From: Gemmatimonadota bacterium
GTDB lineage: Bacteria; Gemmatimonadota; Gemmatimonadetes; Gemmatimonadales; GWC2-71-9
DNA length: 22,038 nt
Direction: 5' to 3'
Assembly: GCA_003221005.1 (NCBI GenBank)
Contig: QHTZ01000101.1
Location: 1-22,038, forward strand
The position numbers and the translations under genes were made by a program. Position 1 is the first letter of the stretch; each line of letters begins with the position of its first letter. This document shows positions 1 through 22,038 of this stretch, piece by piece. The notes under the pieces are model-generated. The model was not told where the DNA came from. It did no database searches and saw only the letters and a program-made list of their open reading frames with translations.

Positions 1-70
1 CCAACACGGGCGGCAACATCCTCGGGTGGCAGGCCCCAACACGGGCGGCAACATCCTCGGGTGGCAGGCC
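1..70. repeat. Exact 35-bp tandem duplication
   Basis: CCAACACGGGCGGCAACATCCTCGGGTGGCAGGCC at 1-35 and again at 36-70. Confidence 0.95.
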
Positions 71-886
71 GCGGGATACTCCGAGGGCAGTCACAACTTC
101 TTGGGGGTGGTCGGCAACGCCGCTCCGAACAACCAGCTGCGCTTTGGCACCAACCTGGCGGGCTCGCACGGGCCGTACTTCCTGACCGACGTGTATGGAT
201 TTTTGGCGGATCGCTTCGCCGTGCTGTTGGGCGTCGAGCCGGGTGACGGGGATAACCTCGACTGGAAGCGGATGAACTACAGATTCCAGGTCGGCTATTT
301 CCTGATGAACACCGATGCGAACTGGGTGATCCTGAACTACCAGTACAAAGCCGGCAACGACCTGGTCCCGATCGTCAGCAGCCTCAGGGTGCAGAATGAC
401 GGCCAGCGCACCATCTTCACGGCTGACGCGGTGCAAGGCGTGTCGGCGACGCGGGCCAGCGGGGCGGCTTACACGTCGGCCATGACGGGCGACGGTACGC
501 GGATGATTTTCAACCTTTCCGGCGGGTTTACGGATAAGGGGCCCCACAGCGTCTCGTGGAACCTTGGCCAGTCCGTCGAGGACGAGACCTACATCGACGG
601 TGCCAAGTCGTCGATGCGGGGGATCGGTCTCGCGGCGCGGTACTACTACAACCGGACGTTCGGCATCAACGTGTCGGGGAGCAAATACGAGAAGCGGCAG
701 TTCACCGACGCGGCCGGGACCGTGCACAACATTCCCGGCGATTTCAGCGTGGACTTCGTGCTTGTTTACCGCTTTGCGATGAACTGGAACTTCTATTTCA
801 ATAGGAGCGAGACGCAGGCGGCGATTTTGGACCAGAACTGGCGCAACGGGAGCAGCTGGAACTTCAACATTCAGTACCTGTGGTAA
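1..886 (+). CDS. Outer-membrane beta-barrel protein, C-terminal part (5' end outside the window)
   Basis: Open frame ending TAA at 884-886. Alternating aromatic/hydrophobic strands (GLAARYYYNRTFGINVSG, DFVLVYRF) and C-terminal WNFNIQYLW fit a BAM beta-signal. The GTG at 26 lies in a duplicated segment and is unlikely to be the real start. Confidence 0.65.
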   Translation, partial: QHGRQHPRVAGPNTGGNILGWQAAGYSEGSHNFLGVVGNAAPNNQLRFGTNLAGSHGPYFLTDVYGFLADRFAVLLGVEPGDGDNLDWKRMNYRFQVGYFLMNTDANWVILNYQYKAGNDLVPIVSSLRVQNDGQRTIFTADAVQGVSATRASGAAYTSAMTGDGTRMIFNLSGGFTDKGPHSVSWNLGQSVEDETYIDGAKSSMRGIGLAARYYYNRTFGINVSGSKYEKRQFTDAAGTVHNIPGDFSVDFVLVYRFAMNWNFYFNRSETQAAILDQNWRNGSSWNFNIQYLW

Positions 887-916
887 AGCGTCAAAGACTG
901 TAGTAGGGAGACGTGC

Positions 917-950
917 GAGGCCGGGAGTTTCTCCCGGCCTCTCGCGTTTG
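917..950 (+). terminator. Terminator-like hairpin
   Basis: Perfect 11-bp stem GAGGCCGGGAG-TTT-CTCCCGGCCTC (917-941), 30 nt after the stop codon, with only a weak U tract (TCGCGTTTG). Confidence 0.6.
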
Positions 951-1217
951 TGCGCCCAACCTAGTTCCATGGGCCTCCGCGTGTACCATCGCGCTCGGCC
1001 ACACGCCGGAGACCGCGCAGGGTTCGCCCTTCGCGCGTTCTCCCGTCTTGCCCCCGTGCACCGCAGACGACAGGTTCCGGGAGTGGAGGGAAGTGAGGCG
1101 GGTCACGGCCCCTTCAGTGGGCCGCTTCGGGCTCCCTGTTCTTCCCTTATCTTATTGGGGAGGTCTCGGGTCCCCAGCAACCGTCTTCACCGTAGCCGCC
1201 CGGGAGCTGGTGGCATC

Positions 1218-1931
1218 ATGATGCCACCCCTGTCTGGGAGATCGACGTCTGAACCGGACGTCTCGGAGGATTACAGCGTGCCGGCTGCTCCGTCTGACTT
1301 CAGTCCGCAACAGGGTAAGGGGAGCCCATCCGTTCGACCGGGTGCGCCGGCCCTCTCCCCCACCCGCACGCTCTCGCTCCATGCGCGGCTGGCGGCGCGT
1401 GACGAGCAGGCGCTCGCCGAGTTGATCGAGGTGGTCACTCCCTGGCTGCTGGGCATGGCGCAGGCGCTGCTGAGCGATCCCGACGAGGCCGAAGAGGTGG
1501 TGCAGGAAGCGTTCACCATCGTGTGGAATCGGATCGGCCAAGTGCCGAACGAGCCGCGTGGGCTCCTTGCCTGGGTGCTCCGGACGGCCCGGAACCGTGC
1601 CATCGACCGGCTGCGCTCGCGCAAGCGTCGGCTGTGGAAGTTCGCGCACCTCGTGGCAACGGGCATGGACGGCGAGCCCTTCGCCGAAGCTGAGGAGCCG
1701 AACGAGGCTGGCGCCCCGGGATGGCACGTGCACCAAACGGTCCACGCCGCCCTAGAGGCGTTGCCTCGGGAGCAGCGCGTCGTCGTGCGGTTGGCCTACT
1801 TCCACGGGCTGACGCACTCGCGGATCGCCGAGCGGCTGGGCATTCCGGTCGGCACGGTCAAGACACGGCTCCGCCTCGCCTTCGACAAGCTCCGACACGC
1901 ACTCGCCCCGATCAAGGACTGGATCGTATGA
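1218..1931 (+). CDS. ECF RNA polymerase sigma factor (SigK-like)
   Basis: Region 2 (AEEVVQEAFTIVW...WVLRTARNRAIDRLRS) and region 4 (LPREQRVVVRLAYFHGLTHSRIAERLGIPVGTVKTRLR). GGGAG lies upstream of ATG ATG at 1218/1221; exact start uncertain. Confidence 0.92.
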   Translation: MMPPLSGRSTSEPDVSEDYSVPAAPSDFSPQQGKGSPSVRPGAPALSPTRTLSLHARLAARDEQALAELIEVVTPWLLGMAQALLSDPDEAEEVVQEAFTIVWNRIGQVPNEPRGLLAWVLRTARNRAIDRLRSRKRRLWKFAHLVATGMDGEPFAEAEEPNEAGAPGWHVHQTVHAALEALPREQRVVVRLAYFHGLTHSRIAERLGIPVGTVKTRLRLAFDKLRHALAPIKDWIV

Positions 1932-2746
1932 CAGCGCATGACTGGTATCTCAAGAACCGTGTCGGGTTCGCGACCAGGTCCTTGGAGGAGCGGGAAGAGG
2001 CGATCTTCGCGGATCATGTTTCACGCTGCGAGGAGTGCCGCGTGGCGGTGGCAGAACTCGAGCGGGACCTCGCTTGGCTGCCGATGGGCGTGGCATCTGT
2101 CGCCCCGCGGCCGGGGCTCACGCGTAGCATCATGGAGAGAGTCCTGCGGCGGCCGCGCACCCGTTGGTGGCAGTGGGCGGTGTCCTTCGCGGCCGCTGCC
2201 TCGCTCTTACTGGCCGTCGGGGTTTGGACGGAGACGCGTCGTGAGATCAGCGCGCTGCGGAGAGCCCTCGACGTGCGCCAGGGACGGCTGATAACCATTG
2301 AGGACTCCCTGTCGCCGATCCTCGGAGCGGAACGAGTGCTGCAGAAGACGATCAAGGGCCAGGGATCCGAAGGCGGGGTCCTGATCTTCTATGACCAGGA
2401 CACGCAGCGGTGGAACGTTGTTGCCCAGGATCTTCCGCCTGCCCGCACGGGCGAGGGCTACCAGCTGTGGTTTGTCACCAGTCGCGGACTCCTGCCCGGT
2501 CCGGAACTCCGGGCAAATGGGTCGCGGCCTACGCTCTTGACTGTTCGACCGCCGGCCCCTTTCGGCGACACCATTGGCGCAGCGCTCGTCGTGGGTCCGG
2601 TGGGGTCCGACCGGCCGCGGGGAGTAGAGCTCGCCCGCTTCAAGCTCAGTGCACGGACCCGGCGTCGCAAAACGGGAGCAGCCTCTCCGGGTGATTCCGC
2701 GGGCCCGGAGTCCGCGCTCCTTGTCCTGTGGAACCGCTCTGACTAG
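1928..2746 (+). CDS. ZAS-type anti-sigma factor with RskA-like C-terminal domain
   Basis: ATGA overlap with the sigma stop; HxxxCxxC motif (HVSRCEEC); one TM segment (WWQWAVSFAAAASLLLAVGVW); LPPA..GEGYQLWFV motif typical of RskA. Confidence 0.85.
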   Translation: MTAHDWYLKNRVGFATRSLEEREEAIFADHVSRCEECRVAVAELERDLAWLPMGVASVAPRPGLTRSIMERVLRRPRTRWWQWAVSFAAAASLLLAVGVWTETRREISALRRALDVRQGRLITIEDSLSPILGAERVLQKTIKGQGSEGGVLIFYDQDTQRWNVVAQDLPPARTGEGYQLWFVTSRGLLPGPELRANGSRPTLLTVRPPAPFGDTIGAALVVGPVGSDRPRGVELARFKLSARTRRRKTGAASPGDSAGPESALLVLWNRSD

Positions 2747-2754
2747 ATGCACGG

Positions 2755-3027
2755 GTGCTGGTCGGGACGCTGGTGGGAAGCGCTCTGGGTACCCTCCGAG
2801 GCTCCGGGGCTCTGCACGCTCGGAGACGACGCGCGCGGTGCTCGGTGATCCCGACGACGCCGACGACGCGCTCATCCCTTGGACCCCTGGTAGGGCGCGT
2901 CATGAGCACTCCGACTTCGCTCGACGGCGTCCTCGCCGCGGCCGCCGGACCGTCGGCGCGCGCGCTCGCTCCCTCCAAGCGACTGCCCGACGCTACCATT
3001 CTGCGGCGTCTGGCAGAGGAGCCGTAA
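2755..3027 (+). pseudogene. Possible degenerate small gene upstream of the Spy-like gene
   Basis: The 3' part (VMSTPTSLDGVLAAAAGPSARALAPSKRLPDATILRRLAEEP) stops 3 nt before the next start, as in an operon; the 5' part has no convincing start or RBS. Confidence 0.25.
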
Positions 3028-3030
3028 CGC

Positions 3031-3423
3031 GTGCCCGACCGCCCTCGGGCGTGGGCCATTGCTGTCCTCGTGGCGGCGGTCCTCGTCGGCGCGGCAGCGG
3101 GCTGGGAGCTGAAGGACTTGACCGGGGACTTGCCCGAGCCCCGGTACCGGGAGACCGGTGCCATGGTCACCTACCTGGCACACGAGCTGGGCCTGTCGAA
3201 GTCGCAGCAGGACTCGGTGCGGGCCGTGCTCCGCCGCCACCGCCCCGAGCTAGAAGCGATCCGCAATCTCGTGCGCGCTCGCTTCGACTCCCTCCGTACC
3301 ACCATGCAGAGCGAGATCAGCGCGCAGCTCACGTCGGCGCAGCAGCAGCGCTACCGCGACCTTTTGGCACGTGTCGAGCGTCAAGATCAGGAGGTCGATA
3401 GCGCGGGCAAGGAGCACAAGTAG
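3031..3423 (+). CDS. Membrane-anchored helical protein, Spy/CpxP/heavy-metal-sensor-like
   Basis: GAGGAG RBS before GTG; N-terminal hydrophobic helix; two LTxxQ-like motifs (LGLSKSQQ, LTSAQQQRY). Confidence 0.7.
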   Translation: MPDRPRAWAIAVLVAAVLVGAAAGWELKDLTGDLPEPRYRETGAMVTYLAHELGLSKSQQDSVRAVLRRHRPELEAIRNLVRARFDSLRTTMQSEISAQLTSAQQQRYRDLLARVERQDQEVDSAGKEHK

Positions 3424-3729
3424 GATGCGGCAGTCCCGCACGCCGGCAGCGGGTCGAGGGCATCCTGCTCCGACAGGCGGCGCATTTCAAACGCGCTTTG
3501 CGCTTTCAGGTTAGCGACCTTGCCCACGCCCTCCCCAATCGCCCGGCGCCCCGCGTTGTAACCGATCACACGCCCGCACTCGCGCCGACGTTGAGCGAGT
3601 GCGCCCGACCCGACGCCGATCTCGTCCACGATGAGCGTCAGCGCGGGAGGGAAGCCCCGGTGAATTCCCAATTGCGGGAACGGTAGCGCGGCACTTCACC
3701 GAGGCGTTCTCCCGCAAATTCAAGGAGGA

Positions 3730-4521
3730 ATGATGCGTGGCATGGCAGTGATCGTACCCGTGTGGCTGGGAGTCTTGCTGTGCGCCGGCGGGTGCGGCAA
3801 AGGCGAAAAGGCCGCGCCCGGGGGAGGGGCGGCAACGTCGGCCGGAACCCCGGCCGCGGCGCCGAGCGCCGCCGTCGGCGGTGCCACGATCACTGGAGAG
3901 GTGAAGTTCGTCGGCGCGCCTCCCGCGAACCCAACGATCGACATGACCGAGGAGCCCAAGTGCAAGGCGGACTACACCACGCCGCCGCGCGAGCAGATCG
4001 TCGTAGTGAACCCTAACGGCGCGCTCGCCGACGTGTTCGTGTATGTGAAGGCGGGGCTGCCGCCGGGCATCCAGTATCCGGTGCCCGCGACTGCGGTGGT
4101 GATCGACCAGAAGGGGTGCATGTACCACCCGCGCGTCTTCGGGATCATGGTTGGCCAGCAGCTCGAGATCCGGAACAGCGATCCCCTGTTGCACAACATC
4201 AAGGCGCTGGGGAAGGCGAACCGGCCGTTCAACATCAGCCAGCCGGCAGCTGGGATGACCACGAACCGCAGCTTCACGGCCCCCGAGATCATGGTCCCGT
4301 TCCAGTGCAACGTGCACGGCTGGATGCACGCTTACGCCGGCGTGCTGCCGCATCCGTTCTTCTCCGCGACGGGCACGGAGGGCACCTTCACGATCAAGGG
4401 CCTGCCGCCCGGGACCTACACGATCGAGGCGTGGCACGACAAGTACGGGGCGCAGCAGGCCACCGTCACGCTGCAGGGGAACGAGACGAAGACGGTGGAT
4501 TTCACCTACAAGGCGAAGTAG
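3730..4521 (+). CDS. Lipoprotein with cupredoxin-like core and carboxypeptidase-regulatory-like domain
   Basis: AAGGAGG RBS at 3722-3728 (start 3730 or 3733); signal peptide ending AGG-C; Ala/Pro linker; motifs IDQKGCMYHPRV, NSDPLLHNI, CNVHGWM and GTFTIKGLPPGTYTIEAWH. Confidence 0.8.
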   Translation: MMRGMAVIVPVWLGVLLCAGGCGKGEKAAPGGGAATSAGTPAAAPSAAVGGATITGEVKFVGAPPANPTIDMTEEPKCKADYTTPPREQIVVVNPNGALADVFVYVKAGLPPGIQYPVPATAVVIDQKGCMYHPRVFGIMVGQQLEIRNSDPLLHNIKALGKANRPFNISQPAAGMTTNRSFTAPEIMVPFQCNVHGWMHAYAGVLPHPFFSATGTEGTFTIKGLPPGTYTIEAWHDKYGAQQATVTLQGNETKTVDFTYKAK

Positions 4522-4716
4522 CAGACCGAGGCGGCTGTCCGGGCTCGGGCGCAGTGGGGGGCTCTTGCGACGCCCCTCCGTCGCCTGCATGATGGGCAGT
4601 CCAGGCCGATGGCCTGGATGCATCCTGGGTCCTCTCAGTCGCCTGACGCCCGCGGTCCGACGCCGTTCGATCTGCAGATCACCCGGCCATCGGCTTCACC
4701 CTGTTGAGGGGGTCCC

Positions 4717-6063
4717 ATGACGCTGCTACGCCGCGTTTCACTGCTCGTCGGTGCCATCGTCGCGCTGAGTTGTGACGAGCAGCAGGCCACCGCTCCGCGC
4801 TCCGCGCTCTCACTTAACATGAGCGCGAAGAGCTCCACGAATCCATGCGTGCAGGACAGGGACCACGACAAGAGATCCGCCCCGGTGCAGATCCTGTGCG
4901 CGATGACCGTGCCCGGCAATCCGCTCACCAACGTCGCCAAAGGCTGGTTTAGCCACCCGCGCAACGCCCTCTACATCGCCGATCAGTCCAACCGGGGCGT
5001 GGACGTCATCGACCTCAGGAGCTACTCGTACGCGGGCCGGGTGACCGGTTTCGTCGGTGTCGCCACCACCGGGGGTGGCACGGCCACCACCAACGGCCAG
5101 GGCCCGAACAGCATGGCGCTGGCCGAGGAGCACCACATGTGGGTGTCGGACGGCAACAGCCAGATGCAGGTCGTGGACCTGCTGTCGCTGTCGATCATCC
5201 AGACCGTCAGCACCGCGGCCGCGGCGTGCGATGGCGGGACGGCGACGACCCACTATTGCGGCCGCACCAACGAGATGACTTCCGATCCGGACGACCACAT
5301 TATCATTGTCACAAATCCGAACCCGCTCGATCGCACGACGCACGCGGCGCTTCCGCCGTACGTGACGTTCATCGATGCGCACCCCCCGTACCCGATCCTG
5401 GGCACCATCGCGTTCCCGGACGCGAGAGGCACCCCCGAGGCGCCGGTGTGGAATGGTAAGACGCACCGGTTCCTGCTTCCGGTCCCGACCTGCAACAATG
5501 CGGCGACCTGCGATCCGGCGCGGGGCGGGACCGAGTATATCGCGGTGATCGATCCCCAGACGCTCAGCGTGGAGACGCGATTCAACATCCCGGATTGTCA
5601 TACGCTCATGCCCAGCATCTCCCCCGTCCCGACCGGCATGATCAACGACATGTCGATCGACGAGAAGGACCAGCACGTGCTCATGCCGGTGTGCGGCAGG
5701 GGGGAAGTCGTGTTCGATGCGCGGGACGGTCACGTGGTGAACGTGGTCACCGAGATCGCCGGCAGCGACGAGACCTGGTTCAACGAGGGCGACGGCCGTT
5801 TCTACGTGGCTGCCAACGACCCGGCCAACGCGAACACGCGGTCACTCGGTGTAATCGATGGACGTACCGGCTTGTGGCTTCAGAATGTGCCGGTCGTGGG
5901 CGGGGTAATCCCCACGGCAAGCGATGAACCTGCGAACCGCGCGTTCCTGACGGTGACGGCGTCGACGACGGGCACCACCGCCTGCACGCCATTTGGCCTC
6001 GCCGCGTCGGGCTGCGTGATCGTGTTCGAGCACGAAGACGCGAAGCCTGATAAAGAGAAGTAG
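4717..6063 (+). CDS. Lipoprotein, YncE/YVTN-like beta-propeller
   Basis: GAGGGGG RBS; lipobox VALS-C; repeated blades (LYIADQSNRGVDVIDL, MWVSDGNSQMQVVDL, IAVIDPQT, LGVIDGRTG); several paired Cys. Confidence 0.75.
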   Translation: MTLLRRVSLLVGAIVALSCDEQQATAPRSALSLNMSAKSSTNPCVQDRDHDKRSAPVQILCAMTVPGNPLTNVAKGWFSHPRNALYIADQSNRGVDVIDLRSYSYAGRVTGFVGVATTGGGTATTNGQGPNSMALAEEHHMWVSDGNSQMQVVDLLSLSIIQTVSTAAAACDGGTATTHYCGRTNEMTSDPDDHIIIVTNPNPLDRTTHAALPPYVTFIDAHPPYPILGTIAFPDARGTPEAPVWNGKTHRFLLPVPTCNNAATCDPARGGTEYIAVIDPQTLSVETRFNIPDCHTLMPSISPVPTGMINDMSIDEKDQHVLMPVCGRGEVVFDARDGHVVNVVTEIAGSDETWFNEGDGRFYVAANDPANANTRSLGVIDGRTGLWLQNVPVVGGVIPTASDEPANRAFLTVTASTTGTTACTPFGLAASGCVIVFEHEDAKPDKEK

Positions 6064-6075
6064 GGAGGTACGGTC

Positions 6076-6516
6076 ATAGCGAAATCGATCGAGGACGGTG
6101 TAGTCATTGTCCGCGGCAGTGCCGCCGGGTTTGCGCAACAAATCACGGCTGGCCGCCATCATCTCGTTGCAGATGAGCCGGTCAGCGCCGGCGGAACCGA
6201 CACCGGGCCCGACCCCTACGACCTCGTGCTCGCGGGTCTCGGCGCGTGAATGTCGATGACCATCGCGCTGTATGCGCGACGGCACGGGTGGCTGCTCGTC
6301 GGCGTGACGGTGCGCCTGCGCCACTCGAGAATCCACGCGGAAGATTGCGCTGAATGTGAGACGAAGCAGGGGATGCTCGACCACATCGAGAGCGAGATCG
6401 TCCTCGAGGGACAGCTTGTCGAGGAGCAGCGGACCAAACTTCTGGAAATCGCGAACCGCTGTCCGGTGCATCGGACCCTGACGTCAGAAATCCACATTAG
6501 TAGTCGGCTGATTTGA
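6076..6516 (+). CDS. OsmC/Ohr-family (YhfA-like) protein with in-frame UGA; probable selenoprotein, 146 aa, Sec58
   Basis: Frame reads ...[33 protein letters not shown](6247-6249)[14 protein letters not shown]...[12 protein letters not shown]. The TGA aligns with the Cys of the family motif LGAC(T)SMT. RBS GGAGGT (6064-6069) is 6 nt before ATA at 6076. Confidence 0.85.
6253..6287 (+). promoter_or_regulatory. Candidate bacterial SECIS element
   Basis: TCGCGC (6263-6268) pairs perfectly with GCGCGA (6274-6279) around loop TGTAT, with G at loop position 2. The stem extends with CC/GG and bulged TG/CA and TCG/CGG pairs. The loop starts 20 nt after the UGA. Confidence 0.65.
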
Positions 6517-6544
6517 CGGGGCCGCCGGCCTACCCCCTCGCATC

Positions 6545-6574
6545 TTGCGCGCGGCTCACCTAACGAAGTAGTGT
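6545..6574 (+). promoter_or_regulatory. Possible sigma70 promoter for the tRNA
   Basis: TTGCGC-N18-TAGTGT followed by GC-rich GGCCCG, 20 nt before the tRNA. Confidence 0.35.
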
Positions 6575-6594
6575 GGCCCGAGGCTGATGTCGTA

Positions 6595-6667
6595 GACCCG
6601 GTAGCTCAGTTGGTAGAGCAGCGGACTTTTAATCCGCAGGCCGCGGGTTCGATCCCCGCCCGGGTCA
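6595..6667 (+). tRNA. tRNA-Lys (anticodon UUU), CCA not encoded
   Basis: Cloverleaf: acceptor GACCCGG/CCGGGTC, D arm GCTC-AGTTGGTA-GAGC, anticodon arm GCGGA-CTTTTAA-TCCGC, T arm GCGGG-TTCGATC-CCCGC, discriminator A followed by TGT. Confidence 0.97.
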
Positions 6668-6684
6668 TGTTCTCGGGGTGAGCC

Positions 6685-7716
6685 ACGAAACGCGTCCTGC
6701 TGCTGACTTCCTTTCTGTCGGGTATCGGTCCCGCTGCCGTCCAGGCGCCGCCGGAGCCTGAATCCTACGCCTTCTCGCAATCCGTAGTCGTCCAGCTGGG
6801 GGTTGCCCCGCGGCTTTACTTCACCGCGCCGTCCGGAGCCTTGGAAGCCGTGGACGCGCGTACGGGCGCGGTCCTGTGGCGTACGAACAAGGCAGCCTTT
6901 CCCTTACTGGCGCGGGGACACCGGCTGTTGGCGCTGCTCCCGCAGGTGCCGGGCACGCAAGGATGGCGGTTGGGCGTGTTGGACGTCCGCTCGGGCGTCA
7001 TCCTTTCCAAGTTTCCGATCTGGGGCGGGGGCGGTGGCGCTGTGGGAGATGGCTTGGGCTCTTCCACGGGCATGGAAGCGTTTTCCGTGCAGGGGCGGGA
7101 CTACGTGGTCTGGCGGTCCCGCCGGACCCATGTGTCGGGCGCGTACATGCCGCAACGCCAGCCCGAGCCGGTCTACCGGGATTCGGGTATGGCCGAGGTG
7201 GACCTATTCCGAGGGACGTTGATCCCCGTATCCGAGGAGATGCCTGACCGTTCCCTCAAGATCCAAGTGAATCCAGAGGGGGGCTATCACACCGAACCCT
7301 TCGACGTGGACGGCGTCACCGCCGTGGCATCCACGGACCACGAGAGTGGGAAAGTCCAGCTCGTGTTGCGCCGGACCCGCGACGCCGCGGCGCTTCCAGA
7401 CGTCGTGTTGTGCGAGCCACCTGGTGGCAGCGTCGGCGTGCAGGTTTCAGCCGACAGGCGTTACGTAGCGGGAAGTTGTCCCGATCCGGCCACGGTCCCG
7501 CGCTACCACTACGGCGTCGTGGTTCATTCCACCGTCACCGGCGAAAGAGTCGGACGCCTGGTGAGCGCAGCGTGGCCCGCAGCGTTCGTGGTGTGGAACG
7601 GCCTCCTCCTCTATTTCTTTCCCGACAGCGTCCACGTCGGATCCTTCTCCGCTGGGAAGGAGCTGTTCGCGTGGCCCGTCAAGGACCTGCGGTACCACGG
7701 CCCCTATCCACCGTAG
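6685..7716 (+). CDS. Secreted hypothetical protein with a PQQ-like propeller repeat; start codon appears to be ACG
   Basis: Frame is open from 6682. From ACG at 6685 it reads (M)KRVLLLTSFLSGIGPAAVQA-PPEP, a signal-peptide pattern. The PQQ-type repeat LYFTAPSGALEAVDARTGAVLWR spans the ORF-track TTG start at 6841. Confidence 0.6.
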   Translation, partial: TKRVLLLTSFLSGIGPAAVQAPPEPESYAFSQSVVVQLGVAPRLYFTAPSGALEAVDARTGAVLWRTNKAAFPLLARGHRLLALLPQVPGTQGWRLGVLDVRSGVILSKFPIWGGGGGAVGDGLGSSTGMEAFSVQGRDYVVWRSRRTHVSGAYMPQRQPEPVYRDSGMAEVDLFRGTLIPVSEEMPDRSLKIQVNPEGGYHTEPFDVDGVTAVASTDHESGKVQLVLRRTRDAAALPDVVLCEPPGGSVGVQVSADRRYVAGSCPDPATVPRYHYGVVVHSTVTGERVGRLVSAAWPAAFVVWNGLLLYFFPDSVHVGSFSAGKELFAWPVKDLRYHGPYPP

Positions 7717-7815
7717 CCGCCAGGAGAGTTGCGAGGGTCGAGTGTCGCAGAATCGCCCTCCGGTGCCGCAAAACCGCCCTAACCAGCGGCGCGTGCATCG
7801 GTAACTTCCCGTGAC

Positions 7816-8256
7816 ATGCGCCCCATCACCCGCACGATCGTCCGGTCGATCCATGCCCCGGTCGGCGACGTCTTTGCGCTACTGACCGACCCGAACCGCA
7901 TCCCGCACTGGTTACCGGGGTGCAACGACGCCCGGAGTGATGGCCCGCTCCAGCGCGGCGCTTCCCTGCGGGTCCGTTTCGGTCTCCGAGTCACCACATT
8001 CGAGGTCGTCGACTTCACCGAATCCGCAACGTTTGGCTGGCTGGAGCGGGGCCAGCGACAAGGATGGAAGACCCTTTTCCAGCTGGACCCCGTCGGCGAG
8101 GCCACCGCGGTCACCATCCGCGACACGTGGACCCCGCGCTCGTTCGCCGCCTGGTTGCGTGGCCGTTTCTTCGACAAGCGGCGCGTGGACCATCCGCTCG
8201 ACGAGATCGTGGAGAACCTGCTGCGCGCCCTGTTTCGCGACAGGCCGATGTTCTGA
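7816..8256 (+). CDS. SRPBCC (START/polyketide cyclase-like) family protein
   Basis: N-terminal IVRSIHAPVGDVFALLTDPNRIPHWLPG signature and a C-terminal helix; 146 aa. Confidence 0.85.
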   Translation: MRPITRTIVRSIHAPVGDVFALLTDPNRIPHWLPGCNDARSDGPLQRGASLRVRFGLRVTTFEVVDFTESATFGWLERGQRQGWKTLFQLDPVGEATAVTIRDTWTPRSFAAWLRGRFFDKRRVDHPLDEIVENLLRALFRDRPMF

Positions 8257-8259
8257 GAG

Positions 8260-9807
8260 TTACGACCGTGCGTCCAGCGCCTCGCGTACTTTGCGCGCCA
8301 GTGCCGCCGGGGTGAACGGCTTCTGAATCAGCGCCGTGCCGGGATCGAGCACCCCGTGCCGGGCGATCGCCTCGTCGGAGTAGCCGGTCATGTACAGCAC
8401 CGGCACTCCCGGCCGGAGGTCGAGCAGATGGCGCACGAGGTCGCGGCCGCTCATCTCAGGCATCACGACGTCGGTGAGGAGCAAGTGGATCGGACCGTCG
8501 TGGCGCCGCGCCGTCTCGAGCGCCTCCGCTCCGCCGGCAGCGACGAGCACCGTGTATCCCGCTTGTTCCAGGACCCGGCGGGCGAGCAGCCGGACGAGCG
8601 GCTCGTCCTCAGCGAGGAGGACGGTCTCGCGGCCCACGGCAGGCGCGGTCACGGTGCCCGGGGTCGCCGCCGGCGTCACCGCCTCGTCCACACGGGGCAG
8701 GTACACCCGGAAGGTCGCCCCCGCCCCGGGCGCGCTCTCCACGCTGATGTGGCCGTCGCTCTGCCGCACGATGCCGTACACCGTCGCGAGACCGAGCCCC
8801 GTGCCCTTGCCCTGGGCCTTGGTCGTGAAGAACGGCTCGAAGATGCGCGCCTGAGTCTCCGTGCTCATCCCCGACCCCGTGTCGCTCACCTCGAGCACGG
8901 CGTAGCGGCCCGGCGGGACGTGGTTGGGCGCCGATACGTCCCCCTCCGACACCTCCGCATTGAATGATTTGATGGCGAGTCGGCCGCCGTCGGGCATAGC
9001 GTCGCGCGCGTTGACCGCGAGGTTGACGAGCACCTGCTCGATCTGTCCGGGATCGGCGCGCACGGCGGCGAGTTCGGGGGCCAGGTCAGAGACGAGCTTG
9101 ATGTCCTCGCCGATCAGCCGGCGCAGCATCTTGCCGACGTTCTTCACGAGGTGGTTCAGGTCGAGCACGACCGGCTGCAGCACCTGGCGCGCGCTGAACG
9201 CGAGCAGCTGGCGGATGAGATCCTGCGCCCGCGTGGCCGCGCCGCGGATGATGTCGAGCTCCTCGCGCGTGGGCGCGCCGGGCGGCGAATCGAGCAGCAG
9301 CAGCTCGGCCGAGCCGAGGATCGCCGTGAGCACGTTGTTGAAGTCGTGCGCTACACCGCCGGCGAGCTTGCCGACCGCCTCGAGCTTTTGGGCCTCCTGG
9401 AGCTGCTGCTCCAGGCGCCGCCGGTCGCGCCGCAGCCGCGCGCCGTCGATCGCCCTGGTCACGGCGGGCGCGAGGCGCGTCAAGCGGTCCTTCATGACGT
9501 AGTCCGCGGCCCCGGCCTTCATCACGGCGACTGCCGTGTCCTCACCCACGCTCCCGGACACGACGATGAACGGGATGTCCTCGCTGTGCTGCTGGAGCAG
9601 CACCAGGGCGGCGGGGGCGTCGAAGGCCGGCATGGAGTAGTCGCTGAGCACGACGTCCCAGCTCTGGCGCTTGAGCGCCTGGCGCATCGCCTCCGGATTG
9701 TCGACCCGCTCGTGGACCGGCTCGAGCCCCGCGCCGCGCAGTGCCCGGAGCATGAGCTCGGCGTCGGACGCCGAGTCCTCCACGAGGAGCACGCGTACCG
9801 TGGTCAT
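8260..9807 (-). CDS. Cytoplasmic hybrid histidine kinase, REC-HisKA-HATPase-REC
   Basis: REC (VLLVEDS...VLSDYSMP), H-box LAGGVAHDFNN, N-box NLAVNARDAM, G1 DTGSGM, F-box FEPFFTTK, G2 GTGLGL, C-terminal REC (LLTDVVMP...KPF). Start ATG 9807 or GTG 9822. Confidence 0.95.
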   Translation of the reverse strand: MTTVRVLLVEDSASDAELMLRALRGAGLEPVHERVDNPEAMRQALKRQSWDVVLSDYSMPAFDAPAALVLLQQHSEDIPFIVVSGSVGEDTAVAVMKAGAADYVMKDRLTRLAPAVTRAIDGARLRRDRRRLEQQLQEAQKLEAVGKLAGGVAHDFNNVLTAILGSAELLLLDSPPGAPTREELDIIRGAATRAQDLIRQLLAFSARQVLQPVVLDLNHLVKNVGKMLRRLIGEDIKLVSDLAPELAAVRADPGQIEQVLVNLAVNARDAMPDGGRLAIKSFNAEVSEGDVSAPNHVPPGRYAVLEVSDTGSGMSTETQARIFEPFFTTKAQGKGTGLGLATVYGIVRQSDGHISVESAPGAGATFRVYLPRVDEAVTPAATPGTVTAPAVGRETVLLAEDEPLVRLLARRVLEQAGYTVLVAAGGAEALETARRHDGPIHLLLTDVVMPEMSGRDLVRHLLDLRPGVPVLYMTGYSDEAIARHGVLDPGTALIQKPFTPAALARKVREALDARS

Positions 9808-9878
9808 GGGATTCGCCGCCACGAAGTCTCGTGACCGGCCGGTTCCAAGGCAAGGCGTCCTGGGTTAGCTTCAGGACC

Positions 9879-10742
9879 ATGGCTCCCACCATCTGGATCG
9901 ACGGCAAGTACTGCGACGAGGCGAACGCCAAGATCTCGGTGTTCGACCACGGCTTGCTGTACGGCGACGGTGTGTTCGAGGGGATCCGGGTCTACAACCG
10001 GCGCATTTTCCGCCTCCACCAGCACCTCGACCGGCTGTACGCGTCGGCGAAGGCCGCGTGGATCGAGATCCCCCTCGCCCGGGACGCGATGGACCGTGTC
10101 CTGGGCGAAGTGGTGGCGAAGAGCGGGATCGCGGACGCGTATATCCGGCTCATCGTCACCCGCGGCATCGGCGACTTGGGACTCGATCCGCGGAAGTGCT
10201 CCAACCCTTCGGTCATCTGTATCGTGGACCACATCCAGCTGTGGCCCCCCGATCGCTACGAGAAGGGACTCACCGCAGTCTCCGCGGCGACGCCGGTCAA
10301 TCACCGAGAGAGCCTCTCGCCGCGCATCAAGTCCCTGAACTACCTCTCCCACATCCTGGCGAAGGTCGAAGGGATCGCCGCGGGCGTCGACGAAGTCGTC
10401 ATGCTGGATTCCGCCGGGCTGGTGGCCGAGGCGAGCGGCATGAACCTGTTCGTGGTGGCGAACGGGACCTTGAAGACGCCGCCCGCCTATGGCGGGATCC
10501 TGCGCGGTGTGACCCGCGACGCCGTGCTCGAACTGGCGCGCGAGGCGACCTACGGCGTCGAGGAAGTGCCGCTCAACCGCTACGACCTCTACACCGCGAA
10601 CGAGCTCTTCCTCACGGGCACCGCCGCCGAAGTGATCGGCGTGACGAAGCTTGATGCCCGCACCATCGGCGCGGGCGTGCCGGGACCGGTGACCAAGGAG
10701 CTCGCCCGGCGCTTCAAGGCCCTCGCGACCCGGGGTGACTGA
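9879..10742 (+). CDS. ilvE: Branched-chain amino acid aminotransferase (PLP fold type IV)
   Basis: ISVFDHGLLYGDGVFEGIR, IKSLNYL (PLP lysine), EASGMNLF, ILRGVTR, ELFLTGTAAEV; AGGA RBS before ATG 9879. Confidence 0.95.
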   Translation: MAPTIWIDGKYCDEANAKISVFDHGLLYGDGVFEGIRVYNRRIFRLHQHLDRLYASAKAAWIEIPLARDAMDRVLGEVVAKSGIADAYIRLIVTRGIGDLGLDPRKCSNPSVICIVDHIQLWPPDRYEKGLTAVSAATPVNHRESLSPRIKSLNYLSHILAKVEGIAAGVDEVVMLDSAGLVAEASGMNLFVVANGTLKTPPAYGGILRGVTRDAVLELAREATYGVEEVPLNRYDLYTANELFLTGTAAEVIGVTKLDARTIGAGVPGPVTKELARRFKALATRGD

Positions 10743-12111
10743 CACCACCCACGACATCATCATCATCGGAGGTGGCACCGCCGGCCTGGTGACGGCGGCG
10801 GGGGCGGCGGCGCTGGGCGCGAAGGCCGCCCTCATCGAACGCTCAGCGCTCGGGGGAGAGTGCCTGTGGACGGGATGCGTGCCGTCGAAGGCACTGATTG
10901 CGTTCTCCCGCCGCCCATCTCCCGCCTCCCGCTGGGATGACGCCGTCGCCTGGCTCCGCTCCGCTCAATCCCGCATCGCCCCGCACGACTCCCCGGAGCG
11001 GTTTCGCGCCATGGGGGTGGACGTGCGGCTGTCGCCCGCACGGCTTGCCGGACCGGGGCAGGTGGACGTGGACGGCGCGCGGCTGCGCGCCCGGCGCATC
11101 GTACTCGCCATGGGGTCGATCCCTGCGATCCCCGCGATCCCCGGGCTCGCGGCCGCTGGCTTCCTCACCCACGTCACTGCCTACGATCAGCCGCGGCTCC
11201 CACCGAGCATCGCGGTGCTGGGTGGTGGGCCCGTGGGGCTCGAGTTCGCTCAGGCGTACCACCGGCTCGGTGCCAAGGTCACGGTGCTGGAGCTCCTCCC
11301 CGAGGTGCTTCCAAGGGAAGATCCTGAAGCCGCACGCTGCGTCCGCGAGCAGCTGGTGACGGAAGGGATCTCCGTCCTCACGGGCTTCCGGGCTAGCGAG
11401 GTGCGGCAAGGCGATAGCGCGAAGACGGTGCTGGCGGAGGATGGCCGGCGCGTCGTGGCGCATGAGGTCTTCGTGGCCGCAGGGCGGCGCGCCGACGCAC
11501 GGGACGTTGAGCCCGAGAACGCCGGCGTCGAGCTGGATGCGGGCGCCGTGCGCGTCAATGCGCGGCTCGAGACGACGGCCCGAGGCATCTGGGCCGCCGG
11601 GGACGTGACGGGGGCCCCGCAGTTCACGCACGTCGCCGACTACATGGCGCGGGTGGTGGTACGAAACGCCCTCACACCCCTGAAGACGCGCGCGAGCTAC
11701 CGCCTGGTCCCGCGGGTCACCTACACCGATCCCGAGGTAGCGCAAGTCGGTCTGACGGCGGGCGAGGCGGGCGCCGCAGGAGAGCGATCCGAGGTCTTCC
11801 GCTCCGATCTAGGCGACCTTGACCGCGCGATCGTGGACGGCGCGACGGCGGGCTTCTGCAAGATCGTCGCGCGCCGCAACGGCACGATCCTCGGCGCCAC
11901 GATCGTCGGCCGCGGTGCGGGGGAGCTGATCATGGAACTCGCGCTCGCGATGCGGCACGGCATCAAGCTCGGACAGCTCGCGGGCGCGATTTTCCCCTAT
12001 CCCACGATGAGCGAGATCGTCAAGCGCACGGCGGACAGCTGGTACCGCGCGCGCTACGGCGACACATCGCGTGGCCGCGTCCTGCGCCGATTGATTCGCC
12101 TGTGGCTGTGA
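10735..12111 (+). CDS. Flavoprotein disulfide reductase, mercuric-reductase-like/dihydrolipoamide dehydrogenase family
   Basis: IIIGGGTAG (FAD), GGECLWTGCVPSKAL redox disulfide, VLGGGPVGLE (NAD(P)H), IWAAGDV and C-terminal YPTMSE. No C-terminal Cys-Cys, so not a true MerA. Confidence 0.9.
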   Translation: MTDTTHDIIIIGGGTAGLVTAAGAAALGAKAALIERSALGGECLWTGCVPSKALIAFSRRPSPASRWDDAVAWLRSAQSRIAPHDSPERFRAMGVDVRLSPARLAGPGQVDVDGARLRARRIVLAMGSIPAIPAIPGLAAAGFLTHVTAYDQPRLPPSIAVLGGGPVGLEFAQAYHRLGAKVTVLELLPEVLPREDPEAARCVREQLVTEGISVLTGFRASEVRQGDSAKTVLAEDGRRVVAHEVFVAAGRRADARDVEPENAGVELDAGAVRVNARLETTARGIWAAGDVTGAPQFTHVADYMARVVVRNALTPLKTRASYRLVPRVTYTDPEVAQVGLTAGEAGAAGERSEVFRSDLGDLDRAIVDGATAGFCKIVARRNGTILGATIVGRGAGELIMELALAMRHGIKLGQLAGAIFPYPTMSEIVKRTADSWYRARYGDTSRGRVLRRLIRLWL

Positions 12112-12812
12112 CCCGAGTGCAGGCGGCGCTCAAGCTCCTCGTGCTCGTCGCCCTGTTCGCGGGCGGCTGGCTCCTGGTGCCTGCCAGCGCCCGGGAACGC
12201 GTCACGCTGCAGGGAGCGACTGCACTGGTGGAGGGGCTGCGGCACGCCTGGTGGGCGGGCCCGGCCTTCGTCGGCACCTACACGCTCGCCGCCGCTCTCA
12301 ATTTCTCAGGACTCGTCTTGACCCTCCTGGGGGGAGCGGTGTTCGGATTCGGATGGGGGGCGCTCCTCAACACCCTCGGCGCCAACCTGGGCGCGACCGC
12401 CGCCTTTTGGCTGGCGCGCCGGCTAGGGCGGGACGGGCTGAAGGCATTCTTCGGCGACCGCCTCGCGGGGCTCGACCGCCTCACCGAGCAGGCTGGCTTT
12501 GCCTGGCTGCTGCGACTACGGCTGATCCCAGTGGTTCCATTCAATCTCCTGAACTTCACCTCCGGCCTGACGGCCTTGCCGTGGCGCACCTACGCGGCGG
12601 CAACAGCAGTCGGCATCCTGCCGGGCACGCTGATCTACACGTTCTTCGCGGACGCGATTCTCTCGGGATCGCGCGAAGCGACGCGCGGCGCCTTCGTACG
12701 GGTCCTGATTGCGGGAGGCTTGTTGGTGCTGCTGAGCTTCGTGCCGACGCTGGCCCGACGAGCGGGCTGGCTTGCCGTCCGACCGTCCGGCGATCCGACT
12801 GTCCGACCATGA
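12108..12812 (+). CDS. TVP38/TMEM64 (DedA/VTT superfamily) membrane protein
   Basis: GTGA overlap with the upstream stop; motifs LTLLGGAVFG, LGATAAFWLARRLGR, LRLIPVVPFNLLNF and GILPGTLIY. Confidence 0.92.
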   Translation: MTRVQAALKLLVLVALFAGGWLLVPASARERVTLQGATALVEGLRHAWWAGPAFVGTYTLAAALNFSGLVLTLLGGAVFGFGWGALLNTLGANLGATAAFWLARRLGRDGLKAFFGDRLAGLDRLTEQAGFAWLLRLRLIPVVPFNLLNFTSGLTALPWRTYAAATAVGILPGTLIYTFFADAILSGSREATRGAFVRVLIAGGLLVLLSFVPTLARRAGWLAVRPSGDPTVRP

Positions 12813-13483
12813 TCGCCGCCGTTATCCCAACGCTGAACGAGGTACAGACACTCCCCGGGCTGCTCGCCGACCTGCGCCGCGTCCCCGCGCCGCTCGACGT
12901 CGTGGTGGCGGATGGCGGTTCCACGGACGGGACGCTTGCGGCGGCGGCTGCGGCCGGGGTGCGCGGGATTGCAGCCGGCCGGGGACGTGCGGCGCAGATG
13001 AACGCCGGCGCCCGGGTGGCTCGCGGTGAGTGGCTGCTGTTTCTCCACGCCGACTGCCGTCTCCCGCTGCCGGCGCGTCGCGTGCTGCTCGCCGCCGTGG
13101 TGGACGCGCCGGAGCTCGAAGCGGCTGTTTTCCGGTTCGCGATCGACCTGCCGCCGCGGTGGAAGCGCTTCATCGAGCTCGGCCAGACGCTGCGCCAGGC
13201 GCTGTACGGGCTGCCCTACGGCGATCAGGGGCTGCTCGTCCGGCGCTCGCTGTTCGAGGGGGTCGGGGGATTCCCTGAGCTTCCTCTCCTCGAAGACGTG
13301 GCGTTGCTGCGCGCGCTACGGCGGCGCACCCGGGTGCGCACGCTTCCCGCAGCGCTCGTCACCTCGGGCCGCCGCTACCGGCGCGACGGTGTGGTTCGCA
13401 CCTGGCTCAAGCACACCGGAATCATCTTCCTGTACCTCGCCGGTGTCTCGCCGCGGCGACTGGCCCGGTGGCGCGATGCCTGA
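12809..13483 (+). CDS. GT2 glycosyltransferase, TIGR04283-like (rSAM/selenodomain-associated, arsenosugar biosynthesis type)
   Basis: ATGA overlap; VIPTLNE, VADGGSTDGT, GRAAQMNAGA, LLFLHAD, LPYGDQGL, LLEDV and TSGRRY. Confidence 0.88.
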   Translation: MIAAVIPTLNEVQTLPGLLADLRRVPAPLDVVVADGGSTDGTLAAAAAAGVRGIAAGRGRAAQMNAGARVARGEWLLFLHADCRLPLPARRVLLAAVVDAPELEAAVFRFAIDLPPRWKRFIELGQTLRQALYGLPYGDQGLLVRRSLFEGVGGFPELPLLEDVALLRALRRRTRVRTLPAALVTSGRRYRRDGVVRTWLKHTGIIFLYLAGVSPRRLARWRDA

Positions 13484-14132
13484 GCGATCGCTCGCCGTCT
13501 TCGCGCGGGCTCCGGTCGTCGGGCGGGTGAAGACGCGGCTGGCCCAGGAGATCGGCGCGCATGAGGCGGTCGCGCTGTACCAGCGGCTCGGACGCAGAGT
13601 CGTGGCGGCGAGTATTGGGCCGGGCTACCGGACGATCGTGTGGTTCACTCCCGCCACCGCCCGGACGGCGGTCCGCGCGTGGCTCGATGGCTTGGGTGTG
13701 TCCGATTTCCGGGTCCAGACCGGCGGGGGCCTCGGGACGCGGTTGGTGCACGCGTTCGGGCGTCTGTTCGGCGAGGGCAACGGCGCAGTCGTCGTCATCG
13801 GGACCGACTGTCCCGGCGTTGACCGGCGCCTAATCGCGGCGGCGTTCGCAGCGTTGCGCTCGTACGATGTCGTGCTGGGGCCCGCCCGCGACGGCGGCTA
13901 TTACCTCGTCGGACTGCGCGGGCCGCAGCCAGCGCTGTTCCGCGGCATTCCCTGGTCCACGCACGAGGTCACCCGCGCGACTCGGGCTCGGGCGGGCGCG
14001 CTGGGGCTCAGCTGCCGGTTGCTGGCGCCGCTGCGCGACGTGGACACCGCGCGGGACGCACGAGCGCTTGGGTTGCTCGGTCACACGTATCGTTCCCCCT
14101 CTCCGCACCGCGGAGCCGGGGCCGGGGGATGA
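13476..14132 (+). CDS. TIGR04282-like (DUF2064, CofC-like) transferase, arsenosugar biosynthesis type
   Basis: FARAPVVGRVKTRLA, QTGGGLGTRL, IGTDCP, VLGPARDGGYYLVGL, IPWST and LRDVDT; start overlaps the upstream gene. Confidence 0.88.
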   Translation: MPERSLAVFARAPVVGRVKTRLAQEIGAHEAVALYQRLGRRVVAASIGPGYRTIVWFTPATARTAVRAWLDGLGVSDFRVQTGGGLGTRLVHAFGRLFGEGNGAVVVIGTDCPGVDRRLIAAAFAALRSYDVVLGPARDGGYYLVGLRGPQPALFRGIPWSTHEVTRATRARAGALGLSCRLLAPLRDVDTARDARALGLLGHTYRSPSPHRGAGAGG

Positions 14133-14141
14133 GGCCAAATA

Positions 14142-14170
14142 TTGACCTGACTTAAGGTTACACCCATATT
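14142..14170 (+). promoter_or_regulatory. sigma70-type promoter with an overlapping dyad
   Basis: TTGACC-N17-CATATT in an AT-rich patch; dyad TGACCT-GACTTA-AGGTTA overlaps the -35 and spacer; GAGGTGA RBS before ATG 14200. Confidence 0.6.
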
Positions 14171-14199
14171 GGGGGCCCGTCGGCATCCCGAGGTGATCC

Positions 14200-14445
14200 A
14201 TGCCATGGAGAGTGATCGCCCACGGCGACCAAGTTTGGCACGTGGATGCCGTTGCCGAGCGCCCCGCCAACACGCAGGCATGGCAGCTGGTGCTGTCGTT
14301 CCGGGCAGCGGCAGAGCACCCCCCGGGGCGGGCGGTCTGGGCACTCTATCCGCTGGAGGCCGCGTCGAAGGCGTCGCTGTTCATCCAAGCCGAACTCATC
14401 CCCGATACCGTCCTGTCCCAGCTCCTGGCTGAGCGACTGGCGTGA
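14200..14445 (+). CDS. Hypothetical protein (81 aa)
   Basis: Strong RBS GAGGTGA, globular composition, GTGA overlap with the next gene. Confidence 0.75.
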   Translation: MPWRVIAHGDQVWHVDAVAERPANTQAWQLVLSFRAAAEHPPGRAVWALYPLEAASKASLFIQAELIPDTVLSQLLAERLA

Positions 14446-14690
14446 GCTCGATCGCGCTCCAGGATCTGCGGCGCATCGTCGCGGCCGTGGCGCGGCTGCG
14501 CGGCGAGACCGTGCGCGATGTGACGGTGCGCTCGGACGTGCGGCATGTGAAGGTGGAGCTCGAGAGCGGGCTGATCCTCGTGGTCTCCGCCGAGCGGGAC
14601 GAGCAGGGACGGCCGCGCCTCGAAGTAGACGTGGTGGCAGCGCCGCAGGCCGACGTGTCCCGCCCGCAAATCGAAGTGCGGTTCGACTGA
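14442..14690 (+). CDS. Hypothetical protein (82 aa)
   Basis: Translationally coupled; helix followed by amphipathic strands; GC3-rich codons. Confidence 0.75.
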   Translation: MSSIALQDLRRIVAAVARLRGETVRDVTVRSDVRHVKVELESGLILVVSAERDEQGRPRLEVDVVAAPQADVSRPQIEVRFD

Positions 14691-14700
14691 CGAGGCGCCC

Positions 14701-15129
14701 GTGACGGTGCCGACCGGGGGAGCCCCTCATGGCGAGCGGTTGCGCTTCCAGGACTTCATGTTCGAACGCCTTGCGAGCGGCCGCTGCCGCGCGCGGGTGG
14801 TCTTGTCGTGGGCGGACGGCCGGCAGTTCGTGGGGGAGTCCGAGGGCGTCATCTCGCAGGCCGGCGAGCTGCGCTGCTCGGCGAACGCCGTCGTCCGGGC
14901 GTTGGAGCGGGTGTCGCAGCCCAGGGTGGGGTTCGAGGTGCTGGGCGTGAAAGCCGTGCGCGCGTTCGATGCGACGGTGGTGATCGTGTCGCTGTCGGCC
15001 CGGACGGAGACGTCCGCGTCGCGGCTCGTGGGGTCGTATCTGACAGAGGCCGATCCGCCACGTGGAGCCGCGCTGGCTGTGCTGAACGCTACGAACCGCC
15101 TCCTCGGCAACTACTACTTCGCTCGATGA
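14701..15129 (+). CDS. Hypothetical protein resembling a stand-alone LeuA/CimA allosteric domain
   Basis: GAGG RBS; duplicated strand-strand-helix pattern ending DPPRGAALAVLNATNRLL; ATGA overlap with the next gene. Confidence 0.65.
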   Translation: MTVPTGGAPHGERLRFQDFMFERLASGRCRARVVLSWADGRQFVGESEGVISQAGELRCSANAVVRALERVSQPRVGFEVLGVKAVRAFDATVVIVSLSARTETSASRLVGSYLTEADPPRGAALAVLNATNRLLGNYYFAR

Positions 15130-16715
15130 GCCGGTCCCGGCTGTGGATTGCTGTGGCGCTCGGCGTCGCCGCCGCAGGGTGCGGTGGGGCGCGGCGTGCG
15201 ACGCTGGCCGGCGCAGTGGAGCCCACGAAGCCCGATAGCGCCGCTGCGCCTCGCGCGACCGCCGACTCGCTCGGTGCCGCCGTGGCTCGCGCTGCGCAAG
15301 ATTCCGCCGCGGACCAGGCGGCGTTGGACAGCCTGCATGGGGCGCGGCCGCGGAAGGCTGACTCGGTCGTGGTGCCTGCCGTCGCGCCGCCGGTCCGGGG
15401 GGAAGAGGTGGAGCGGGAGGCGGTGCGCCTGTTCGGTGAGGAAGGGCGTGCGGCGGTCGGGGCGGCTCCCGCAGCCGAGCCGACCTTCGATATCGACGTC
15501 AGCAACTTCGCCGCCAACCGCCGGGTGCTCGAGTACCTGGAGTTCTTCCAGGTAGACGCGAGCGACCGCTTCGCCATCTGGCTCGCCCGGCTGGGGCGCT
15601 ACGAAGGGATGATCCGGGAGCGGCTGCGCGCTAAGGGGCTTCCGGAGGACCTCGTGTATCTGACGCTGGTGGAGAGCGGGCTGTCCAACACCGCGGTGAG
15701 CCGGGCGCGCGCCGTGGGGATGTGGCAGTTCATCGCCGGAACGGCGCGGCTGTACGGCTTGACCGTCGACCCCTGGGTCGACGAGCGGCGCGATCCCTTC
15801 CGGGCCACAGAGGCTGCCGCCAATTATCTGGCCGACCTGCGCGAGCGGCTCGGGGGCAGCGTTTACCTCGCCGCCGCGGCGTACAACGCGGGCGTGGGGC
15901 GCGTGGAACGCGGCATCGGGCGGCTGCCGGGCGAGTCGGACTCCATCACCGACAATACGTTCTTCCAGCTCGCCGACCGACGCTTCCTGCGGCGGGAGAC
16001 GCGCGACTACGTCCCCAAGCTCATCGCCGCGTCGTTCATCGCGAAGCAGCCGGCCCGCTATGGGTTCGGCGAGGTGCGCCCACTCACCCCGCTTGTGTTT
16101 GATGAGGTCACCGTCCCCGACGCGACGGGGCTCGACGTGGTCGCCCGGCTTGCCGACACCACGGTGGACGCCGTGCTGGAGCTCAACCCACAGTTCGTGC
16201 GCGGCATCACGCCCCCCGGCCGCATGGTCACGGTGCGCGTGCCGCGGGGGCGCGGCACGCAGGTCGCGGCGCGTTACGATAGCCTGCCGGTCAACGAGCG
16301 GATCACGTTCGTGGACCACTACGTCTCCGCCGGCCAAACGCTCACCGACATCGCGCGCCGCTACCGGGTGTCCGTGGCCGTGCTCCAGGGCGCGAACCCG
16401 AGCCTGAAGGCGCGCGCGCTGCGGGTCGGGCAACGGATCATCGTGCCGATGAGCGGACGCATCGTGCCCGCGGCTGCTTGGTCCGTGCCGCCCGAGCCGC
16501 GTTACCGGCGGCTGAGCCGGGGGACGCGAGGTGGCCGAGGGGGAGGGGGAGGGGGAGGGGGGGGCCCGAGCACCCATCGCGTGGCCCGTGGAGAAACCTT
16601 GAGCCAGATCGCGAGGGCGTACGGGGTGTCGCTGGCGGAGCTGTTGGACTACAACGACCTGACCCTGGGGTCAGTGATCCGGGCCGGCGCGGTGGTCAAG
16701 ATCCCCGCGCGATGA
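15126..16715 (+). CDS. mltD: MltD-like lytic murein transglycosylase lipoprotein with LysM domains
   Basis: Lipobox AAAG-C; LPEDLVYLTLVESG (catalytic Glu), AVGMWQFI, DERRDP, AAYNAG, ETRDYVPK; LysM repeats (HYVSAGQTLTDIARRY, HRVARGETLSQIARAY). Confidence 0.88.
   Translation: MSRSRLWIAVALGVAAAGCGGARRATLAGAVEPTKPDSAAAPRATADSLGAAVARAAQDSAADQAALDSLHGARPRKADSVVVPAVAPPVRGEEVEREAVRLFGEEGRAAVGAAPAAEPTFDIDVSNFAANRRVLEYLEFFQVDASDRFAIWLARLGRYEGMIRERLRAKGLPEDLVYLTLVESGLSNTAVSRARAVGMWQFIAGTARLYGLTVDPWVDERRDPFRATEAAANYLADLRERLGGSVYLAAAAYNAGVGRVERGIGRLPGESDSITDNTFFQLADRRFLRRETRDYVPKLIAASFIAKQPARYGFGEVRPLTPLVFDEVTVPDATGLDVVARLADTTVDAVLELNPQFVRGITPPGRMVTVRVPRGRGTQVAARYDSLPVNERITFVDHYVSAGQTLTDIARRYRVSVAVLQGANPSLKARALRVGQRIIVPMSGRIVPAAAWSVPPEPRYRRLSRGTRGGRGGGGGGGGGPSTHRVARGETLSQIARAYGVSLAELLDYNDLTLGSVIRAGAVVKIPAR
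16538..16564 (+). repeat. (AGGGGG)n hexamer repeat encoding a poly-Gly linker
   Basis: AGGGGG AGGGGG AGGGGG AGGGGGGGG read directly. Confidence 0.9.
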
Positions 16716-16759
16716 GGGGCGGAGTGTTCCGAGATGAGGAGCGGGTGTGCCGAAAACGC

Positions 16760-16787
16760 GTAGGGGCACGGCATGCCGTGCCCCTAC
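16760..16787. repeat. GTAG-type REP-like perfect palindrome (28 bp)
   Basis: GTAGGGGCACGGCA|TGCCGTGCCCCTAC, intergenic between convergent genes. Confidence 0.8.
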
Positions 16788-16824
16788 ATTGTTCGTGACG
16801 TGTTACCAGCCGATGCGCCGTCGC

Positions 16825-17469
16825 TTACCGCTTGTACCCCTTCATGATCGCGGTCGAGTAGCCGTTTTGCGGGTCCCGTCCGGCGTCGAGCAGCTCCTGT
16901 ACTTTACCCGGTCCCCGGTTGTAGGCGAGCAACGCGAGGCGCAGGTTGCCGTTGTAGCGCTCGAGCAGGTCGCGCAGATAGCGGAAGCCGAGCCGCAGGT
17001 TGGTCGAGCGGTCGAACAGTTGCCGGTACGTGAGCCCGGGCTCGTAGAGGCGGGCAGTGCTGGGTAGCACCTGGGTGTAGCCGAATGCCCCCGCCTTGCT
17101 CTTGGCGTTGGGATTGAAGCCTGATTCCGTCCGCACCAGCCGGAACGCGAGCCCCGGATCGACGCCCTCCGAGAGGGCGACGTCGTAGATCGCGGCGGCC
17201 AAATCGGCCGGAATGTTGTAGTGTGTGGAATAGTCGATGATCGCGTTTGCGCGCTCGAGCTGCAGACGCGCGACCGCAAGCTCGCCGCGGGTCGCTTCGA
17301 GCGACTGTGACAGGGCGCGCAACTCGCCGAGCAGCGCCGGCGCCGTGACGGGCGCGGGCTGGTCGTCGGCGGTCGCCCGATGCGCCCAACCCCCGATGCT
17401 GCTCACCACTAGGGAGCCGAGGAGGATAAATCCCCCCTGCAGCATCAGTCGCTGGGTCTTCGTGTGCAT
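16825..17469 (-). CDS. SLT-domain lytic transglycosylase with N-terminal TM/signal and coiled coil
   Basis: AGGAG RBS; LVRTESGFNPNAKSKAGAFGYTQVLPSTA, NLRLGFRYL and ALLAYNRGPG. Confidence 0.9.
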   Translation of the reverse strand: MHTKTQRLMLQGGFILLGSLVVSSIGGWAHRATADDQPAPVTAPALLGELRALSQSLEATRGELAVARLQLERANAIIDYSTHYNIPADLAAAIYDVALSEGVDPGLAFRLVRTESGFNPNAKSKAGAFGYTQVLPSTARLYEPGLTYRQLFDRSTNLRLGFRYLRDLLERYNGNLRLALLAYNRGPGKVQELLDAGRDPQNGYSTAIMKGYKR

Positions 17470-17535
17470 TCAGTGCTCCTATGTAGAGGCGTCGTCCGGT
17501 CTCTTACAGACTCGCGGCGCGCCGTCAACAATCGA

Positions 17536-18024
17536 TCAAGCGTCACCGGTGGCGTCGCGGCGCCAGGCGCCGCCCATCCCGCCGGTCTTCTCCACCAGTC
17601 GCACACCGTGGATCTCCATTCCGCGATCGGCGGCCTTGACCATGTCGTACGCCGTCAGCAGGGCCACCGACACCGCCGTGAGCGCTTCCATTTCGACGCC
17701 CGTACGGCCTACCGTCTTCGCCGCGGCGCGCACCCGGATCCCCGGGAGCCCGTCGTCCAGCGCCGCCGTGACCTCGACGTGGTCCAGTCCCAGCGGATGA
17801 CACAACGGGATGAGCTCCGCAGTGCGCTTGGCGGCGAGCGTGCCGGCGATCTCGCTCACTGCCAGTACGTCCCCCTTCGCCACAGCCCCCTCGGCGACCA
17901 GGCGGAACGCCTCTCGTGACATCCGGATCGCCCCTTCCGCCACGGCAGTCCGCGCCGTGAGGGGCTTTTCCGCCACGTCCACCATCCGCGCCCGGCCGGC
18001 CGCGTCCACGTGCGACAGCTTCAT
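17536..18024 (-). CDS. moaC: Cyclic pyranopterin monophosphate synthase MoaC
   Basis: [63 protein letters not shown]; ATG at 18024 overlaps the holB stop. Confidence 0.96.
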
Positions 18025-19079
18025 CCGTTGGACCACATCTCGTCCGCCAGAACGGCGGCGAGGAGCTGCGGGTTCACGTTGCCTTGGGCCATCCCCCGCG
18101 CATCGAGCACCCGTGAGATCGCCGCGACCACCGCGCTCGTGTCCTTGCCTGTGCGGGCGGCGCCGCGCAGGTGCTCCAGCAGCCCGTCGAGCAGCGCCGT
18201 GAAGCCACCGCGCGCCTGGAACGGCTGCTGGGCCAGGGCTGTGGCGTAGCGCTGGGCCGGGGAGCCACGCGTCGCAGTGAGAAACGCATTCGCGGCGTCC
18301 CGGTTTCCGACGGAGCCGTCTCCGTCTGACGCAAGGAGCCTGCCAACGCACCCTTCGGCACTGCTAAGTTGTTGTGGCAGTGAGCGTTTGGATGCGTTAC
18401 TGAGCTCGCGCTGCGCGAATTCTGTCAAGACACTGTCTGGGAGTCGTGCCACCCGGACGCGCACGACGCGAGACAGGATGGTCGCCGGCAGCGCATCGGG
18501 CTGCGAGCTCGTCAGCACGAAAACCGTATCTGCCGGCGGCTCCTCGAGGGCCTTGAGCAGGGCATTGGCTGCCTCGGGGCTTGCCTGCTGGGGGACGAGG
18601 CGCTCGGCATCCCCCACGATGAAGACCTTACGGCGTGCGAGCGCAGGCGTCAGGTGGAGCCGGCGCGAGAGCAGACGGACGGAGGCGATGCCGTGGCTTG
18701 CGAGGCCGGACGGGGGCTGGTAGAGCGGCTGCTCCCGCCGCGCGGCCATCTCTTCTGCCAGAGCGTCCTCGACGAGCTCCACCTGTTTTTCCGCGTCCGC
18801 TCCCTTTCGAGTGATCTCGACCGGGACGAACCAGTGGACGTCGGGGTGCGAGAGGTTGAGCACAAGCCTGCACGGCTGGCACTCCCCGCATCCGTCCCCG
18901 GTCGACCGCCCCCCCTCCCGTTCGCAGACCATCCCCTGAGCCAGCCAGAGGGCGAGCCGCTGCTTTCCAACCCCCCGGGGTCCCTCAAACAGCAAGGCTT
19001 GTGGCAACCGGCCGGCGGCGATGGCGCCCGCCAGTCGGTGGCGGACAGGCTCGTGACCATACAGGGGGCGCAAAGGCAT
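18021..19079 (-). CDS. holB: DNA polymerase III subunit delta'
   Basis: [22 protein letters not shown], zinc module [27 protein letters not shown] and TILSR. Confidence 0.88.
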
Positions 19080-19456
19080 GCGGGAATCTAGTGGCGGCGG
19101 TGCAACGCCTCGATGTGGCCGTGCGGAAGCGGCTGCGAGACAACACTTTGGCCGAAATTCCCGGGACTTGCGCCCACCTATCTCGTTATTTCACTGATAT
19201 TTATAGCGATAAGTGAGTACACCCTCACCTCGGTGCGCTTGAAGGAATGTCATGTCTTCGGCGTATCTTCGGTAAAAGTGTGGCGCCTGCGCCGCAGAGT
19301 CGGCCCGCTCCTTGCGTGCTGTGCCATCTCCAAGTCCCGCTGTACCTTGTGCCGCGCGTGACCAGGCGCACCGTCTCTCGGTGCCCATCGCAATGGCGGT
19401 TCCGTGAACCGGGACCCAGCTTAGCGTCGCCGCACCACCCCTGGAGAGGACGGACC

Positions 19457-22038
19457 TTGAGCAGCGGTCGCATCAAGCTCGTGCGGAGCACCCAGACGAC
19501 GGCCCCTGAGGGGCAGCGTGGTGCGGAGGAAGCGCTCCGCGTCACGGCCCGCCAGCAGGAGGCGGTGGCGCACCTGGGCCAGCTTGCGCTGGCGGGCGCG
19601 CCCGTGCCGGCGCTCATGGACGATACCGTCGCCCTTGTGGCCCGCGGCCTCGACGTGGAGTATGCCGGCCTGCTCGAGTTTCGACCCGAGAGCCGCAGCC
19701 TGGCGCTGCGGGCGGGCGTGGGGTGGAACGACGGCTGCGTCGGTCGCACCGTCCTGCCCTCGGAGGGCGACACCCACGGCGGCTACGTGCTCCGGTCCCC
19801 GACACCGGTCGTCGTGGAGGATCTGCCCTCCGACCGCCGCTTCGGGAGCGCCCCGCTCCTGAGTGAGCACGACGTCGTCAGCGGGCTCAGCGTGGTGGTT
19901 CAGGGAAAGGAGCGGCCGTTCGGCATTCTCGGCGCCCATTCCCGCACGGCGCGCGAGTTCACGGTGCACGACGCGCACTTCGTCCAGGCTGTCGCCAACG
20001 TCCTCGCCACGGCGATCGACCGCGCGCGCACCGAAGACGCGCTCCGCAAGAGCGAAGAGCACTTCCGATCGCTCATCGACAACGCTTCCGACATCGTCAC
20101 CATCCTCAGCGAGGACGGCATCTTTCGCTACACCAGCCCGTCGGCGCAGCGGCTGCTGGGGTACGCTCCGTCCGAGCTGCTGGAGCGGAATGCCTTTGAG
20201 TTCGTTCACCCCGACGATCTCCCGGTCGTCGCCGAGGCATTGGCGCGCGCGGTGCAGACGCCCGGAACTCCGCAGTCGGCCGAATTCCGGTTCCGCCACC
20301 GGGACGGCACGTTGCGGGTGCTCGAATCGGTAGGCCAGGCGCGCGTCGACGCCACCGGCGCCGTCACCTACATCGTCAACTCGCGTGACATCACGGAGCG
20401 GCTGGCGCAGGAGCGGGCACTGCGCGCCAGCAAGGAGCGGCTGCGGACGGTGGTCGCCGGCGCGCCCCTGGTGCTGTTCGCGCTCGACCGGGACGGCGTG
20501 TTCCAGCTGGTGGAAGGCAAGGGGCTGGAGGGCATCGGCGTGCGGCCGGCGCAGCTGGTGGGGCAGTCGGCGTTCCAGGTGTACGCGGACCTTCCTCAGG
20601 CCCTCGCCGACCTGCGGCGCGCGCTCGCGGGAGAGTCGTTCTCATCTACGGTCGAAGTGTTCGGCTTTGTGTTCGAGGCATGGTACTCGCCGATGCGCGA
20701 CGCCAACGGTGTAGTGTCCGGGGTGATCGGCGTGGCGACGGACATCACCGAGCGGCGGCGTGCCGAAGAGGCGCTGCGCCGCTCGGAGGAGAGCAACCGT
20801 GCGCTGGTCGAGCACGCCACGTACGGTATCTACCGATCCACGCCGGCGGGCCGGTTCCTCTCCGTCAATCCCGCCCTGGTGAAGATGCTCGGCTACGCCT
20901 CGGAAGAGGCGCTCCTGGCCGTGGATCTGGGGCAGGACGTGTACGCCGACGCGGGTGAGCGTGCCCTCGCGCTCGCCCGCTTCGCCGAGAGCGACAGCGT
21001 GCAGGGCCTGGAGCTAGAATGGAAGCGCAAGGACGGTGCGCGGATCCTGGTGCGGCTCTCCGGGCGCGCTGTGCGGCGGCCCGACGGCAAGATCGAGAGC
21101 TTTGAGACGGTAGCGGAAGACGTCACGGAGCGGCGCGTGCTGGAGGAGCAACTGCGGCAGTCGCAAAAGATCGAGGCACTGGGTCAGCTCACAGGCGGCA
21201 TCGCGCACGATTTCAACAACCTGCTGACCATCATCCTCGCGAACGCCGAGCTGATCCGCAAAGGGCTGAGCCCCGACCGCAAGGATGAGCACGCTGATCT
21301 GCGGGACCTGACCTCCGCTGCGCTGCGCGGCCGCGTGATGGTCAAGGAGCTCCTGGGCTTCGCGCGGCGGTCGAGCCTCGACCTCGAAGCGCTCGAGCTG
21401 GGCGCAGTGCTGGCGAACCTCGGCGGGATGTTGCGCCGCATCGTCCCGGCCGACATCGAGATCGTGCTGGGCGGGGACGACGACCTCCCCGACATCCGGG
21501 CGGACCTGCACGCGATCGAGCAGATCGTCTTCAACCTGATCACGAACGCCCGCGACGCGATGCCGGACGGCGGGGTGCTCCGGATCGACACGGCGCGGGC
21601 GCAGCTCACTGCGGAGCAGCGGGTCGCCGCGGGCGCGACGGCCGCGACCAATTGGGTGTGTCTCGCGGTCGAGGACACCGGGGTGGGGATGGACGAGGCA
21701 ACCCGCGTGCGCGTGTTCGAGCCCTTCTTCACGACCAAGCCGGCCGGCAAGGGGACAGGCCTCGGCATGGCGACGGTGTACGGGCTCGTGAAGCAGCACG
21801 GCGGAGTGATCCAGGTGGACAGCTCGTCCGGACTGGGTACGCGAGTCAAGGTGTACTTCCCGGCGCTGTCCGAGAGCGACGTAGCGTCGGACGGCCGCCA
21901 GTCTGGCCCGCATCAGGCGGTCGGCGGGACCGAAACGATTCTCGTGGTCGAGGACGAAGACGCCGTGCGGCGTGCGGCCAAACGTATTCTCGAGCAATCG
22001 GGCTATCAGGTGCTCACGGCGGCCGACGGGCAGGAGGC
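19457..22038 (+). CDS. Hybrid sensor histidine kinase GAF-PAS-PAS-PAS-HisKA-HATPase-REC, truncated by the window end (absent from the ORF track)
   Basis: Translated by hand in frame +2: GGAGAGGA RBS then TTG at 19457; GAF (RQQEAVAHLGQLAL...FVQAVANVLATAI); three PAS/PAC units; LTGGIAHDFNN, NARDAM, FEPFFTTK, GTGLGM; REC begins TILVVEDE. The same frame holds at the window end. Confidence 0.93.
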   Translation, partial: MSSGRIKLVRSTQTTAPEGQRGAEEALRVTARQQEAVAHLGQLALAGAPVPALMDDTVALVARGLDVEYAGLLEFRPESRSLALRAGVGWNDGCVGRTVLPSEGDTHGGYVLRSPTPVVVEDLPSDRRFGSAPLLSEHDVVSGLSVVVQGKERPFGILGAHSRTAREFTVHDAHFVQAVANVLATAIDRARTEDALRKSEEHFRSLIDNASDIVTILSEDGIFRYTSPSAQRLLGYAPSELLERNAFEFVHPDDLPVVAEALARAVQTPGTPQSAEFRFRHRDGTLRVLESVGQARVDATGAVTYIVNSRDITERLAQERALRASKERLRTVVAGAPLVLFALDRDGVFQLVEGKGLEGIGVRPAQLVGQSAFQVYADLPQALADLRRALAGESFSSTVEVFGFVFEAWYSPMRDANGVVSGVIGVATDITERRRAEEALRRSEESNRALVEHATYGIYRSTPAGRFLSVNPALVKMLGYASEEALLAVDLGQDVYADAGERALALARFAESDSVQGLELEWKRKDGARILVRLSGRAVRRPDGKIESFETVAEDVTERRVLEEQLRQSQKIEALGQLTGGIAHDFNNLLTIILANAELIRKGLSPDRKDEHADLRDLTSAALRGRVMVKELLGFARRSSLDLEALELGAVLANLGGMLRRIVPADIEIVLGGDDDLPDIRADLHAIEQIVFNLITNARDAMPDGGVLRIDTARAQLTAEQRVAAGATAATNWVCLAVEDTGVGMDEATRVRVFEPFFTTKPAGKGTGLGMATVYGLVKQHGGVIQVDSSSGLGTRVKVYFPALSESDVASDGRQSGPHQAVGGTETILVVEDEDAVRRAAKRILEQSGYQVLTAADGQE

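Follow-up and report, generated by a model that had tools for sequence, protein, structure and literature searches.

The locus considered here raised the question of whether a TGA codon inside an OsmC-family reading frame is a stop or is decoded as selenocysteine (Sec). It lies in the window, which is the whole stretch of 22,038 nucleotides that was analysed, from a contig of a Gemmatimonadota bacterium. The initial annotation, made from the letters alone, had described a hidden selenoprotein with UGA at the position of the catalytic cysteine and a SECIS-like hairpin behind it. The present analysis came to the same reading. Very probably, 6076-6516 on the forward strand is one gene, predicted to encode a 146-residue redox protein of the OsmC fold with the UGA at 6247-6249 decoded as Sec58.

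The interrupted frame and its protein family

The frame on the forward strand was open from 6064 to 6516, with the TGA at 6247-6249 as its sole interruption; the part from 6076 to the terminal stop TGA (6514-6516) formed a single OsmC-family frame. When the internal TGA was read as U from 6076, a protein of 146 residues was obtained, containing U58, C91, C94 and C129. With ATG, GTG and TTG as permitted starts, the only ORF called on this frame was 6250-6516 (88 aa). This reproduced the ORF track on which the initial annotation had commented, which gives 6250-6516 alone, and the extension of the frame in the 5' direction through the TGA, which had been read there by eye, was correct. The assignment of the full coding sequence (6076-6516, forward strand) as an OsmC-family selenoprotein draws on the Pfam match, the homologues, the dN/dS values and the AlphaFold model.

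The protein matched the Pfam family OsmC (PF02566) with 55.9 bits against a gathering cut-off of 27.5 (E 5.9e-15), and residues 40-142 were aligned with model positions 1-98 of 100. In a protein database search, 7947 proteins among 8000 scored candidates were retrieved at E <= 0.001. The best 120 of these 7947 matches were 135-161 residues long and 66-80% identical to the query, and 14 Cys homologues from among them, full length and 66-78% identical, were taken for the alignment. The homologues were named at JGI as 'uncharacterized OsmC-like protein' or 'putative redox protein', and nothing more specific was given. Position 58 was Cys in all 14 aligned sequences, within the motif LG[AS]C[T]SMT. 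The UGA codon (6247-6249, forward strand), assigned as the putative Sec residue 58, aligns with the Cys of LGAC, which is the first of the two catalytic residues and the peroxidatic one.

The further cysteines that had been listed as retained, Cys91 and Cys94 (DCAEC) and Cys129 (RCPVHRTL), were all present, and each was invariant in 14/14 homologues. Cys91 and Cys94 form an extra CxxC at 6346-6357 on the forward strand (codons 6346-6348 and 6355-6357, numbered from 6076), which was also invariant in the 20 TGA-carrying orthologues described below. Cys129 (CPVHRTL; 6460-6462, forward strand) is the second conserved Cys of the OsmC/Ohr fold. The two conserved catalytic positions of the Ohr/OsmC two-cysteine peroxidases are accordingly present, as position 58 (UGA here) and Cys129. 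By analogy with the Ohr/OsmC mechanism described in the accessible part of PMC8945050, Cys129 is presumed to be the resolving residue.

The AlphaFold2 model had a mean pLDDT of 79.4 and a pTM of 0.73. Residue 58 was placed inside a long helix (47-69), the CxxC in the loop that joins strands 74-87 and 100-112, and Cys129 immediately before helix 130-136. In a Foldseek search against the PDB, all the matches listed were OsmC, Ohr or OsmC-like proteins, with a best E of 6.2e-06 and TM values of 0.46-0.57 for the monomer.

Orthologues, start codon and selection on the frame

Orthologues were collected from an even sample of the phylum comprising 401 genomes, 88 of which gave a match at E <= 1e-20. 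Exactly one in-frame TGA was found in 17 of the 88 matched genomes, the window included, and all 17 belonged to the window's family (f1). Among 41 near relatives, the genome G020 carried an orthologue 72% identical, with TGA at the same column. Furthermore, the best 80 named loci of GTDB species genomes had TGA in 5 cases and TGC or TGT in 75; three of the five TGA loci repeated loci of the 401-genome sample, and two were new. One of the two new loci was in a MAG labelled Acidobacteria. The total was 20 distinct TGA forms (19 besides the window), hereafter Sec forms, against 88 distinct Cys forms with TGC or TGT, and the TGA column was always identical. The TGA-form orthologues were all within Gemmatimonadota or scored closest to it. 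A TGA private to the strain had been named in the initial annotation as a sign against Sec; the codon was instead found in other genomes and also in the contigs of independent soil runs. As for unpublished genomes, G020 is one of the 20 Sec forms (L017) and G201 is a Cys form (L038), while G121, G176 and G083 enter only the match and SelA counts of the 401-genome sample. The conclusions hold without the unpublished genomes, save for the case of G201.

From the upstream stop TAG (6061-6063) to the TGA at 6247, no ATG, GTG or TTG was found in frame. The initiator position is occupied by ATA (6076-6078, forward strand), a putative non-canonical start and the sole table-11 start that opens the N-terminal part (6076-6249). 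Position 6076, from which the initial annotation had begun the gene, could be kept as a putative start, but the fact that the codon there is ATA had been overlooked. A Shine-Dalgarno-like GGGAGG (6064-6069, forward strand) was read directly after the TAG and 6 nt before the ATA, where it may assist initiation. For 18 other Sec forms the contig includes the N-terminus; in 13 of them an ATG, 57 codons before Sec, aligns with the ATA, and the remaining five have ATG at -53 to -56. The GTG codons that other Sec forms have at -46 to -49 were absent from the window. From these sequence comparisons, initiation in this copy would most likely occur at ATA 6076.

An upstream ORF (4717-6063) ends 12 nt before the ATA. 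It had a GC3 of 0.85, a lipoprotein-like N-terminus and no Pfam family, and it looks like a genuine gene. No tblastn match to it was obtained in 30 orthologous loci, and in a same-genus genome its homologue was followed by unrelated DNA. Synteny therefore gives no functional clue.

The missing canonical start may indicate that this copy is poorly translated or was recently disabled. A young pseudogene in this strain, in which ATG changed to ATA, translation was lost and the UGA and the hairpin persisted as relics, would explain why, of the 19 Sec forms for which the contig includes the N-terminus, the window's copy alone has no ATG, GTG or TTG in the interval from the upstream stop to codon -44. 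It would also suit the finding that the gene was not detected with the window query in any of six same-genus genomes (71-100% complete), which makes it dispensable in the genus. However, the frame contains no frameshift and no extra stop, all invariant residues were kept, and the GGGAGG stands 6 nt before the ATA, which is an accepted, though weak, initiator in table 11. Moreover, the dN/dS of the window's own sequence against 14 other Sec forms was 0.05-0.36 both upstream (codons -41 to -1) and downstream (codons +12 to +38) of the UGA, the values being limited to pairs where dS could be computed. The median dS of the 105 Sec-form pairs was 1.2 in the N half and 0.9 in the C half. dN/dS values in this range on either side of the UGA mean that each half is translated in this frame, and purifying selection on both of them was shown. 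A pseudogene was accordingly considered improbable, and a functional gene beginning at the ATA remained the preferred reading.

The two unusual codons were also compared with Logan contigs from three soil runs of three studies, of which X1 and X3 covered 5900-6274 and X4 covered 5900-6092. No difference was found at 6076-6078 in X1, X3 and X4, or at 6247-6249 in X1 and X3, where X1 may itself be the source of the window. The TGA and the ATA were thus unchanged in soil-run contigs and therefore neither is an assembly slip; the occurrence of the ATA in contigs of three runs argues against a read error as well. In addition, contigs of an RNA library (X20) covered only 6238-6554. Part of them came from other organisms, and an exact match was found over 6275-6554, which was a weak hint against a pseudogene. 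These contigs may derive from DNA in that library, so they were not counted as expression.

The UGA codon, the hairpin and the selenocysteine machinery

The pairing of Cys with TGA, flanked by conservation on both sides, was found at the catalytic column, as the initial annotation had anticipated. When the Sec or Cys state was placed on the tree, 4 changes were required; with the labels shuffled, the mean was 18.7, and none of 500 shuffles gave as few. The ATG at 6250, which adjoins the TGA in this copy and from which gene callers would report 6250-6516, suggests a different use of the codon: the UGA at 6247 might be a true stop in a split gene, producing a 57-residue N-terminal peptide and, by UGA-AUG coupling, an 88-residue C-terminal peptide. 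Separate translation of the two halves from that ATG had been put forward in the initial annotation as a finding that would tell against Sec, and it was disfavoured by the orthologues. The codon after the UGA is Thr, not ATG, in 17 of the 20 Sec forms, and the Cys homologues are all continuous, with an invariant Cys at that column. Furthermore, the catalytic residue would be lost and helix 47-69 of the model would be cut, while the frozen hairpin and the co-occurrence with the Sec machinery, both described below, would be left unexplained. A split gene is therefore very unlikely, and decoding of the UGA as Sec58 continued to be the favoured reading.

The SECIS-like hairpin (6260-6282, forward strand) was characterized by folding and conservation. 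Its core stem pairs 6263-6268 with 6274-6279 (UCGCGC/GCGCGA) around the loop 6269-6273 (UGUAU), and two optional lower pairs join 6260-6261 with 6281-6282. The hairpin starts 13 nt past the UGA, the loop begins at +20 (counted from the A of UGA), and the second loop base is G. The initial annotation had thus given both the hairpin (TCGCGC-TGTAT-GCGCGA) and the distance of its loop, 20 nt past the UGA, correctly. A distance window of 16-37 nt is reportedly used by bSECISearch. A scan of 6150-6700 against Rfam (E <= 1) returned a tRNA and chance matches, none of them on the hairpin; to our knowledge, Rfam holds no general bacterial SECIS model, hence this blank says little. In PMC1088965, as far as its text was accessible, the bacterial SECIS is worded as a stem-loop shortly 3' of the UGA with a small apical loop containing G, and no numeric SECIS criteria were found in that part of the paper.

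The folding of the RNA behind the UGA, which had been suggested as a check, gave a divided result. The hairpin was present in every predicted fold of the 40-65 nt after the UGA, but the stability of the 64 nt after the UGA taken alone was no better than that of shuffled sequences (z = -0.76; 43 of 200 shuffles folded at least as well). The single sequence carried no folding signal, so the SECIS claim was not rested on fold energy.

The comparison among orthologues, by contrast, went far beyond chance, both for the TGA at one column in 20 distinct orthologues and for the hairpin. All six stem pairs were kept in 20/20 Sec forms, with the loop UGUAU in 16 and UGUAC in 4, whereas only 2 of the 88 Cys forms retained six pairs; another 8 retained five, and the other 78 no more than four. 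Because membership of the Sec and Cys groups is set by the trait itself and the groups cluster on the tree, the contrast of 20/20 with 2/88 does not consist of independent trials. Both of the Cys forms with six pairs were close relatives of Sec forms, and one of them lacked the loop G. In the Sec forms, synonymous entropy was zero at codons 63 (ATC in 19/19), 64 (GCG), 65 (CTG), 67 (GCG) and 68 (CGA), the latter four in 20/20, compared with 1.0-2.1 bits for Ala, Leu and Arg codons in the rest of the gene. At no other Arg column examined was CGA found in more than 3 of the 20 sequences. The median dS of codons +1 to +11 was 0.23, against 0.9-1.2 in the flanks, and the hairpin core sequence occurred once in the genome. 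These results indicate that the hairpin is under constraint at the RNA level. No covariation was observed among the 20 Sec forms, in which the stem is invariant, and the support consists of conservation and not of compensatory change.

The stem was unchanged in 20 orthologues, the flanking synonymous sites were near saturation, and no compensatory pairs were seen. Because of this, it might be supposed that the hairpin is read by its sequence, with a SelB of this phylum recognising its bases, or that it has a second role. Taken together with an ATA 12 nt after a stop codon, this copy could perhaps be deliberately low-expressed and dependent on coupling. The proposal is a tentative one, and rather unlikely as it stands.

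That the host should encode the Sec machinery had been predicted in the initial annotation, and tRNA-Sec, SelA, SelB and SelD were all found in the genome (2.79 Mb, 141 contigs, 93.9% complete). The tRNA-Sec scored 82.5 bits, above the cut-off, and was called SeC(tca) by ARAGORN, and SelA was also above its cut-off with 454.5 bits. SelB reached 310.7 bits against a cut-off of 242.25; the match spans model positions 2-338 and lies where a short contig ends, and the C-terminal winged-helix domain of SelB was on another contig end, the gene being split over two ends. SelD (376.9 bits, above the cut-off) had an in-frame UGA of its own, reading GAGUACK, with a hairpin 7 nt past that UGA. SelA and SelB were matched without an in-frame stop.

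Of the 401 genomes sampled across the phylum, 320 had SelA. Besides the window's genome, 16 of the sampled genomes carry a TGA form, and SelA was found in 15 of them; no SelA match was obtained in G376, a TGA-form genome that is 92% complete. In G201, a Cys form (TGT) kept the complete hairpin, and SelA was not found in this genome, which is 95% complete. This pattern is as expected after loss of the Sec trait.

Read-through of the UGA without selenium, whether by a general reassignment of UGA to Trp or Gly or by a near-cognate tRNA inserting Cys or Trp, would yield the full-length protein too. It had nothing specific in its favour and is scarcely credible, given that UGA is the terminal stop of this gene (6514-6516) as well as of 17 of the 20 Sec-form orthologues, that SelA and SelB contain no in-frame stop, that the aligned residue is Cys and not Trp or Gly, and that dedicated tRNA-Sec, SelA, SelB and SelD are present.

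Proposed function and comparison with known OsmC-like proteins

On the Sec58 reading, the 17-nt hairpin (UCGCGC-UGUAU-GCGCGA) would act as a bacterial SECIS. Incorporation of selenium and binding of SelB are inferred from the sequence: SelB carrying Sec-tRNA(Sec) would bind the hairpin and bring Sec to the ribosome, where it would compete with release factor 2. Translation would be initiated at ATA 6076, aided by GGGAGG and perhaps by coupling (termination-reinitiation) to the upstream ORF. In Ohr/OsmC proteins, according to the accessible part of PMC8945050, the first Cys attacks the peroxide and forms a disulfide with the second Cys, which is reduced by lipoylated proteins; for the YhfA-like branch of the fold, the activity is said there to remain 'to be investigated'. 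By analogy with this mechanism, a function as a hydroperoxide peroxidase with Sec58 as the peroxidatic residue is plausible. The Sec58 selenolate would attack the hydroperoxide, Cys129 would then resolve the selenenic acid so formed to a selenenylsulfide, and a thiol donor, which is a lipoylated protein in Ohr/OsmC, would re-reduce the enzyme. The Cys91-x-x-Cys94 pair might serve as an electron relay or in metal binding.

Selenoproteins with this fold have been reported before. An 'OsmC-like protein' selenoprotein family was predicted in 2005 by Zhang, Fomenko and Gladyshev from the Sargasso Sea, with 3 sequences, COG1765 and the motif UxxT in the accessible part of PMC1088965. An OsmC-like selenoprotein appeared again in the GOS data with 5 sequences (PMC2398784), and it is listed in reviews of 2022 and 2026 (PMC9312934, PMC13188914), as far as the accessible parts of these papers go. 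The published family and the present gene have in common the OsmC fold (PF02566; COG1765/YhfA), an in-frame UGA where homologues have Cys and, behind that UGA, a hairpin whose small apical loop contains G. Both were predicted from sequence only. In contrast to the published family, which came from marine metagenomes, the clade described here came from soil Gemmatimonadota. The motifs also differed: as compared through the tabulated motif and not the sequences of the published family, UxxT stands against U-M-S-M-T here (U-T-S-M-T in 17 of the 20 Sec forms), which places Thr at +4 and not at +3. No paper on selenoproteins of Gemmatimonadota was found by title or abstract, and survey supplements may list the clade.

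Among curated models, NCBIfam NF041052 ('OsmC_like_Se, OsmC-related (seleno)protein') was the best NCBIfam match, with residues 22-145 on model positions 17-140 of 144. Its cut-off of 95 bits was not reached by either the protein (57.8 bits) or the six-frame genome search (49.5 bits), and therefore a PGAP-type pipeline would not rescue the gene through NF041052. No other OsmC/Ohr model of NCBIfam matched at E <= 0.01. These results support the earlier statement that standard annotation would truncate a Sec58 enzyme here: judging from ORF calling, the gene would be annotated as an 88-residue fragment or dropped, and the curated selenoprotein model misses it. Counts of redox proteins in these soil bacteria are therefore too low.

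The Ohr/OsmC peroxidases, such as E. coli OsmC and the Ohr proteins of Xylella and Pseudomonas, have the same fold as the model and two conserved catalytic positions, placed in the model in a long helix and just before a C-terminal helix, from which a peroxidatic/resolving mechanism is presumed. The present protein is different from them in that Sec would replace the first Cys and in its additional, invariant CxxC. Among solved structures, the nearest in sequence was PDB 9wo1, 'Osmotically inducible protein C' (400 residues), with an E of 1.1e-32 for query residues 4-144 on chain residues 258-397. It shares the LGAC, DCxxCE and CPVH motifs, but it is a Cys form and carries a fused domain of about 255 residues at its N-terminus, whereas the protein encoded in the window has no fusion partner. 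A long N-terminal extension was likewise fused to the more distant Cys homologues of the phylum.

For this phylum of soil bacteria, the locus contributes a Sec/Cys pair with good support, together with a compact, sequence-invariant SECIS candidate for the study of SelB specificity. OsmC-like selenoproteins have been known since 2005 and already have a curated NCBIfam model, and the gene adds a member to them and is not a new system. What is particular to this copy is the ATA in place of the ATG initiator. Compared with the known OsmC-like selenoproteins, the clade as a whole is distinguished by scores below the curated cut-off, by the U-x-S-M-T motif and by its occurrence in soil Gemmatimonadota.

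Selenocysteine trait in the phylum and the SelD of the window's genome

The distribution of the selenocysteine (Sec) trait was surveyed in a sample of the phylum Gemmatimonadota. A SelA match was obtained in 320 of the 401 genomes and, for the family to which the window belongs, in 144 of 165. Therefore, the Sec trait seems to be the rule among these soil bacteria. In the same sample, genus g34 had SelA in merely 1 of its 15 genomes. The selenophosphate synthetase SelD of the window's genome (locus L011, G000:C46:14499-15422, minus strand) is, judging from its sequence, a predicted selenoprotein too. It contained a single in-frame TGA, located within the motif GAGUACK, and an 8-bp hairpin lay 7 nt 3' of this codon.

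Sec and Cys forms of the OsmC-family protein

The Cys form L038 was 74% identical to the OsmC-family protein of the window (6076-6516, plus strand) and had TGT in place of TGA. Despite the TGT, its hairpin was complete, including the UGUAU loop. In the unpublished genome from which it came (G201, 95% complete), no match to SelA was found. L038 has the appearance of a gene in which Cys recently replaced Sec, the SECIS element persisting as a fossil. Another locus, L069, was a TGA form with an identical hairpin in a metagenome-assembled genome titled Acidobacteria, and the remaining TGA forms all belonged to Gemmatimonadota. Its occurrence there could be the result of horizontal transfer or of a binning error.

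The more distant Cys homologues of the phylum (43-61% identity; L019, L020, L052, L054-L058, L060 and L061) were fused at their N-terminus to a domain of about 270 residues, which possessed an HSLGG motif and looks like an alpha/beta hydrolase. All of the Sec forms were standalone proteins. The closest solved structure to the window's protein, 9wo1, had 400 residues.

Hairpin region in soil metagenomes

When contig depths were summed for three metagenome runs from soil, the total was 10- to 100-fold higher over exactly the hairpin region (window 6251-6277); in run X3, for instance, it reached 1240 there against about 12. The contigs of the window's strain broke at 6255-6274, and the 27-nt stretch 6251-6277 was common to many organisms in the sampled soils.

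Genomic neighbourhood of the OsmC gene

The OsmC gene, in the segment 6064-6590 of the window, was not detected in any of the six same-genus genomes (71-100% complete) searched with its sequence as the query. In genome G001, a homologue of the upstream ORF (L150, G001:C29; 78% identity) stopped where the OsmC gene starts in the window, and unrelated DNA came after it. A tRNA-Lys(ttt) gene was located at 6595-6667, 79 nt downstream of the OsmC gene, which may represent a local gain or loss beside the tRNA gene. The upstream ORF itself (4717-6063, plus strand, 448 residues, GC3 0.85) had a lipoprotein-like N-terminus (...ALSC) and several partial paralogues within same-genus genomes, and no Pfam family matched it at E <= 1e-5. 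Furthermore, a pyridine nucleotide-disulfide oxidoreductase (10735-12108, plus strand; Pyr_redox_2 and dimerisation domain, E 1e-59) was encoded 4 kb downstream of the OsmC gene. Enzymes of this type include dihydrolipoamide dehydrogenase, the recycler of Ohr/OsmC.
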